From NCBI GenBank assembly GCA_038046385.1, contig JBBSWH010000001.1:32001-96000 (forward strand): a DNA stretch of 64,000 bases, read 5' to 3'. Positions 1 to 64,000 of the stretch are shown one piece after another. How positions within the stretch are numbered: position 1 is the stretch's first letter; the number at the start of each line of letters is the position of its first letter. The notes under the pieces are model-generated. The model saw only the letters and a program-made list of their open reading frames with translations. It did no database searches and was not told where the DNA came from. Source of the stretch: Nanobdellota archaeon. GTDB lineage: Archaea > Nanobdellota > Nanobdellia > Woesearchaeales > GW2011-AR4. A program made the translations under genes and the position numbers.

Positions 1-16
1 TTTGTATTGCGTTAAA

Positions 17-286
17 TCAAAGAGCTTCTTCTAAGAACACCATTTGCGGCAGATTTGCATTTGCATTCTCTTCGATTGCCTTTGCATGGACTTTGTCTAT
101 GAACTGCCTTGCCCTTTTTAAGTCATCTGAATATAAAAGAAACCAGACTTCATCTTTGTCATCGACATTTTGCCACAATCTTTGCAGCCTTAAACCGGCG
201 TTAGCATGCACTTGTTCGTCTGCTTTTAGAACTTTTTTAACATTCTCTAACTTTGCTCCCTTTATCCTTGCGAGTATGTGTGACAT
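17..286 (-). CDS. hypothetical protein, small alpha/beta
   Basis: 89-aa ATG ORF with plausible composition. Confidence 0.6.
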   Translation of the reverse strand: MSHILARIKGAKLENVKKVLKADEQVHANAGLRLQRLWQNVDDKDEVWFLLYSDDLKRARQFIDKVHAKAIEENANANLPQMVFLEEAL

Positions 287-344
287 AGAAAAAAATCTAA
301 GCGGGTTGTATATAAACGTATTGGATTAGAATAATTTTGCAATA

Positions 345-554
345 AGTTAGCATCGGCTCAGGCTGTTCGTGTTTTTTAGATAACATGGCATCCCCGTAAG
401 TGTCGTAAATCGCCAAAATTCATAATATATTGTTGCGATTTACGAGCATGCTCAAAAATTTACTATGTATTCGTATAATTGAAATTTTTGACAGGACTTC
501 CCCCTGCCATGTTTTAATGTATTAATAGAATGCCTTCGCAAATTGATGCTAACT
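345..554. repeat. long-hairpin intergenic element (family C) with nested family B insertion at 401-493
   Basis: AGTTAGCATC...GATGCTAACT termini; similar uninterrupted copy at 63155-63273. Confidence 0.85.
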
Positions 555-634
555 AAATCAATAAAAAGAAATAAAAAATCGAAAAAAAAGAAAAAATAAT
601 TCAAAAATCTACCTGTGATCTAAGAAAAATAAAC

Positions 635-784
635 TTAGTATCTTGGCTTCTTTTTGCTGTAGCAGTCCCTGCAGTAAACTGGGCGCCCTTCCTTTGGTGC
701 AAACGGTACTTCTGCGTCTGCGCCGCATTCTGAGCACTTTATCTTGTGCATGGTTCTGTTTTGGTCAAAACTTCCATATCTCAT
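635..784 (-). CDS. CxxC-x17-CxxC zinc-binding small protein (not in ORF track)
   Basis: MRYGSFDQNRTMHKIKCSECGADAEVPFAPKEGRPVYCRDCYSKKKPRY; GGAGG upstream. Confidence 0.85.
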   Translation of the reverse strand: MRYGSFDQNRTMHKIKCSECGADAEVPFAPKEGRPVYCRDCYSKKKPRY

Positions 785-888
785 GTTCTTCTCCTCCTAT
801 GTCTTAGTTACTCGAAGTTTACTAGAAATAGCAACTTCTATGTACTAATAGTAAGTATGAATAAATAGTATATAAAGGTATGGTTTAT

Positions 889-1188
889 TTAGAACATAGT
901 GCCGTCTCTGAAATGGCCTGCAATTTTTTCAGCAGTTCTTGCATCGTTTGCCCAAACAGTTGCAGTAGTTTGGTCCACAGCCATTTCATAGTATCTTCCT
1001 GAATATATGCCTCCAAATCTTGAGCCCAGAGAAGGTGTACCTTTAGAAGGAACCATATTTTCCACAAACGTTTCCAGCAAACTCTGTGCAGATTGGCCTT
1101 TAGGAATTTCTATAATAACATTAACATGAAAGCCTATGCTTCCTACTTCGTCTGGGATAACATCTCCATGAGTTGTTGTAAGTGCCAT
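889..1188 (-). CDS. hypothetical protein
   Basis: 99-aa ORF. Confidence 0.55.
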   Translation of the reverse strand: MALTTTHGDVIPDEVGSIGFHVNVIIEIPKGQSAQSLLETFVENMVPSKGTPSLGSRFGGIYSGRYYEMAVDQTTATVWANDARTAEKIAGHFRDGTMF

Positions 1189-1219
1189 AGTATGGTGGAA
1201 TTAATAATTATATTTAAGT

Positions 1220-2200
1220 TTATTGCTGCTTCTGCACGACTTCAACTGTTGCCCTTACACCTACAAGATAGTTCATGGAATCAACGACTGCAGCATACAT
1301 TCCGTCGCAGTAGCCGTGGTTGCATTTTGTGTCGTTTATAACAAGAAGACTTTTTGGCATCTTTGCATTTGAAAGCGTCTTTACTGTGTAATTTATCGGT
1401 ATTGATTTGTCATAAAGGTTGTGTATGAAGACAACTTTTCTTGGGGAAATTGAGCCTATATACCTGTCTGAATCAAGAGAATTCATGAAAAGATTGACTT
1501 TTGCATCTTCTCCCTCTTTGAAATTTATTCCTGCTGAACTTATCGCAAGGACGCTGTTGACATCAGGGTCTATTGCCGCGGCCATCACCGCTATCCTTCC
1601 GCCTAAACTTTCTCCTGCCATAATAATCTTGCCTGGGTCAACAAAAGGCGCGCTCTTTAACAGGTCAAATCCGCGCAGGGCATCATAGACCATAAGATAT
1701 TGAACAGGTTCCTGCCCATTTGAAAATGTTATAAAATCATCGTTTAATGAAGGAAACTCCCCATCTGTTTCCCCTACGCCTCTTTGGTCAATTGTAAGTA
1801 CAACAATCCCCAGGAATGCTATTTTCTTTGCAAGATCCAGTTCAGATTCTTTTGAAACTCCGGCTCCCGGCAATAAAACAACTCCTGGAAGAAGGCCTGA
1901 TGCTTCTTTTGGCTGGACAAGAAGCCCGTAAATATTCGTGCCTTTGCTTTTGTAAACCATCTTGCTTATCAAAAGCGCATCTGTCTCATTGTAATTCTGC
2001 CTGCTGAACAAAACATCCCCTCTTTCCTGAGTGTAGTGCAGAATTCCGCCGCTGTCTACAAACCATTCCGGCTCAGCAATAGGGGTTTGCTCAATTTTGC
2101 CGGATTTTGGCTTTACAACTACTGCATAATATGACAGCGCTGCAACTACAATGACTATTACAAGAATTGCAGAATACAAAACATTTTTTTGAACTTTCAT
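1220..2200 (-). CDS. membrane-anchored alpha/beta hydrolase (acetyl xylan esterase/DLH-like)
   Basis: N-terminal TM helix; GESLGG nucleophile elbow; D and H triad candidates. Confidence 0.8.
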   Translation of the reverse strand: MKVQKNVLYSAILVIVIVVAALSYYAVVVKPKSGKIEQTPIAEPEWFVDSGGILHYTQERGDVLFSRQNYNETDALLISKMVYKSKGTNIYGLLVQPKEASGLLPGVVLLPGAGVSKESELDLAKKIAFLGIVVLTIDQRGVGETDGEFPSLNDDFITFSNGQEPVQYLMVYDALRGFDLLKSAPFVDPGKIIMAGESLGGRIAVMAAAIDPDVNSVLAISSAGINFKEGEDAKVNLFMNSLDSDRYIGSISPRKVVFIHNLYDKSIPINYTVKTLSNAKMPKSLLVINDTKCNHGYCDGMYAAVVDSMNYLVGVRATVEVVQKQQ

Positions 2201-3417
2201 AAAATACCCACAATATTCTTCAGATTATCGTTGGTTTGTATTATTTTATAAATCTTTGCCAGTTCCATAATCTTTGCTTTCTCAATTTTTATGCCTTTTT
2301 TTGAAAGGAGCATGTTGAATTTCGTGCTTATCAGAAACTGGCAGAACTGCGTTACGTTTTTTGGATTTTGGGAATAGCGCGTTCTTTCAAAATCTATTAG
2401 GTGGGGAATGCCTTTGCTTACAATCACGTGCTTTACAGGATGATGCATCTCCTCCTTGTCAACTTTTATTTTATCCAGCTTATGCATCTGCATGAAAACA
2501 TTCTTCAGCATTTTTTTTATATTATTCTTTGAAGATTTTTCAACATAATCAATTATAAAATCGCCGCCTATATATTCATAAAAGAAAAATTCATTGCACG
2601 AATACAATAATTTTGGGCCTATATTTATTTTATTTAGTCTTTTTAGCCAGTTGATTTCATTTTCTATCCTTCCAAATGCATGGCTTTCAGGGTTTTTTGC
2701 CTTTATTACAATTTCTTTTTTCTTGTATTTTGCCCTGAACAACAAGCCCCTGTGGCCTTTTGCGAAATATCTTATGTTTTTAATTCCAATACTTTCAAAT
2801 TTTTTCAGCATTTCGCTTTTTTTTATTTTGTATACAAACAAATCCTCAAAGAATATGTGCATTTTTTCCAGCTCTTCAAATTCAAGGAGATTGTTTTTTA
2901 TGAACTCGTTGACTTTTTTCTTGTTTGTTAATGACGAGAAAACCATTAAGATTAACCCATCAGCGTTTAGATAATTATTGACGCCTTCAAGAAATTCTTC
3001 AATGACTTCATACCCTTTTTTTCCGCCTTCAAGCTCTTTGTTGCGTATTTTCAGTTCCTGCGGCAGGTAAGGCGGGTTGAAAATTATTGTGTCGAAAACC
3101 TTCGGTTTTCGAGCATGCTCAGAAATCGCTTTGCGATTTACTGACATGTCAAATGTTCCTTTTATATTTTTGAACAAATCAGAATGGACAAACTTTATTT
3201 TTTTATTAGTTATATTTTTTTTGCAGTAGTTTATCACGCCTTTCTGCACGTCTACTGCCAGGACAGAATCAACTCTGCTGCTTTGCGCTGCTGCAATCGC
3301 CTGTATGCCGGAGCCGGTTCCAACATCGAGAACTTTTCCTTTTGCAAGAAGCCTTACGTGTTTTTCCAGCATTGTGGAATCTTCCTGCGGGTCATATCCT
3401 GATTTGCATGCTGGCAT
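2197..3417 (-). CDS. HemK/PrmC-like SAM methyltransferase fused to a RIO/Ser-Thr kinase-like domain; contains a 57-bp in-frame palindromic insertion
   Basis: LDVGTGSG and NPPY motifs; C-terminal AKGHRG...IVIK...IDFE. Confidence 0.8.
   Translation of the reverse strand: MPACKSGYDPQEDSTMLEKHVRLLAKGKVLDVGTGSGIQAIAAAQSSRVDSVLAVDVQKGVINYCKKNITNKKIKFVHSDLFKNIKGTFDMSVNRKAISEHARKPKVFDTIIFNPPYLPQELKIRNKELEGGKKGYEVIEEFLEGVNNYLNADGLILMVFSSLTNKKKVNEFIKNNLLEFEELEKMHIFFEDLFVYKIKKSEMLKKFESIGIKNIRYFAKGHRGLLFRAKYKKKEIVIKAKNPESHAFGRIENEINWLKRLNKINIGPKLLYSCNEFFFYEYIGGDFIIDYVEKSSKNNIKKMLKNVFMQMHKLDKIKVDKEEMHHPVKHVIVSKGIPHLIDFERTRYSQNPKNVTQFCQFLISTKFNMLLSKKGIKIEKAKIMELAKIYKIIQTNDNLKNIVGIL
3090..3146. mobile_element. 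family B palindromic element inserted in-frame in the methyltransferase
   Basis: TGTC-hairpin-GAGCATGCTC-hairpin-GACA; removal restores GTFDTIIFNPPY. Confidence 0.85.
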
Positions 3418-3447
3418 TTTAGTTGTCTGAAAATTTATATTTTATTA

Positions 3448-3594
3448 TGGACTCGTCGGGATTTGAACCCGAAGTCTCCGCCTTGCGAAGGCGACGTCAT
3501 CTTCCGCAACTTGTCTGTTGGCTTGAGCAAAGCGAAACCCACGCTTTTGGTCAAGCTTTTCGCAAAAGGTTGTGCCGGATTAGACCACGAGCCC
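3448..3594 (-). tRNA. tRNA-Ala(CGC) with 73-nt D-loop intron (3501-3573)
   Basis: cloverleaf forms after splicing; BHB helix TCCG/CGGA with GCA and AGA bulges. Confidence 0.9.
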
Positions 3595-3749
3595 ATATAC
3601 AGGCCAGAATCAAAGTTTATTTTTAATATTATCGCAAATTGCAGTAATTAGTTTAAAAAACAAATGCAATTTGCGAGATAGACAATTACGTGTAAACATA
3701 ATTAATCAACGCAATTGTCTATATGGATTATTTTGATATAATCTTTTTT

Positions 3750-4325
3750 TTAATTTGTTTTTTTAGTTCTTTTGTATATTCCGACTAATGTGGCTTGTTC
3801 AATTATATGGCCTTCCATTGCAGTTTCAACTGTTTTTTTATCAGAATTTTTCGGAAGATCAAGCATTGCATCAAGAGCGTAAAGCTTGAAGAAGTAACGA
3901 TGTGTTGACGGCTCATACTGCGGGGGCGGGCACGGTCCTGTGTATGCGTTTTGCCCTGCGCCGTTTAATCCTGCAATTCCGATGGATTTTCCTTCTTCTA
4001 TGCCTTTTGCATCGCTTGGGATGTTAAAAAGCACCCAGTGGTCAAACATTCCGTCTGCTTTCAATGCTTTTGGAACATCGGGATCATCCATAATCAGGAC
4101 TAAAGAGATTGCTTCTTCCGGAACATCGGAAAAAACAAGCTGCGGATTTACCGGTTTAATTCCATCGCACGTATACTTTGACGGGATAAGTCCATTTTGC
4201 TGGAATTCTGTGCTTGTTATTTTCATTTTAACCACATTTTCTGTTTTTTGGACTTCTTGTTTAGCACAGCTAGCAATCAAAAGCAGCGCTAAAATCAATG
4301 ATAAAAATAATTTATTTAAGTTCAT
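3750..4325 (-). CDS. YbhB/YbcL (PEBP/Raf kinase inhibitor-like) lipoprotein
   Basis: DDPD, HWVLFNIP, YTGPCPP and HRYFFKLYALD motifs; IASC lipobox. Confidence 0.9.
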   Translation of the reverse strand: MNLNKLFLSLILALLLIASCAKQEVQKTENVVKMKITSTEFQQNGLIPSKYTCDGIKPVNPQLVFSDVPEEAISLVLIMDDPDVPKALKADGMFDHWVLFNIPSDAKGIEEGKSIGIAGLNGAGQNAYTGPCPPPQYEPSTHRYFFKLYALDAMLDLPKNSDKKTVETAMEGHIIEQATLVGIYKRTKKTN

Positions 4326-4335
4326 GATGATTGGA

Positions 4336-5025
4336 TTACAATTCTTTCGCCAATCCTTCTGTTGCTTTCTTTATGTCTTTTGCTTCGTAGATTGCCCGGC
4401 CTATTATTGCATGCCACCTGTCGAGTTTTTTTGCAAGATCCATTATCTTTCCGCCTTGCGCAATAAGTCCCGGAGAATAAAACACTGGCTCTTTAATCGT
4501 TTTTTCAATCAGTTTTTTGTATTGCAAGACTTTGTCCGGCTTATTGCCCGGCACTACAAATTCTGAAACGCCCATTGATGCTGCAATCTCGTAAATTCTT
4601 GCAGGCGCATTATTTTCAAGGAAACCGCCTGTTTCATTCAGATAGCCACTGTGCGTCATCTCTCCGCCTATGATGACATGCATCTTTGCATCCTGCGCTG
4701 CCTTTATCCACGCTTTTTCTGTATCAGGACCGGCTTGCGGAAATAGAATGACTGCATCAAATCCTTTGCAGGCTTCCATGAACTTTGCACCCATGTCAGG
4801 AATGTCAGTGCCTGCTTTTTGATGGTCATATATTATTGGCAGTTTTGTATGTTTTCTTATTGTTTTAATCACTTCCTTTGCTCCAAAAGGAATAACTAGC
4901 TCAAAGCCTACTTTGTATGCGCTTACTCCCTTGACTGAGCATGTTTCTTTTACGAGCTTTGAAAGATCTTCCAGACTAGATACATCACAGCTCGGTATTA
5001 TTGACTTTTTTTGTTTTAGCAGCAT
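4336..5025 (-). CDS. pyrF: orotidine 5'-phosphate decarboxylase
   Basis: YKVG, DHQKAGTDIP, SPG...QGG and GRAIY motifs. Confidence 0.8.
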   Translation of the reverse strand: MLLKQKKSIIPSCDVSSLEDLSKLVKETCSVKGVSAYKVGFELVIPFGAKEVIKTIRKHTKLPIIYDHQKAGTDIPDMGAKFMEACKGFDAVILFPQAGPDTEKAWIKAAQDAKMHVIIGGEMTHSGYLNETGGFLENNAPARIYEIAASMGVSEFVVPGNKPDKVLQYKKLIEKTIKEPVFYSPGLIAQGGKIMDLAKKLDRWHAIIGRAIYEAKDIKKATEGLAKEL

Positions 5026-5062
5026 TTTGTTTGGGTTATTTGTTGTTTAATTGATTTTATAC

Positions 5063-5971
5063 TTATTGGTTTTTATTTGTTTCGGCATATTTTTTGAAAT
5101 TGTTTAGAATAGCCTGCCATCCGCTTCTTTGCATTTCAAGCGAATTTTCGTTTTCAGCTTCAAAAGTTTCAACAATCTTGGTTTCTTTTCCAAAGCTTGT
5201 GAACTCTATTTTTACTTTTCTCCCACCTTCTATCATGTAAGTTATTAATCTGTGTTTTACAACTTTATCATAAACCCCGTTAAAATCAAATCCTGTGCTT
5301 TTGTCTTTTGCTTCCATTCTAAAAAGAAATTTTCCTCCTACTTTTAAATCATTCTTTGCAAATGGTGTGTGCCAGTCTTCTGAAGCGTTGTTCCATTTGG
5401 TTATATGTTTTGGCAACGTCCACAATTCCCAAACTTTTTCTACTGGAACATTGACTGTGGATTCAACAGTTATTTTTGTTTTTGTATTTTCCATTTTTAT
5501 CCTTTCATAATCAACAAAAGAGAATTTGTATTTGTCATTTTTTAATTCTTCCTTTTTTATTTCCTTCCATTCTTTTTTGCTGAATTCAGGAAAATGAGCG
5601 TCGCCTTCAAAATCATTGTCTATGATTGTCAGATATATCCTGTCTGCAACCGGAAGAAACTCTTTGTAAATCTGTGCGCCGCCGATGACCATTATTTCAT
5701 CTGCGCCTTTTGCAGCTTCCAATGATTCTTTTACAGAATGAACAACAATGCATCCTTCTTTTTTGTAATTTTTATCGTGCGTGATTATTATGTTTGTTCT
5801 TTGCGGAAGAGGCTTTCCGATGGATTCAAAGGTTTTCCTGCCCATGATAACTGGCTTGTTTTTTGTAAGCTCGCGGAAATGCTTCATGTCTTCCGGAACA
5901 TTCCATATCAGCCTGTTGTTATTTCCGATTACCCTGTTGCGCCCCATTGCAGCGATTAGTGATACTGTCAT
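5063..5971 (-). CDS. folA: dihydrofolate reductase fused to an SRPBCC/AHSA1 domain
   Basis: IMGRKTFESIGKPLPQR and IGGAQIY; C-terminal WHTP...GGKF...GWQAILNNFKKYAE. Confidence 0.88.
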   Translation of the reverse strand: MTVSLIAAMGRNRVIGNNNRLIWNVPEDMKHFRELTKNKPVIMGRKTFESIGKPLPQRTNIIITHDKNYKKEGCIVVHSVKESLEAAKGADEIMVIGGAQIYKEFLPVADRIYLTIIDNDFEGDAHFPEFSKKEWKEIKKEELKNDKYKFSFVDYERIKMENTKTKITVESTVNVPVEKVWELWTLPKHITKWNNASEDWHTPFAKNDLKVGGKFLFRMEAKDKSTGFDFNGVYDKVVKHRLITYMIEGGRKVKIEFTSFGKETKIVETFEAENENSLEMQRSGWQAILNNFKKYAETNKNQ

Positions 5972-5972
5972 T

Positions 5973-6827
5973 TTAAACTGCCATCGGCGCTTTTATCGCA
6001 GGATGGCTTTCATAATTTTCGAGTTTTATGTCTTCCATTTTGAAGTTATTTATGCTTTTTATTTCAGGATTCAACCAGAGCTTAGGAAGTGGGAAAGGTT
6101 TTCTTGACAATTGCTCTTTTACCTGATCAAAATGGTTATTGTAAATGTGAGCATCTCCGAGCGTGTGCACGAATTCTCCTGCTTTCAGGCCAGTTGCCTG
6201 CGCAACCATGTGGAGCAGTAATGAATATGATGCAATGTTGAACGGCACTCCAAGGAACATATCACATGAGCGCTGGTACATCTGCAATGAAAGTTTTCCG
6301 TCTGCAACAAAGAACTGGAAGAAAACGTGGCAAGGCGGAAGGGCCATCTTATCGAGCTCGCCGGCATTCCATACATTTACTATAATCCTTCTGCTTGTCG
6401 GGTCTGTTTTTATCAGGTTGATTGCGTTTGCGAGCTGGTCAACCTCTTTTCCATCGGGGCTTTTCCAGCTTCTCCATTGAACGCCGTAAACTCTTCCAAG
6501 ATCACCTGGAAATTTTGCTTTTGGCTTCCAGTAATCAGCTTCTGCGTTTGCAGTCCAGATTGTCTGCTTTGACTGGTCTCTTGTGCCGTGAAGAATTTCC
6601 GCCAATCTTCGTTCATCTCCTGACCCTTCAATAAACCACAATAATTCAGAAACAATTGCTTTCCATGCAATTTTTTTTGTCGTGACAGCCGGAAATCCGT
6701 TTTCCATATTAAACCGCATCTGCACTCCGAAAACAGCCCGTGTTCCAGTGCCTGTTCTGTCTTTTCTGTCGGTTCCGTTTTCAAGAACAAATTTTAAAGC
6801 GTCGAGGTATTGCTGCATGTTTATCAA
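5973..6827 (-). CDS. thyA: thymidylate synthase
   Basis: DRTGTGT, LPPCH and [18 protein letters not shown] motifs. Confidence 0.97.
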
Positions 6828-6863
6828 TAATGAGCAATGCTATTCACTTTTAATAGTTTTGGA

Positions 6864-8348
6864 TTATTTTACCAAATAAACTTCAGAACTCTCTGCAACT
6901 TCCCTTGCGAACTTCAATCTTTGTTCGCTTTCAGCATATATTGTGAACAATTTGTCGTTTTTCCCAACTTTGTCGTTTACATGCTTGTAAATGTAAACAC
7001 CGGCACCCTTGTTTTGAGGTGCGCCTGCGATTCTTGCAATTCTTGTGATGTAAGAATTGCTTATCTCCTTTACAGTTCCGTTCTTGCTTGCAACAATATC
7101 ATAAGTATACTTGCCAACTGCTATTTTTTCAGGGTTAAGCTCTTTTCCTCCCTGGGCTTTTATTATCTCTTCCATTTTTTTGTAAGCCTTGCCCGAATCA
7201 AGCATTTCAACTGCTTTTTTTGCGCCGTCTTTAATTCCCATCATCTTGAAGATATTTGCGCACATTGCAACGCACTTTTTTTCCAGATCAAGCGGCCTTC
7301 TTGCGTCTCTTTTCAAAAGCCATACTACATCCTTGGCTTCAAGCGCCGGCCCTACCCCGTTGCCGATAGGCTGGCTTCCATCTGTTACCATCACTTCAAT
7401 ATGCTTCCCTAGTTTTTTGCCTATGACTTCAAACTGTTTTTTTAAGTGGAGTGCTTCTTTTTTTGTTTTTACTTTTGCGCCTTTTCCTGTTGGAATGTCA
7501 ATCAAAATATGCGTGCTTGAGACAGAATGCTTCTTTGCCATTATTGACGCAAGCAATTGACTCTCTGCATCAATTTCCAATGGCTTTTCAACGGCTATTA
7601 TTTTGTCGTCAGCAGGCGCCAAGTTCAAAGAGCCGCCCCAGACAATGCAGCCCTTTACCTTCAGAACTATTTTTTTCATTTTTTCTATCGGGAAAGTTAC
7701 ATTTGCAAGAACTTCCATGGTGTCTGCTGTTCCTGCCGGGCTTGTTATTGAACGGGAGCTTGTTTTTGGTATATAGAAACCCGCCGCTGCAATTATCGGA
7801 ACAATAACCATTGTCGTTCTGTTGCCAGGAATTCCGCCGATGCAGTGCTTGTCAACTACAGGGTATTTTCCTATTTTCAAAACCTCTCCGTGCTCCACCA
7901 TGGATTTTGTAAGAAGTATTGTCTCTTTTGGCGTCATGACATTTGTGTAGCACGCTGCGACAAAATATGTTAGTTCAATGGAGCTTAATTTGTTGTGCAC
8001 AATATCCCAAACAATCTGGTCTATTTCTTTTTTTGACAGAATTCCTCCGTCTAACTTTTTTCTTATGAACTCTATTGAAAGCGGCTTTTTTGCTATCTTG
8101 ATTTCAACATGGTCGTTGTTTTTTATCTTTAACGACTTCATAACTTCGTCAAAAAGGCCTACGCAGCCCTGTTTTATCACCTTGCTGTTTTGCGCTATGT
8201 CAACAACAACAGTTTCTATTTTATTGCCTTTGATTATTTTTACCCTGTCCATCAAATGCAAATCGAGAAGTTCAGCATCGTGCTTATTGAAGACTGCAAC
8301 AAGCGTCACTCCGCTTGAAATGTCCATATCTTTTACTTTTAGCTTCAT
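6864..8348 (-). CDS. AMP phosphorylase (thymidine phosphorylase family)
   Basis: DKHCIGGIPGNR and KTSSRSITSPAGTAD motifs; N-terminal double-psi extension. Confidence 0.92.
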   Translation of the reverse strand: MKLKVKDMDISSGVTLVAVFNKHDAELLDLHLMDRVKIIKGNKIETVVVDIAQNSKVIKQGCVGLFDEVMKSLKIKNNDHVEIKIAKKPLSIEFIRKKLDGGILSKKEIDQIVWDIVHNKLSSIELTYFVAACYTNVMTPKETILLTKSMVEHGEVLKIGKYPVVDKHCIGGIPGNRTTMVIVPIIAAAGFYIPKTSSRSITSPAGTADTMEVLANVTFPIEKMKKIVLKVKGCIVWGGSLNLAPADDKIIAVEKPLEIDAESQLLASIMAKKHSVSSTHILIDIPTGKGAKVKTKKEALHLKKQFEVIGKKLGKHIEVMVTDGSQPIGNGVGPALEAKDVVWLLKRDARRPLDLEKKCVAMCANIFKMMGIKDGAKKAVEMLDSGKAYKKMEEIIKAQGGKELNPEKIAVGKYTYDIVASKNGTVKEISNSYITRIARIAGAPQNKGAGVYIYKHVNDKVGKNDKLFTIYAESEQRLKFAREVAESSEVYLVK

Positions 8349-8388
8349 GTTGTAAACTCCCGGATAGGTTATTTATTAATTCTTTGAT

Positions 8389-9471
8389 TTAGAAATATTC
8401 CTTCAATTCTGTTTTTTCATCTTCGTATATCTCGACAAAGGTCATGAGCAGCGAGAGAATCACAGGACCCAACAAAAGACCGAGGATGCCAAAAAGGTTT
8501 AACCCACCAAGCACGCCGATAAGCACGAGGATAGGGTGGACATCTGCTTTTGTGCCTATAATCTTTGGCTTTATTATGTTGTCAATGCTGCTTATGATTA
8601 TAATTCCATAAACTAGCAGGAGAACTCCTTTTATTATCGGCGTGTTGTCGTTTTGCAAATATCCAGTAAATATAAGGTTAAGTGCGGCAGGAAGCCATAT
8701 AATTGCAGTTCCGAAATAAGGAATCAAGGCAAAGATAATCATGACAAATCCCCACAAGATGGGGGAGTGAACCCCTAGCAAAAAGAAACCTATTCCGCCA
8801 AGAATGCCCTGTATGACTGCAACAAAGATGTTGACGTAAAACACAGCATAGGTTATATTATGAAATCTTTCAAAAACATTCTGCTTGTGATGGCCTTTTA
8901 ACGGGAGTATACTCTTTATCCTTTTTGATATTGCTTCCCCGTCCTTGAGAAGATAATAAACAACAAACATCATGACAAAAATATTGAGCATTATTGCCGG
9001 TATAGACGATATGAACTGCGAGAAGCTGTCAAGTATGAAAACCGTTATTTTTCTTATTGAAGACTGCACGTAATAATCAAGGTCATTCTGCGGAAGAAAA
9101 CCTACAACTGTTTTTATGTTTTGGCATGACCATGAATCCTGATCGCTGCACACCACATTGATGAAGTTTGTCCCAAGCTTTTGCTGGTTTAATGTTTTGT
9201 ATGTTGCGTAAGCTTCTTTGGATACTAGGCCAAAAACAACTATGAACGGGACGGTAATCAAAAGGACTAACAGGAATGCAATAAGACCTGCCGTAATCAC
9301 TTTATTTTTTATCTGGACCAACATTTTTTGGTATACTGGGTAGGCAAGGTATGCAAGCATTGCCCCGGATGCAAAAGTTGCAAGGAACGGCTTTGTTATG
9401 AAGAATGCAAGCGCAATTATTGCGAGGAATAAAAGCGAGAAAAATATTTTAGGATACAGATTAGACTTGAT
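8389..9471 (-). CDS. AI-2E family transporter (start likely a non-canonical ATC at 9471)
   Basis: DNIIKPK...HPILVLIGVLGG...GPVI motif; frame open 37 codons upstream of the ATG, with a GGTGA RBS. Confidence 0.85.
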   Translation of the reverse strand: MKSNLYPKIFFSLLFLAIIALAFFITKPFLATFASGAMLAYLAYPVYQKMLVQIKNKVITAGLIAFLLVLLITVPFIVVFGLVSKEAYATYKTLNQQKLGTNFINVVCSDQDSWSCQNIKTVVGFLPQNDLDYYVQSSIRKITVFILDSFSQFISSIPAIMLNIFVMMFVVYYLLKDGEAISKRIKSILPLKGHHKQNVFERFHNITYAVFYVNIFVAVIQGILGGIGFFLLGVHSPILWGFVMIIFALIPYFGTAIIWLPAALNLIFTGYLQNDNTPIIKGVLLLVYGIIIISSIDNIIKPKIIGTKADVHPILVLIGVLGGLNLFGILGLLLGPVILSLLMTFVEIYEDEKTELKEYF

Positions 9472-9520
9472 TGTTTCACCCTTTTTATTGCTTTAATGGA
9501 TACAAATTAAGTTTTTAATT

Positions 9521-9598
9521 CTGTTCGCTTCGCTCACAATAGTTAGTGCTCGGGTTTCGCTCGATGCCAGTCGCTCAACCCTCGCTTATTTATTATAA
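9521..9598. repeat. GCTTCGC mini-hairpin intergenic repeat (family D)
   Basis: similar to 25538-25594 and 27844-27922. Confidence 0.6.
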
Positions 9599-9619
9599 TG
9601 CTCAATTAACAAATGATTA

Positions 9620-9742
9620 ATGATAATGAATGGGCCTGACAGATGTGAACCAACCCTTTTGTGAGTTGACGACAAATATCATGTGCCATTTTTAATGGCA
9701 CGACCCGAATATGATAATGAATGGGCCTGACCAGATTTGAAC
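9620..9742. mobile_element. family A mini-element with duplication of the tRNA-Val 3' end
   Basis: ATGATAATGAATGGGCCTGAC at 9620 and 9711, flanking a 60-bp CAAC..GTTGAC..GTGC-hairpin insert. Confidence 0.8.
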
Positions 9743-9835
9743 TGGTGGCCTTCACCGTGTCGAGGTGACGTCATTTGCCGCCCGCAAACTCAGCAAATGC
9801 TTAATTTGCGCGGTACCGGACTAGACCACAGGCCC
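9722..9835 (-). tRNA. tRNA-Val(GAC) with 40-nt D-loop intron (9775-9814)
   Basis: 74-nt cloverleaf after splicing; relaxed BHB. Confidence 0.9.
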
Positions 9836-9972
9836 TTAATGAATGAGACCAATGCGGTGTTTTTATACCTTTCTAAGCCCAGATGAACATTTTTGGGAAT
9901 ATCTGTATAAATAGGTTTCTACATGGAAAGGCTTTTATATTTTGAAATGATTTACTGCAATGGGTGGTTTAA

Positions 9973-10635
9973 ATGAAAACAAAATTAATTTTTGTTATGA
10001 TTTTTGTATTAATATTGGCTTCTGCATGCGCAACCCAAGTTCAGGTTACGCAGCCTGCAGAAAAAACTGTTGTAAAGGATCCTGTTAAGCCTGATGTTTC
10101 AGTCCAGCCGGTGTTTCCTGTCCCGAAAAATATACCTTCTGAGATAAGGGAATTGTTTGTCAAGGCTGAGACAAGGGCAGAAAGCGCCTCTTATCTGTAT
10201 CAGGGGCCGGAAACAGGAAATGACATTTCCCAGTTTTATGTAAAGGGGGACAAAATAAGGCATATTCCTTCAAGAAATTTAAAATCGCTGGACAAGCCGG
10301 AATCTTTTGACTCAATCTTCATAGACAAGGCTGCAAAAACAGCTAAGTCTTATTGTGTTGATCCTACTTGCAAATACAAGGGGCTGAAAGCAGAGCTGGA
10401 TTATGAAGCGTACTATGTTCCAACAATATTTGACTGGGCTGATTTTAATTCTGCAGAGAAGATAACGGAAGAGCAGATTGAAAGGCGTGCAACGTGGGTT
10501 GTAAAGACCGACAAGGGAACTTTGTGGATTGACACTTATTACGGAGTTCCGCTTAAAGTTGACGCTGATGGAGCTATTTACAAGTACCAGCAGGTTAATT
10601 TCAATGCAGTTAAGGATTCTGACGTGAATCCTTGA
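9973..10635 (+). CDS. lipoprotein of unknown function
   Basis: signal peptide with ASAC lipobox. Confidence 0.7.
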   Translation: MKTKLIFVMIFVLILASACATQVQVTQPAEKTVVKDPVKPDVSVQPVFPVPKNIPSEIRELFVKAETRAESASYLYQGPETGNDISQFYVKGDKIRHIPSRNLKSLDKPESFDSIFIDKAAKTAKSYCVDPTCKYKGLKAELDYEAYYVPTIFDWADFNSAEKITEEQIERRATWVVKTDKGTLWIDTYYGVPLKVDADGAIYKYQQVNFNAVKDSDVNP

Positions 10636-10644
10636 TTTTTTTGT

Positions 10645-11052
10645 TTAAATTCGTTTAGTTTTGAAGAGTCTTATGATGTCTTTCTTAAACGCTAAAATCC
10701 AGATAGAAATTGAGTATATGATGAGTTGAGTTATATAAATCAGATAATCCGTGCCATACCCTTTCTGTAAGCCTGACCAGAGCGTACCACCTATTAAAAT
10801 GAATAAGCTAAAACTGATATGAAGAATCAAAACACATAGAAGCAAAATAATAGTCAGGCGAGCCCAGTTTTTGAAATGCCAAAGTCCATAACCGATAATA
10901 GCAGGCAAAATCCCCATGAAGAGAGAGATGCTACCTACCGGCGTATCCCCAGAGATAATGATACGTATCCCGTCAAACACAGCAAGAATTGTTCCGATGA
11001 AAGTCAGCACTGATATTATGCGAACGATTTTACGCGCAGTTGATTGTTCCAT
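10645..11052 (-). CDS. membrane protein
   Basis: 4 hydrophobic segments. Confidence 0.65.
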   Translation of the reverse strand: MEQSTARKIVRIISVLTFIGTILAVFDGIRIIISGDTPVGSISLFMGILPAIIGYGLWHFKNWARLTIILLLCVLILHISFSLFILIGGTLWSGLQKGYGTDYLIYITQLIIYSISIWILAFKKDIIRLFKTKRI

Positions 11053-11133
11053 TGTTTTATAATTAATGCTCTTCTGGCATCATGGAATATATAAAGTTTT
11101 TGTATTGGCTCAAAAATTTATTTTAAGAAATAA

Positions 11134-11523
11134 TCAAGTAGTAACTTTAGTCTGCTCCACTTTCTTCCACAAAAAGTATGATGCAAACATCACTGCAAGG
11201 AATATCAGCGGCATAAGTGTTGCAAACATTCCGTCTCCTACAAAGTAGAACGATGCAGATGCTCCGATAATGTCAATGGTGAATCCTGCATAGGCCCATT
11301 CCTTTATTATTTTGAATTTCCACTGAATTATTGCAATTGCTCCTAAGATTTTTGCAACACCTATGATTGTGTTGACATACATCGGATAGCCAAGGTGCTT
11401 CATTATTTCCACTCCTTGCGGTATCTGCATTATCTCAGATATTCCGGAATAGAGCATGAACAATGCGAACAGTACAGTCACAAACCAATAAAGAATTTTG
11501 ATTATTCTTGGCTTCATTTTCAA
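11134..11523 (-). CDS. DoxX-like family membrane protein
   Basis: HLGYP..Y...GVAKILG...KEWAYAG motif. Confidence 0.85.
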   Translation of the reverse strand: MKMKPRIIKILYWFVTVLFALFMLYSGISEIMQIPQGVEIMKHLGYPMYVNTIIGVAKILGAIAIIQWKFKIIKEWAYAGFTIDIIGASASFYFVGDGMFATLMPLIFLAVMFASYFLWKKVEQTKVTT

Positions 11524-11576
11524 AAGTTTGATTATGGCGGTATTTATAGATTGCTAAAAAATAAATAGTAGATTCA

Positions 11577-12224
11577 CTATTTATGCCTTTTTTTCTTAAA
11601 CTTTATTGTATGTATGTTCCATTGCTTTGAATGACTTTTAATTAATTTGAATTCTTCAAGAAGCGGTCTAATCCTATCCTGCCTACTTTTTAAAAAAGAC
11701 TCAATTTTATCGTCGAATTCTTCATCATTATTAGTATTCCATCCAAACTTATATGAAAAATGATGCTTTCTTGCATAATAATTTAGCCTATTAAATGTTT
11801 CAAATTTAAAATATAACAAAGTTCTACCGTCTTTTAATGTTATCTCTCTAAATTTTTGAGTTGCTAAATCCTTAATTCGTTTCATCCCAATTTTGTTATT
11901 TTCTGGAATATATAAAACTAAAAATGAATTTTCTGGATAATATTTAAAATAGTTAAGCAAAAGCTCTTTGTCTATAATGAACTCTCTATCTCTTGAAATT
12001 ATCAACGATTTTATTTCCACGTAAAAAGTTTGTTCATTAAAGGAATCATACAATTTTAAATCTGGAGAATAAATATCTCTTGCAGAGATGTTTTCAATAA
12101 AGTGTTTCCTATGTTCAACTCCAACAAAATTCACTTCAAAACCCATGTCCTTAAAAAGTTCACAAACTATTTTTTCACCCTCCTTTCCATATTTATATTC
12201 AATTGAATCAGGTATCTCAGTCAT
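11577..12224 (-). CDS. PD-(D/E)xK nuclease-like protein (AT-rich; start corrected to 12224)
   Basis: GE...GFEV...PDL...YVEIKS motif; the longer ORF overlaps tRNA-Thr. Confidence 0.6.
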   Translation of the reverse strand: MTEIPDSIEYKYGKEGEKIVCELFKDMGFEVNFVGVEHRKHFIENISARDIYSPDLKLYDSFNEQTFYVEIKSLIISRDREFIIDKELLLNYFKYYPENSFLVLYIPENNKIGMKRIKDLATQKFREITLKDGRTLLYFKFETFNRLNYYARKHHFSYKFGWNTNNDEEFDDKIESFLKSRQDRIRPLLEEFKLIKSHSKQWNIHTIKFKKKRHK

Positions 12225-12285
12225 ATTGATAATTAAACTAATTGACTTTTTTAATCTTTTTAATATAGCTAGAAAATAATAAAAA

Positions 12286-12404
12286 AGCCTCTGATGGGAA
12301 TTGCACCCACGACCTTTGCCTTTTAGGCTAGCATATGGTACCAAGGCTTCGCGGATTAAAAGAATACTTCCAATCTAACGCAATGGCTACTATGCTACAG
12401 AGGC
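12286..12404 (-). tRNA. tRNA-Thr(GGT) with two introns (12348-12376 at 28/29; 12322-12338 at 37/38)
   Basis: 73-nt cloverleaf after removing two BHB-like introns. Confidence 0.85.
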
Positions 12405-12468
12405 ATATTAATACAGAAAATTGCCCCATATTTAAATTTAATCAATAAAACAAAAAATAAAAAACCCC

Positions 12469-12786
12469 CTACTTCTTCACAACCTTTTCTTCCTTAAGCA
12501 CTTTCTTTGCTATCCAGAAAACCACAAGCGCGATTATCACAAAATTCAGCAATGCAGCGACAAATGCGCCCCACTTCAGAACTACCGGGCCTAAGTTTAG
12601 AGTTGCTTCCTGCCATGCTCCTCCGGGTATGAACGGGGTTATCAGCGGCATTATTATATTATCAACAAGCGATTTGACCAATGCAGTTATGGCTACGCCC
12701 ATTATGAATGCGACAGCCAATCCCATCACCTTATACTCTTGCAAAAATTCCTGAAATTCTTTTATCATCTGCATAAAACCACCCAT
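12469..12786 (-). CDS. mscL: large-conductance mechanosensitive channel
   Basis: EFQEF...LAVAFIMG...LVDNIIMP...NFVIIA motif. Confidence 0.88.
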   Translation of the reverse strand: MGGFMQMIKEFQEFLQEYKVMGLAVAFIMGVAITALVKSLVDNIIMPLITPFIPGGAWQEATLNLGPVVLKWGAFVAALLNFVIIALVVFWIAKKVLKEEKVVKK

Positions 12787-12864
12787 TTATTAGATTAAAT
12801 CCAATTAATTTAAATCTTTTTATTGGCAAATATTATATACTTGCATCCCAAATAAAAAAAATAA

Positions 12865-14658
12865 ATGGTATTTTCAGTTCAGATAGGCTTAATTATATTG
12901 TTCTCTTTGGTAGGGAGCCTTCTCGCGTCAAGGTTCAGGCAGCCGACTGTTATAGGGCTGCTTATAGCAGGGGCAATCGTCGGGCCGCATGCCCTTGGGA
13001 TTGTGAACGATCCCGAAATTGTCGAAAGCGCAATAGAGCTCGGGGCAATCCTGCTGCTGTTCACCATAGGAATAGAATTCAGCATAAAAAACATATTGAA
13101 TCTGGGGGCGAGGGCTGTTTTGATAGGGGCAATAAAAATAAGCATCGTGCTTCTCCTTTCTTATTATGCTGCGCTTTTTATGGGAGCGAGCGGCCTAGAG
13201 GCGATTTTTTTCGGAATAATCCTTTCAATAACGAGCACAGTCATAGTAATAAAAGTAATGGAGCAGAAAGGGCTTGCAAAAAAAGAGGAGCTTCCGCTTT
13301 TGATAACAATCCTCATCCTCGAGGACATTTTCGGTGTTTTTGCACTTGCATTTATTTCCGGGCTCAATACGCATGCAGACCTGAATCCGATAGGAATACT
13401 TACGAAACTTGCAGTATCCCTTGCCCTGCTGGTATTCACTTATCTTATTTTACAGAGATTAGCGGGGCGCGCTTTCAACTGGATTGCAAAATACAGCTCC
13501 GAAGACACTGCAACATTTACTTCACTGAGCCTTTGCGGAATAATGGCATATGTTGCAACGCTTCTTAGCCTGTCGCCTTCTGTGGGGGCTTTCCTTGCCG
13601 GCAACATAATAGCATCTTTTCCAAATTCAAAATCATTCGAGAAAGCAATACACCCTTTTCTTTTGACATTCACTTCCCTTTTCTTTTTTTCAGTAGGCAC
13701 AGCGGTGAACTTTGCTTCAATAATCTTTGAATTTAGGCTCATACTTGTGCTGTTTGCGGTAAGCGTAATTGTGAAATTCATCACCATAGGGGCCGGCAGC
13801 TACATCTTCACAAATTTCAACGGAAAGCAGGCGGCTTTTAGCGGAATTGCAATGATATCCATCGGGGAATTTTCGCTGCTGATAGCAAAAGAGGCTAATG
13901 CTGTGGGAAGCAGCATGGATTTTGTCAGCATAACTGCCTCGATAATACTTCTTTCGACAATAACCATGTCTCTGATGATAAGCAATACCGGCAGCGTATA
14001 CAGGCTGACAACACGGCTCATTCCAAAAAAGATGAGGGAGAACATGGATATAACTTCAAAATACATAAACAGCATATCTTGGGCGATGGTAAGGGACAGG
14101 GTCAACCTTGGAAAAATAAAATCCGAGTTCTATAAGATACTGAACAACATGACCTTCGTTTTCGTGTTCATAGCCCTGGTGCTTTTTTTATGGAGATACT
14201 TCCATGTTGCAATCAGCAGCCTGCTCAGGAATGACTATGCCACATATTTCACTGTTATTGCCATTGTAGCCATACTCTACATACCGGTATCAAGAATAAT
14301 AAAAAATGCAGCCCATTTAAACAAGGACCTCTTCCGGTTTTTTGTAAAGATATCCCCAAAGGAGCTTCAGTTTGATACAAAAATTTTCAGGAAGATAAGG
14401 ATACTCTCCCTTTTGTTCATAGCCATGATAGTGTTTCCCCAGGTATTCCTTTTTTTCAGGATACCTGTCATCTACAATGCGCTGGTGGTATTAATCTTCT
14501 TAATAATAACATTCAATGCCCTGATGGCATCCAATATGATACACGATGTAGTGCACAAGCACGAGAAGGATTTTGGAAAATCCGACAAGGGATATGTTGC
14601 CATACTGAAGAAAAAGATGAAGAAAGTCGAGAAGGAAAGGATATTCGAAGAGAATTAA
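12865..14658 (+). CDS. cation:proton antiporter (CPA2/KefB-like)
   Basis: LLFTIGIEFS, ILILED, GAFLAG and IGEFS motifs. Confidence 0.88.
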   Translation: MVFSVQIGLIILFSLVGSLLASRFRQPTVIGLLIAGAIVGPHALGIVNDPEIVESAIELGAILLLFTIGIEFSIKNILNLGARAVLIGAIKISIVLLLSYYAALFMGASGLEAIFFGIILSITSTVIVIKVMEQKGLAKKEELPLLITILILEDIFGVFALAFISGLNTHADLNPIGILTKLAVSLALLVFTYLILQRLAGRAFNWIAKYSSEDTATFTSLSLCGIMAYVATLLSLSPSVGAFLAGNIIASFPNSKSFEKAIHPFLLTFTSLFFFSVGTAVNFASIIFEFRLILVLFAVSVIVKFITIGAGSYIFTNFNGKQAAFSGIAMISIGEFSLLIAKEANAVGSSMDFVSITASIILLSTITMSLMISNTGSVYRLTTRLIPKKMRENMDITSKYINSISWAMVRDRVNLGKIKSEFYKILNNMTFVFVFIALVLFLWRYFHVAISSLLRNDYATYFTVIAIVAILYIPVSRIIKNAAHLNKDLFRFFVKISPKELQFDTKIFRKIRILSLLFIAMIVFPQVFLFFRIPVIYNALVVLIFLIITFNALMASNMIHDVVHKHEKDFGKSDKGYVAILKKKMKKVEKERIFEEN

Positions 14659-14673
14659 GGATTTTTCTGGTGG

Positions 14674-14794
14674 AATATAAATGCGGGGAACTGATGCGCC
14701 CCAACCTTTTCTTATATAAGAAAAGCTTGACCAAAAGAAGTATGCTACGCAGTTGTGAGGTAAACCTCACTAAAGAAAATATAATGCGGGGGAA
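14674..14794. mobile_element. family A mini-element at the displaced tRNA-Leu(TAA) 3' end
   Basis: AATATAA(A)TGCGGGG(G)AA duplicated; insert highly similar to the reverse complement of 47510-47595. Confidence 0.75.
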
Positions 14795-14874
14795 GCACAT
14801 TCCGCCCCTATTAGAATGCGTATCTTAAATTCCCTTTCTTATTTATATATCTTTTCATGTTACGTAGGGTGCTT

Positions 14875-15348
14875 TTAGTATTTTTTGAGTATAGAGAGAA
14901 TTTCTTCAACTTTTCTACTCCTCTCTAAAGAATCATTTTTTTGCTCTGGCAATAGATTTTGAAATATAACAATCATAGAATTAGAAAGAATAAGCATATT
15001 GGAAAGGATAGTCTCCATTTCTTCAATGGTAGGGATATTTTTACGCATTAAGAAGAACCTCTTTTTATGTAAGTATTTGTACTCTATATTCAGATGTGCC
15101 CAAATTTTTCTTAAGTTTTTTTGTATATCTATAACTTCTTTAAAAAATTCATTAGATATAACTTCTTTGATAAACATGTTTGTAAGTATACTTTTCCTAA
15201 ACATTAGCTCTGTCTGTAACTTATTCAAACTTTCTTTAAATTTATAATATGGCTTAATCATAAACTGGTTAAGAAGCTCTCCAGTTATGTATACTACCAC
15301 TCCCCCTATAATTGTTAGTGAAGCCGTTAAAAATTCTGATTCATACAT
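14875..15348 (-). CDS. hypothetical protein with N-terminal TM helix (element cargo)
   Basis: 157-aa ORF. Confidence 0.6.
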   Translation of the reverse strand: MYESEFLTASLTIIGGVVVYITGELLNQFMIKPYYKFKESLNKLQTELMFRKSILTNMFIKEVISNEFFKEVIDIQKNLRKIWAHLNIEYKYLHKKRFFLMRKNIPTIEEMETILSNMLILSNSMIVIFQNLLPEQKNDSLERSRKVEEILSILKKY

Positions 15349-15413
15349 ATCTTAAAAAGTTACTAAGATTTATTAATAAGCTTTCCTCTAATTAGTGTCT
15401 TCTTAAGAATTAA

Positions 15414-16322
15414 TTATAGTTTTTTGTGTTCAAGTTGCCTGATACGATTTAAAATTTTTCCAACCTCTCGTGGCCGCATGAAAGCCATAAACAGTATAAA
15501 TGGAATTATAATAAAAGTTGCCCACACAACTATGACATAAATCCAAGTATAAATAACTTCGAATATATTGTTAAATTTATCAACACTCTCAATAGTTACC
15601 GACATAACCAACCAGGTCATAATAAAAAATATGTTTGCTATGGTTATTTTATTTAAGAATCTCGAAACTCTTATTTTATGGTTCAAGTACTTAATATTGT
15701 TCCCCATATGCAAGAAGAGGTAAGCTCCCAAATAAAAGATAACTGATAAGCTAAATTTGAAACTAACTTTATCTGCTGAGTCTGCACCCCCATTTACTCT
15801 GAAAAATAGATTAATAACAGTTCCTAAAAATATGGCTAATGTAGTTAGAAATTCTAATTTAGACTTTAAATCCTTGACATCAACAGAGGCAACAACTCTT
15901 AGTACTTGAGTTTGTTGGACAGTGGTTTCTGGTTTTTCTTTTACAAAAAAAGCAACTACACTCAATAATAATCCCATCAAAATGAACAAAAGCTCCAATT
16001 GTCTGTAGTATTTTACTTTTTCATTCAGATAAATATATTTATTAGTCAAAGGACCCATATTTTCTGCCAGATTTCTCGCTTTTAGGGCATAATTTGAGCT
16101 ATTGATTAAGAATTTTGTATCGCTTTTATTCATGTAATAGATTAGAAAATTAAGGTCAGATTCCGAACTCCAAGAATTAACAGCATCACGAACGTAATCT
16201 CTTGTAGTAACAAATTCTTCTGATGTGCTTTGATAGAAATCTCCAATGAAATGAAAAAATATCGATAAAGTAACAGCTATGGTAGAAAGTATAATTAAAT
16301 TATTTTTTGTTAAGCTAACCAT
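15414..16322 (-). CDS. multi-pass membrane protein (element cargo)
   Basis: 302-aa ORF with about 6-7 TM segments. Confidence 0.6.
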   Translation of the reverse strand: MVSLTKNNLIILSTIAVTLSIFFHFIGDFYQSTSEEFVTTRDYVRDAVNSWSSESDLNFLIYYMNKSDTKFLINSSNYALKARNLAENMGPLTNKYIYLNEKVKYYRQLELLFILMGLLLSVVAFFVKEKPETTVQQTQVLRVVASVDVKDLKSKLEFLTTLAIFLGTVINLFFRVNGGADSADKVSFKFSLSVIFYLGAYLFLHMGNNIKYLNHKIRVSRFLNKITIANIFFIMTWLVMSVTIESVDKFNNIFEVIYTWIYVIVVWATFIIIPFILFMAFMRPREVGKILNRIRQLEHKKL

Positions 16323-16457
16323 GATTTAACCACCTCACCACCCCTTAACTGTAGTAAATAAGGCTTGTTTTATTAATTTATCCAAAAAATATATAAGAAA
16401 ATAAGCACTGGACACCTATACGCAAAGTTTAAATACTTTTAAAATTAGGGTAGTATC

Positions 16458-16530
16458 AGGGTATTTCGGTATACGAAATATCCAATTCAGTCTAAGTGGT
16501 GCGGTTTACGTAATCACTTAGACTTTTTTT
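16458..16530 (+). ncRNA. candidate DUF3800-associated two-hairpin small RNA
   Basis: BRE/TATA (TTTAAATA, 16428-16435); hairpins 16459-16483 and 16489-16524 with CG-GTWTA-CG loops; T7 run. Confidence 0.55.
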
Positions 16531-17326
16531 AAAATCTGGGTTCTGGGAAAACTTTTACTTTAACTGATCCATCTATTACTACGCTTCCTATTTCTAAAGT
16601 GCATATTGGCTTTAATATTTTTAAGTACCCTTCATTATAGCACTGTTTTTTTAAATTTGAACATAGGAAGCAGTAATAGGATCTTTGAAAAGCATAGCAA
16701 ATTAAATCAGCAATTTCATAAAATGATGACTTGGACATCGGTTCAATATTTAAATCTGCTAATATATTTGAAAAATCTTTTACATATGTGGTTCCATTCT
16801 TCATTACATCTCGATGCACCCTTTTAATATTAGACGCTAATTTAGTTGAGCTATCACATAAATTTACAATCCCTAAAGAGTTTTTATTATCTCCTCTTCC
16901 CTTAATTATTTTTTGAAATTTCTCTAATACGAACTCGTAAGCTAAAAGATAAGGGTTTGCAGGATGTTTGTATTTTTTCCTTAGGTTATGATTATCAATA
17001 ACTATAATTATTGGTTCAATAGGCATCTTTGCAATGAACTCATACAGTTTCAACATTATTTCTTTGCCTTGTTGATCGGTTAGATACCCCTTATACCTAT
17101 TTCTGTTGTTCCTGGAGATATGATTTAACTCTACAGCATGGGCTGGAGTAGTTTTAAGCTCTTTAGGGAATAGTGACTCTTTAAATTCTTTGAAAATCCT
17201 ACTTTGATTAAAATAATCTTCTTCTTTTATAATTAAACCACCTAAAACAAAGAAATCAGATTGCTCTCTTATGTTAGGGTTATCAATACGTGAACTTCCC
17301 GATTCATCTAAGTATAAGAGATACAT
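16529..17326 (-). CDS. DUF3800 domain protein (RNase H-like fold)
   Basis: MYLLYLDESG...FFVLGG...HAVEL...EIADLICYA motifs. Confidence 0.85.
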   Translation of the reverse strand: MYLLYLDESGSSRIDNPNIREQSDFFVLGGLIIKEEDYFNQSRIFKEFKESLFPKELKTTPAHAVELNHISRNNRNRYKGYLTDQQGKEIMLKLYEFIAKMPIEPIIIVIDNHNLRKKYKHPANPYLLAYEFVLEKFQKIIKGRGDNKNSLGIVNLCDSSTKLASNIKRVHRDVMKNGTTYVKDFSNILADLNIEPMSKSSFYEIADLICYAFQRSYYCFLCSNLKKQCYNEGYLKILKPICTLEIGSVVIDGSVKVKVFPEPRF

Positions 17327-17591
17327 TATATAGGAAATTTTTTTGGTATTTATAAAGAATACTGTGTTACGCCCCTTTAATGAAGAGGTATATGCACGCT
17401 TATATTTAAAATATTTTATTTTTTAGGTTTAAATATAATAAAAATTAGGAAAAAGTTTTGGTTATAGGATAACGCCTCGGTTAAATATATTTGAAGGCCA
17501 ACCATCCTCCGATTGCAAAAGCTATCAGGCCATAAGCAATAAGTCGAAGTATAAACCTTTTATCCATTCTTTTTGGGCTGTCGAGTTAGTA

Positions 17592-17990
17592 TTATCTATT
17601 AATTGAAAAAAAACTCTCACCTTTTTTATAATTTTTTACCCTTGTAAACTTTTTTGAGTTTGGATAAATTTTAGTAAATTGACAATCATCTATATTATCT
17701 CCCTTAAATGATATAGTTATCTCATCATAACTGCTCGGATATGTCTTAATTGCAAACTTATGAGCTGTTTCAAGATTATCTAATGCTATATGAAAAAGCC
17801 ACTCAATAACAGCTTTTCCCCCCCATTTTTCTTTGATATAATCTTCGTAATCTTTAGTATAGGAATGTCGTTCTATTCTATGATTGTATTTTAGCCATTT
17901 TCGAGGTTCATCTATCCATTGATGAAGTTCTTGAAAAGTCTGTCCAGTTCTACACTCACTTACTTCCATATGAAATTTTAGAGACGGCAT
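17592..17990 (-). CDS. His-rich hypothetical protein (DUF6915-like)
   Basis: H...LHQWIDE...HRIERH...HIALD pattern. Confidence 0.5.
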   Translation of the reverse strand: MPSLKFHMEVSECRTGQTFQELHQWIDEPRKWLKYNHRIERHSYTKDYEDYIKEKWGGKAVIEWLFHIALDNLETAHKFAIKTYPSSYDEITISFKGDNIDDCQFTKIYPNSKKFTRVKNYKKGESFFSINR

Positions 17991-18137
17991 CTTTAATCCT
18001 CCTAAACATTTAATTTTTTGGGCTGAAAAAGTAAAAATGAAGGGATAGTTTTTCGTTAGAATAACTTACCTTACCTTTTCCAGCTTTCCAACATAAAACC
18101 ATTATAAAACATATTATAAAAGCTTTGCGACATAAAA

Positions 18138-18383
18138 TTAAGGATAATCAATACAAGACTCAGTATTTTCATCAGTACATCTATTAAATCGTCTACATGC
18201 TAAAAACCAGCCTTTGAAGAACCCATATTTCTTAAGTGCCAATATTGCATGATTTGAGCATGAAGGATAAAACCTACAAATTATGTTTCTTTTTTTATTA
18301 AAATTTCTACCAATTTTCCCGTGCCATACTTTCTTTATAAAAAATATTGATATTAAAATCAAGAGATTATTTTTTCTTCTCAT
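18138..18383 (-). CDS. YidD-like (membrane protein insertion efficiency factor/haemolytic domain)
   Basis: CRFYPSCSNHAILALKKYG..KG..LA.RR..RC motif. Confidence 0.8.
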   Translation of the reverse strand: MRRKNNLLILISIFFIKKVWHGKIGRNFNKKRNIICRFYPSCSNHAILALKKYGFFKGWFLACRRFNRCTDENTESCIDYP

Positions 18384-18675
18384 ATATACTCACTTCTTCA
18401 GTGTAATTCTGTGAACCACATTCTGGACATCTTCGTAAATTATCAAGTGAATCTTTAGATGCACCTACATTTCTTTGAGCTTGTAGAGCTGCACCAGAAT
18501 TACAACAACACGCATTAGACATTTGGTTTAAAGCAGCAACACCTTTAGCACTTTCAATTTCTTTTTCTCTTTCTGATAAAGAATGCCACACCTTACCACA
18601 TTCATTACATTTTCGTTTAAACTCTTTTACGTGCTTGTTCTTATCAAAATCCGCTTCCGAAATCTTTTTGCTCAT
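18367..18675 (-). CDS. zinc-ribbon protein
   Basis: CNECGKVW and CPECGS motifs. Confidence 0.65.
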   Translation of the reverse strand: MSKKISEADFDKNKHVKEFKRKCNECGKVWHSLSEREKEIESAKGVAALNQMSNACCCNSGAALQAQRNVGASKDSLDNLRRCPECGSQNYTEEVSIYEKKK

Positions 18676-18699
18676 TTTTCTAAAGATTATTTAAATATT

Positions 18700-19230
18700 T
18701 CAACACATACCATTGGTAAAACTTATCAGTTCTTTGGCATCAGCAGTGTATAGATATATATCTTTGCAAGATTTCATTAATTCTAACCTGACGACTGGGA
18801 TACCACCATCACATTCTTTTGTTTTGGATAGGCACTTATAATAGGCTTGATCTTTTGTTAAAACTTTTGGAGCTTTTGAGGTTTCATTAACCTTTTGCTG
18901 TGGCATGAAGTTAGAAATGAGAATCATAGCAGCTATAACTATAATGCCCCACAAAAAGAATTTTTTATAGTTTGGGTTTTTCTTATCTATTAAATTTGTT
19001 TTACTTACGCTAACATTTTTATTAATTTTATGTTCTCTTGACTTAAAATTCAATTTCTCTTTAAAGAACTTTCGTGATGGTGGAAGTATCACAAGTCCTA
19101 TTGCGAGTGAGGTAGTTCCAACAATAAAAGATGAATCTGAAAAATTTCCTAAAGAAGCCAAAATAAAGATAATCCCAAAAATCCAGCTAAAAACTCCTCC
19201 TAAAGTAATTTTTTTAACATCTTCTACCAT
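18700..19230 (-). CDS. membrane protein
   Basis: 3 TM segments; Cys-containing C-terminus. Confidence 0.6.
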   Translation of the reverse strand: MVEDVKKITLGGVFSWIFGIIFILASLGNFSDSSFIVGTTSLAIGLVILPPSRKFFKEKLNFKSREHKINKNVSVSKTNLIDKKNPNYKKFFLWGIIVIAAMILISNFMPQQKVNETSKAPKVLTKDQAYYKCLSKTKECDGGIPVVRLELMKSCKDIYLYTADAKELISFTNGMC

Positions 19231-19262
19231 TAACTTACCACCACACTTCTATATCCATTTTT

Positions 19263-19937
19263 CTACGTTGACCTTAAGTTAATATTAAATATATCGTTAA
19301 TCTCACTATTGGAAGCAACAACTATTTTCAAGTCTTCAAGGTTTTCTGGAATATCAAACAAAACAAAACCTCTTTTTTTAATGCCTGGGTTTATAGCATC
19401 ACCAAACCCTGAAAATAAGGTAAAACTCTCTCCATTGTAAGTTCCAGTAGCATCATTATCACTAAGAAACTCCCTTCCTTGAATATCCTCTAATTTCATT
19501 AAAGTATTATCAAACTTAGCTGCCTTTTTAGCTAAATTTTCAACTTCTACTTCTATAATTAAATAAGTGCCGTCGGCTACTTGCATGCCACTAAACATTC
19601 CACCAGAAAAAGATTTTAGTTCTTTATTGCTTAAAAATGTCCACTTAAAATCTCCGGCCACTATTTCATCTTTAAAATTGTACGTTACATTTCCAAAGAA
19701 TTTTTTCTTACAATCTATAATATTGCTTACAATAGTAGATTCATCAGGGCAGACATATTGTATTTTTTCCACAATCTCAGTTTTAATTTCAACCTTTGGT
19801 GGACAAGAATTACAATCAAGCTCTTGGCACTTTGTAGAAGGACAGGCAGTTTCTTTGCATTCTGGACACTGAGGAACTGCTTGAGTACAAGCAGTAATAA
19901 ACAACAATCCTATCAACAATAAAGCATAAACTTTCAA
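19263..19937 (-). CDS. DUF4352-like lipoprotein with Cys-rich N-terminus
   Basis: ITAC lipobox; YLIIEVEVEN...INPGIKKRGFVLFDIP. Confidence 0.7.
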   Translation of the reverse strand: MKVYALLLIGLLFITACTQAVPQCPECKETACPSTKCQELDCNSCPPKVEIKTEIVEKIQYVCPDESTIVSNIIDCKKKFFGNVTYNFKDEIVAGDFKWTFLSNKELKSFSGGMFSGMQVADGTYLIIEVEVENLAKKAAKFDNTLMKLEDIQGREFLSDNDATGTYNGESFTLFSGFGDAINPGIKKRGFVLFDIPENLEDLKIVVASNSEINDIFNINLRST

Positions 19938-19997
19938 ATTAAATACCCCCTAATAGATAATTTTTGAAGATGGCTTTAAATAATTTTCTATCCTCTT

Positions 19998-20044
19998 AAT
20001 ATTACGCTGATTATCACGCTTTCTTTTATTCTGATTATTACGCT
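19998..20044. promoter_or_regulatory. operator-like direct repeats TATYACGCT x3 between divergent genes
   Basis: copies at about 20000, 20012 and 20036, upstream of the wHTH gene. Confidence 0.45.
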
Positions 20045-20052
20045 ATAGATAT

Positions 20053-20307
20053 ATGGATGACGAGTTAAAAATATTCTTAGCAAGAAGCAAGCTTAGAAGT
20101 AAGATTTTACAAGAGTTAGAAGAAAAGCCTCAAATAGCTTCTTTTTTGGCAAAAAAGATTAAAAAGCATAGAGAAGTTATAAGCAGGGTATTTTTGGATT
20201 TACAGAGAAAAAAGTTAGCTGTATGCACAAATTCAAAAGATTCAAGCTTTAGGTATTACAAAATAACAGAGCAAGGCAAAAAGGCACTTAAAGAGTTAAG
20301 AGTTTGA
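20053..20307 (+). CDS. winged-helix transcriptional regulator
   Basis: SKLRSKIL..L...ISR...L...YYKITEQGK pattern. Confidence 0.75.
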   Translation: MDDELKIFLARSKLRSKILQELEEKPQIASFLAKKIKKHREVISRVFLDLQRKKLAVCTNSKDSSFRYYKITEQGKKALKELRV

Positions 20308-20474
20308 ATTTTCAAAATCTGACAAAAATTTCTGACAAGCGGTAGCTTTACCATATAAGAGATAAAAAATTCTACCCCCACCCCCTATATGAAGTAATAC
20401 TACTTCTATATTCTACATCCTATATAAGTCAGCACAGAAGTATTTATATAGTAGGCTTACTTTATTTATGAAAT

Positions 20475-20672
20475 ATGGAAGAACTAAAAGGAAAGAAAGT
20501 TAAGATTGTAACACTCAATTACTTCGAGACTAAGCAGAATGGGTTAATCAAAAGGCAGTACAGGGTTAGTATTGCTCCTAAGATTATAGAAAGCTTAGAA
20601 CTGAAGGCTCACGATAAGCTCAAAGTATGGGTTAACAAGGCAAAGAAGCAGATTAGAATGACAAAATTATAA
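20475..20672 (+). CDS. AbrB/MazE-like DNA-binding protein
   Basis: YRVSIAPKIIESLELKAHDKLKVWV motif. Confidence 0.65.
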   Translation: MEELKGKKVKIVTLNYFETKQNGLIKRQYRVSIAPKIIESLELKAHDKLKVWVNKAKKQIRMTKL

Positions 20673-20715
20673 TCATAAGACTGCTGGCATAGACCAGCAG
20701 CTTGGAGTAAACAAA

Positions 20716-20877
20716 ATGGCTTGCGACCAATTAGATACTCCACAGGAAGCAGTTCCTGTGGCTATTAAAAACCTTTCTGGACAAGAAAAGGTATTCAAAG
20801 ACCAAAAGGCTCAGGATAGATTTGAGTACCTTGTAAGAACAAGGAATAAGGTTTGGGCAATTGTAAAATTCAAATAG
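20716..20877 (+). CDS. small hypothetical protein (not in ORF track)
   Basis: 53-aa ATG ORF with GGAG upstream. Confidence 0.4.
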   Translation: MACDQLDTPQEAVPVAIKNLSGQEKVFKDQKAQDRFEYLVRTRNKVWAIVKFK

Positions 20878-21160
20878 AATTTTTTTTATTTTTCTTTTTA
20901 TCCGATTCTTTTGTAAAATATGTTAGTAACTGTCCCATCATTGAATTTGGACTTATTCTTAGGGCGAGGCTTTCTAATGGGTATTTTTGGGCATTTAATG
21001 AAGATTTAAACTTTCCAATGTCTGATTTTGGGCCAGAGCTTCTTTCTCTTGAAATTTGAGCAAGCAGTTCTTTCCAATTTGAAGTTCGTTCTCTCCACTT
21101 CCTTCCTTCTGCTGCTATCTCAGGATTACCCTTTGGATTATTCCACCTTTTACCTATCAT
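20870..21160 (-). CDS. small protein with an STGPK..GK..SS.NA-type motif
   Basis: SSGPKSDIGKFKSSLNAQKY, a motif typical of phage/plasmid small proteins. Confidence 0.5.
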   Translation of the reverse strand: MIGKRWNNPKGNPEIAAEGRKWRERTSNWKELLAQISRERSSGPKSDIGKFKSSLNAQKYPLESLALRISPNSMMGQLLTYFTKESDKKKNKKNSI

Positions 21161-21438
21161 TTTTTGGTTTTGGAAGATAGTTCGTTTGGTTATTATCGAT
21201 AAGTTATGAATATAAGTATTATAATCATTCTTCCTTCTTCAATAGGGCTATTATTTTTCGGTTTAGGGCTTCAAGTTGGTTAAGTTTATACCTTACCCAA
21301 TCCTCAAAGTTTAACCCTTCTTCTTTTTCTTCCATTTTATAAATAATATAATTATTATATTATTGAGATGTATACTATGTACTACGTACTGAACGTGAGA
21401 TAGTGTCAAATAACATTGATGTTATGATAATATCCATA

Positions 21439-21843
21439 TTATTGTTCATGTAGTTTTGGTTTAACTTTATTCAATAAATATTCAAATTCTTCATCTGAAA
21501 GGTCTTTTCCAAAGTTTTCGTAAAACCCTTGTTTTTGACCTTCAAAGAATTTTCTGTCTCTCTCAATAGCCTGTAGAGCGTTCTTCAAATATGGAATCCA
21601 ATTTGAGTTAAGTTCTACTTTGATTTCTTCTATGCGACTTCTGCCTTTTAGTTTCTCTAATTCTTCACTCTCTTCTCTCAGTTCTTGCTGTCTTTTTTCT
21701 ATTTCCTTATCAGTAAACAAATTGCTATCAATCAGTTTTCTGATATATTGAGATCTGTCCTTGCCAAGAATATTCATTCTGGCTATCTGCTCTGGTGTTA
21801 GCGTTATGCTGACATTAACAAATCTTGAGTGGTATTGTTTCAT
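21439..21843 (-). CDS. ribbon-helix-helix/coiled-coil protein
   Basis: VSITLTPEQ...DRSQYIRKLID motif. Confidence 0.6.
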   Translation of the reverse strand: MKQYHSRFVNVSITLTPEQIARMNILGKDRSQYIRKLIDSNLFTDKEIEKRQQELREESEELEKLKGRSRIEEIKVELNSNWIPYLKNALQAIERDRKFFEGQKQGFYENFGKDLSDEEFEYLLNKVKPKLHEQ

Positions 21844-22036
21844 TTTTCTCCAGTTTTTTACGAATAAGTGAGCTTAAGTCTATGCCGAGTTGTAAAGCCT
21901 CATGTTTTAATTGCAGTAACCTATCGGCTTCTAAACGAAAAGCTAAAAATTCTGTCTTCTTTTGGATATGATTGGATTTTTTCTCAAAGCCAGGGTGATA
22001 GTATTGTTTTTGCATAGTTATCACTACGTTATACAT
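21815..22036 (-). CDS. ribbon-helix-helix (CopG-like) protein
   Basis: LAFRLE...LKHEA...LSSLIRKKL motif. Confidence 0.55.
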   Translation of the reverse strand: MYNVVITMQKQYYHPGFEKKSNHIQKKTEFLAFRLEADRLLQLKHEALQLGIDLSSLIRKKLEKNETIPLKIC

Positions 22037-22161
22037 ACCTTTTTATTTCAGAATTAGCTACCCTTTATTGCTTAGGTTTGGAAGCTAATTCCTTACTTAA
22101 TTCTTGCTCTGCCTCCTCTGTCAAGGAGGCTATTCTTTTAATTATATTATTATAAACTAAG

Positions 22162-22302
22162 TTAGGATTTTTCATTTTCTTTTACTGCCATTTGAATTAG
22201 TTGAAAAACAAGGTTGCTAACTGACCTACCATCTTTTTTTGCTTTATTTTTTATCTTTTCAGCAAGTTCATCTGAAATAATAGTTTGGAGTTTTTTACTC
22301 AT
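22162..22302 (-). CDS. Arc/CopG-like RHH protein (not in ORF track)
   Basis: MSKKLQTIISDELAEKIKNKAKKDGRSVSNLVFQLI. Confidence 0.7.
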   Translation of the reverse strand: MSKKLQTIISDELAEKIKNKAKKDGRSVSNLVFQLIQMAVKENEKS

Positions 22303-22390
22303 GCTAATCGAAATGAGTATAGTGGATTAATATATAAAGAGTGATTCAATGGCAAGTTATTTGTAACACTTCGCACAAGTGCTATATTTT

Positions 22391-22790
22391 TCTAACCGGT
22401 TAGAAACCGGTTTCCACTTTTTGAAAAGTATGGGAAAGATGGAACGCGAAATCGATTTCGCAAATTGAAGCAATATGGCAAAAACTCAAATGCCAACCGG
22501 TTGGCGAACCTAAAACAATATGGTAGGGTGGGACCTGAGCATTTGACAAACCGGTTTGTCAAATTGCAACCGGTTGCAAAATTTGAAGAAATATGGGGAT
22601 GGGACTGAAAATCGATTTTCAAGATTGAAACAATACGGAATTAGGTTGCTTATAATATCTCTTTTGGTGCCGATTTTCTGGAAATCGATTTCCACTTCCA
22701 AAAATTGTTTTCGCTTTTGTCGAATCGATTCGACAAAACCAAGTAAAAATGTCAAACCGGTTTGCCATTTTGTCAAATCGATTTTACATT
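22391..22790. repeat. array of 11 palindromes (core AAYCGRTT) with co-varying arms, partly at 45-bp period
   Basis: centres near 22397, 22408, 22453, 22498, 22552, 22571, 22613, 22686, 22726, 22758 and 22779. Confidence 0.9.
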
Positions 22791-22809
22791 TACTAAATAT
22801 CTAAATAAA

Positions 22810-24084
22810 CTAATTCTTTAATTCCTTAATCTCCTTCTGTAGTTCTGAAACTATCTTAAACAACTTTTGTACCTCTGGGATCTGCATAAAATTATCATAT
22901 TTTTGCATTTGATCTTGTATCTTTGTTCTATCTAAGGGCCTCTTGCAGTTGTTGCACGTTTCAGAAGTAAACCCATTTTTTACATTACAGAATAAGCAGT
23001 CTTTGATTTTTGGCTGCAATTCCTTATATTTTTCATCCTGAACTAATCCTCTTTTTACCAGCTCAATCTTAAAGGATTCATCATGCTGGCTTAAATCATA
23101 AGTTTTGAGCTGTTTGTTAGACGTCCATCTTGCAGCGTGCTGTATTTCTAAATCACTATCCCCTCTTAATCTCCGGAAAGTTACTCCATTTCGCTTTAGG
23201 GAATAAGCAGTCACGGGCTTTTCTATTCCAAGATATTTACAGGCTGTATGTATCTTGTTGTTGATGTTTTTAGGCTTAAATTGTTGCCCAAATTCTCTGT
23301 CACTCAAATTGACGAATAGAAAGGCATCTTTATTCTTCTTAAGCGGATGTTGCTCTAACCATTTTATAAGATAAGGATAGCTATCTATACATTGCAAAAA
23401 TCCTGTTCCTTCTTTTCCATGCTCAGAAATCCATATCTTAGCATAGTTATCATAAAGCTCGACATCTTTTACTTTTGTGTAAAGAATTTCTTGTGGTCTT
23501 CCTAAACTTTCCAATGACAAAGTTAGATAAAACTGCATCCTTGGATCATTAGAAAAGAAACTAACTACTTTTTCAAACTCTTCAAACGTAACCTTATCAC
23601 CCCTCCTTTTTTCTTTGCTTTTGTCAATTTTAGGGCTTAAATGCCTAACGGGATATGGCACAAGTGTATCGTCAATTCTTTCTCTTTCATCCTTTTCAGG
23701 AAAAAGCACCTTCCACATATGCTTTAGGTCTCTTATGAAATCAGATTTGCTCTTTGGAGACTTATAGGAAGTATGCATAAAAGATACAATGCTGTTGACA
23801 TCCTCTCTTTCCAAATCCTTTAAGTCCTTGTCAGTTGAATTGCAAATAAGCCTCATACTCATAAGAAGCCGATTTCGCCTAACATAGCTAAGATCTTTAG
23901 CTTCAAAAACTTTGAATAGCTGCTCGAAATAGACTAAATTATCCTTATTCTTGCAGTAGTACTTACCTCTCTTAGTTACTTCCTGCCTTTCTTCAGGCTT
24001 TACAACAAATTGATCCAGGTTTTTCTTAAATCTCCCGTAAATCCTTTCATTATGGTATATATCGTCTTCTGCCATGGCTATCAT
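22810..24084 (-). CDS. tyrosine recombinase/integrase with C-terminal zinc ribbon
   Basis: GRPQE, GK, YSLKR, W and KTY catalytic positions; CxxC-x10-CxxC; adjacent to a tRNA. Confidence 0.9.
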   Translation of the reverse strand: MIAMAEDDIYHNERIYGRFKKNLDQFVVKPEERQEVTKRGKYYCKNKDNLVYFEQLFKVFEAKDLSYVRRNRLLMSMRLICNSTDKDLKDLEREDVNSIVSFMHTSYKSPKSKSDFIRDLKHMWKVLFPEKDERERIDDTLVPYPVRHLSPKIDKSKEKRRGDKVTFEEFEKVVSFFSNDPRMQFYLTLSLESLGRPQEILYTKVKDVELYDNYAKIWISEHGKEGTGFLQCIDSYPYLIKWLEQHPLKKNKDAFLFVNLSDREFGQQFKPKNINNKIHTACKYLGIEKPVTAYSLKRNGVTFRRLRGDSDLEIQHAARWTSNKQLKTYDLSQHDESFKIELVKRGLVQDEKYKELQPKIKDCLFCNVKNGFTSETCNNCKRPLDRTKIQDQMQKYDNFMQIPEVQKLFKIVSELQKEIKELKN

Positions 24085-24141
24085 TCTCCTGCTTCCGACT
24101 TATATACTCTTGTTAAACAACGCATTCATTTAGAAAATAGG

Positions 24142-24259
24142 TGCGGGGGAAGGGATTCGAACCCCCGAATCCACTAAGGAACAGGATAGCTTATCTCGCT
24201 TACAGCGCGAGTGTTCCATCTTAAGTCCTGCGCGTTTGGCCAGGCTTCGCTACCCCCGC
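24142..24259 (-). tRNA. tRNA-Leu(TAA) with 32-nt canonical intron (24188-24219)
   Basis: cloverleaf with variable arm; BHB helix CTTA/TAAG. Confidence 0.92.
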
Positions 24260-24357
24260 ATAAAACCAATGATTCAAAGACCTTATTTAAATGTTTTCAG
24301 AATTATTGAAAATTTTGTGAGTTAATACCTCCTATCTTAGTACGAAATTTTCAATCT

Positions 24358-24411
24358 CGCAGACTTGCCTATTAATTACGAGGCGCAATTGCTCCGAGTG
24401 GCAAGTCTGCG
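24358..24411. terminator. 12-bp stem hairpin downstream of the operon
   Basis: CGCAGACTTGCC...GGCAAGTCTGCG. Confidence 0.45.
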
Positions 24412-24933
24412 TTACCCGTACTTAAACTTCTGCAGCTTGAAGAATGACTGTATCCTCTTGAACAGCTCGCGCCCCTGCATGTTAACTACGCCGTCGTACC
24501 TGTCAGACCAATAACTGTAGATGAACCTGTCAATCAGCGTCCTAAAGAACCTGAGAACCGGCCTCGATTGCCAGTATGTTCCGTGCAGATGCGCTGATAT
24601 GAAGCATTCAACAAGAATGTGAACATCTCCATTATTGATTTTGTACTTTTTTCCGTCTTTTTTGATAATAATCTCTTTAACATTGTCCATCTGCGCCCTT
24701 AAAACAACGTCTCCGTGATGATAATCATCAAGATGCGAATGGATTTCTGTAAGCCATTCAATTTTTTTGCCGTCTTTTGTGACGTGCTCCATCTTTCTCT
24801 TATGCTCTTTCTCAAATCCGTTTTCCTTTGCCCAGTCATCAACTTCCTTGTAGAAATCCTCGGCCGAAAAAGGGCCGTTGTACGCCATCCTTAAGTCATA
24901 AAGCACTTGTTTTTTTTCTGAGATTAAAATCAC
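24412..24933 (-). CDS. hypothetical protein, paralog family member 1
   Basis: Y.G.F...DFY..V..W...GF pattern shared with the next two genes. Confidence 0.75.
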   Translation of the reverse strand: MILISEKKQVLYDLRMAYNGPFSAEDFYKEVDDWAKENGFEKEHKRKMEHVTKDGKKIEWLTEIHSHLDDYHHGDVVLRAQMDNVKEIIIKKDGKKYKINNGDVHILVECFISAHLHGTYWQSRPVLRFFRTLIDRFIYSYWSDRYDGVVNMQGRELFKRIQSFFKLQKFKYG

Positions 24934-25457
24934 CCTGATGGTTTCGATATTACAGAATAATGCCTGTACATGTTAAGGAATTTTTCTATGCTGTCATGAA
25001 GATGGTTTATATCGTGCGTCAGTCTCTGCTCAAACCTTTCTGTGTAAGTCTTGAAGAAAACATAGTCAAAAAGTGTCCTTATGAAGTGCAAAAACGGTTT
25101 TTCATCCCAATAGCTTTCATAGTCAAACTCCATGAAGCCGTCTATCACTATTACTAATCTCCCGTTGTCAACCTTTTTTTTCTTTCCATTAACCATAGCA
25201 TCGCTTCTTACAAAATCATATCCAATAACGCGTATCTTGACAATATACCTTATGTAATCTGTTATTTTTTTCCAGGGGGAAATCTGCCATTCTATGAACT
25301 TGCCGTTTGCAGTGTTCTGCTCAAAATCCTTATCCTGCTTTTTGTCAAACCCACGCTCCCAGAGGAAATGGTCTATTACGCTGAAGAAATCATTCAGGTC
25401 AACTGGCCCGCTGTAATCCAGCTTCTGGTGGTCGACTACTAGCTTTAAGTGTCCCAT
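24930..25457 (-). CDS. hypothetical protein, paralog family member 2
   Basis: YSGPVDLNDFF...W...GKKKKVDNG pattern. Confidence 0.75.
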   Translation of the reverse strand: MGHLKLVVDHQKLDYSGPVDLNDFFSVIDHFLWERGFDKKQDKDFEQNTANGKFIEWQISPWKKITDYIRYIVKIRVIGYDFVRSDAMVNGKKKKVDNGRLVIVIDGFMEFDYESYWDEKPFLHFIRTLFDYVFFKTYTERFEQRLTHDINHLHDSIEKFLNMYRHYSVISKPSG

Positions 25458-25600
25458 TTTTAGTAATTATTTTTTTAAATTATCTTTGCTGTTTATTATT
25501 ATTCAGTGTTTTTTCATTGTTGTTATTTTGATATTTTTCCGTTGCTTCGCAACAAACTCTTGGCTCGCCGCATTGCTCGCCTATTTATTATAATTTTTTC

Positions 25601-26164
25601 CTAATGCGTTCTTGAAAAGTTTCTGTGCTGGTTGCCTTCTGAAGTCATCTTCAGCCTTTCTTTTATCAAAGCATGCAATTTTAACACAATGTTATAGTAA
25701 AGTTCATCCCACCAGACGCCTTCAAGTTTTTTTCTGATAACATACTTGTTGTAGAAGCTTTTCAGATGGGCAACGAAAGCGCTTCTTTCCCATACTTTTT
25801 CATGATCAGTTGTTATTTTTCCGTGCAGCTGAATCCAAACTCTTCCTTTTGTCATTTTTTTCTTTTTTCCGTTTTTTGTTACAATCTCTACATCATGCAT
25901 ATCGAAAGTCTCTATTGTGATATTAACAGACCATTCATAATAATCTTCAACAGCTCTTGTTGCTTCAAACATGTACAAAATTTCTGATCCAAAAGGGCCG
26001 GGCCTCCTTAATCTTTGCTGCGTCTCGCGAAGCTTGAACTTCTTTTCCCTGAAAAAGTTTGCAATAGACTCATACAGATCCTGCATATCAAGAATTCCTT
26101 TGTATTGGACATAAACAGTAGGCGTTCCGGCTTCTGCATTGTGCACAAAATCCTCTGGCTTCAT
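25601..26164 (-). CDS. hypothetical protein, paralog family member 3
   Basis: YKGILDMQDLY...GKKKKMTKG pattern. Confidence 0.75.
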   Translation of the reverse strand: MKPEDFVHNAEAGTPTVYVQYKGILDMQDLYESIANFFREKKFKLRETQQRLRRPGPFGSEILYMFEATRAVEDYYEWSVNITIETFDMHDVEIVTKNGKKKKMTKGRVWIQLHGKITTDHEKVWERSAFVAHLKSFYNKYVIRKKLEGVWWDELYYNIVLKLHALIKERLKMTSEGNQHRNFSRTH

Positions 26165-26353
26165 GGCAATACCCTGCTGATAAAGGTATATAAATATATC
26201 GAAATGTACGCATTTCGAAGATTTATATTAGAAAATTTTAATGAATAGCGTACAAAAATTTTCTAAATATAAAGGTTGCGGAAATCGACTCATATAGAAA
26301 AGATTTATATATAAGTAACTGCCTTATAAAAATAAAAATAAGGTGGAAAATTA

Positions 26354-27784
26354 ATGAAAAAACTACTCAAATTCTCGGTTTTCGCTGCAGTCATGGCAAT
26401 AATGTCCTGCTTTGTGTTTGCAGCACCATTTGATGCGACAGTAACTCCAATAAAAGACAAGATTGTTGTTGATGAGGTTGCAGAATTTAACATAACGATA
26501 GAGAATAATCTCGACAGGGCGCAGGAATTCACAATAAAAAAAGCCGGATATCCTTTCTGGGACATGTACACGCAGCCGCTTCAGAACCCAATCACGCTTA
26601 AAGTTGCTGCAAACAGCGCAGCGTCAATAAGTGTTTTCGTTGACCCGCTGTACATCACTTCAGTTGATACTTACACTCTTGATCCGTCAATAGTCATGGA
26701 AAGCACAGGCGAGGAGCAAAAAGTAGCAATCACAGTCGGAATAAAATCCACAGACCCTTTGATAGGTGGGTACATCCCGACAGTCTTGGCAAATATAGAT
26801 ATCCCGGAGAAGATAGACCCGAGAGACGAGTTTACAATCAAAGTTCTTCTAAACAACCAAAATTCCTTAGATTATCCTAATCTGACCATAAAGGCAGAAA
26901 GCAAACTTTTCAAAGATGAGCTTAATTATCTGTTGGGCCCTAAAGAAGACAGAGTGGTTGAGATAAAGAAGAAGCTTGATGCAATGACTGCCCCTCAGAA
27001 AGATGACCTTGTTGTTGCTGTTTTCAGGGGCGACAGGATGATAGTCAGCCCAATTGTGAAAGAATTCGAAATAACGGAGTATGTTGTTACAGAGCCGATG
27101 ACAACGGAAACATCTTTCATGAAAACAAGAAAAGGGATAAGCCTTTACTCAAACAGCCCTGATTATTCCGGAGATGTTAAAATAGAAACAACATCTCTGA
27201 AGAATTTGTTTACTTCAACAAATCCGAGAGCAAAGTTTGTGAAAGAAAACGGGAAAGAATATCTTGTTTGGAATGTGCATGTTGATTCGGACAGGAAAGC
27301 CTCAGTTTACATGACAGAGAATTACAGGCCGATACCAGTCATAGCAATTGCGGCAATAATTGCAATTGTTCTTTATTTCCTTTTCAGAAGCCCGATAGTT
27401 GTAAGGAAAAGCATAGCCAATGTCGGAATGAGCGAAGGCGGAATTTCTGAAGCAAAGGTTGTTGTAAGGGTGAAGAACAGAAGCAGCCACCAGATAACTG
27501 CAATAGAAGTGATGGACAACGCGCCTCATATAGCGCACGTTGAAAAAGAGCTTTCAATAGGCTCAATGCAGCCTAATGCAATTCTTAAGCACCCGAAAGG
27601 GGGCATCGTGATAAAATGGAATGTCGAATCTCTTGACACAGGAGAAGAAAGGGTATTGTCTTATAAAATGAAGTCCAGGCTTGCGATACTCGGAGAATTA
27701 AGCCTTCCTGCAGCATCTGCAAGGTGCAAGGTCGGCAATAGGGTAATTATCACGCAGTCCAACAGGGCAAGCACGGGAAATTAA
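26354..27784 (+). CDS. exported, membrane-anchored Ig-like/S-layer-type protein
   Basis: signal peptide, beta-rich domains, internal TM helix. Confidence 0.7.
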   Translation: MKKLLKFSVFAAVMAIMSCFVFAAPFDATVTPIKDKIVVDEVAEFNITIENNLDRAQEFTIKKAGYPFWDMYTQPLQNPITLKVAANSAASISVFVDPLYITSVDTYTLDPSIVMESTGEEQKVAITVGIKSTDPLIGGYIPTVLANIDIPEKIDPRDEFTIKVLLNNQNSLDYPNLTIKAESKLFKDELNYLLGPKEDRVVEIKKKLDAMTAPQKDDLVVAVFRGDRMIVSPIVKEFEITEYVVTEPMTTETSFMKTRKGISLYSNSPDYSGDVKIETTSLKNLFTSTNPRAKFVKENGKEYLVWNVHVDSDRKASVYMTENYRPIPVIAIAAIIAIVLYFLFRSPIVVRKSIANVGMSEGGISEAKVVVRVKNRSSHQITAIEVMDNAPHIAHVEKELSIGSMQPNAILKHPKGGIVIKWNVESLDTGEERVLSYKMKSRLAILGELSLPAASARCKVGNRVIITQSNRASTGN

Positions 27785-27943
27785 TTGTTTTATTGATTTA
27801 AATTCTTGTTATTCATTGTTTTTAGTTATTGAGTTTTTTACTTTTGTTCGGCTTCGCCTCACAATAATTACAGCTCGTTGTCGCTCCGATTGCCACATCG
27901 CGACAACTCGCCTATATATTTAACAGTACAACAAAAACCTGCA

Positions 27944-28031
27944 TGTCAGAAATCATAAAGTCCATAATAATAGTTTTGATTTCTGAGCATGATCAAAAAC
28001 ACTTTTAGCACTTATTAGGGTGTTTTTGACA
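27944..28031. repeat. family B palindromic element
   Basis: TGTC-hairpin-GAGCATGATC-hairpin-GACA. Confidence 0.75.
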
Positions 28032-28068
28032 TAATCTTTATAAAGCGAATAAAATACTTTTATTTCAT

Positions 28069-28216
28069 CCCCGCGTAGCTTAACGGCGGAGCGCTCGGCT
28101 GTGAGACTTTAAAGTCTGGCTAGAGATGCGCTCTAAGACCTTACGCTATTCTAGCGAGGAATGATAGAGAGCCAGTCGTGCCCGGGAGGTTGCTGGTTCA
28201 ACTCCGGCCGCGGGGA
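28069..28216 (+). tRNA. tRNA-His(GTG) with ~76-nt anticodon-loop intron (~28105-28180)
   Basis: acceptor, D and T arms intact; exact splice junction ambiguous. Confidence 0.8.
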
Positions 28217-28314
28217 TTTTGGGTTAGCGTCATTGCTAACCCTATATTTTTCTATTAAATACCACTGGACATCTCCGCCTAAGATATTTAAAGCAAAACA
28301 TCTTAATTCTCATT

Positions 28315-28938
28315 ATGAAAACAAAAATATTGAAATATGGTTTTAAGAAACTAACAAAAGCTAAATCCAGAATCATTGCACATTTGATAGGAGACGGCTG
28401 TGTTTACAAAAGCAATCATGATTATAACATTAAATATGAAGTAAAAGATCAAGAATCTTTAGATTCTTTTGAAGAAGATTTGATTTCCGTTTATGGCTTA
28501 AAATTAACTAAAGGATTTAAAAATTCCGGATTTACTGGCAAGCCCATCCCTTTTATAAGATTAAGATCAAAACTGGCTTATGAGGACTTATTGCGCTACG
28601 CAACCTATAATTCAAGAGATTGGAAAATTAATTCAATAATTCCCCCTTCATCTAAAACAATAAAAAAAGAATTTCTCAAGGCATTGTTTGATGACGAAGG
28701 AAGTGTAATAATAAAAAGCAAAAATAGCGAAGTCAGGCTCTATTCAATAAATTTGGACGGCTTAACACAAATACAAAAAATACTGCTGGATTTTGGTATT
28801 AACACAAAGATAACTCCAGGATACGGCTTGAAAAGGAATGTGTATGCCGTAATAATTAAGGATTTAATGGCATTTAGGAAAAAGATAGGATTCAATTTAA
28901 GGAGAAAACAAGACAAACTTGATACCTTAAAATTCTAA
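28315..28938 (+). CDS. free-standing two-motif LAGLIDADG homing endonuclease
   Basis: AHLIGDG and FLKALFDDEG motifs. Confidence 0.85.
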   Translation: MKTKILKYGFKKLTKAKSRIIAHLIGDGCVYKSNHDYNIKYEVKDQESLDSFEEDLISVYGLKLTKGFKNSGFTGKPIPFIRLRSKLAYEDLLRYATYNSRDWKINSIIPPSSKTIKKEFLKALFDDEGSVIIKSKNSEVRLYSINLDGLTQIQKILLDFGINTKITPGYGLKRNVYAVIIKDLMAFRKKIGFNLRRKQDKLDTLKF

Positions 28939-29010
28939 AAAACCAAACTTTATATACTAGCTTTCAAAGAAATTCATAATAAAATTTATTTTTAACAAGA
29001 GGTGAATTAA

Positions 29011-29556
29011 ATGGTTAAGCAATGGCACGATATACAGCTGGGAAAAGACATACCGAAAGAAGTAAATGTCCTGATAGAGATTCCAAGAGGGTCAAGCACG
29101 AAGTATGAAGTTGACCACGAGCATGGGCTTTTGATGCTTGACAGGTTTGTTTATTCTTCAGTCCATTATCCTGGTGATTACGGCTTTGTGCCGCAGACGA
29201 TAAGCGGAGACGGAGATCCTTTGGATATACTGGTTTATTCAGAAGGCATTGTAATCCCGCAGACAATTGCCGCTTTCAGGCCGATTGGAGTCATGAAGAT
29301 GATAGACAACGGTGAGAAAGACGATAAAATCATCGGCGTTTATGTAAAGGACCCTATGACGATGCATATCAAAGACCTGAAAGACCTGCCGGAGCATGCT
29401 TTGAAGGAATACAAGGAATTCTTCCAGACTTACAAGGATTTGGAGAACAAGAAAGTGACTGTGACAGGATTCCACGGCAAAACCGTTGCTTATGGGCTTA
29501 TCATGGACAGCATCAAAACTTACGAGAAGAAGTTCAAGAGAAAGCACAGGAAATAA
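29011..29556 (+). CDS. ppa: inorganic pyrophosphatase (family I)
   Basis: YPGDYGFVPQT..GDGDPLD motif. Confidence 0.95.
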   Translation: MVKQWHDIQLGKDIPKEVNVLIEIPRGSSTKYEVDHEHGLLMLDRFVYSSVHYPGDYGFVPQTISGDGDPLDILVYSEGIVIPQTIAAFRPIGVMKMIDNGEKDDKIIGVYVKDPMTMHIKDLKDLPEHALKEYKEFFQTYKDLENKKVTVTGFHGKTVAYGLIMDSIKTYEKKFKRKHRK

Positions 29557-29557
29557 A

Positions 29558-30781
29558 CTATTTTATTTTTTTCTTTTTTGTTTCTTTTTCATCAAACACC
29601 GGAATTCCGTATTCGCCGTCATAGCCCGGCAAAAATGGAATCTTCATGCTTCTGTTGCGCATTATGCTGCCTGCAATCTTTTCAGTTGTTATCTTATTTA
29701 TCTCTTTTTCATCAGCATCAAGCAGAATATTAAATTCATTTCCAAAAGCGTTTGTCAGTTTGTAATACTCTTCCCAGACTTTCTTGGAAGCAACAGGCGC
29801 TTTTATTGTGCCTGCTATGACTTCTGACAATGAGATTATATTTCTGAAAGGAACAGCGTTCTTTGGAACGAATCCTTCTTTTCTATCGGCTAAACTTTCT
29901 ATTCTTTGCGCTACTCCAACAGTAAGCTTTTTTTTGCAAACTGGGCAGATGTCTTTGAGTTTTATTGATTCTTTTGGGGACAGGCAGACTTTGCATGCGC
30001 GATGTCCGGTATAGTGGTATTTGCCTTCATGAGGCCACATTTCTATTGTTTCTGTAAATCCCTTTTTCTTTCTAATTGCGCCAAGCAGTTCATCATATTT
30101 CCATTTGATGTTGAATACGTTGCATTCTCTTCCAAGACGCCATGGCCAGAATGAATGAGCATCAGAGCTGCTTACCAAATTGTATTTATCTAATTTAGAA
30201 ATGCGCCAGTTCATTGCCGGGTCGCTTGATAAGCCGGTTTCAATTGCATGTATGTGCTTTGCCTGGTCTTTGAAGCAGTCTTCAACAGAATCAAAGCCGG
30301 TTGCTGATCCAAACAAGCCAAACCATGGAGTCCAAACGTGCGCTGGAATTATTTCAATATCTTTGTCAATACTTTTCATCATCTCGACAAGCTCAATGCA
30401 CGAGAATCCGAAAATTGGGCGCCCGTCATAATCTAATCTTCCCTTCTTCAGCAATGCTTTGTTTATCTGCTCAACAACTTCAAAATTTCTTGCCAGCAAA
30501 AGTGAGTGAATACGGCGTCCTTTTCCATCCTGCGTGTACATATTAGAAATTTCGCCTTGCAGAACAAACTTGAAGCCGGATTTTGACGTTAAGATTCCGG
30601 AACCGTCTTCCTTTAATTCATCTTTCAGCTCAGCAAGCCATTTTGGATGCGTAAAGTCGCCTGTGCCCAAAAGGTTCAGCCCTTTTAATCGCGCATATTT
30701 TTCTAAGTTTGTTAGATTTAAGTGCTTGCTTGTTGCCCTTGAAAATCTCGAATGAATCTGCAGGTCTGCGAATACTTTCAT
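29558..30781 (-). CDS. endonuclease Q family (PHP domain) protein
   Basis: HSRFSRATS, GTGDFTHP, GLSSD, SDAHS and GYDGEYG motifs. Confidence 0.9.
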   Translation of the reverse strand: MKVFADLQIHSRFSRATSKHLNLTNLEKYARLKGLNLLGTGDFTHPKWLAELKDELKEDGSGILTSKSGFKFVLQGEISNMYTQDGKGRRIHSLLLARNFEVVEQINKALLKKGRLDYDGRPIFGFSCIELVEMMKSIDKDIEIIPAHVWTPWFGLFGSATGFDSVEDCFKDQAKHIHAIETGLSSDPAMNWRISKLDKYNLVSSSDAHSFWPWRLGRECNVFNIKWKYDELLGAIRKKKGFTETIEMWPHEGKYHYTGHRACKVCLSPKESIKLKDICPVCKKKLTVGVAQRIESLADRKEGFVPKNAVPFRNIISLSEVIAGTIKAPVASKKVWEEYYKLTNAFGNEFNILLDADEKEINKITTEKIAGSIMRNRSMKIPFLPGYDGEYGIPVFDEKETKKKKIK

Positions 30782-30861
30782 ATAAATTGGAACTGAATAA
30801 CTTTATTTAAAGGTTTCATAGAAGACAAAAGATTTTTATACTACTCAAAAATACTAACAAC

Positions 30862-31338
30862 ATGACAAAACAAGTCGCAATTGTTGATGCTGATATAGGT
30901 TATGGGGTAATTGACGCAGTTTTGGACTCCACTAATCCCGTTACAACAAGATTTAGACAGGCCGACCAAGCTTTGTCACAACTAAGAACGACAAAATATG
31001 ATCTGATTTTAGCACGTTTAAGAATGGCACCGGGATTGAGTCCAGAACCAGCACTTAATGACCTATGGCGAGGTTCCCAGGGAGATTATGCCGTAGTATG
31101 CGAATATTTTCTAAGCCAGATAAGGGATGAAACATCTGCTAATAAAGAGACACCTATAATTGTAATGGATGTTGTTGCTGCAGAAGGAGACAGACTATTT
31201 CCAAATGCTGCAAGAAGAGTGATTCAAGCAGGCGCAAATGATTATGTTGAAACTAGGAATTTCCCTGAATTAGAAAGATTAATAATCAAATATATTGGTG
31301 AGGGGCAGAAACCCGAGCTTAGTGATGAGCAATCTTAA
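30862..31338 (+). CDS. degenerate response-regulator receiver-like protein
   Basis: IVD, YDLIL, TPIIV and AGANDYV; phosphoacceptor Asp replaced. Confidence 0.55.
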   Translation: MTKQVAIVDADIGYGVIDAVLDSTNPVTTRFRQADQALSQLRTTKYDLILARLRMAPGLSPEPALNDLWRGSQGDYAVVCEYFLSQIRDETSANKETPIIVMDVVAAEGDRLFPNAARRVIQAGANDYVETRNFPELERLIIKYIGEGQKPELSDEQS

Positions 31339-31410
31339 TCAGAGTCTTACTTCCAGTTGCAGTTTCATCTTCCCGCAACTTTTAAATAGTCCATTCTAAA
31401 ATAAATATCC

Positions 31411-32001
31411 ATGGCATCAGACATTCTTTCAGAGTTCAATTCTAATGATGTTTCTCACTTTAAGAAAGATGCAATGCAGATGGTGAAAGTCGGCATAGAA
31501 ATTGACAGGTACTACGGGGAAGGCCATCACGACCTTGACGCTTTCATTCCAAAATATGAAAAACTGATACAATTATTTAACAAAAAGTACAAAGGCATTG
31601 CAATCAAGACAAAAAAGACATCTGACTCTTTCAGGACAAGGCTTTTCGCAAAATCCAAGGACATAAAGGAATTCTTTGCAGAATCTGCGTCAAAAATACA
31701 GGGACTAAGGGCGATAGGAAAAACCGGATTCAATCAGGCAGATTCTTCCAATACAGAAGCGTTTGTTGCTTTGATAGAATCATTGGCAGATTTTTTGTTT
31801 GTTTCATATGCCGACCCTGACAGGGGCACAAGCACGCTTGCGGTTTTTTACGACAAGAAAGAAAAAATGGCTGAAATCAATTATAATCCTGAAGACATGA
31901 TGAACGAAAACTCTGCATCGTTCAAGGTTTTTGCTTACTATGCACTAAAATCAGGAATTGACAGGAAAATAGATATTCTTGCAGAAGCATCAACATTTTG
32001 A
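31411..32001 (+). CDS. hypothetical protein; frame stays open after TGA to 32073
   Basis: 196-aa ORF. Confidence 0.6.
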   Translation: MASDILSEFNSNDVSHFKKDAMQMVKVGIEIDRYYGEGHHDLDAFIPKYEKLIQLFNKKYKGIAIKTKKTSDSFRTRLFAKSKDIKEFFAESASKIQGLRAIGKTGFNQADSSNTEAFVALIESLADFLFVSYADPDRGTSTLAVFYDKKEKMAEINYNPEDMMNENSASFKVFAYYALKSGIDRKIDILAEASTF

Positions 32002-32131
32002 TTTACAAACTTGCTGAAAGAAAAAGAAAGGTCTGAATTCTCAAGAGAGTTTAAGTCTGAGTTTTTGGAATAATCCCTTATAAAATGTTGTCCTGCTAAT
32101 CTGATTCATCCTCTTTGGCGCATTCAAAGCA

Positions 32132-33100
32132 TTACACATCTGAAGAGAAAGGGCTCCAAACCATTACATACTCTTTTGTGATTGTTGAGACATCATAATC
32201 ATTGTACTGGTTTATAAACCTTATTCTGAACTCGTCTGTAATTTTCTTAAGCTCTTCTGACCCACTTACATGGATTTCAGCCAATACATCGTATTTTCCT
32301 AAAAGCTCTATCGCAAAAAGGCATTTATTTGTTGAATTGAAAAACCGGATAATCTCTTTTTTTGCAGAGGAATCTTTTAATGAAATGTTTATCTGAAAAA
32401 ACGTCAAGCCCAATTTATCGAAATTAGGGGAGGTTACATAAGCCAGAATAATATTATCCTTCTCAAGTTTTTTGAGCCTGTACTTGACAACTTTATGGTC
32501 TATTTTAAGCTTATCTGCAATCTCAATCAGCGGCATTCTGGAATTTTTAGATAATGCCGCAAGTATCTGCTTTTCAATTCCGTCTAATTCATAATTACCC
32601 AGCTTTATAGGGTATACCCAGTCTTTATTTTCTTTGCCTTCATAGAGAAACCTTTGGTTAATCCTGTGGGTTGTCAAAAATGTCACTAAATCTTTCTCTT
32701 GGATGTACTCCCCATACAATTCCATGAAATTATCCTGAAAATTGATTATATCAACAGAACTTTTTCCCATAACCAAAATGAAACAATCATAATTCCCTTC
32801 AATGCTTGCAAGATAAGCGATATGCTCCTGCCTGCTGACATATTCAAATAATTCCTGCTCTTTTTGCGGCGTTATATTCTTGAATTTTATGTAGAACTTA
32901 ACATAGTACCAGCCCAGCTTGGAGGTGTTAAAAACAGTGTAAAAATCCTTGATTACCTTATTTTTAATCAGCCTGTTAATCCTAAAGTTAACGGTTTCCT
33001 TGCTTTTGTTCAGCTTTTTGGCCAGCTGGGATGCAGAGATTCTGGCGTTTAAATCAAGGCTGCACATAATTTTTTTGTCCAATAAGTCTAAATTTTCCAT
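32132..33100 (-). CDS. tandem Lrp/AsnC transcriptional regulator
   Basis: two HTH-AsnC modules (LDLLDKKI..L..NAR; LSKNSRMP). Confidence 0.9.
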   Translation of the reverse strand: MENLDLLDKKIMCSLDLNARISASQLAKKLNKSKETVNFRINRLIKNKVIKDFYTVFNTSKLGWYYVKFYIKFKNITPQKEQELFEYVSRQEHIAYLASIEGNYDCFILVMGKSSVDIINFQDNFMELYGEYIQEKDLVTFLTTHRINQRFLYEGKENKDWVYPIKLGNYELDGIEKQILAALSKNSRMPLIEIADKLKIDHKVVKYRLKKLEKDNIILAYVTSPNFDKLGLTFFQINISLKDSSAKKEIIRFFNSTNKCLFAIELLGKYDVLAEIHVSGSEELKKITDEFRIRFINQYNDYDVSTITKEYVMVWSPFSSDV

Positions 33101-33202
33101 ATTATTACTACTTTTATGATTAATATATAAATATTTCGTATTTTGAGTAAAATTAACATAAAAACTTTAATATATCTAATATATGACGATTATTACTACT
33201 AA

Positions 33203-34129
33203 GTGATTAACATGCAAAGATACAATTTTGTTTCGGGAATTGAAAGGATAACTCAAGAAGAACTAGCTAGGCTTAGGACTAGCCCTAAAGGCAGCCATAT
33301 TGATTTAATCTTGAAAGAATGCCTCTTAGATGCGGAGTATGACCAAGGTAAACTAGATCTGGTGTTATCTTCACAAAATAACTTATGGATGATAAATTCT
33401 TTCCCAGATATCCATCCTTTCTTTAAAGATTCATGTGAAGGAGATTTGCTAAGAAGTGAATTTTTATTCCTAAGATATTTAGGAGATGGAGTTTTTGACC
33501 AGTCTAAAAGGGCGCAGTATGTTAAGTATCTGGAAGAAAAAGTATTGGGCTCGCTTCCGCAAAAAGTTATTTTTAGATTATGCGATTATAACAACCAGGA
33601 TTTTAATTTTTTAAGAAGTGATTACAGCAGCAGAGGGGCAGCCCGGCTGCTGGAGCAGGGTGAATTATTGGAAACTGATTTGGAAGTAATTAAATTATTA
33701 CAAAGAAGCGGCAGAGATGTTAAAGTTTTAGTGCCTTATGTTCTTTTTCCAGAAGAATTTGCCGATGTCAAAAAAAGAGTCAAGGAAAGTGTTGGAAATG
33801 TTAATGTAGGAACAATGCTTGAAGTTCCTGCAAACCTGCTTGAAATTGATAAGTATTCTGAAGCTGATTTTTATGTATTTGGCCCGGGAGATTTAACAAA
33901 AAGCCTATACGGCGGAATCGACAGAAATTCTCCGAACTTCAGCCTAGTCAACAATGGATTAGCAGTGCCCATGGTTAAAGATTGTTTGGACACTCTTGAA
34001 AGATTGGGACAGCGAAAAACAGTCTACTTAGTTAAAAACCTGATTGGCCGGGATTTTGGAGAGCATAAGAATTTGTGTTTAGTAAACATGTATTCTCCAT
34101 CGCAATTAGCAGCGGGTGCAAGAAAATGA
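33203..34129 (+). CDS. stand-alone PEP-utilising enzyme TIM-barrel domain
   Basis: LLRSEF, FRLCD, RGAARL, GTMLEVPA and GPGDL..GIDR motifs. Confidence 0.75.
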   Translation: MINMQRYNFVSGIERITQEELARLRTSPKGSHIDLILKECLLDAEYDQGKLDLVLSSQNNLWMINSFPDIHPFFKDSCEGDLLRSEFLFLRYLGDGVFDQSKRAQYVKYLEEKVLGSLPQKVIFRLCDYNNQDFNFLRSDYSSRGAARLLEQGELLETDLEVIKLLQRSGRDVKVLVPYVLFPEEFADVKKRVKESVGNVNVGTMLEVPANLLEIDKYSEADFYVFGPGDLTKSLYGGIDRNSPNFSLVNNGLAVPMVKDCLDTLERLGQRKTVYLVKNLIGRDFGEHKNLCLVNMYSPSQLAAGARK

Positions 34130-35430
34130 GCGATACACTTAATCATCATGAATCAATAGAAGAAAGCACATTATCCGATATTGCCGCAAATCTTGCCGGA
34201 AAAAAACCCATGAAGGAAACAGAAACAAAGTACGGCAATTCGTATTATTATGGGGCTTCTGATGATAAACCGGTTTCATTGGAGGCAATGCTTCAAACTG
34301 TTAAGGGCGCTGAAATTGATGATTTGTATGTCCACATTCCTTTTTGCATAGCTGCATGCAGCTACTGCACCTATCCAAAGATGATAGGGCCAAGTGAAGG
34401 GCAAGTAGCCAGTTACATCAGAGAATTAAGAAAAGAAATTTCAAAATACAAACAATTATTTGGGTTCTCCGGCTTAAAAACAATCCATGTAGGGGGAGGC
34501 ACTCCTAATTTTCTTAATCTTGAACAGTTAAGCGAAGTTCTGGGAATGATTACTTCTGAGTTTCCAACACGCAATCTAAAGGAGTTAGCCATTGAGGTTT
34601 CACCAGTCGGATTGAATGAAGACAAACTAAGATTAATTTTGAGTTATGGGTTTAACAGGATTAGTATTGGGATACAGACATTTGATGACGGAATTAATGA
34701 ACAAAACGGAAGGAAAGGCCAAAGAGTAGAAGAAGCAATCAGGCTCGTTGGAGTTGCAAAAAAATACTTCCCGAATGTGTCCATTGATTTGTTGGCAGGG
34801 CAGCAAGGCCAGACTGCAGAATCTTCCCATAAAGATGCTGAAAAGGCCCTTAAATTAGGCGTTAATTCGGTTTATCTTTATCAGGTAAGGCAGTCTTTTA
34901 AGGATGGAGGAATGGAAGAGATTCTGGCGTTAAACGATTTTCTCAATTATTTCAGCTCAAATGGATATGAAATCTTGTCACATAATCATATAATAAAAAA
35001 AAGAAATTCAGACGGCTATTGCGAGCAAAGAGGGGGGAGAGCCAGAATGGAGAATTTGCTGGGGATTGGCCCTGGCGCTGTTTCTGAAATAGAAGGGCAT
35101 ATTTTTAAGAACATTCGCCCTGCTAATTACCTAGCTGAAGGTGCCCAGATAGATGAAGGAAGCATAAAACTTAGAGCAGATAGAAACATTAAAGCCATGT
35201 TACTGGTAAGATCATTAAGATATTTTACCAAACCGGATGTCAATGGTATGCTGGTTGAAGATTATGTGGCTAAATTCGGAAGCAGCCCTTATGACGACTT
35301 TAAATCAGAGATTGATTTTATGAAAGGGGAAGATCTGATTAAAACAACACCGAAGAAAATAGAGGTTACTTCAAAAGGAATCCTGTTTACTCAATGGGTG
35401 GATAACTTTTTGACTAAGCACTATAAATAA
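34126..35430 (+). CDS. HemN-like radical SAM protein
   Basis: LYVHIPFCIAACSYC, GGGTP and RISIGIQTF motifs; ATGA overlap with the upstream gene. Confidence 0.88.
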   Translation: MSDTLNHHESIEESTLSDIAANLAGKKPMKETETKYGNSYYYGASDDKPVSLEAMLQTVKGAEIDDLYVHIPFCIAACSYCTYPKMIGPSEGQVASYIRELRKEISKYKQLFGFSGLKTIHVGGGTPNFLNLEQLSEVLGMITSEFPTRNLKELAIEVSPVGLNEDKLRLILSYGFNRISIGIQTFDDGINEQNGRKGQRVEEAIRLVGVAKKYFPNVSIDLLAGQQGQTAESSHKDAEKALKLGVNSVYLYQVRQSFKDGGMEEILALNDFLNYFSSNGYEILSHNHIIKKRNSDGYCEQRGGRARMENLLGIGPGAVSEIEGHIFKNIRPANYLAEGAQIDEGSIKLRADRNIKAMLLVRSLRYFTKPDVNGMLVEDYVAKFGSSPYDDFKSEIDFMKGEDLIKTTPKKIEVTSKGILFTQWVDNFLTKHYK

Positions 35431-35452
35431 AATTATTTTTTTAGCTTATTGT

Positions 35453-36799
35453 TTACATCCCTGGAAACTTTCCGCCGAACTTCTTCATCATCTTACCCAT
35501 ATCGCCTTTATTTCCTTTAAACATCTTAACCATTTTCTTGGATTGGCGGTGCTGTTTTATCAACTCCCTTATTTCTGATGCCGGCACTGCAGAGCCTTTT
35601 GAAATCCTGTCTAATCTTGATGAGTCGATTAAATCAGGCTCTTCCAATTCTTCTTTTGTCATGGAACTCATTGCTATTTTCCATTTTTTTAATTTGCCTT
35701 CCTGCACCTGAAGCATTTCCTTTGGCATCTTTAACTGCGAAAATCCTGGAATCATTTCGACAATCGAGCTTAACGGGCCCATCTTGGACATTGCTTCCAT
35801 CTGCTCGTACATATCAATGAGGTTGAATTCTCCTTTCAGGAATTTCTTTCCGAGGTCTTCTGCGTCCTCTACTTTGATAACCTCTTTTGCTTTTTCAAGA
35901 AGCGCTTCAAGGTCGCCCATTCCCAGCATTCTTCCGACAAACCCTTCAGGGTTAAACTGCTCAAGGTCTTCTGTTTTTTCACCGACTCCGATGAATTTTA
36001 TTGGAGCGCCTGAAACTGAACATGCTGTAAGAGCTCCGCCGCCTTTTGCAGTGCCGTCCATTTTTGAAACAATAACACCTGTGATATTGCAGCTTTTGTG
36101 GAACTGCTCGGCCTGCTTTTGAGCAGCCTGGCCGATATCAGCAGAAATAACCAACAGCCTTTCATTCGGCTTAATTTCTTTGTTGACATCTTCTATCTCT
36201 TCTATCAAATCTTCTGACAACGCATCACGGCCTGCAGTGTCAATTATCAGAACGTCAAATTCTTTGTATTCTTCTTTGTGCTTTTTCCAGATTGCTATCG
36301 GGTCTTTTGAGCTTTTGTCGTAGAATACCGGAACGCTTGCAGTCTTTCCGACTTGGGCAATCTGTTCCATTGCAGCAGGCCTGTGGACGTCTAATCCTAC
36401 AAGAGCGACCTTGTGGCCTCTCTTTGTGTAAAACCTTGCCAGTTTTCCTGCTGTTGTCGTCTTTCCGGAACCGAACAAGCCTACCAGCATAATCTTGAAC
36501 GGCTTTTCTGTCAATTCTATCTTATGCTGCTCTTTTCCGAGAAAATTAACCAATTCTCCATAGACAATGTTGACAATATGCTCTCTTTTTGTCAGGCCTG
36601 CAGGAGCTTCTTCTTCCAATGCCTTTTTCTTTATCTTTTCTGTTAAATCAAAGACTAGTTTTACGTTAACATCGGACTGCAATAATGCCCTTTGGATGTC
36701 TTTTATCAGCTCGTTGATTAATTTTTCATCAACAAAAAGGGATTTTGCTATCTTCTGCAAAGTGTTCTTTAATGAATCGCTTAATTTATCCAGTACCAT
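35453..36799 (-). CDS. srp54: signal recognition particle protein Srp54
   Basis: GLFGSGKTT, DTAGR and KMDGTAKGGG motifs; M domain. Confidence 0.97.
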   Translation of the reverse strand: MVLDKLSDSLKNTLQKIAKSLFVDEKLINELIKDIQRALLQSDVNVKLVFDLTEKIKKKALEEEAPAGLTKREHIVNIVYGELVNFLGKEQHKIELTEKPFKIMLVGLFGSGKTTTAGKLARFYTKRGHKVALVGLDVHRPAAMEQIAQVGKTASVPVFYDKSSKDPIAIWKKHKEEYKEFDVLIIDTAGRDALSEDLIEEIEDVNKEIKPNERLLVISADIGQAAQKQAEQFHKSCNITGVIVSKMDGTAKGGGALTACSVSGAPIKFIGVGEKTEDLEQFNPEGFVGRMLGMGDLEALLEKAKEVIKVEDAEDLGKKFLKGEFNLIDMYEQMEAMSKMGPLSSIVEMIPGFSQLKMPKEMLQVQEGKLKKWKIAMSSMTKEELEEPDLIDSSRLDRISKGSAVPASEIRELIKQHRQSKKMVKMFKGNKGDMGKMMKKFGGKFPGM

Positions 36800-36851
36800 T
36801 ACTTCATGAGATAGAATTATTGTATAAAAAGGTTTGGTAAACCTTTATCAG

Positions 36852-37181
36852 TTATTTTCTTTTCATTGCTTTTCTTCTTTTCAGGAGTTTTTTCTGTTTT
36901 GCATTCATTTTGGCTCTTTTTTCATAAAGACGCTCATTAAATTCCTTATAACTAGGATCAATACTTTTTATTTTCTTAAAGTCCCTAAACCAATCTCTAA
37001 ATCCGTCCCTATAATCAACCCAATCATCATAAAAATCATTGATGAAGAAATCATATTTTATTATACCTTTTCTCGGTATTGTGGAATCTGGCGTGACATA
37101 TCCACTTTTTCTTCTATCTTTTCTGCTTACCATCGGACTGCCTCCGAACACCTTGGCTTTGATTACTTGATTGGCAAACAA
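36852..37181 (-). CDS. hypothetical basic protein
   Basis: 109-aa ORF; start uncertain. Confidence 0.4.
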   Translation of the reverse strand: MFANQVIKAKVFGGSPMVSRKDRRKSGYVTPDSTIPRKGIIKYDFFINDFYDDWVDYRDGFRDWFRDFKKIKSIDPSYKEFNERLYEKRAKMNAKQKKLLKRRKAMKRK

Positions 37182-37279
37182 AGCCTATGCCATTTTATGG
37201 CATTTGTGTTCCTATGGCATTCCGATATTCATAACCGACTGAGTCATTTTTTTAACCTTAAACCAATAATTCTCATTTT

Positions 37280-37645
37280 TTACATTGGAATTATTTTTAT
37301 TCCTTCTTTATCCTTGGTTAACGTTCCATGCTTTCCGGCAGAAATGTTGTACTCGTTTGCAATATCGCTTGGGATTCTAACTGCAATGCTGTTTCCCCAT
37401 TTTGAGAAAGTTATATCTTTTGCATGCCTTAATTTTCTGTATTTTCCCGCTAAAACTTTCAGCTGCTTCATATCCATCAGTTCTTCTCCGCATTCTAAGC
37501 ACCTATAGGCCTCAAAATCCAATCCATCCTGTTCCATAACATCTTTTTTCTTTTCCATTTTTCCTTTCTGGCATACCGGACACACTAAAAAATCACCTTG
37601 TGATTTTTTGTGCATTAAAAATCTTTTAGATTTTTCCTGTTTCAT
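37280..37645 (-). CDS. YgiT-type zinc finger plus AbrB/MazE antitoxin
   Basis: CPVC..CLECGE and KWGNSIAVRIP motifs. Confidence 0.8.
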   Translation of the reverse strand: MKQEKSKRFLMHKKSQGDFLVCPVCQKGKMEKKKDVMEQDGLDFEAYRCLECGEELMDMKQLKVLAGKYRKLRHAKDITFSKWGNSIAVRIPSDIANEYNISAGKHGTLTKDKEGIKIIPM

Positions 37646-37646
37646 T

Positions 37647-37889
37647 TCAGTTACCTCGTTCTATTGTTTTAATAATAATACAATGGCCCAAATCCTCTCC
37701 AACACATATTATTGAGCCTTCTCTGCCTCTTTTGATGAATTTTATTCCGTGCTTTCCAAATCTTTTTGATTTGCCTGTCTGCAATGCATCATAAACTTGG
37801 TCTGGAAAAGCAATCTCTCTTTCTCTTGCCCTTTTAACTGCATGGACTTTGATGACAATCAGCTTGCCTTGAAAGTAAATGCTTTCCAT
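37647..37889 (-). CDS. DUF4258-like toxin
   Basis: HAVKRARERE motif; directly upstream of the antitoxin. Confidence 0.7.
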   Translation of the reverse strand: MESIYFQGKLIVIKVHAVKRAREREIAFPDQVYDALQTGKSKRFGKHGIKFIKRGREGSIICVGEDLGHCIIIKTIERGN

Positions 37890-38058
37890 TATGTAGATAC
37901 TTAGATATACATGTATATAAAGATTGCGGTTTTTATTATGGTTAATTGGTATTGATAGTTTACCCTATCACCACCCTCTAACAACAACAAAACCTTATAT
38001 ATGGACATCTATAGTAATGTCAATATTATAGAAATAATACTATACAAGGGGTTAATTA

Positions 38059-38865
38059 ATGAAGGTTGATATTCCTAAGAAACAGCATCCAAACCTGGAG
38101 CGCTATTACAAGGAAGACTTGGACATTGCGTACAGGTTCGCAAATGAAATCTACATGGAGTTAGGGGCTTTCATAAGGGCTGTTGTAATTTTCGGCTCAA
38201 CTGCGAGAAGAACCAAAGGGCCTTCTGGCGATATTGACATTCTGGTTGTTATTGACGATTTAATGATGAGCATGACGCCTGACGTTGTCGAGGCATACAG
38301 GCTGATTGTGCAAAGATCTATTGTAAAGACATCAACAAAGCTGCACATAACAACAATGCGCTTTACAGCTTTCTGGGAATACATGAGAAATGGCGATCCA
38401 GTTGCAATCAACCTTTTGAGAGACGGAGTTGCCTTGATTGATTCAGGCTTTTTTGACCCGATGCAGGTTCTTCTGAAAAGAGGCAAGATTAGGCCTACGC
38501 AGGAAAGCATCTGGACATACTATTCAAGAGCGCCAAATACACTTTACAATTCAAGATGGCATGTATCACAGGCTGTTCTGGATTTGTATTGGGCTGTTAT
38601 TGATTCAGCGCATGCTGCATTGATGAAAGTTGGAGAGATACCTCCGACGCCGGAGCACGTTGCGGATTTACTGGACCAGAAGCTTGTAAAGAGAAAAATG
38701 CTTGAGCACAAATATGTAATAATAATGAAGAATTTCTACAGATTAATGAAGATGATAACCCACAGGGAAATAACCGAAGTCAAGGGAGAAGAGTATGACC
38801 GGTATTTTAAAATTGCAGAGGATTTTGTCAAAAGAATGAGAAAGATTATCGAGCACGGGAAATAA
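38059..38865 (+). CDS. minimal nucleotidyltransferase-HEPN fusion
   Basis: FGSTAR...GDIDILVVIDD motif; C-terminal HEPN-like helices. Confidence 0.8.
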   Translation: MKVDIPKKQHPNLERYYKEDLDIAYRFANEIYMELGAFIRAVVIFGSTARRTKGPSGDIDILVVIDDLMMSMTPDVVEAYRLIVQRSIVKTSTKLHITTMRFTAFWEYMRNGDPVAINLLRDGVALIDSGFFDPMQVLLKRGKIRPTQESIWTYYSRAPNTLYNSRWHVSQAVLDLYWAVIDSAHAALMKVGEIPPTPEHVADLLDQKLVKRKMLEHKYVIIMKNFYRLMKMITHREITEVKGEEYDRYFKIAEDFVKRMRKIIEHGK

Positions 38866-38879
38866 GCATTTTTTGATGA

Positions 38880-39068
38880 TTATCTCCAAAATTTTATTTT
38901 TTTCTTTGCCTTCTTAAACTGTTTTACCATTTTCTTTTTCTCAAATCCAAGAAGCAAAAGCCCTGCAAAAATCAAAAGAACTCCTTGGAGTATCGGAAGG
39001 AAAAGCCCTACTACTCCCAATATTATAAGGCACACTCCAAGTATTTTTTTTAAAGTTTTAAGCCACAT
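38880..39068 (-). CDS. small membrane protein
   Basis: GVVGLFLPILQG motif. Confidence 0.65.
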   Translation of the reverse strand: MWLKTLKKILGVCLIILGVVGLFLPILQGVLLIFAGLLLLGFEKKKMVKQFKKAKKKIKFWR

Positions 39069-40003
39069 TATGTGTTCACTCTTATTGAAGAAACTGTTTT
39101 TCTGTCAAGAACAGCGCTTCCGATTCCTTTGCCGACAAAAAAAGACTGCTTGCTCATTGCGCTGCTGATTAAATCAAAGAATCCCTTTTCATTTTCATAC
39201 TCAACAAGCTCTGCAGTTATTCCTTCTTTATTTTCTATGTATGCAATAACTTCATCTTTTCCGCCAAGCTCGTCAACCAAGCCAAGCGTTTTTGCCTGCG
39301 CGCCTGTGAAAAACAACCCGTTTGCTATTTTGTCAACATCTTTTTTGCTCATGTGCCTGTTCTTTGCGACTTCAGATGCAAAATAATCCTTCATTTCGTC
39401 AAGGCTCTGCTGGAATAGCACTCTTTCTTCAGGAGTCATTTCCTTGAATGGGCTTCCCATATCTTTGTATTTTCCTGCAATCAGCCTTTCGTATGTTATA
39501 TTATACCTATCCAAAAATCCTGAAAATTCAAGATATGACGCAATCACTCCAATCGAACCGGTTATTGAAACCCTGTTGGCAACAACATAATCAGATGACG
39601 ATGCAATCCAGTATCCTCCAGATGCGCCCACTTCCCTTATCCATGCAACTGTTGTCTTGTTTGTCTTCTTTACAGCGTTAGCAATTTCTTCAGATGCAAC
39701 TGCTGATCCGCCCGGGCTATTTATTTCCAATATTATCGCTTTTATGTTGTTGTTTTTTGCAGCTTTTTCAATCAGCTCAACAGTGTCTGTTGATGAAACA
39801 ACGTCTTCAAAGAAAATACTGTCAGAGTCAGCCATTATAACCCCTTTGATTGGGATGACTGCTACATTTCCTTCAAGAGATTCAAAATCAGAATTTGAGA
39901 AAACAGATGCAAAAATTACAATGAAAAATCCAAGTATTGTAAGCCCGATAAGAATAAATATCGAGTATGCCCAGCTGAAATTTTCTGTTGGCTTGTTCAT
40001 CAT
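39068..40003 (-). CDS. sppA: signal peptide peptidase SppA (S49)
   Basis: INSPGG, GASGGYWIA and GSIGV motifs. Confidence 0.93.
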   Translation of the reverse strand: MMNKPTENFSWAYSIFILIGLTILGFFIVIFASVFSNSDFESLEGNVAVIPIKGVIMADSDSIFFEDVVSSTDTVELIEKAAKNNNIKAIILEINSPGGSAVASEEIANAVKKTNKTTVAWIREVGASGGYWIASSSDYVVANRVSITGSIGVIASYLEFSGFLDRYNITYERLIAGKYKDMGSPFKEMTPEERVLFQQSLDEMKDYFASEVAKNRHMSKKDVDKIANGLFFTGAQAKTLGLVDELGGKDEVIAYIENKEGITAELVEYENEKGFFDLISSAMSKQSFFVGKGIGSAVLDRKTVSSIRVNT

Positions 40004-40194
40004 TCATCCCCCTTCTTAAAAGCCTGGAATATATCTTTGCGCCCCTGCTTTAGATTGTCAAGTATCTGGTCTTTTGCCATTTCCAAAAACCCAATGACTT
40101 CCTGCGGGCTAACATTCTGTGTTTTCATGGAAGTCTGTATGTTATTCCCGGCTATTTCTACTTTTAATAAAAAGTTTTTTTCAGGTTCTGCCAT
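40000..40194 (-). CDS. hypothetical protein
   Basis: operonic; EVIGFLEMAK motif. Confidence 0.65.
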   Translation of the reverse strand: MAEPEKNFLLKVEIAGNNIQTSMKTQNVSPQEVIGFLEMAKDQILDNLKQGRKDIFQAFKKGDE

Positions 40195-40698
40195 TTATAT
40201 CACCGTATAAGACTGTTTTTCCACAACCCTTGTCTTGCCAATAATTTCAGTAAGGCGCTGGTTTGATTTTGTAAAAAGCATAACCAAAGGATCGGCTATG
40301 ACCAACACATCAAAAGGAAAAATTGGAATAAACGCTGCGTTTCTTAAAGCCATCTGCCATCTCTTTTGAGGATTTAAATCGCTTACAACATACAGGTTCA
40401 TTATTTTTTTCCCAATTGTCTGGCCCATCCTGTTTTCCAGCTTGTAGAAATAAAGGAAAGTAAGAAGCGACATTCCGAAATAAATTGCTGCAATCTGGCC
40501 AGTTTGCTCTGTGCCGGCAAGCAATTTGTATGTATCAATAAAAGAGCCGTTTTGCGGAATCATTCCTCCTATGAATTTTCGGAATGGGATAAAAACAACA
40601 AGCACGATGATCAGCATGTCAATAAGGAATGCTACAATCCTTTTCCATATCAAGGCAGGGCTTATGAACTCGTCCTTTGGAAGGTTAATCTTCTTCAT
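40195..40698 (-). CDS. RDD family membrane protein
   Basis: WKRIVAFLID and GQTIGKK motifs. Confidence 0.88.
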   Translation of the reverse strand: MKKINLPKDEFISPALIWKRIVAFLIDMLIIVLVVFIPFRKFIGGMIPQNGSFIDTYKLLAGTEQTGQIAAIYFGMSLLTFLYFYKLENRMGQTIGKKIMNLYVVSDLNPQKRWQMALRNAAFIPIFPFDVLVIADPLVMLFTKSNQRLTEIIGKTRVVEKQSYTVI

Positions 40699-40802
40699 AC
40701 TTATGGGTAATATTGGCTCTTTTTAAATGTATTTTTATCCATTAAACAAACAAAATCCCCTCATAGAAAGGTATATAAAGCAACCTCGGTTCAAAAGGTT
40801 AA

Positions 40803-41147
40803 ATGAGCAAGAAGAAAGAAGAGCAGGAAAAGCAGGAACATCTTCAGCATGAAATTTCTAGAATAATGACTCCAAGAGGCAACCAGACTTATGCGGTTGT
40901 TGAGCAAAGGCTTGGCGGATCAAGAATGAGGGCAAGATGCCTTGACGGAAAAACAAGAATCTGCAGGATTCCCGGAAGGCTGACCAGAAAATTGTGGGTA
41001 AGGGAAAGGGACATTGTCATTATCGAGCCATGGGAATATTCAGGGGACGCGAAAGGAGACGTAATCTACAAGTACACTCCGACGCAGCTTTCATTCATGA
41101 AGAAGAAAGGGTATCTGAAGCAGCTTGATGATTTTGAAGAATTCTGA
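40803..41147 (+). CDS. eif1a: translation initiation factor aIF-1A
   Basis: RLGG..CLDGKTRICRIPGR..LWVRE.D motif. Confidence 0.95.
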   Translation: MSKKKEEQEKQEHLQHEISRIMTPRGNQTYAVVEQRLGGSRMRARCLDGKTRICRIPGRLTRKLWVRERDIVIIEPWEYSGDAKGDVIYKYTPTQLSFMKKKGYLKQLDDFEEF

Positions 41148-41196
41148 TTGTTATTACTTTATCATAGAAATATTTATATAGCGACGTGCAAATTCT

Positions 41197-41790
41197 TTGA
41201 ATATGGAAAAGCGCATTGAGAGTTTACTTCTGATGAATGTTCTTCTGACTTTTTCTATGATTGGGTTTATTTTTGTTGTTTTTGGCCTTACGCAGTTTGC
41301 ATTTGCTTTTGAGCTTCTGGTACTGCTCGTTTTCATTTCATTATTTTCATTTGGAATGTACAATGCATACCATGGAAGAAGGGCAGGGTGGGTTCTGATT
41401 GCTGCAATGCTGCTTACAGTGATAGCGGACGTTATTTTCATTGCAGGAGCGTCTTCAACTCTTAGAATCAGCCATGTATCTACTTTGTTTTTTTCAGTGC
41501 TTGCATTGGCTATTGCGCTGATTAATCTGAATGGGAACCATGTTAAAGAAGAAAAAATAGAGCATGTTTCTGGCCCGTACTACAGCAAGTCAAGCGCTAA
41601 AGCAGAGAAAACAGAGCATGCAAAGAAAACATTCGAACCGGGAAAATACGTTGCTTCGAAGAAAGCGAACAAGTACCACACAGCAAAATGCGACTGGGCT
41701 CTTCGAATAAGCAAAGAAAACAGAATATGGTTCGACACCAAAGAAGACGCTGAACTGAAAGGATATGTTAGAGATAAGTGCGTTGAGTAA
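41197..41790 (+). CDS. membrane protein with C-terminal Ada-like metal-binding domain
   Basis: 4 TM segments; ASK..KYH..C..A..I...N..WF..GY..C motif. Confidence 0.7.
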   Translation: MNMEKRIESLLLMNVLLTFSMIGFIFVVFGLTQFAFAFELLVLLVFISLFSFGMYNAYHGRRAGWVLIAAMLLTVIADVIFIAGASSTLRISHVSTLFFSVLALAIALINLNGNHVKEEKIEHVSGPYYSKSSAKAEKTEHAKKTFEPGKYVASKKANKYHTAKCDWALRISKENRIWFDTKEDAELKGYVRDKCVE

Positions 41791-41828
41791 GAATTCTAAA
41801 TTAAAATATTAAGAGAAAATTAAAAAAT

Positions 41829-42218
41829 TTATCCTGTAAATAGCCTTAAAACAGAAGCATATTTGCCCATTGTTGCTTCAATTATCTCTTTTAATTGTTT
41901 TTTTGCTGCTTCGTCTTTTGGATCAGCGTGGATTGCTAATGTTGCTTTGCTGAATACACTCCCGGGTGGCGTATACCTTGCGCTGCCACTAACCTCACTA
42001 TGTACATAACCCATTGAAAGTATGTTCCCTTTAGTTTTTGCAGGTATTCCCTTTCCAATAAGTGCCGATTCCAAATCCCCTAAAACCTTATGACCATCAA
42101 AATCTCTGCTAAGAAAACTTTTTGGCTGATATACCATACTTATTTCATATTGGTTAGGTACTCTTTCTTTAGATGATTTTTTTCCAAATGACATAGCTTT
42201 TTGGAAACTTTTCCTCAT
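41829..42218 (-). CDS. hypothetical protein
   Basis: 129-aa ORF. Confidence 0.5.
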   Translation of the reverse strand: MRKSFQKAMSFGKKSSKERVPNQYEISMVYQPKSFLSRDFDGHKVLGDLESALIGKGIPAKTKGNILSMGYVHSEVSGSARYTPPGSVFSKATLAIHADPKDEAAKKQLKEIIEATMGKYASVLRLFTG

Positions 42219-42279
42219 ATTTAAACCTTTCGTTTAGTCACTACTTTAGAATAAGAAAACTATTTCTTCCAGAGCAGGA

Positions 42280-42501
42280 TTACTTTAATTTGCGATAAAT
42301 CCAAATTACCGATTCAGATAAAAAAATAGCAACAAATCCGCCCAATGCGCCTATTGCCAGTGAAAACAGCACTAGAGACAAAAAAGGAGGAGGCGGATCT
42401 ACAATGGAGGAATATGACTGACCAATAGCCAATGAAATCAGAAACATTATGCCGCCGCTCCAAAAGAAAATTTTTTTTATATAATTAGGATTTTTGTCCA
42501 T
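42280..42501 (-). CDS. small membrane protein
   Basis: 2 TM segments. Confidence 0.5.
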   Translation of the reverse strand: MDKNPNYIKKIFFWSGGIMFLISLAIGQSYSSIVDPPPPFLSLVLFSLAIGALGGFVAIFLSESVIWIYRKLK

Positions 42502-42592
42502 AACTATACCCTGCTTTTTTAGATATATAAATCTTTGTGAGGAAACGTAATAAAAACTATAGCTTTTAGCTTGTGTTGATTAACCTACTGCA

Positions 42593-43036
42593 TTACTTTT
42601 TCCAGAGCAGAATAACAAGAAGCACAACACTTACGCTTATAGCGCTGTCTGCAACATTGAATACCGGCCAGATTCTGAAATCAAGAAAATCCGTAACGTG
42701 CCCCAAAAACAGCCGGTCAATCAAGTTTCCAACTGCGCCGCCAAGAAGAAGGCCGACTGCAAACTGCATTGGCTTTTCATCGTTTTTTATCTTTTTGACG
42801 GAATAGACAATGCCGAAAATCACTGCAAAAAAGATTATTATGAAAACAGCGTTCATTCCCTGAAACAAGCTGAACGCAGAGCCGGTGTTTGTTACATAAG
42901 TTATGTGGAAAATGTTTTTTATGACTGGAAGCGATTCATTAAGGCTGAAGTTTTTTCTTATAATCCATTTGGTTAACTGATCAAGAAACACAACAATAGC
43001 TGCAACAGAAAAAACAAATATATTTTTTTTATTCAT
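42593..43036 (-). CDS. lspA: lipoprotein signal peptidase II
   Basis: DQLTK, NTGSAFS, GNLIDR and FNVAD motifs. Confidence 0.93.
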   Translation of the reverse strand: MNKKNIFVFSVAAIVVFLDQLTKWIIRKNFSLNESLPVIKNIFHITYVTNTGSAFSLFQGMNAVFIIIFFAVIFGIVYSVKKIKNDEKPMQFAVGLLLGGAVGNLIDRLFLGHVTDFLDFRIWPVFNVADSAISVSVVLLVILLWKK

Positions 43037-43089
43037 TAAACCAAAATTAAGAACTTATGTATAAAAATGTTTTTAATCAAAAGAACTCG

Positions 43090-43197
43090 TTTTGCCATCG
43101 TTCGCATGTAATGTTTTAGATTATTACAAAAATTCCTCATGGAACCTCCTTTTTGTTAAAATATTTTATAGAAAATGCTCACAATTTGATGGCAAAA
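43090..43197. repeat. family C long-hairpin element
   Basis: TTTTGCCATC...GATGGCAAAA termini; inverted relative at 59030-59194. Confidence 0.8.
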
Positions 43198-43593
43198 TCA
43201 ATAATACCTTCTTCTTCTGCCGGAGTCTTCCTGTTCTCCCCTTGCAATTCCTTCAAGGTTCACAAGCCTTTGGTTGATTGCATCAAGGGAAGCCTTGACA
43301 GCGTCAAGCTTGCTTGATATCACTTCAAGATTTTTTGAGTTTATGTAATTGTCATTGCTTGGCATTGAAGGCTGGAAAGACGGCTGCGATGGGAAATTCT
43401 GCGAAGGCTGGAATGAAGGATACTTCTGAAAAGGCTGCTGTGTCTGCGGCATTTCAAGCCCCATTCCCAGGTCAGGAGAAGGCCCTTGGCTGTTCATGTC
43501 CAATCCCAAATCCTTGTCAAGCCCGAGGTCTTTGCCTATGTCAGAGAAATCATCTTTTTTCTTCCAAAATGCAAGCTTGCTGAAAACGCCCAT
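43198..43593 (-). CDS. hypothetical protein with low-complexity PSFQ linker and coiled coil
   Basis: LEVISSKLDAVKASLDAINQRL segment. Confidence 0.7.
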   Translation of the reverse strand: MGVFSKLAFWKKKDDFSDIGKDLGLDKDLGLDMNSQGPSPDLGMGLEMPQTQQPFQKYPSFQPSQNFPSQPSFQPSMPSNDNYINSKNLEVISSKLDAVKASLDAINQRLVNLEGIARGEQEDSGRRRRYY

Positions 43594-43907
43594 CTATACA
43601 CCTCTTTTTTAAACTTTATTGACTGAAGCAATATATAAACATTGTGGATTATATTCCTCTAATGAACAGGTAAAGCAGCGCAAGCGCCAAGGCGACGAAG
43701 CTGACAAAAAGTATTGTGTGGAAGAATTTCTTGAACATTTCGTGCAGTATAAACATAAGGACAAGGTACCCGAGCACAACTCCAACAACAATTGAGATTA
43801 TATCCATTTTGCCTCTGAGTATTCGAAGAGGTTTGTTGGACTATGTCCAATTTTAACTCTTTTTTAATTAATTAAGGTACACTTGAAGAACTGATTAAAT
43901 AACTTTT

Positions 43908-44939
43908 CTATTCTTTCTTATCATTTGCAGGTTTTGATACTGCCCAGTCTATGCTCTCAAGCGGCGTTTCATATCTTTCTCTTTCAAGAGCAAGCTTATG
44001 CCCGACTTCCTGCACAAGCGACCAAAGCATTATCTCCTGCTCTGCCTTGTTTAACTTTCTTAATTTGTGCTTTGCATCTACGCTCTCATCGCGCACAGCC
44101 ACATTTGACAGCATAGACCTGTAAAATTCAATCATTAAATCTGTAGGCATGGCAAAAGGAGACATAATCCTTGAAGTTTCGTTTCCTGGCTGAATCATAA
44201 ATTTGAAGTATGCGGCTATTTCCGGTGCAAATAAATAAATTGCTTTTGCTCCCCCCATCTGCCTTTCTCCAAACCCAAATGCCCAGTCACTTGCAGGGAT
44301 GCTTATTGTCGTGTTAAATCCGTTGGCTATTGCGTAATTGTTCACGCTGTCTGGGTTTGTGGCAACAGATCGCATCTGGAATCTGTAATCTTTGACCTTT
44401 TTTGTTCTGGAAGGGACACTGACAGAAACTATCGAGCCGGATTCAGAAGCAGCATTACCGCTGTAAATTTTCCCTATCTTTATATCCTCTCCTGTTTGCA
44501 TTCCATAAGACACTAGCCTCATCGCTTCGCACAGCTCAACAAGCCTTACGACTCTTTGCCTTCTATCCTCATTTCCAGCAAATGGCGCAAAAGCGTAGCC
44601 TGAATTGTACGGGTGATACACTTCTGAAAAAGCAGCTTCTCTTGCAAGAGCAGGAGTCATTGCGTTCTCAACAGCGTCTTCAAGAGAATCAGGAGATTTT
44701 ACTTCTATTGGCTGGGCGTTCATAAGGAACCTTTTAGAGTCCCTAAAAGAATCAGGAAGAATTTTGCTGTTAAGCACAATGCATTCTCCTTCGTCAAGGC
44801 TTAATACTCTTCCAGCAACCCCCCTGTTTGTTTCAACATAAACAGGAGCGCTTCCTTTTAAAATTCCTGCAACACTCGGATCCTTAAAATAATTTTTTTT
44901 AGCGCTGCCCATTTTTAGAAGTCTTTGCCCCGTACACAT
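43908..44939 (-). CDS. hypothetical protein
   Basis: 343-aa ORF. Confidence 0.7.
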   Translation of the reverse strand: MCTGQRLLKMGSAKKNYFKDPSVAGILKGSAPVYVETNRGVAGRVLSLDEGECIVLNSKILPDSFRDSKRFLMNAQPIEVKSPDSLEDAVENAMTPALAREAAFSEVYHPYNSGYAFAPFAGNEDRRQRVVRLVELCEAMRLVSYGMQTGEDIKIGKIYSGNAASESGSIVSVSVPSRTKKVKDYRFQMRSVATNPDSVNNYAIANGFNTTISIPASDWAFGFGERQMGGAKAIYLFAPEIAAYFKFMIQPGNETSRIMSPFAMPTDLMIEFYRSMLSNVAVRDESVDAKHKLRKLNKAEQEIMLWSLVQEVGHKLALERERYETPLESIDWAVSKPANDKKE

Positions 44940-45678
44940 TTAAAAATATAGTCCTTATCCTTCCGATATAATTATTTACTGCCCTAAGATACCTTAATTC
45001 AATGTTTTCGCCTATTCCCACCTTCACATTGTCTTTTATCCTGCTGGAATTAAGTGAAATTGCCCATAATAGATCGTATATTTCTCTTGGCTCCACTTTT
45101 GAAAGCCTTTCCCTTAAAGGCACTATTGGGTTGTCTTTTCTTCTCACAAGCCCAAGGTAATAACTTTTGGAAGTTGTTTCTTCAATCATATTTGCAACAA
45201 CTTCCACAGGTCGGCCCTCTGAAAGCTTTGCATAGCGCTCTGTTTCTTTTTTTCTGTGAGTTGATTTGTAGTTATGGCTTGCTATGTAAAGCGCAAGAAT
45301 CTCTGATGGCTTAAGCGCAAGAAGAACACTGTGCGGAATGCCTCCTATGTTTTTTGGATGACCCGTCATGTCCACTTCCATTTCAGTAACTCCTGCATAG
45401 AGCCTTTTAAGGTTCCCATAGCCGCCGTAATGAGATTCAAAACTGGAGCCATCTTCCCTAAAACTGACTTTTGCGCGGAAAGATTTCAATATCTCCCCGT
45501 CTATTCCGTAGCTTCCAAATTTTGAAACAGCAGGAACAACACCAGCAACTTTTTTTTCAAGAGAATCACTTGTTGGTTTCGCATCTGCATCTTCTGCCAA
45601 TAAACTCAATTGAGCCTTGCTGTTGAGAGTTCTAACTCCTTTATGTCCTGCTAATCTTCTATGAATTACCCTTGCCAC
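44899..45678 (-). CDS. hypothetical protein
   Basis: 259-aa ORF coupled to the downstream gene. Confidence 0.65.
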   Translation of the reverse strand: MARVIHRRLAGHKGVRTLNSKAQLSLLAEDADAKPTSDSLEKKVAGVVPAVSKFGSYGIDGEILKSFRAKVSFREDGSSFESHYGGYGNLKRLYAGVTEMEVDMTGHPKNIGGIPHSVLLALKPSEILALYIASHNYKSTHRKKETERYAKLSEGRPVEVVANMIEETTSKSYYLGLVRRKDNPIVPLRERLSKVEPREIYDLLWAISLNSSRIKDNVKVGIGENIELRYLRAVNNYIGRIRTIFLNVYGAKTSKNGQR

Positions 45679-45810
45679 AACGCTTTATTTACAGAATCTC
45701 TTTATAAACTTTTCTCATTTTACAACTAAGAAGTAACAAAATTATAATTCCTAATAAATTTTATAGATTGATAGGTTCAATCATCTACCTAAATAAAAAA
45801 ACCGAAGAAC

Positions 45811-46191
45811 TTAAGCAATCAAAACAGCGTTAACAATTCCATCCTGGCCCGGCCTTGATGTGATCTTTGCCTTTCCAAGCTCTGTGTCAATAACAGATCC
45901 CTTTGTCATTATATTCCTTCTTATGAAGTGCCTGTTAGCCGGATTGTCGGTGATTGTCTTTATTTTAACTTGTTTGTATGATTTTGTCTTTGGATTGTAA
46001 AGGTTTGCAGTGTCTGTGCTAAGCAATCTTAATTTTCTGTTGTCGCCCATTACTCTGATAGTCTGGACTCTTGCCTTGCCAAGCTTTGTGAACGACGGCT
46101 CACGCCCAAGCTCATATTGTTTTTTCTTCCTAAAATCCTTATACCTTGCGCCTGTCTGTTTTCTCTTCGGTCTTGCTTGTGATAATGCCAT
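45811..46191 (-). CDS. rps8e: 30S ribosomal protein S8e
   Basis: RKQTGAR...ELGR...NPAN...TSRPGQDG motifs. Confidence 0.95.
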   Translation of the reverse strand: MALSQARPKRKQTGARYKDFRKKKQYELGREPSFTKLGKARVQTIRVMGDNRKLRLLSTDTANLYNPKTKSYKQVKIKTITDNPANRHFIRRNIMTKGSVIDTELGKAKITSRPGQDGIVNAVLIA

Positions 46192-46286
46192 AACTTTTGG
46201 AAATTTTCTTGATTTATAAGGGTTTCTGTTTAAATACTGATTAGACAACAGATAATCTTTTATTCAAGGAAAGGTATGCTAATTGG

Positions 46287-46706
46287 ATGCAGCCGTTTGA
46301 AATAATAATTTTTGGAATGCTTTTGTTGGTGGTTTTGTATATTGGATATTTAATCGGAAAATTTGTTGCAAAAAGCAAAATACCGGAGATCAGAGAAACT
46401 GCGATAAAGCATTCGAGAGCAGTTCTTGCAGGCCAGTTCAGCGAGCAGATGTCGCCTTACCTTCCCGGATTCGGGCACAAGCCGACAGAGGCAAGATTCA
46501 TCGGCAAGCCGATTGATTTCATAGTCTTCAAGGGGATGGACGAGAAGAAAATTGAAGACGTAATCTTTGTTGAAGTCAAGAGCGGACAAAACAAACTTTC
46601 AGAAGTGCAGAAAAGCCTGAAATCAGCAATTGAACAGAAAAAAGTCTCGTGGCACGAATATAAAGTGCCGGAAAATGTTACGAACAGCGATGGGAAACAT
46701 TTATAA
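46287..46706 (+). CDS. Holliday-junction-resolvase-like endonuclease with TM anchor
   Basis: SEQMSPY, FIGKPIDFIVF.G and FVEVKSG motifs. Confidence 0.85.
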   Translation: MQPFEIIIFGMLLLVVLYIGYLIGKFVAKSKIPEIRETAIKHSRAVLAGQFSEQMSPYLPGFGHKPTEARFIGKPIDFIVFKGMDEKKIEDVIFVEVKSGQNKLSEVQKSLKSAIEQKKVSWHEYKVPENVTNSDGKHL

Positions 46707-46733
46707 ACAATACCAGTTTTCATTTTCAATAAA

Positions 46734-47024
46734 ATGATGGAACAAGCAAGACCGTTGGACGCATTGAACAAGGCAAGGGACAAGAGAGTAATCCTTGAGC
46801 TGAAGAACAACAAGCAGTACATCGGGAAATTAAAGTCATTTGACATTCACGTTAACGTTGTGATTGAAGATGTTGAAGAGTACGAAATAAAATTCAAAAA
46901 AATATCTAAAAAAATCGATGAAAACACAACTGAAGAGTTTACAACAACAGAAACATTGCTAAGGAGAAAGCTTGGCTCAGTTTTTATAAGGGGAGACACA
47001 ATAACAGTTATTTCAACAGAATAA
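46734..47024 (+). CDS. Sm/Lsm (SmAP) protein with extended loop
   Basis: RPLDAL, FDIHVNVV and FIRGD motifs; upstream of rpl37e. Confidence 0.9.
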   Translation: MMEQARPLDALNKARDKRVILELKNNKQYIGKLKSFDIHVNVVIEDVEEYEIKFKKISKKIDENTTEEFTTTETLLRRKLGSVFIRGDTITVISTE

Positions 47025-47040
47025 AATTTCTAGGTGCTTA

Positions 47041-47152
47041 AATGAAAGGAACGCATTCAACTTTTTGCAAAAAACTTGACCAAAAGCATGAAAGTGCTAT
47101 ATTTGCTTCGCAAAATAGCACGAGAGGGCTACAATGAAAGGAACGCATTCAA
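47041..47152. mobile_element. family A mini-element duplicating the rpl37e 5' end
   Basis: AATGAAAGGAACGCATTCAA at 47041 and 47133. Confidence 0.85.
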
Positions 47153-47313
47153 TGGGGAAGAAGTCCGGCAGCAAGAACATGATATACTGCAGGCGCTGCG
47201 GGAAAAGAACTTTCAACCTTGGGGCAAAATGGAGATGCGCTTCATGCGGATTCGGCATGAGCAAGAAGCTTCGCGGTTACAAATGGCAGAAGAAGCCAAA
47301 GAAGATTTCTTAG
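47134..47313 (+). CDS. rpl37e: 50S ribosomal protein L37e (not in ORF track)
   Basis: MKGTHSMGKK...CRRCG...CASCGFG. Confidence 0.92.
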   Translation: MKGTHSMGKKSGSKNMIYCRRCGKRTFNLGAKWRCASCGFGMSKKLRGYKWQKKPKKIS

Positions 47314-47367
47314 AAAGTTTTCAGCAACCTTTTTAAAGCAAGTTTATATCTTATTTTTTACATTCAT

Positions 47368-47499
47368 GCGGAGGTGCCGGAGTGGCCAAACGGGATAGGC
47401 TTAGGCGAGGCATCTTTTTGGTGTAAAGAGCCGAAAGGCAATGACTTTGAGACACCTATTAGCTTAGTGCTTACGCAGGTTCGAATCCTGTCCTCCGCA
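47368..47499 (+). tRNA. tRNA-Leu(TAG) with 48-nt canonical intron (47406-47453)
   Basis: cloverleaf; BHB helix CTTA/TGAG. Confidence 0.92.
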
Positions 47500-47612
47500 T
47501 TCATTTTCATTAGTGGATTCACAATCCACGACTGCGTAGCATGGTTTCTTTGGTCAAGCTTTCTTTTTATAAAGAAAGGTTGGTGGGAACCCTTACTCCG
47601 CATTCATTTTCA
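47493..47612. mobile_element. family A mini-element with duplication of the tRNA-Leu 3' end
   Basis: CTCCGCATTCATTTTCA at 47493 and 47596. Confidence 0.8.
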
Positions 47613-47675
47613 AATGCATAAATTTTATAAATAACCATATTTTCACAAACAAAATATGGAGAAGGGTGCAACAAA

Positions 47676-47894
47676 ATGGCAAGAGAAAAAGTAAAAAAAC
47701 TAAGCGTAAAGAAAGAGAGATATCTTAAATTCAGGAAGGAAAAGCCTCCGATGACCTTCACAGTGCCTGATCTTACAGAACAGCAGGTTGCAGAAAGAAG
47801 GGTAGATGAGCAGCACATCGGACAGTTTTGGAAAGGCTACAGAAGGCCGCCTGAAAGGTTCGTAAGCGAAAGAAAAGCAAAAAGCAAGCGATAA
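47676..47894 (+). CDS. hypothetical basic protein
   Basis: 72-aa ORF with RBS. Confidence 0.55.
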   Translation: MAREKVKKLSVKKERYLKFRKEKPPMTFTVPDLTEQQVAERRVDEQHIGQFWKGYRRPPERFVSERKAKSKR

Positions 47895-48131
47895 ACCTCA
47901 TTTTTCTGTTATTTTTTTCTATTCCAGTATACTGATAACTATACCAATAATACAAAACTTTTTAAATCATTTTTGATTTTAAAATCATACGTGGGGGTGT
48001 TTATACTTGCAGTTCTCTAACAGTGAGAAGGAAGACTTCATAACTTTAGAGAACGGAATATTCACCCATAAGCAGATAGAAAGAAAGGGAAACATAGTTT
48101 ATATGCGAATGAAGAAGAGGGTGCTTAAAAA

Positions 48132-48299
48132 ATGAGCGAGAAAAACAAAAAAATTCTGCTGTTTATTGCCGTCGTTATAATTGTTGCAGTTCTGATTAAT
48201 TTTGTTTTTAGGGTTTTGAGCAGCCTTTCATGGATTGTGATAATAATTGCAGCAGCCATAGTATATATGAACTGGTCCAAAATAAAGAAAATGTTTTAG
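48132..48299 (+). CDS. small membrane protein (not in ORF track)
   Basis: MSEKNKKILLFIAVVIIVAVLINFVF... Confidence 0.55.
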   Translation: MSEKNKKILLFIAVVIIVAVLINFVFRVLSSLSWIVIIIAAAIVYMNWSKIKKMF

Positions 48300-48301
48300 A
48301 T

Positions 48302-48469
48302 ATGGGCAACAAAAATTTCCTCAAATTCTTTGTTTTTTTTATTATTGCAGTTTTGATTTTAAATCTTATTTTATTTGCTATGAAAAAAGTCAATGAGCTT
48401 TTGTTCTGGGTGATTATTATAATTGCAGCAGTGTTTGCATATAAGATACTGCCTAAGATGAGAAATTAA
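48302..48469 (+). CDS. small membrane protein
   Basis: MGNKNFLKFFVFFIIAV...; resembles the upstream ORF. Confidence 0.55.
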   Translation: MGNKNFLKFFVFFIIAVLILNLILFAMKKVNELLFWVIIIIAAVFAYKILPKMRN

Positions 48470-48485
48470 TACTTAAATAAAAAAA

Positions 48486-48539
48486 TGTCAGAAATCAAAA
48501 GATTTCTGAGCATGCTCGTAAATCTTTTGATTTACGACA
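48486..48539. repeat. family B palindromic element (minimal 54-bp form)
   Basis: TGTCAGAAATC-AAAA-GATTTCT-GAGCATGCTC-GTAAATC-TTTT-GATTTAC-GACA. Confidence 0.85.
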
Positions 48540-48544
48540 GGCAA

Positions 48545-48691
48545 TTAAGCCTTTCCAAGAATCCTGAAAACCTTTGTGCTGCATACACCGCATGTGCCTT
48601 TCATTGCCTTCATGCCGTTCTTCATTATGACTTCTTTTCCTTCTTTGATTTCGACTTCTTTCCTGCACTTCATGCATCTTCCTCTTGCCAT
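48545..48691 (-). CDS. DUF5679-like small zinc-binding protein (not in ORF track)
   Basis: MARGRCMKCRKEVEIK...MKNG...KGTCGVCSTKVFRILGK. Confidence 0.85.
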   Translation of the reverse strand: MARGRCMKCRKEVEIKEGKEVIMKNGMKAMKGTCGVCSTKVFRILGKA

Positions 48692-48820
48692 TTGATTCAC
48701 CTCGAGTTCTAATATAATATAGGATTTTAAGCCTATGAGTAAATCATATAAGATGTTATATATAAAGATTTGGGTTTTTTACTCATAAACTGCCCTAGTT
48801 TGCTACTATTAAGAAATTAT

Positions 48821-49030
48821 TCTACAATCTCAAGAGTGGGGGTTGCCATCGGTTCGCATGTAATGCTTAGGCGATAAAGCGTCCGTTCCCCGTAAGGGAC
48901 TCAACTTGAGCATAGCTCAAGTGAGCAATTGAAGCTTTGCTTCAATTCGCTTCCCCCTTGTCCGCTAGCTGTAGATTTAAAAAAAGCTCACAAATTGATG
49001 GCAACCACAAATCACTCTACAATCTCAAGA
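48821..49030. mobile_element. family C element (48841-49006) with nested insert and 15-bp duplication of the HAD gene 3' end
   Basis: TCTACAATCTCAAGA at 48821 and 49016. Confidence 0.75.
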
Positions 49031-49683
49031 AGCTCTTTGATGTCATTTATCTCATAGTCTGCGCTTGAGCCGGATGCAGAAGGATTTCCGTATTTTGCGA
49101 AGCAAGTTGACATTCCCAATGACTTTGCGCCTTTTATATCCCGCTCTGGCCTGTCTCCAACCATTAAGCACTCGTGCGGCTTTACATTCAGCTTTTTGAA
49201 GGCGACCTTAAACGGCTTTGTGCTTGGCTTGAACTCTTTCGTATCATCAAACGTAACAACGACATCAAATATATGGTTTATTTTCATGGCAACAAGTCTT
49301 ATCCATGCCTTTAATCGCGGAGCGTCAGATACAATAGCCAGTTTTATGCCTTTTCTTTTCATTTCAAAAAGGACCTTGCTTACATTCGGATACGGCTCAA
49401 GGAATCCACTTCTTACTCTCCTGTAGGCCACGATGCCGCTTGCAAGTATTTCATAGTTTATTTCCTTTGTAACCTTCTTCAGAAACTTCTGGAATATGGT
49501 TTTTTCTTCCATTCCGTATTCATTATACAAGTCGAAAAGAATCTTCATGCCTTTTTCCTTGTCCATATCCAATCCTGCGCCTATCATCGCAGTCATTGCC
49601 GCATCGCAGCTCATTTTCTTCATTGTCATGAAGTCTATCAAGGTGTTGTCAAGATCGAAGATAATTGCTTTTATCATAATCAA
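49012..49683 (-). CDS. HAD-superfamily hydrolase
   Basis: FDLDNTL, KP and VGDRPERDI motifs. Confidence 0.92.
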   Translation of the reverse strand: MIMIKAIIFDLDNTLIDFMTMKKMSCDAAMTAMIGAGLDMDKEKGMKILFDLYNEYGMEEKTIFQKFLKKVTKEINYEILASGIVAYRRVRSGFLEPYPNVSKVLFEMKRKGIKLAIVSDAPRLKAWIRLVAMKINHIFDVVVTFDDTKEFKPSTKPFKVAFKKLNVKPHECLMVGDRPERDIKGAKSLGMSTCFAKYGNPSASGSSADYEINDIKELLEIVE

Positions 49684-49731
49684 AAGAAAAACAGAATAAG
49701 TTTAAAATTGTTTTGATGAAAAAAGAAAAAA

Positions 49732-50166
49732 TTAGCTAAGGTTACCTTTCCCTTTCTTTGGCTTAACTCTCGGGTTTACTCCCACTGCCATTTCGGTTAG
49801 CCATTCCACTATTCTTCTTAGCTGCTTGCTATGCGGATGAATACCATCATTGCTTAATTTTGCGCTTACATATCCGGTTACATCCCCGTTTATATGTGCT
49901 GGACCCAAATAAGTATGTCTTCCGTCTGCTCGTGTAACAACAACCCTATCTTTTTCTCTTTGAATATTGGATATATTTTGATTATAGCTAACTATAGAAG
50001 ATGCAGCGTCGCTTATTTCATGATTCCTTGCTTGAGGAATATCTCTTGGCGCACCAGCAACTGCAAATTCAAGTCCATGAGTAGGGTTGAACATAATCTG
50101 CGCCCCTGCTTTAGTCTCTCTGTATAACTTACTAACATAGTCTATAACCTGATTTGCATAACTCAT
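49732..50166 (-). CDS. hypothetical protein
   Basis: 144-aa ORF with GGAGG RBS. Confidence 0.6.
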   Translation of the reverse strand: MSYANQVIDYVSKLYRETKAGAQIMFNPTHGLEFAVAGAPRDIPQARNHEISDAASSIVSYNQNISNIQREKDRVVVTRADGRHTYLGPAHINGDVTGYVSAKLSNDGIHPHSKQLRRIVEWLTEMAVGVNPRVKPKKGKGNLS

Positions 50167-50292
50167 ATTAAAATACCCTCCAAATTTTTATAAACGGAAT
50201 AAACCTTTATTTATAAACTTTGTTTTTATCATTACATAATAGATAAACCAATATCAGCAAACTTTAAAAACAAACTATTCTTTTGAAACGCT

Positions 50293-51363
50293 ATGGAAAC
50301 GCTTGAATCACTGAAATGGCTCAAGGACAGAAATCTGTATGACCTTTCTTACAGTGTATCTACATCCCTGAAAAAAGTCTTTACGCCGTGTTTAGGGGTA
50401 AAGGACGAAAAAATGCTGATAGTCGGAGACATAGGCTATGAAAACAGAAACGTTGCGGCTGTGATGTCCGGAGCTTATTACCTTGCGGCGCAGCAGATGA
50501 AGCTAGATGCCAAATTAATATTCCAAAGCGTAAAATCGAGGGGAGATGTTTCTGACGATGATGTTGTGCAGGGACTTTCAGAATTAAAAGCAGGCAATAT
50601 CGTTATCCTTAACATGTCAGACAAGCTTGGAAACATTCAGGAGCTTGGAAAAAGTTTCAGGAGATGGATTGCAAAAAAGAACCATCGCTTCATATCGGCA
50701 ATGAGCCTTGGAGATTTGGCAACAAGCAACATTGAACTGATAACAAAAGCGATTGATGTTAATTACAGGCCGCTGCAGGTTCAGCATGAGGAAATAAGGA
50801 AAAAGATGGATGCTGCAAAAGAGATTCATATAACAACACCTGCAGGAACGGATTTGCATTACAACAAAGAGGGAATAAAAGCACTAAAAGCAGACGGGAA
50901 TTACACAATGCCCGGCACCGGAGGAAACCTGCCGGCAGGAGAGGTATACTCGCCGCCAAACGGCAAGAAGATTGAAGGCAAGGTTGTAATTGACGGAAGC
51001 TCAAGAACGCATGAGCACACGCTATTGATAAGAAAGCCGATTGAGCTTACAATCAAAGAGGGAAATATTGTTGACATCAAGGGCGGGGAAGAGGCAAAAC
51101 AGCTTGAGAATACGCTGAAGTGGGCTGCATCAGTTGCAAAAAACCCCGGCAATGTAAGAAGAGTATGCGAGCTCGGAATCGGATTAAACCCAAATGCGTC
51201 AATCATAGGCGCGATGATAATTGATGACAAGACGCTCGGAACAGCACATATAGGAATCGGCTCAAATTACTGGTTTGGCGGAAATATATATGCAATAATC
51301 CACCTAGACCAGGTTTTTAAGAATCCCACTATTTATTTAGACGGAGCAAAGCTAAAAATCTGA
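50293..51363 (+). CDS. aminopeptidase (M29-like metallopeptidase)
   Basis: GNLPAGEVY, ELGIGLNP, AHIGIG and IHLD motifs. Confidence 0.85.
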   Translation: METLESLKWLKDRNLYDLSYSVSTSLKKVFTPCLGVKDEKMLIVGDIGYENRNVAAVMSGAYYLAAQQMKLDAKLIFQSVKSRGDVSDDDVVQGLSELKAGNIVILNMSDKLGNIQELGKSFRRWIAKKNHRFISAMSLGDLATSNIELITKAIDVNYRPLQVQHEEIRKKMDAAKEIHITTPAGTDLHYNKEGIKALKADGNYTMPGTGGNLPAGEVYSPPNGKKIEGKVVIDGSSRTHEHTLLIRKPIELTIKEGNIVDIKGGEEAKQLENTLKWAASVAKNPGNVRRVCELGIGLNPNASIIGAMIIDDKTLGTAHIGIGSNYWFGGNIYAIIHLDQVFKNPTIYLDGAKLKI

Positions 51364-51370
51364 TAGTATG

Positions 51371-51491
51371 GCATAGCATCCTAAGGTCAAAATTCAATTC
51401 AGAACATAATCAACTGCGTTCAGGGGGACGCCCCCTACGGGGCATGAACGATACTTAAAGTAACACATTAAGAATTTTGAAGATGCTATGC
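51371..51491. repeat. family C-related long hairpin (inverted)
   Basis: GCATAGCATC...GATGCTATGC termini; core reverse complement CCCCGTAGGGGGCGTCCCCCTG. Confidence 0.7.
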
Positions 51492-51696
51492 ATTGTTTTC
51501 TTCCTTAACTATCATCCATTTTGGCAGGTCAACATTCGGATATTTCTTGTCAGAGCCTTCAAAATACGTTCCTTTTTCTTTTTCCATGCAATTCATTGAG
51601 CATAGTAAATATATAAAGATTGTTTAGTAAGATAGAGTGACTACACACGGCAGAATCAGGAAAGTATTAAAAGAGGATACTTAATGTTATACTGAA

Positions 51697-52041
51697 ATGG
51701 GATACAAACAAGCTATACTCGTAAGAGACGATTTGAAGCTTCCAAAAGGAAAGATGGCTGCACAAGTGTCACATGCTTCTGTAGATGCTACTTTGAAATC
51801 TGACAAAAAGATGGTTGATTTGTGGAAAAAAGAAGGCATGAAGAAAGTTATCCTTAAAGTGAATGAAGAAAAAGAGCTTTTCAAATATAAACAGATTGCA
51901 GAAGATGCAGGAATAAAAACAGCTCTGATAACGGATGCAGGACATACTGTTGTTGAGCCTGGAACAATTACTTGCCTTGCAATAGGCCCTGATGAAGAAA
52001 AAAAAATAAATGAAATCAGCGGAAAATTAAAGCTGATGTGA
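51697..52041 (+). CDS. pth2: peptidyl-tRNA hydrolase Pth2
   Basis: KGKMAAQVSHA and DAGHT..PGT.T..AIGP motifs. Confidence 0.95.
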   Translation: MGYKQAILVRDDLKLPKGKMAAQVSHASVDATLKSDKKMVDLWKKEGMKKVILKVNEEKELFKYKQIAEDAGIKTALITDAGHTVVEPGTITCLAIGPDEEKKINEISGKLKLM

Positions 52042-52098
52042 AAATATCAATTCTAAGAGACAATTTCTTGCTTTGTTGACATATCCGGTATTGATTAG

Positions 52099-52449
52099 CT
52101 ACTGTTGTCTTTTTAGGTAGCGTATCACTTCATCATCACTCAATTGGCTGCCGGAACTTCTTCCTCTTGTAAAATGCCCTGAAGCATATTCCTGGCCAAG
52201 ACTATAAAATAGTCCAGCCTTTCTGTCAATTTCATGTGCAGAATCTAATGCTCCCAATACAAACTCCCAATACCCTTTAGAACTTACAATGTGAGGCTCA
52301 AGCTGATCCCTTATACCCCTAACCAAATCAGCAACAACCTTTGCCTTATGAGCTGTTTGGGGTGTGTGCACTAATTCACTAATGAATGTTGTTCCATCCA
52401 TTATAAGATAATCTTTTGATACTTTTGTGTCTATTGTTGGATTTGTCAT
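52099..52449 (-). CDS. orphan protein (MTNPT N-terminus)
   Basis: 116-aa ORF with GGTGA RBS. Confidence 0.6.
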   Translation of the reverse strand: MTNPTIDTKVSKDYLIMDGTTFISELVHTPQTAHKAKVVADLVRGIRDQLEPHIVSSKGYWEFVLGALDSAHEIDRKAGLFYSLGQEYASGHFTRGRSSGSQLSDDEVIRYLKRQQ

Positions 52450-52467
52450 TTTTTCACCTTTGAATAT

Positions 52468-52770
52468 TTAAGATACTAATGTTGGCTGTTTGTCATACCT
52501 TATGCTTATGCAGGCTGCCCCACCTTGTTCAAGCAATTCTACTAAGGCAAGGTGGTGGTCTAACACGCTTTTAGGATCTTGTGGGTTTAAACCCTCAAAC
52601 AAATGAGCATGTTGTGGGGAAATTGAGTAAGAACGAACCAAATATTTGCTGCCTACAGGAACTGTAAGCTCAACTACTTTTGAATGATTTCCCTGCGGCA
52701 ATTTGGATGTTAAACCTACTGTGCTTCCGCTATTCATTGCTGCTTGATCGATGCTTGTTGGGTTTGTCAT
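52468..52770 (-). CDS. orphan protein (MTNPT N-terminus)
   Basis: 100-aa ORF with GAGGTGA RBS. Confidence 0.6.
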   Translation of the reverse strand: MTNPTSIDQAAMNSGSTVGLTSKLPQGNHSKVVELTVPVGSKYLVRSYSISPQHAHLFEGLNPQDPKSVLDHHLALVELLEQGGAACISIRYDKQPTLVS

Positions 52771-52815
52771 ATTAAATCACCTCTTCTGGTTTGTGTAATT
52801 TTTAACCTTTTTAAA

Positions 52816-53127
52816 TCAAGATATGTGGACATTTTTGTTCGTTTCAAGATAATTTATTGCGAATACCGATCCGTCTACAATTCCGTTTAAAAAATCAGGG
52901 CTTTGATTCTGAAGTAGTACTCTTGGACGAGTTCTTCTGGATAAAATCACTGCGTAAACTCCTTCCATAACTCCTGCTTGGTAATCTTCAGATATCTCTT
53001 GATTTTGACCCCTAATATTTGCCAGTGCCTGAAGTGATATTTCCTTAGCAATGTCTTCGCTGTCTAACCTTCCTTCCAAAGGTATTCTTGCTGTTAGCTG
53101 AGTCGTTAGTTGAGTCGTTGGTTGCAC
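52816..53127 (-). CDS. orphan protein
   Basis: 103-aa GTG ORF with GAGGT RBS. Confidence 0.55.
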   Translation of the reverse strand: MQPTTQLTTQLTARIPLEGRLDSEDIAKEISLQALANIRGQNQEISEDYQAGVMEGVYAVILSRRTRPRVLLQNQSPDFLNGIVDGSVFAINYLETNKNVHIS

Positions 53128-53246
53128 GCTACCACCTCGTTTTCCTGTAAACTATAGTTATGTTTATTATAATTTATATAATTTATATATAAAATACGCG
53201 ACAAAATTGGTAAGATTTATAAGAATCTGGCAAATCCTATGATAAA

Positions 53247-53894
53247 ATGACAAATTTAACCCATGAAGTGTGGAATTATCTGGATTCTGAGCCAAGCATA
53301 AAGAAAGAGCTGAGCAGAGGCATAGTCAACATTATGGCGTTGGCGAAGTATATTATAGACACAAAGAATTTGGAAAAATCGCCTGATGCAGTTATAAGCG
53401 CAATAAGGAGATATGTTCTTGAAGAAAGGCATGCGCCGAAATTCCACAATGTTGAGGATATAATAAAAAATTCAAGAATTTCAACAAAAAATAAAATTGC
53501 CCTGATTGCAATAAAGCGCGATTCAACAGTTCTTGATGTCCTTCCAAATGTTTTTCCCCTGATAGAACTTTCGAGAGGAGAGGTCATGAGGTTATCGGAA
53601 GGAAAAGAATCATTAAAACTTCTTGTTGATGAAAAAAATCTGCAGAAAATTGCTGATGTTTTTCCAAAGAATAAAATAATAGGGATTACAAGAAACTTAA
53701 GCGAGTTAAGCATAAATCTTGGACCAGGCTCGATAGAGGCAGTTGGAGTTCTTGCAACAATAATGAATGAGCTTGCTGTTAATAATATCAGCATTGTTGA
53801 AGTGATTGGATGCCTGCCGGAGTTCATGCTTTTCTTCGATTCAAAAGACATTCTGAAGGCGCATGAAATTCTGATGAAGTTATCTGGAATCTGA
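53247..53894 (+). CDS. ACT-domain-containing regulator
   Basis: GIVNIMALAKYI...AVISAIRRY motif; C-terminal ACT domain. Confidence 0.8.
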   Translation: MTNLTHEVWNYLDSEPSIKKELSRGIVNIMALAKYIIDTKNLEKSPDAVISAIRRYVLEERHAPKFHNVEDIIKNSRISTKNKIALIAIKRDSTVLDVLPNVFPLIELSRGEVMRLSEGKESLKLLVDEKNLQKIADVFPKNKIIGITRNLSELSINLGPGSIEAVGVLATIMNELAVNNISIVEVIGCLPEFMLFFDSKDILKAHEILMKLSGI

Positions 53895-53895
53895 T

Positions 53896-54150
53896 TTAAC
53901 CGTACCTTAATTTCAGAATTAATACTGAAACAACCATTGCAAACGTTATAGAACTCATAACCACTAAAGATAAGCTTTCTTTAAGAAAACCGTAACCGAT
54001 CCAGAGCACTTGGCCAAAAATATTAATCAGCAGCCACGACAATGAAATATCTTGCGTTGATTTTGTTCTCCATGATTTTATCAGCTGCGGCAAAGAAGAA
54101 ATGGCAACCAATATACCGGCACAAAATCCCAGTAACTCTATTGACAACAT
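53896..54150 (-). CDS. SemiSWEET/PQ-loop transporter
   Basis: LPQLIKSWRTKSTQDIS..W...WIGYG motif. Confidence 0.85.
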   Translation of the reverse strand: MLSIELLGFCAGILVAISSLPQLIKSWRTKSTQDISLSWLLINIFGQVLWIGYGFLKESLSLVVMSSITFAMVVSVLILKLRYG

Positions 54151-54231
54151 AGATTTTATAAAATTTGATAATTTAAATAATTTACCATTAGCAGTTACCT
54201 TTTTAAATAACACTTTTTACCTAGACACTAT

Positions 54232-54319
54232 GGGCCCATAGCTCAGCCTGCTTAGAGCACAAGACTCTTAAGAATTTGGAGTTATCTTGGGGTCAGGGGT
54301 TGAAATCCCCTTGGGCCCA
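54232..54319 (+). tRNA. tRNA-Lys(CTT) with 13-nt canonical intron (54271-54283)
   Basis: cloverleaf; BHB helix CTCT/GGAG. Confidence 0.9.
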
Positions 54320-54415
54320 CTTATTTTTCTATCCGTGCAATAAAATTGCACTTGATTCCGCACTCAACTGACGGAACAGTTGGTTCGACATCCCCTTGGG
54401 CCCACTTTATTTTTC
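54305..54415. mobile_element. family A mini-element with duplication of the tRNA-Lys 3' end
   Basis: ATCCCCTTGGGCCCACTT at 54305 and 54390. Confidence 0.8.
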
Positions 54416-54853
54416 TGAACTTCGATTTTTGTTCATTCTAAATAAGAATACTCCAGCAACAATAGTAGCAAATATTGAAGTAATCATAGTAGATAGATTG
54501 CTACCAATCCCATTAGTTGGTAGCCAAGCTGGTAAATAAAATACTAATAATCCGGCAAGAACAACTAACAAAATTATTCCGACTACCTTCATACCTTTTT
54601 TAATCTTATTTTGATGTTCTTGATACCATGATGATAGTCTTAATGCAACATCATTTCCCACATAACCACTTAATCTTATAAAATAGAATCCAGATATAAA
54701 ATAAGAAAGCACAAACATAAACAACAAAATTACAACAGAGATTGCACCAAAATTTTTATTGGTTAAAAGAAAATAAAGAGTAATCCACATAAGCAACCAG
54801 AAAGTACAATTTTGAATTGTTTTTACTCTTTTTATCAGTTCTGATTGTTCCAT
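54407..54853 (-). CDS. membrane protein
   Basis: 4 TM segments. Confidence 0.55.
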   Translation of the reverse strand: MEQSELIKRVKTIQNCTFWLLMWITLYFLLTNKNFGAISVVILLFMFVLSYFISGFYFIRLSGYVGNDVALRLSSWYQEHQNKIKKGMKVVGIILLVVLAGLLVFYLPAWLPTNGIGSNLSTMITSIFATIVAGVFLFRMNKNRSSEK

Positions 54854-54887
54854 TCTTCTTAATAATTTGATAATGGATATTTAAACT

Positions 54888-55541
54888 TTACTCCCCAACC
54901 ATTTCCTGCAGCACTTCATAAGCCTTCATCGAATCCTTCTTGCTCAGGATGAAAGTCAGTTCTGTCATTGTTGAAACAATCTCGTAAATGTTTATGTTGT
55001 CCCATGCTAATTTTCGTACAGCATTAAAGATTACGCCAGGAGTATGCGTGAAATCGTCTGCAGTGAACACTATAGACAACGAAACCAAATCGTTTTCCTT
55101 GTTGATTATTTTTCCTGAAAGAAACTTGGCAAGCTTATCCATATATTTTTGATTGATAATAATGCTGACTTCGTTGTTTCCCAGTATAATATTCAGCGTA
55201 TCCCCCCTTTCAAAATTTACAAGAGTATGGACCGTTCTCAGCTTTGCAAGCAGATTCGGAGTTTTTACAAAAGTCAAATCGCACAAATTTGTTTTTAACA
55301 GCAATTCGCCGGTGTAGTCAAACTTCTTTGAATGCTTTCTTTGCTCAGATATTTCTTCAGAATGCCTTCTCAATGCCATCACTATGGCTGCATGGTTGAT
55401 TTTTTTTCCAAGCTCTTTTTCTATCTTCGGGCTTATCTCTTCTGCAAAATTACCGATGCTTATAAGATTCCTTCCAAGCGCTTCCTCAACAAAAGGCTGA
55501 TCCGATACAATTTTCTTTACTATGTGGCTTACTGTTACCAT
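54888..55541 (-). CDS. ACT-domain-containing regulator (paralog of 53247)
   Basis: AIVMALRR and INIYEIVSTMTELTF motifs. Confidence 0.8.
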   Translation of the reverse strand: MVTVSHIVKKIVSDQPFVEEALGRNLISIGNFAEEISPKIEKELGKKINHAAIVMALRRHSEEISEQRKHSKKFDYTGELLLKTNLCDLTFVKTPNLLAKLRTVHTLVNFERGDTLNIILGNNEVSIIINQKYMDKLAKFLSGKIINKENDLVSLSIVFTADDFTHTPGVIFNAVRKLAWDNINIYEIVSTMTELTFILSKKDSMKAYEVLQEMVGE

Positions 55542-55719
55542 TTTTACCCCCTTAGATTGTTATTATAATAACATTAAGTTAATATAATAAATATATATAC
55601 TTTTCGGTTATGGAATCAATCAACAGCCAACAGCATAGAAATCACAATTGCATAGAACTATTTACGTGGGAATTAAACAACGATTCTGACTTAATGTCGG
55701 ACTTTCAGGATAAATAATT

Positions 55720-56100
55720 TTGGTGGTTTATAAAATGACAGGCACAACATCACAAACACTGGCAGATCCAGCATCAGATTTTTCGAGCTTGGATGCGCAA
55801 GTCGAAACTATTGTGCACTCGCAAAGAAGGAAACCGAACGGGCAACTTGCAGCTGAGTTAAATGCTGCTTTTATTGAACATGGGTTTTTGACCGCGACAC
55901 ATCAAAACGGACAAAGAACTGCTTTGATAGGGGTCAACTCATTCAGACATGCGAAAGTTCAGGCTGTCCTGGATCCGGCAAGCACAATTTATGCAAGATA
56001 TAACGGAAAACCATACGGGCTAGATGAGCCGATTCTTTGGGAAACGCCCACTGAGGGGACCGTGGCATGGAAAGCATACAACATGAAAATGGTATTTTAG
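55720..56100 (+). CDS. orphan protein
   Basis: 126-aa ORF divergent from the regulator. Confidence 0.55.
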   Translation: MVVYKMTGTTSQTLADPASDFSSLDAQVETIVHSQRRKPNGQLAAELNAAFIEHGFLTATHQNGQRTALIGVNSFRHAKVQAVLDPASTIYARYNGKPYGLDEPILWETPTEGTVAWKAYNMKMVF

Positions 56101-56232
56101 GCTGCCAATAAAACTTTTAACATTTTATTTTTTAAACATATTTTACCAAAAAATTATTTTTCTCCTAAAAATCAAAAACATTTTTTTATTTTTTCCGTAA
56201 TCTTTATATAGCATTAAAAGTTATTATTCTTA

Positions 56233-57867
56233 ATGCATAATCACAATAATAACGACAAGAACTTTGATGAGCTGTTTTGGGCAGACCAAATTGCAAAACA
56301 GATAACATCAAGGGAAAAATTTCATTACACCGACGATAAAGTCCCTAAATTTGACACTTACACAGTAAAAACTTCTGCATCATTGTCTGGCGTTTTGCAC
56401 ATCGGAAGATTAAGCGATACAATAAGAAGCGAATCGGTTGTGATTGCGCTGAAAGATGCTGGCATAAAAACAAAATTTATTTGGGTTGCAGAAAACATGG
56501 ACCCTCTGAGAAAAATTCCGAAGGGTGTTCCTGCAAATTTTGAAAAATACCTCGGAATGCCGGTAACAGACATTCCTGACCCTGATGGATGCCACGCATC
56601 TTATGCTGATCATCACATGGAAGAATATTTCAAGGTTGTAGATGAATTTGTTTTAACTGACATGGAAAAATTTTCCATGAGAGAAGAATACAAAAAAGGG
56701 AATTTTACTTCTTACATCAAAAAAATAATGGAAAAAATAGAGGATGTGCGCGAAATACAGAACAGGTACCGGACAAATCCGCTTAAAACAAACTGGAGCC
56801 CGTGGACGCCAATCTGCGACAACTGCGGAAAGATTGTAACGACGCACGTTACCGGAATCGAAAGCGGAATTGTAAAATATGAATGCACAGATTATGAATT
56901 TGAGACGACAACTGCAAAGGGATGCGGCCACAAGGGAGAAAATGACCCATTAAAAGGAAACGGAAAATTATTGTGGAAATCTGAGTGGGCTGCGCAGTGG
57001 GCGAGATGGAAAGTTGTTTCTGAAGGCGCAGGGAAGGAGTACCAGGTGCCAAACAGCGCATGGTGGATTAACGGAGAGATTACAGAAAAAGTTTTGAACT
57101 ACCCTATGCCTGAGCCGATATTTTACGAGCACATCACAATCGACAACCAGAAAATGTCTGCTTCTGTCGGAAATGTAGTCTATCCAAAAGACTGGCTCGA
57201 AGTTGCATCTCCTGAACTATTAAGATTGTTTTACAATAAAAGATTAATGACGACAAGAAGCTTTTCATGGAAAGATTTGCCTAATCTTTATGATGAGTAC
57301 GACAAAATAGCGGAAATCTGCCTTGGAAAAAATATTCTCGAGAACAAGAAAGAAGAAGCACATTACAAAAGGCTTTTTGAAGTAAGCTGCGGAAAAGATG
57401 CAAAGAAATCGATCGACATGAGCTTCTCGCATGCTGCAGTTATTGCGCAGACATTCCCTGACGAGGAAGACATGATTAAGGGCCTTGAAAAAACAGGCCA
57501 TTACAATAAGGATGACCATGACAGGATTTTTGAAAGGTTCCACAAAGTGAAAATATGGCTTAAAAAGCACGCTCCTGAAGATGTCAAGTTTGAGGTGCAG
57601 AAGCACGTTTCAAAAGACATAATAATTACGGAAAGCGAAAAAAAATTACTGCATGAGATATCCGCGCTGCTCAAGGAAAATGACTACAATGAACAGACTC
57701 TTTTTGAGGAGTTTTATACTGTCTCTACCAGGCACAAAATAAAACCTCAGGATTTTTTCAAGTCGGCTTACAAGGTTTTGCTTAACAAGGAACGAGGCCC
57801 AAAACTTGCGCCTTTCGTTCTTGCGCTTGGAAAAGAAAAAGTTGCTAAACTGTTTGAAAGCGCTTAA
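56233..57867 (+). CDS. lysS: class I lysyl-tRNA synthetase
   Basis: FWAD, SGVLHIG, KMSAS.GN and GPKLAPF motifs. Confidence 0.96.
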   Translation: MHNHNNNDKNFDELFWADQIAKQITSREKFHYTDDKVPKFDTYTVKTSASLSGVLHIGRLSDTIRSESVVIALKDAGIKTKFIWVAENMDPLRKIPKGVPANFEKYLGMPVTDIPDPDGCHASYADHHMEEYFKVVDEFVLTDMEKFSMREEYKKGNFTSYIKKIMEKIEDVREIQNRYRTNPLKTNWSPWTPICDNCGKIVTTHVTGIESGIVKYECTDYEFETTTAKGCGHKGENDPLKGNGKLLWKSEWAAQWARWKVVSEGAGKEYQVPNSAWWINGEITEKVLNYPMPEPIFYEHITIDNQKMSASVGNVVYPKDWLEVASPELLRLFYNKRLMTTRSFSWKDLPNLYDEYDKIAEICLGKNILENKKEEAHYKRLFEVSCGKDAKKSIDMSFSHAAVIAQTFPDEEDMIKGLEKTGHYNKDDHDRIFERFHKVKIWLKKHAPEDVKFEVQKHVSKDIIITESEKKLLHEISALLKENDYNEQTLFEEFYTVSTRHKIKPQDFFKSAYKVLLNKERGPKLAPFVLALGKEKVAKLFESA

Positions 57868-57905
57868 GGGAAAAGTTTTTTAAACAAAGGAAACTAACTC
57901 ATTCT

Positions 57906-59003
57906 ATGGAAAAAAAAGTATTAGACAAGCTTTCTCCAGAACTCAGGAAACTTATCATTCTTAGTAATGATAAATCTACCGGAACTTTGAGCGACAACAT
58001 AAAAAAAGCAAGCTTCCCAGTTTCTGCATTTGCGCAAAGAACTTTGAATCACACTAACGGAGGTTCAACTTTGCAGGCAGCTTTGTGGCTGAAAAATCAT
58101 TTGAAAAACGGGGGCAAAATAGTAGTCACTTTAGCCGGTGCTTTAAGCTCATTTCAAATCGGCGTTATGCTTGCAGAACTTATTAGGCAAGACAAGGTTC
58201 ATCTGGTTTCGGCAACAGGAGCAAACCACGAAGAATCATACTACAGATATGTTGCCCATTCACATTATGCAAACATTCCAAATTACACTGAACTAACGCC
58301 AAATCAGGAAGCAGAATTAAGAGACGCTGGTTTAAGAAGAATCACAGACACATTTTTGCCAGAAGACGAAAGTGTAAGGATAATGGAGCCGCATTTGCTG
58401 AAGATGTGGAAAGATGCATCTAAAAAAGGAGAAAGGTACTTTCCGCATGAATATTTCAGAAGGCTGTTCAAGGAAAAACTGATAAAGCCGGATAAGCTGG
58501 CAAACCCAAATGACTGCTGGGCATACGCAGCGTTTGAAAAAAACATCCCGATCATTGTGCCTGGATTTGAAGATTCCACAATGGGCAATATTTTTTCAAG
58601 TTACACTTACAGCGGCAAAAACAAAAAGAAAGGGGATACTGTTGTAGACCAAAATGTCATGAAATCAGGATTGGAATATTTTCATTTGATGTATGACTGG
58701 TATATGCAGGAAAGCAAAAACTCCCCGATTGCATTTTTGCAGCTTGGCGGGGGAATTGCAGCAGATTTCCCGATATGTGTTGTTCCGTCATTAAAACATG
58801 ATTTAAGGCTTCCAAAAGTGCGTGACTGGGCTGGATTTATTGAAATTGGATCGTCTCCAATGTCATACGGCTCATATTCCGGAGCAGGCGGAAAAGAGAA
58901 GATTACCTGGGACAAATTGTCCACACAGAGCTATTATAACATAATCCAGAGCGATGTGACTGTCGCTTTTCCGTGGATAGCTGCAATACTTCTTGATTTG
59001 TAG
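57906..59003 (+). CDS. deoxyhypusine synthase family protein
   Basis: TGAN.EE, EDSTMGN, GGGIAADF and YSGA..EKITW.K motifs. Confidence 0.9.
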   Translation: MEKKVLDKLSPELRKLIILSNDKSTGTLSDNIKKASFPVSAFAQRTLNHTNGGSTLQAALWLKNHLKNGGKIVVTLAGALSSFQIGVMLAELIRQDKVHLVSATGANHEESYYRYVAHSHYANIPNYTELTPNQEAELRDAGLRRITDTFLPEDESVRIMEPHLLKMWKDASKKGERYFPHEYFRRLFKEKLIKPDKLANPNDCWAYAAFEKNIPIIVPGFEDSTMGNIFSSYTYSGKNKKKGDTVVDQNVMKSGLEYFHLMYDWYMQESKNSPIAFLQLGGGIAADFPICVVPSLKHDLRLPKVRDWAGFIEIGSSPMSYGSYSGAGGKEKITWDKLSTQSYYNIIQSDVTVAFPWIAAILLDL

Positions 59004-59029
59004 AATTCTAATATTATTTTGAAAAAACG

Positions 59030-59194
59030 AGTTTTGCCGTCAATACGTGAGCATTTTCTATTAAAACATTCAACAAAAAGGAAATTGTCCTAAAAATCTG
59101 TGGATTTTTGGGAACCTAAAAATGCCTAGCATTTTTTTGTCAATGGGAATTTTTGTAATATACTAGAACATTTAATGCGAACGACGGCAAAACT
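59030..59194. repeat. family C long hairpin with nested two-hairpin insert (~59085-59143)
   Basis: AGTTTTGCCGTC...GACGGCAAAACT termini; inverted relative of 43090. Confidence 0.75.
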
Positions 59195-59246
59195 AACCAC
59201 TTATTAAATCAATAAATTAATAAACCATTTTTGTTTCTGCACAGGT

Positions 59247-59603
59247 ATGCGCGGGTACAAGGTTCTAAACGGCAAGATAGTCATAGGATTAGAGGAAAAA
59301 GTCAGAGTACACCATTCTTTAGGAAACAAGACTGTGACTGCAAAGATAGACACGGGCGCTACAAAAAGCTCTATTGATACAAACCTTGCAGCTGAACTCA
59401 AGTTAGGCCCAGTTATAAAATCAAAACTCATTAAATCAGCGCACGGCTCAAAATTAAGGCCGATAATTGAAGCTACAATCGAGATGGCCGGCCAAAAGAT
59501 AAAGTCAGAGTTTACTTTAGCTGATCGTGCGCATATGAAATATCGCATTCTTATCGGACAGAATATCCTAAAGGAAGGATTTTTGATTGACCCCTCACAA
59601 TGA
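59247..59603 (+). CDS. RimK-associated retropepsin-like protease
   Basis: AKIDTGA..SS and DRAHMKYRILIG motifs. Confidence 0.88.
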   Translation: MRGYKVLNGKIVIGLEEKVRVHHSLGNKTVTAKIDTGATKSSIDTNLAAELKLGPVIKSKLIKSAHGSKLRPIIEATIEMAGQKIKSEFTLADRAHMKYRILIGQNILKEGFLIDPSQ

Positions 59604-59706
59604 AAGCAATAATAAAAGTTGACATGATTTGTGCTCTCGAAGAGAGTACATTTTTGATGAAACTTTTTCGTAAAAAGTTTCCCGGTGTCAACGGACGGAA
59701 CCGCTG

Positions 59707-60780
59707 ATGAAAGCAGCAGTAATGTCCTTGGGAAGCAAAAGCTCGATGTGGATAATCGAGGCAATGAAAAAATATTTTGATTCTGTTGCGAACATTGATT
59801 TAAGGGATGTTGAAGTCAATCTTGGCTCAGGAAAGTTAAAGGCGCTTTATGAAGGCAAGGAAATTCCGCAGTACAGCTGCATTTATGCAAGAGGCTCCTT
59901 TAGATATGCTCCGCTTTTAAGAGCCGTGACTAGAACGCTTTACAGAAATTCTTATATGCCGATAATGCCGGAAACATTCACAATAGGCCATGACAAAATG
60001 CTTACTCATCTTGCGCTGCAGCATTTTAACATTCCGATGCCTGCTACGTATCTTGCATCCTCGACTAGAGCTGCGAAAAAAATACTCAATGAGATGAATT
60101 ATCCTGTTGTTTTGAAATTCCCTCATGGAACTCAGGGAAAGGGAGTAATGTTTGCAGAGAGCTATGCTGCAGCATCATCAATGCTTGACGCTTTGTTTGT
60201 GCTAAAACAGCCCTTCTTGATACAGGAATATATTGAAACCGGCGGAGTTGATGTAAGAGCTCTTGTTGTGGGCAATGAAGTTGTTGCTTCCATGAAAAGA
60301 AAAGCAATAAGGGGGGAAATGAGGGCAAATATTCATGCAGGCGGAACCGGAGAATCTGTCAATCTTGACCAAAGAACAAAAAGAATTGCAATTGACACAG
60401 CAGCATCAATCGGAGCAGATATCTGCGCTGTGGATATCCTTGAAAGCGCTAAAGGGCCTTTGGTAATTGAAGCAAACCTATCACCCGGACTGCAGGGCGT
60501 GACGAAAGCAACAGGGATAGATGTTGCCGACAAAATCGCAAAGTTTTTGTTTGAGAAATCCGAGATATTCTCTGCGCGCGACAGGGATGAAGCCACAACT
60601 AAAATATTTGAAGACCTTGGGTTAAGCAACGAAATGGCGCAGCAGATAATTACCAACATGGATTTTAGGGGGAACAGAATTCTTTTGCCAAAGATTGTGA
60701 CTGACATTTCCAAATTCACAGAAAGCGATGAAGTTGTCTTGAAAGTCGAGAAAGGGAAGTTTGTAGTTGAGAAGATTTGA
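59707..60780 (+). CDS. RimK family ATP-grasp alpha-L-glutamate ligase with C-terminal extension
   Basis: GTQGKGV, QEYI, RANIHAGG and EANLSPG motifs. Confidence 0.9.
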   Translation: MKAAVMSLGSKSSMWIIEAMKKYFDSVANIDLRDVEVNLGSGKLKALYEGKEIPQYSCIYARGSFRYAPLLRAVTRTLYRNSYMPIMPETFTIGHDKMLTHLALQHFNIPMPATYLASSTRAAKKILNEMNYPVVLKFPHGTQGKGVMFAESYAAASSMLDALFVLKQPFLIQEYIETGGVDVRALVVGNEVVASMKRKAIRGEMRANIHAGGTGESVNLDQRTKRIAIDTAASIGADICAVDILESAKGPLVIEANLSPGLQGVTKATGIDVADKIAKFLFEKSEIFSARDRDEATTKIFEDLGLSNEMAQQIITNMDFRGNRILLPKIVTDISKFTESDEVVLKVEKGKFVVEKI

Positions 60781-60784
60781 GAAA

Positions 60785-61120
60785 TCACTTGCTAATTTTT
60801 AGATTATTTCTATATTCTACAACTTGAGTATATATCTGTGAGTAAACTAATGTCATTAAAACTACCATTCCAATAAAACAAACAAGTCCCCAATAAATTA
60901 AGTTTATACTATTATTTTTAATACCAAAAAATGAGAATAACATTGCAGATATACCTAATACTATTATAGCAAAAATAAAAAAAGCGAACTTATAGGATTG
61001 AGATGGAGAAACATCTCCACTTTCTATAGAGAATGGAAATAATGTAAATGATATACTAATAAATAATATTGTACCATTAAAAACAATCTCCCCTAGAGTT
61101 GCGTTTTTATTATCTACCAT
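60785..61120 (-). CDS. membrane protein
   Basis: 3 TM segments. Confidence 0.55.
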   Translation of the reverse strand: MVDNKNATLGEIVFNGTILFISISFTLFPFSIESGDVSPSQSYKFAFFIFAIIVLGISAMLFSFFGIKNNSINLIYWGLVCFIGMVVLMTLVYSQIYTQVVEYRNNLKISK

Positions 61121-61535
61121 CGAATCTCACATACTTTATTAGTTTAGTCTCTTTTGTAGGTTCTACAAGTTTACCATTATGGTACAATATAGTTTGAGCA
61201 ATGTATCTTCCTTCTAAATCAGACCCGGAAACAAAATCCGATTGTCCAGAATCTAAATTAAACAAATAACCGTATAGGACAACCTGCCTATTCTCATCTA
61301 AAATTGTGATATTAAGATTATAATCCCCTATATCATTTCTTTTTGAAAATAACTCTACATATGGTTTTTTGTCAGTTATAGTAAAAACGCTAGCAACTTT
61401 TGCTGAATCCCCTTCTCCAGATATCACTAAAGATAAAGTAGTACTATTTTTTACTGGAATGACTAACAGGGATGTTACAACTAACAAGAATATAGCTAAA
61501 AAAATAAATTGTGATTGACCTTTTTTATTTAGCAT
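61110..61535 (-). CDS. protein with class III (pilin-like) signal peptide
   Basis: NKKGQ followed by a hydrophobic stretch. Confidence 0.6.
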   Translation of the reverse strand: MLNKKGQSQFIFLAIFLLVVTSLLVIPVKNSTTLSLVISGEGDSAKVASVFTITDKKPYVELFSKRNDIGDYNLNITILDENRQVVLYGYLFNLDSGQSDFVSGSDLEGRYIAQTILYHNGKLVEPTKETKLIKYVRFDGR

Positions 61536-61622
61536 CTCCGTCTCATAATCAAGATTATATTTAAACTTTCCTCTTCTTTTCAGTTACCTTTATAAATAAA
61601 TTCTTAGTTAATTTCTTCTGAA

Positions 61623-63143
61623 ATGGACGAAAAGACAACAAGGAAGAGCATGAAGTATTCTGTCTATGACGGAGCTTCGTTTGCGGTGATGGAAGGCGCG
61701 ACTTCTTCATTCATGACACCGTTTGCAGTTGCGTTGAACGCTTCTTTGAATTTAATAGCTGCAATGTCGTACATTCCGCAGCTGGCGGGCGCTTTTATGC
61801 AGCTGTTTGCTGCCAGAATAGTTGAAATTGTAAGAGACAGAAAGAAAATACTAGTTTACAGTTCTTTCATCCATGCATTATTGTGGATTCCAATGCTTCT
61901 GATACCATATGCAACTCCTAATCAGAAATATTTGATTATAGTTTACATGGCTTTGCAGACAGTTGTTTCCAATTTAATGAATCCTGTTGGAAACTCTTTC
62001 CTCGGAGATATTGTGCCAGTAAATGAACGGGGAAGATTTTTTGGGTTAAGGAACAAAGTAGTTGGATTGAGCACTTTCATTTCAGCAATAATTGCAGGAT
62101 TAATCCTGAATCATTTTTCCCCTAAAAACCCAATAATTGGATTTACAATATTGTTTTCAGTTGCATTTGTTGCAAGAGCATTATCAGGAGTTTTTAAGTT
62201 TGGAATGACAAGCCCAGAAACACAGTTTGCACATGAAGACAAATTTTCTCTTAAAGATTTTGTAAAAAGAATGAACAAGACCAATTACGGGCATTTTGTA
62301 ATCTATATGATGTTTTTCAAGTTTGCTGTAAACATAGCGTCTCCTTTTTTTGCAGTCTACATGCTGAAAGACCTTGGATTTACTTATATCCAATTTACAA
62401 TAGTCACTGCTGTTGAACTTATGGCCAGCTTTCTCACAATGGGAATGTGGGGAAAGATGATAGATGAAAAGGGAACAAAATCTGTGTTGTATATCACTGG
62501 AATTTTAACTCCAATAGTTCCTTTTTTTTGGCTGTTTTCTGGTAACTTCTATTATATCATATTGATAGAGCTGTTTTCTGGAGTTGCATGGGCTGGCTTT
62601 AATTTAAGCACGTCAAATTTTATATTTGATGCAGTAAGGCCGGAAAACAGGGTGCGATGCATTACATATTTCAAGTTCTTTGAAGGCATTGCCTTATTCG
62701 CCGGAGCTGCTTTAGGCGGATTTCTAATAAGCCACATCCCGCATTGGATATTTTTGTCAAGCATACCTTTTGTTTTCCTCATATCAGGAATTTTAAGGAT
62801 AATCCCTGCAGTTACCATGATGCCGACACTGCACGAAGCACGCCTGATTGAACTGGACATCGGAGATTCTTTTTTCAAAAGATTCGTCAGGGTAAAGCCA
62901 AGCGAAGGAATTGTGTTTGAGGTCATTGGAAGGTACAACAAGAATTATGTTCCTGAAAAGAAAAAAATGCAAACAAAACCTGTTGAAAAGAAACCGGAGA
63001 AAAAACCGGTTGATTACAATAAGAAACTTTTGAAGTTCATAGACAAGAGTATAACACCCAAAAGAGAAAAGCACGACCTTACAAATGTACATGACATAGA
63101 ACAGATTACAGAAGATATTGAGAAAGGGAAGCTGAAGAAATAA
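61623..63143 (+). CDS. MFS transporter
   Basis: about 12 TM segments; ERGRFFG.R and WGKMIDEKG motifs. Confidence 0.88.
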   Translation: MDEKTTRKSMKYSVYDGASFAVMEGATSSFMTPFAVALNASLNLIAAMSYIPQLAGAFMQLFAARIVEIVRDRKKILVYSSFIHALLWIPMLLIPYATPNQKYLIIVYMALQTVVSNLMNPVGNSFLGDIVPVNERGRFFGLRNKVVGLSTFISAIIAGLILNHFSPKNPIIGFTILFSVAFVARALSGVFKFGMTSPETQFAHEDKFSLKDFVKRMNKTNYGHFVIYMMFFKFAVNIASPFFAVYMLKDLGFTYIQFTIVTAVELMASFLTMGMWGKMIDEKGTKSVLYITGILTPIVPFFWLFSGNFYYIILIELFSGVAWAGFNLSTSNFIFDAVRPENRVRCITYFKFFEGIALFAGAALGGFLISHIPHWIFLSSIPFVFLISGILRIIPAVTMMPTLHEARLIELDIGDSFFKRFVRVKPSEGIVFEVIGRYNKNYVPEKKKMQTKPVEKKPEKKPVDYNKKLLKFIDKSITPKREKHDLTNVHDIEQITEDIEKGKLKK

Positions 63144-63154
63144 CTTCTTCGCTT

Positions 63155-63273
63155 AAGGTTAGCATCGGCTCAGGTTATCTGTTTTCTTATAATAGTTGAC
63201 ATCCCCGTAAGGGACTTCCCCCTGTCAACTTATCTGAGTTAATGAAATACCTTCGCAAATTGATGCTAACCTT
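63155..63273. repeat. family C long-hairpin element (uninterrupted)
   Basis: AAGGTTAGCATC...CCCCGTAAGGGACTTCCCCCTG...GATGCTAACCTT. Confidence 0.85.
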
Positions 63274-63317
63274 CATAAAATCTTTTCAGACCAAAAAGTA
63301 TTTATTGTCCCTTTCAA

Positions 63318-63665
63318 ATGGATACTGTTATGGGAGTATCACCATTATACACATGCACACGCTGCAAACGTGAATTTAATTTTGACCATATCAAGTACGA
63401 TGAAGAAAAGAAGCTGATATGCGTTGAGTGCCTTGAGAAGCAGCAGAAGATAATGAAGAAGAAAATTGCTTCTGAAAGGCCTGATGATAATGCGCCGGTC
63501 AATTATATATGTATGACATGTAGGTTTAAGTTCGTTGTTAAGAAAGGCTCTCCAAAAGCGCTGAAGTGCCCGTACTGCAGCAAGACAAAGCTGATGATTG
63601 TAAAGAAATACAAGGACGAGAACGATTTAATCAATGATGCGATGAACCCAAGGTTTGATTATTGA
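63318..63665 (+). CDS. double zinc-ribbon protein
   Basis: four CxxC motifs. Confidence 0.7.
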   Translation: MDTVMGVSPLYTCTRCKREFNFDHIKYDEEKKLICVECLEKQQKIMKKKIASERPDDNAPVNYICMTCRFKFVVKKGSPKALKCPYCSKTKLMIVKKYKDENDLINDAMNPRFDY

Positions 63666-63673
63666 AAGATTAA

Positions 63674-63988
63674 TCACTTCCAAGTTCCTTTTCCGTCTTC
63701 ATTAATAACTTTCTTAAGTCTGCTAAACCCACGATGTATCATATCCACAAGGGTTTCTGAAGAGGCACCAATCGGCTTTGTCTTAATTGAAGCGAAGAAA
63801 TTACCAGTTGCTTTTGGGTCAATTGGAATTCCTGAATCAGCTCTTACTATTGTTCCGTTGACAGTTATCCCTTCACCTGGTTGTACTCTGGCAAGTCCTC
63901 CTTGAGGGTATATGTTATAGCGATGTACTAAAACCCCTTCCTCTTTAATTGTGTCTATATATTGCGGGCAGTCTGGATAATTTTCCAT
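63674..63988 (-). CDS. hypothetical protein
   Basis: 104-aa ORF. Confidence 0.45.
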   Translation of the reverse strand: MENYPDCPQYIDTIKEEGVLVHRYNIYPQGGLARVQPGEGITVNGTIVRADSGIPIDPKATGNFFASIKTKPIGASSETLVDMIHRGFSRLKKVINEDGKGTWK

Positions 63989-64000
63989 TATTACATCTAA

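Follow-up and report, generated by a model that had tools for sequence, protein, structure and literature searches.

Ribbon-helix-helix (RHH) proteins generally recognize short palindromes as dimers, which fill rows of such sites cooperatively; the metbox is an 8-bp palindrome, and the RHH proteins that bind centromeres use an N-terminal tail. Archaeal repressors usually act over the TATA box, and archaeal plasmids of the pRN1 type carry orf56, which encodes a CopG-like repressor, together with a rep operon. The attC sites of integrons are imperfectly conserved in sequence and conserved in symmetry, and stand in a row beside a tyrosine recombinase gene. We know of no RHH-bound array in which the arms are specific to each unit yet symmetric, and, to our knowledge, hardly any work exists on the mobile elements of DPANN archaea, with nothing on record about the control of their copy number, immunity or maintenance. 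Among RHH proteins, SegB of archaea and ParG, omega and ParR of bacteria line up as successive dimers on sites that are palindromic or repeated, with several SegB dimers on its palindromic sites (PMC8682754). The minimal replicon of pRN1 is reported to comprise the orf56/orf904 operon with 64 bp of upstream and 166 bp of downstream sequence (PMC4234260).

The window analyzed here is a stretch of 64,000 nucleotides from a Nanobdellota archaeon, a tiny inhabitant of groundwater. It contains an array of eleven palindromes that share an AAYCGRTT core. The most likely of the explanations considered, which we hold tentatively and with less than even confidence, is that the array is a non-coding row of eleven dyad binding sites for a dimeric protein of the surrounding element, the adjacent RHH protein being the likeliest binder.

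The integrated element and its genes

The array occupies the gap between a tRNA-adjacent integrase gene and an Arc/CopG-like RHH gene (Table 1), and belongs to a small integrated plasmid-like element of roughly 9.4 kb that has no recognizable Rep. Searches of 14 ORFs of the element with Pfam and of 8 ORFs of the window with PHROGs returned no Rep, HUH Rep or transposase and no ParA- or ParM-type NTPase. A low-GC island coincides with the element. Rfam detected four tRNAs in the window and ARAGORN none. An empty integration site was sought in four relatives from the genus, in which the orthologues of the left-flank transporter have no adjoining tRNA; the evidence for the borders of the element therefore consists of the 11-bp repeat (E 0.42) together with the fall in GC content. 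Homologues of the integrase were 46–71% identical in one search and 26–58% in another. Besides the RHH genes, the element encodes two more DNA-binding proteins, a wHTH protein (20053–20307) and an AbrB-like protein of 65 aa.

Comparison of RHH46 with the PDB gave weak matches to Arc, Mnt and AvtR, and its alignment indicates that it has no N-terminal tail. The array starts about 50 bp upstream of the putative TATA box of this gene, and its palindromes lie 50–450 bp upstream of that box. In two related elements, L010 and L011, the RHH protein in the corresponding position is only 26–28% identical to RHH46, whereas the counterparts of the 73-aa protein of the next gene are 65% (L010) and 55% (L011) identical. 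With the array lying upstream of the RHH promoter, this pattern resembles a specificity module made of a repressor and its sites. The array slot of L010 and L011 holds protein-coding ORFs of 244 and 298 aa, which are related neither to the array nor to one another, and each element has a single, different dyad at the corresponding RHH promoter. Beyond its RHH genes, L011 also encodes a protein of 585 aa, P-loop-like as judged by eye, with no Pfam match.

Table 1. Positions of the array, its units and the neighboring features in the window.
Feature	Position	Strand	Arm beyond core (bp per side)	Details
Candidate att repeat, 11 bp	24142-24152 and 14785-14795			TGCGGGGGAAG; E 0.42, weak; bounds about 9.4 kb
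Two RHH-like genes	21439..22036	-		same operon as RHH46
134-aa RHH-like gene	21439-21843	-		RHH call by eye only; 0 Pfam families
73-aa RHH-like gene	21815-22036	-		CopG_antitoxin 1e-3
RHH46, 46-aa RHH	22162..22302	-		Pfam RHH_5 2.3e-8; PHROG Arc-like repressor 2.8e-5
Likely TATA box	22331..22338	-		TTTATATA; about 30 nt upstream of RHH46 start codon; putative, from sequence
Palindrome 1	22389..22406		5	TTTCTAACCGGTTAGAAA, 18 bp, CCGG center; 4-bp overlap with palindrome 2
Palindrome 2	22403..22414		2	GAAACCGGTTTC, 12 bp; unit A, first with tail
Palindrome 3	22446..22461		4	GCGAAATCGATTTCGC, 16 bp; unit B
Palindrome 4	22492..22505		3	GCCAACCGGTTGGC, 14 bp; unit C
Palindrome 5	22541..22564		8	ATTTGACAAACCGGTTTGTCAAAT, 24 bp; no tail; 19 bp ahead of next core
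Palindrome 6	22564..22579		4	TTGCAACCGGTTGCAA, 16 bp; unit E
Palindrome 7	22606..22621		4	TGAAAATCGATTTTCA, 16 bp; unit F
Palindrome 8	22679..22694		4	TGGAAATCGATTTCCA, 16 bp
Palindrome 9	22715..22738		8	TTTTGTCGAATCGATTCGACAAAA, 24 bp
Palindrome 10	22746..22771		2	26 bp, one mismatched pair; perfect part 22753-22764, CAAACCGGTTTG, 12 bp
Palindrome 11	22771..22788		1	imperfect TGTCAAATCGATTTTACA; perfect part 22775-22784, 10 bp
One-directional tails, five left-hand units	22420..22639	+		YTDRAARMARTAYGG (also written TTGAARCAATAYGG)
Individual tails	22420-22434, 22465-22479, 22510-22524, 22583-22597, 22625-22639	+
G-rich boxes	22438-22445, 22527-22534, 22598-22605			GATGGRAC or GGTGGGAC
Tyrosine integrase, 424 aa	22810..24084	-		PF00589 4.2e-7
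Intron-containing tRNA gene	24142..24259	-		Rfam tRNA 43 bits; likely integration target

Palindromes with a constant core and variable, symmetric arms

AAYCGRTT occurs 15 times in the window, with 11 of the sites at 22394–22783; in 100 shuffles of the window the mean count was 4.7 and the maximum 11, and none reached 15. The whole 1.28-Mb genome contains 70 matches, among which the array is the sole real cluster. A group of three sites lies on contig C2, in surroundings that look coding by eye. All eleven cores of the array are self-complementary (AACCGGTT six times, AATCGATT five times, mixed forms never), whereas of the 59 cores at other places in the genome 35 are self-complementary and 24 mixed. 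A sequence-only reading that preceded this analysis had described eleven palindromes with this core and with differing yet complementary arms, as well as spacings of 45, 45, 54 and 42 bp with an extra palindrome at 19 bp (in order 45, 45, 54, 19, 42 bp), and these descriptions were confirmed.

The symmetry continues beyond the core by 4.09 bp per side on average (range 1–8), compared with a mean of 0.46 and a maximum of 3 for the 35 palindromic cores outside the array, and the arm sequences differ among units with symmetry retained. A single symmetric base pair is all that distinguishes palindrome 7 from palindrome 8, and the flank TTTCCACTT is common to unit A and palindrome 8, the core types of which differ. 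The mismatches in the two imperfect palindromes are T/C and C/T, not wobbles of the G-U type. The genome has 469 perfect palindromes of at least 12 bp, ten of which fall inside the 400 bp of the array, the genome-wide number being without excess over the approximately 435 expected from a rough estimate by composition. Distances from core to core range from 11 to 73 bp across the array, and its GC content of 0.33 equals that of the remainder of the element. Restriction-site avoidance was not seen (CCGG at 1.18 and TCGA at 0.90 of expectation). Each of the five tails begins exactly 7 nt past its core, and the tail motif occurs three times in the genome, always within the array.

Folded as single-stranded DNA, the array strand reaches −66.3 kcal/mol (z −4.67), a value equaled by 0 of 100 shuffles. 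The best Rfam match to the array scored 20.1 bits against a cut-off of 45, placing it in no known RNA family, and none of the sequencing runs listed as holding this stretch is recorded as RNA. The central bases of a hairpin cannot pair; symmetry that reaches the very center, with no mixed cores, is thus better explained by double-stranded DNA or a copying mechanism than by an RNA stem.

No comparable array was found at 36 loci with related integrases (10 and 26; the second integrase search had matches in 23 of 401 genomes, that of the window included), and a pattern of three cores was absent from the 400 other genomes of the order. Allowing up to two mismatches, the palindromes of the array recur neither elsewhere in the genome nor in 38 loci of related elements (209 kb), and they thus give no sign of a donor, a target or ‘remembered’ sites. 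Comparison of the 507-bp gap with 60 relatives by blastn gave chance-level matches only (best E 0.006). The triple-core pattern matched at least 120 stretches of genome contigs and 95 of viral contigs, mostly coding repeats with 3n spacings; none was array-like among the matches listed for genome contigs, nor among the viral ones. The pattern of an entire unit (core, 7 nt and tail) matched 62 metagenome, 47 genome and 0 viral stretches, always as a single match, and at these 109 loci the number of cores within 600 bp was at most three (2 loci), otherwise two (19) or one (88). Searching with the alignment of the 73-aa RHH protein recovered only the three already-known loci from genome contigs and none from viral contigs; four weak matches to RHH46 (E about 1e-3 to 7e-3) turned up in the 400 other genomes, none of them at a locus with AAYCGRTT. 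The region upstream of the host orc1/cdc6 has no repeats resembling the array. The literature offered no relevant match for AACCGGTT in archaea; such arrays do not appear in titles and abstracts on integrated elements of DPANN archaea, and nothing comparable was among the papers listed on archaeal plasmids with iterons or perfect palindromes. The array is present letter for letter (0 differences) in contigs of three further studies, which for that reason are uninformative on the gain or loss of units.

Candidate explanations of the array

A coding-like pattern runs through the left-hand units. On the + strand, five of them read NRFPLFEKYG, NRFRKLKQYG, NRLANLKQYG, NRLQNLKKYG and NRFSRLKQYG, in a frame that starts right behind a TAA and has no ATG, and the unit frame changes between 22549 and 22568, at palindrome 5. 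These readings agree with those made earlier from the letters, and the accompanying view that the stretch is not an intact gene is supported. The NRF triplets are spread over three frames and both strands, and the open frames over the array comprise 70 and 83 codons on the + strand and 49 (with an ATG start), 88 and 76 codons on the − strand. An intact tandem-repeat gene was dropped as a candidate because the + frame has no ATG, NRF occurs in three frames and the ATG-started − strand ORF is only 49 aa long. In pairwise comparisons of the five tail-bearing units, the differences at the three codon positions number 25, 14 and 63 (14, 0 and 30 in the tail columns only). The 3-base periodicity over columns 13–30 has a permutation P of 0.011 with five units and 0.035 with four, both values reflecting few independent changes; the synonymous variation that had been claimed appears to be a real pattern, and a weak one. 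Units B and F differ outside their arms by GGA/GGG, AAG/AAA, TAT/TAC and AAA/AGA, three of the four at the third position. The periodicity of the tails, weak as it is, leaves room for a possible coding past. The arginine codons of ‘NR’, on the other hand, are CGG or CGA in all eleven units, though these two codons make up only 4.1% of 10,048 arginine codons in 634 long ORFs of the host genome (12.5%, or 13 of 104, in the element's own genes), which argues that the core is a feature at the DNA level and not a matter of codon choice.

The gene behind such repeats was sought in several collections. A six-frame search of the 85%-complete genome found the motif in the array only, apart from two loose chance matches. 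With the + frame, phmmer against 1.84 billion protein representatives gave one spurious match, to an FGDF-repeat protein (E 3.4e-4), and a word-indexed search of 5.8 billion clusters with the − frame yielded no homologue of near or longer length. Neither + strand translation matched a Pfam family at E ≤ 1, and the suggested resemblance to DUF3102-type proteins was dropped on this result.

It is possible, if doubtful, that the array is the relic or the dual-coded remnant of an orphan tandem-repeat gene, now frameshifted and deprived of its start, with repeats of about 15 aa of the form x-N-R-F/L-x-x-L-K-Q-Y-G on the + strand or P-Y-C-F-N-L-x-N-R-F-x-V-P-S on the − strand. The palindromes would then ride on the N-R-F codons, their symmetry made or kept at the DNA level. 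Such an origin would fit the third-position excess in the five tail-bearing units and in the comparison of B with F, the open frames that span the array on both strands, the protein-coding ORFs in the same slot of L010 and L011, and the spacings of 45, 45, 54, 42 and 21 bp, all divisible by 3. However, these are only five of the ten spacings, the slot ORFs of the relatives are unrelated to the array, the + strand has no start codon, at least two frameshifts are required on either strand, and homologues are absent from the protein collections and Pfam; coding alone does not yield a core with CGG or CGA in every unit, and decay should erode palindromes, yet nine of the eleven are perfect. The account given in the sequence-only reading is most improbable and largely refuted: in it the array is a non-coding library, its fragments captured from the alleles of a gene, and works as a specificity memory or, like silent cassettes, as a recombination donor. 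The units do mix conserved and variable blocks without a start codon, and their third-position bias could derive from donor genes, but no donor gene or expression locus was found in the 85%-complete genome or the protein collections, the intact genes with the motif for which it had called for a search being absent there and from Pfam; rare CGR codons argue against ordinary coding donors, and the array does not vary between samples. Of a role in immunity or specificity memory there is likewise no sign, since no array palindrome recurs in the rest of the genome or at the 38 related loci. The proposed comparison of arrays for unit gain or loss met unrelated ORFs in the slot of relatives and identical copies in the contigs of other studies. 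Both kinds of finding that the reading had itself named as contrary are thus seen in part: relatives do carry ORFs here, though unrelated ones, and no gene with the motif was found while the array is invariant in the contigs of the other studies.

Two further accounts invoke the DNA itself. The array may be a structure-forming cis signal, its hairpins or cruciforms serving replication (as a single-strand or helper-dependent origin), packaging or recombination, with a helper element or the integrase as a possible partner acting in trans; we consider this unlikely. Symmetric arms of free sequence are what a structural constraint predicts, the attC sites of integrons being an analogue, and the single-stranded fold surpasses all shuffles. 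The array also adjoins a tyrosine recombinase gene in an element with no recognizable Rep, a relative of which encodes the P-loop-like protein mentioned above. A hairpin, however, needs no symmetry at its two central pairs, and stems of 3–10 bp, with the loop allowed for, are short for cruciform extrusion; the spacings are too small for cassettes, so an integron is excluded, neither an HUH Rep nor a transposase was found in the element, the orc1/cdc6 upstream region has no similar repeats, and a GC content equal to that of the rest of the element leaves no AT-rich unwinding region. Highly unlikely, in our estimation, is a functionless by-product, namely a minisatellite with units of 42–54 bp that occupies a slot of variable cargo and has a self-complementary 8-mer at which template switching during replication repeatedly creates and corrects palindromes. 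The array is an orphan among the related-integrase loci and the genomes of the order, the content of the slot varies among relatives, and template switching is reported to produce perfect inverted copies without a spacer, as well as compensatory double changes, in one step (PMC8794818). Against this account, palindromes of at least 12 bp are not in excess in the genome, retention of the core in all eleven units while the arms are near-random in similarity implies constraint on the core, and the tail and its fixed offset are conserved in five units.

A cis-acting role of the DNA, as an operator bank, an origin or the like, which the earlier reading had also listed, is still the best class of explanation, and within it we favor dyad sites for a dimeric protein. 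The array would constitute a row of eleven putative dyad-symmetric binding sites on double-stranded DNA for a homodimeric protein of the element, with RHH46, whose putative promoter is about 50 bp away, as the first candidate. Occupation of eleven sites could build a nucleoprotein complex of high avidity, which may control the RHH operon and/or serve maintenance or incompatibility of the element. The symmetry of the arms would most simply be kept by template switching during replication (quasi-palindrome correction), with one arm copied onto the other in each event; selection for symmetric contacts is the alternative. Template switching can reportedly make perfect stems and compensatory double changes in one event (PMC8794818). 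Dyad sites are favored by the symmetry that includes the very center of all eleven cores, by a core that codon choice does not account for, by the lack of an intact gene, by the place of the array ahead of an RHH gene whose product is less alike among related elements than that of the next gene, by the single dyads at the RHH promoters of L010 and L011, by the RHH proteins described on rows of sites, and by the one-pair difference between palindromes 7 and 8 together with the flank that unit A shares with palindrome 8. Several observations count against the dyad-site reading. A dimer that contacts the core only does not by itself explain symmetric variable arms, the array lies upstream of the TATA box and not over it, and the 3-periodic variation of the tails is not predicted by a purely non-coding history. 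A core with extended arms occurs at no other promoter of the element and nowhere else in the genome, so there is no regulon, and, with neither a ParA/ParM partner nor a recognizable Rep, a role as centromere or Rep-dependent origin would be without its usual partner. Because no comparable array was found at the 36 related-integrase loci or in the 400 genomes, conservation gives no support, and function is something that we infer.

Decidedly unlikely is a broader proposal, in which the array would be a new kind of cis-element with a shared core, symmetric arms peculiar to each site and a constant directional frame. Its symmetry would be actively maintained, by template switching or selection, and a small dimeric protein would exist in variants of differing specificity, one for each site; or else the array as a whole would serve as a sink or decoy, by which an element without a Rep could control or exploit elements related to it. 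A dual-coded version, in which translated repeats contain the sites, may also be conceived. With a protein of 46 aa and a DNA fragment of 400 bp, the locus is a compact, testable case. Should RHH46 bind, the eleven natural variants of the site would already form a series for studying the specificity of an archaeal RHH protein. Strict symmetry in freely diverging arms is a clean natural example for weighing selection against template switching in the upkeep of palindromes. If the array is a decayed orphan gene, the finding is an ordinary one.

Comparison with described systems

With REP and BIME sequences the array shares the clustering of short palindromes in an intergenic gap, but REPs are dispersed in many copies, whereas the core-with-arms and the tail of the array are found nowhere else in the genome. 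Iteron origins and archaeal ORB boxes resemble it in their directional units, here a dyad, an asymmetric tail and a G-rich box every 42–54 bp; the array differs in having no Rep and no AT-rich unwinding element, in the variation of its dyads and in its dissimilarity to the orc1-adjacent region. The likeness to integron attC sites consists of imperfect sequence, conserved symmetry and a row beside a tyrosine recombinase gene. The array sites, by contrast, are 11–73 bp apart without cassettes, their conserved part is the center of the palindrome and not its outer ends, and the integrase is of the ordinary tRNA-targeting type, with homologues in integrated elements. The resemblance to pRN1 is one of gene order: an integrase gene is followed by that of a small RHH repressor and by other genes for small proteins that bind DNA, and in L011 the 585-aa protein comes next, by eye similar to a P-loop replication protein. 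In pRN1, however, there is a single operator, and the origin is a stem-loop located downstream, whereas the element in the window has no rep and its palindromes lie upstream.

Close parallels are the arrays bound by RHH proteins, namely the operators of Arc, Mnt and CopG, the MetJ metboxes, the omega heptads, the ParG and ParR centromeres and the SegB sites, with which the locus shares a small RHH gene beside a row of short dyads upstream of its own promoter. RHH repressor operators have far fewer sites than the eleven spread here over 400 bp, and the RHH centromeres differ in that the element has no ParA or ParM and RHH46 no N-terminal tail. The self-complementary cores of the array, 8 bp long, are also similar to the 8-bp palindromic metbox of MetJ.

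Architecture of the palindrome array

Between the genes for the integrase and for RHH46, a 46-aa Arc/CopG-like ribbon-helix-helix (RHH) protein, lies a row of 11 palindromes that share an AAYCGRTT core. The sequence-only reading, made by a model without database searches, described this array accurately in each detail checked. The 507-bp gap that holds it contains 11 of the 15 AAYCGRTT sites in the window; shuffles of the window carry a mean of 4.7 such sites, and 15 were reached in none of 100. Genome-wide (1.28 Mb, 19 contigs) there are 70 sites, and the array is the sole true cluster. Its cores are of two types, AACCGGTT (six sites) and AATCGATT (five), with none of mixed type, and all 11 are self-complementary; elsewhere in the genome this holds for 35 of 59 sites, a rate at which, by our own arithmetic, 11 out of 11 would arise by chance with P ~0.003. 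Symmetric arms extend beyond the core by 5, 2, 4, 3, 8, 4, 4, 4, 8, 2, and 1 bp per side (mean 4.09), compared with a mean of 0.46 bp and a maximum of 3 bp for the 35 palindromic cores outside the array, and the arm sequences are unlike from unit to unit. The genome holds 469 perfect palindromes of at least 12 bp, 10 of them within 400 bp at the array; after it, palindromes are packed most densely in simple AT repeats.

Five palindromes are followed, exactly 7 nt past the core, by the one-directional tail YTDRAARMARTAYGG, which has no copy outside the array in the genome, and a G-rich box (GATGGRAC or GGTGGGAC) precedes three of these five units. The four right-hand palindromes have no clear tail; TTTTGTCRAAYCGRTT is common to three of them, and their orientation cannot be fixed because the sites are palindromic. 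A repeat-finding tool paired 22600-22621 with 22679-22700 at 82% complementarity. The sequences of palindromes 7 and 8 (numbered from the left) differ at one symmetric pair, and the flank TTTCCACTT is common to unit A and palindrome 8 even though their core types are unlike; a switch of core type therefore takes paired changes, and none of the 11 sites is of an intermediate type. The symmetry reaches the two central pairs and the mismatches are not of wobble type; both features make double-stranded DNA or a copying process a more probable basis than RNA stems under selection. Rfam gave no array match near threshold, and no RNA run is among the sequencing runs listed for the stretch.

No relative of the array was found by blastn against 60 relatives or by a triple-core pattern in three sequence collections (for genome contigs, among the matches listed), and the latter pattern was absent from all 400 other genomes of the order. 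A unit pattern matched 62 metagenome, 47 genome, and 0 viral stretches, each a single match and at about chance expectation. The array recurs with 0 differences in contigs of three other studies, which are silent on unit gain or loss; its sequence is therefore real and stable. In the viral contig L172, AACCGGTT sites stand at irregular spacing within repeated CCCTACATAG-AACCGGTT-nTAAACCGG units that look like an iteron region and have no sequence relationship to the array units.

Features of the array, its host element, and related loci (window coordinates unless a locus is named)
Feature	Coordinates	Strand	Remarks
RHH46 gene	22162-22302	-	RHH_5 2.3e-8; PHROG Arc-like repressor
Gap, RHH gene to integrase stop codon			507 bp
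Tail-bearing units (cores)	22405 (unit A), 22450, 22495, 22568, 22610
Tail-less palindrome	22541-22564		19 bp ahead of next core
Right-hand palindromes	22679-22788
Integrase gene	22810-24084	-	PF00589
tRNA with intron	24142-24259	-	adjoins integrase; Rfam, missed by ARAGORN
Repeat of tRNA 3' end	14785-14795		11 bp; weak, E 0.42
DUF3800 gene	16529-17326	-
DUF4352 gene	19263-19937	-
Other recognisable element genes			73-aa CopG-antitoxin-like RHH; wHTH; zinc-ribbon
Other Rfam tRNA genes	12286-12404	-
	28069-28216	+
	54232-54319	+
Three tandem ORFs	24412-26164	-	173, 175, 187 aa; no Pfam family
L010 slot ORF	5190-5924	-	244 aa, opposite strand; no Pfam or PHROG family
L011 slot ORF	7346-8242	-	298 aa; no Pfam or PHROG family
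L011 585-aa protein	8772-10529	+	directly after two RHH genes; no Pfam match
L172 repeats	~890-1420

The host element and its relatives

The tRNA-adjacent integrase, a GC content of ~0.29-0.33 across 15-23 kb versus ~0.37-0.43 in the flanks, and the 11-bp repeat suggest an integrated element of ~9.4 kb. Pfam and PHROG place none of its genes in a replication or partition family; the DUF4352 protein has a lipoprotein-like N-terminus by eye. The four Rfam tRNA genes (88-148 nt) probably contain introns and ARAGORN recovers none of them, and an ARAGORN-only tRNA tally for this genome would be too low. Just beyond the element, the 173-aa and 175-aa products of the tandem ORFs are paralogues (27% identity, E 2e-20), and the 187-aa product is similar by eye only.

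Integrase loci came from species-representative genomes (10, at 46-71% identity) and from 401 genomes of the same order (26 more), and none carries an AAYCGRTT cluster or any other palindrome cluster. The closest relatives, L009 and L010, have the integrase (76% nt identity) and the region of the 73-aa RHH, a further gene of the RHH46 operon, in common with the window, and share no sequence with it between the two. The ORFs that occupy this slot in L010 and in a third related element, L011, show no relationship to one another or to either array translation, so that the slot holds variable cargo; each of the two elements carries its own orphan ORF there, as would be seen at a hot spot for cargo. 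RHH46 has only 26-28% identity to the same-position RHH of L010 and L011, whose 73-aa RHH counterparts are 65% and 55% identical, respectively. One dyad is found at each RHH promoter of these two elements, and the sequences differ.

The 585-aa protein of L011, absent from the window's element, has a Walker-A-like GKS motif, is P-loop-like by eye, and could be a so far undescribed replication protein of integrative plasmids in DPANN archaea. L009, L010, and L013 are among the contigs with close integrase homologues, of which several are titled 'uncultured Methanosarcinales archaeon' and others Woesearchaeota or 'archaeon'; unless these titles cannot be trusted, the family of elements spans more than one lineage.

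Coding capacity and candidate function

When the five tail-bearing units were aligned over 30 nt and compared pairwise, differences fell on the three codon positions in numbers of 25, 14, and 63 (14, 0, and 30 in the tail columns), a 3-periodicity with P 0.011 by permutation over columns 13-30, or 0.035 when the most divergent unit is left out. These counts, several core spacings in multiples of 3, and the ORFs in the same slot of relatives speak for a coding history. However, multiples of 3 make up just 5 of the 10 spacings, and the 'Arg' codon of all 11 units is CGG or CGA, which constitute 4.1% of Arg codons in the genome's 634 long ORFs and, among the genes of the element, 13 of 104; what dictates the core therefore acts at the DNA level. 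The + frame starts after a TAA without an ATG, NRF triplets use three frames, on either strand, and the sole ATG-started ORF encodes 49 aa on the - strand. The + translation had one spurious match among 1.84 billion protein representatives, the - strand ORF had none among proteins of near or longer length, and Pfam gave none at E <= 1, including DUF3102, the family to which the sequence-only reading had likened the array's translation. We conclude that the array does not constitute a gene today; to go by its weak periodicity it may once have been coding, and a decayed or dual-coded repeat gene is somewhat unlikely. The proposal that the array is a non-coding library of fragments acquired by capture from different alleles of a gene stands in its non-coding, cis-acting part, but its capture part fails: the genome, Pfam, the protein representatives, and the - strand ORF search yielded no donor gene, related elements and the genome hold no matching sites, and the samples show no variation. 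We consider such a library highly improbable.

We tentatively favor the possibility that the array is a row of candidate dyad sites for a dimeric element protein, most likely RHH46. On these sites a large nucleoprotein complex would assemble, upstream of the RHH operon, and it may act in regulation, maintenance, or incompatibility. Past the anatomy of the array we infer every step, drawing on the symmetry of double-stranded-DNA type, the adjacent Arc/CopG-like RHH gene, and known RHH behaviour. MetJ, Arc, and CopG are RHH proteins that bind repeat arrays. Rows of dimers on palindromic or repeated sites are described for SegB, ParG, omega, and ParR (PMC8682754). That RHH46 and its upstream region diverged together supports the binding-row interpretation. 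Against it, the array lies upstream of a putative TATA box without overlapping it, no like site occurs at other element promoters or elsewhere in the genome, the element has neither a partition ATPase nor Rep, relatives do not conserve the array, and the 3-periodicity of the units is left unaccounted for.

Nor does core binding alone account for arms that are symmetric yet divergent. Replication template switching, for which Ripley reportedly proposed a quasi-palindrome model, would be the simplest addition, and selection for symmetric contacts may serve as an alternative. A single template-switching event can produce perfect inverted copies as well as compensatory double changes (PMC8794818). 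A minisatellite shaped neutrally by such switching would be improbable, and a signal formed by hairpins or cruciforms and used in replication, packaging, or recombination is a little less so, while still unlikely.

The array pattern, which comes from a single locus, is real and striking. Rows of protein-binding repeats next to genes for small repressors are familiar. What is unusual is the variant seen here: an orphan array, in a DPANN mobile element, whose units keep a constant directional frame, share one core, and each have strictly symmetric arms of their own.
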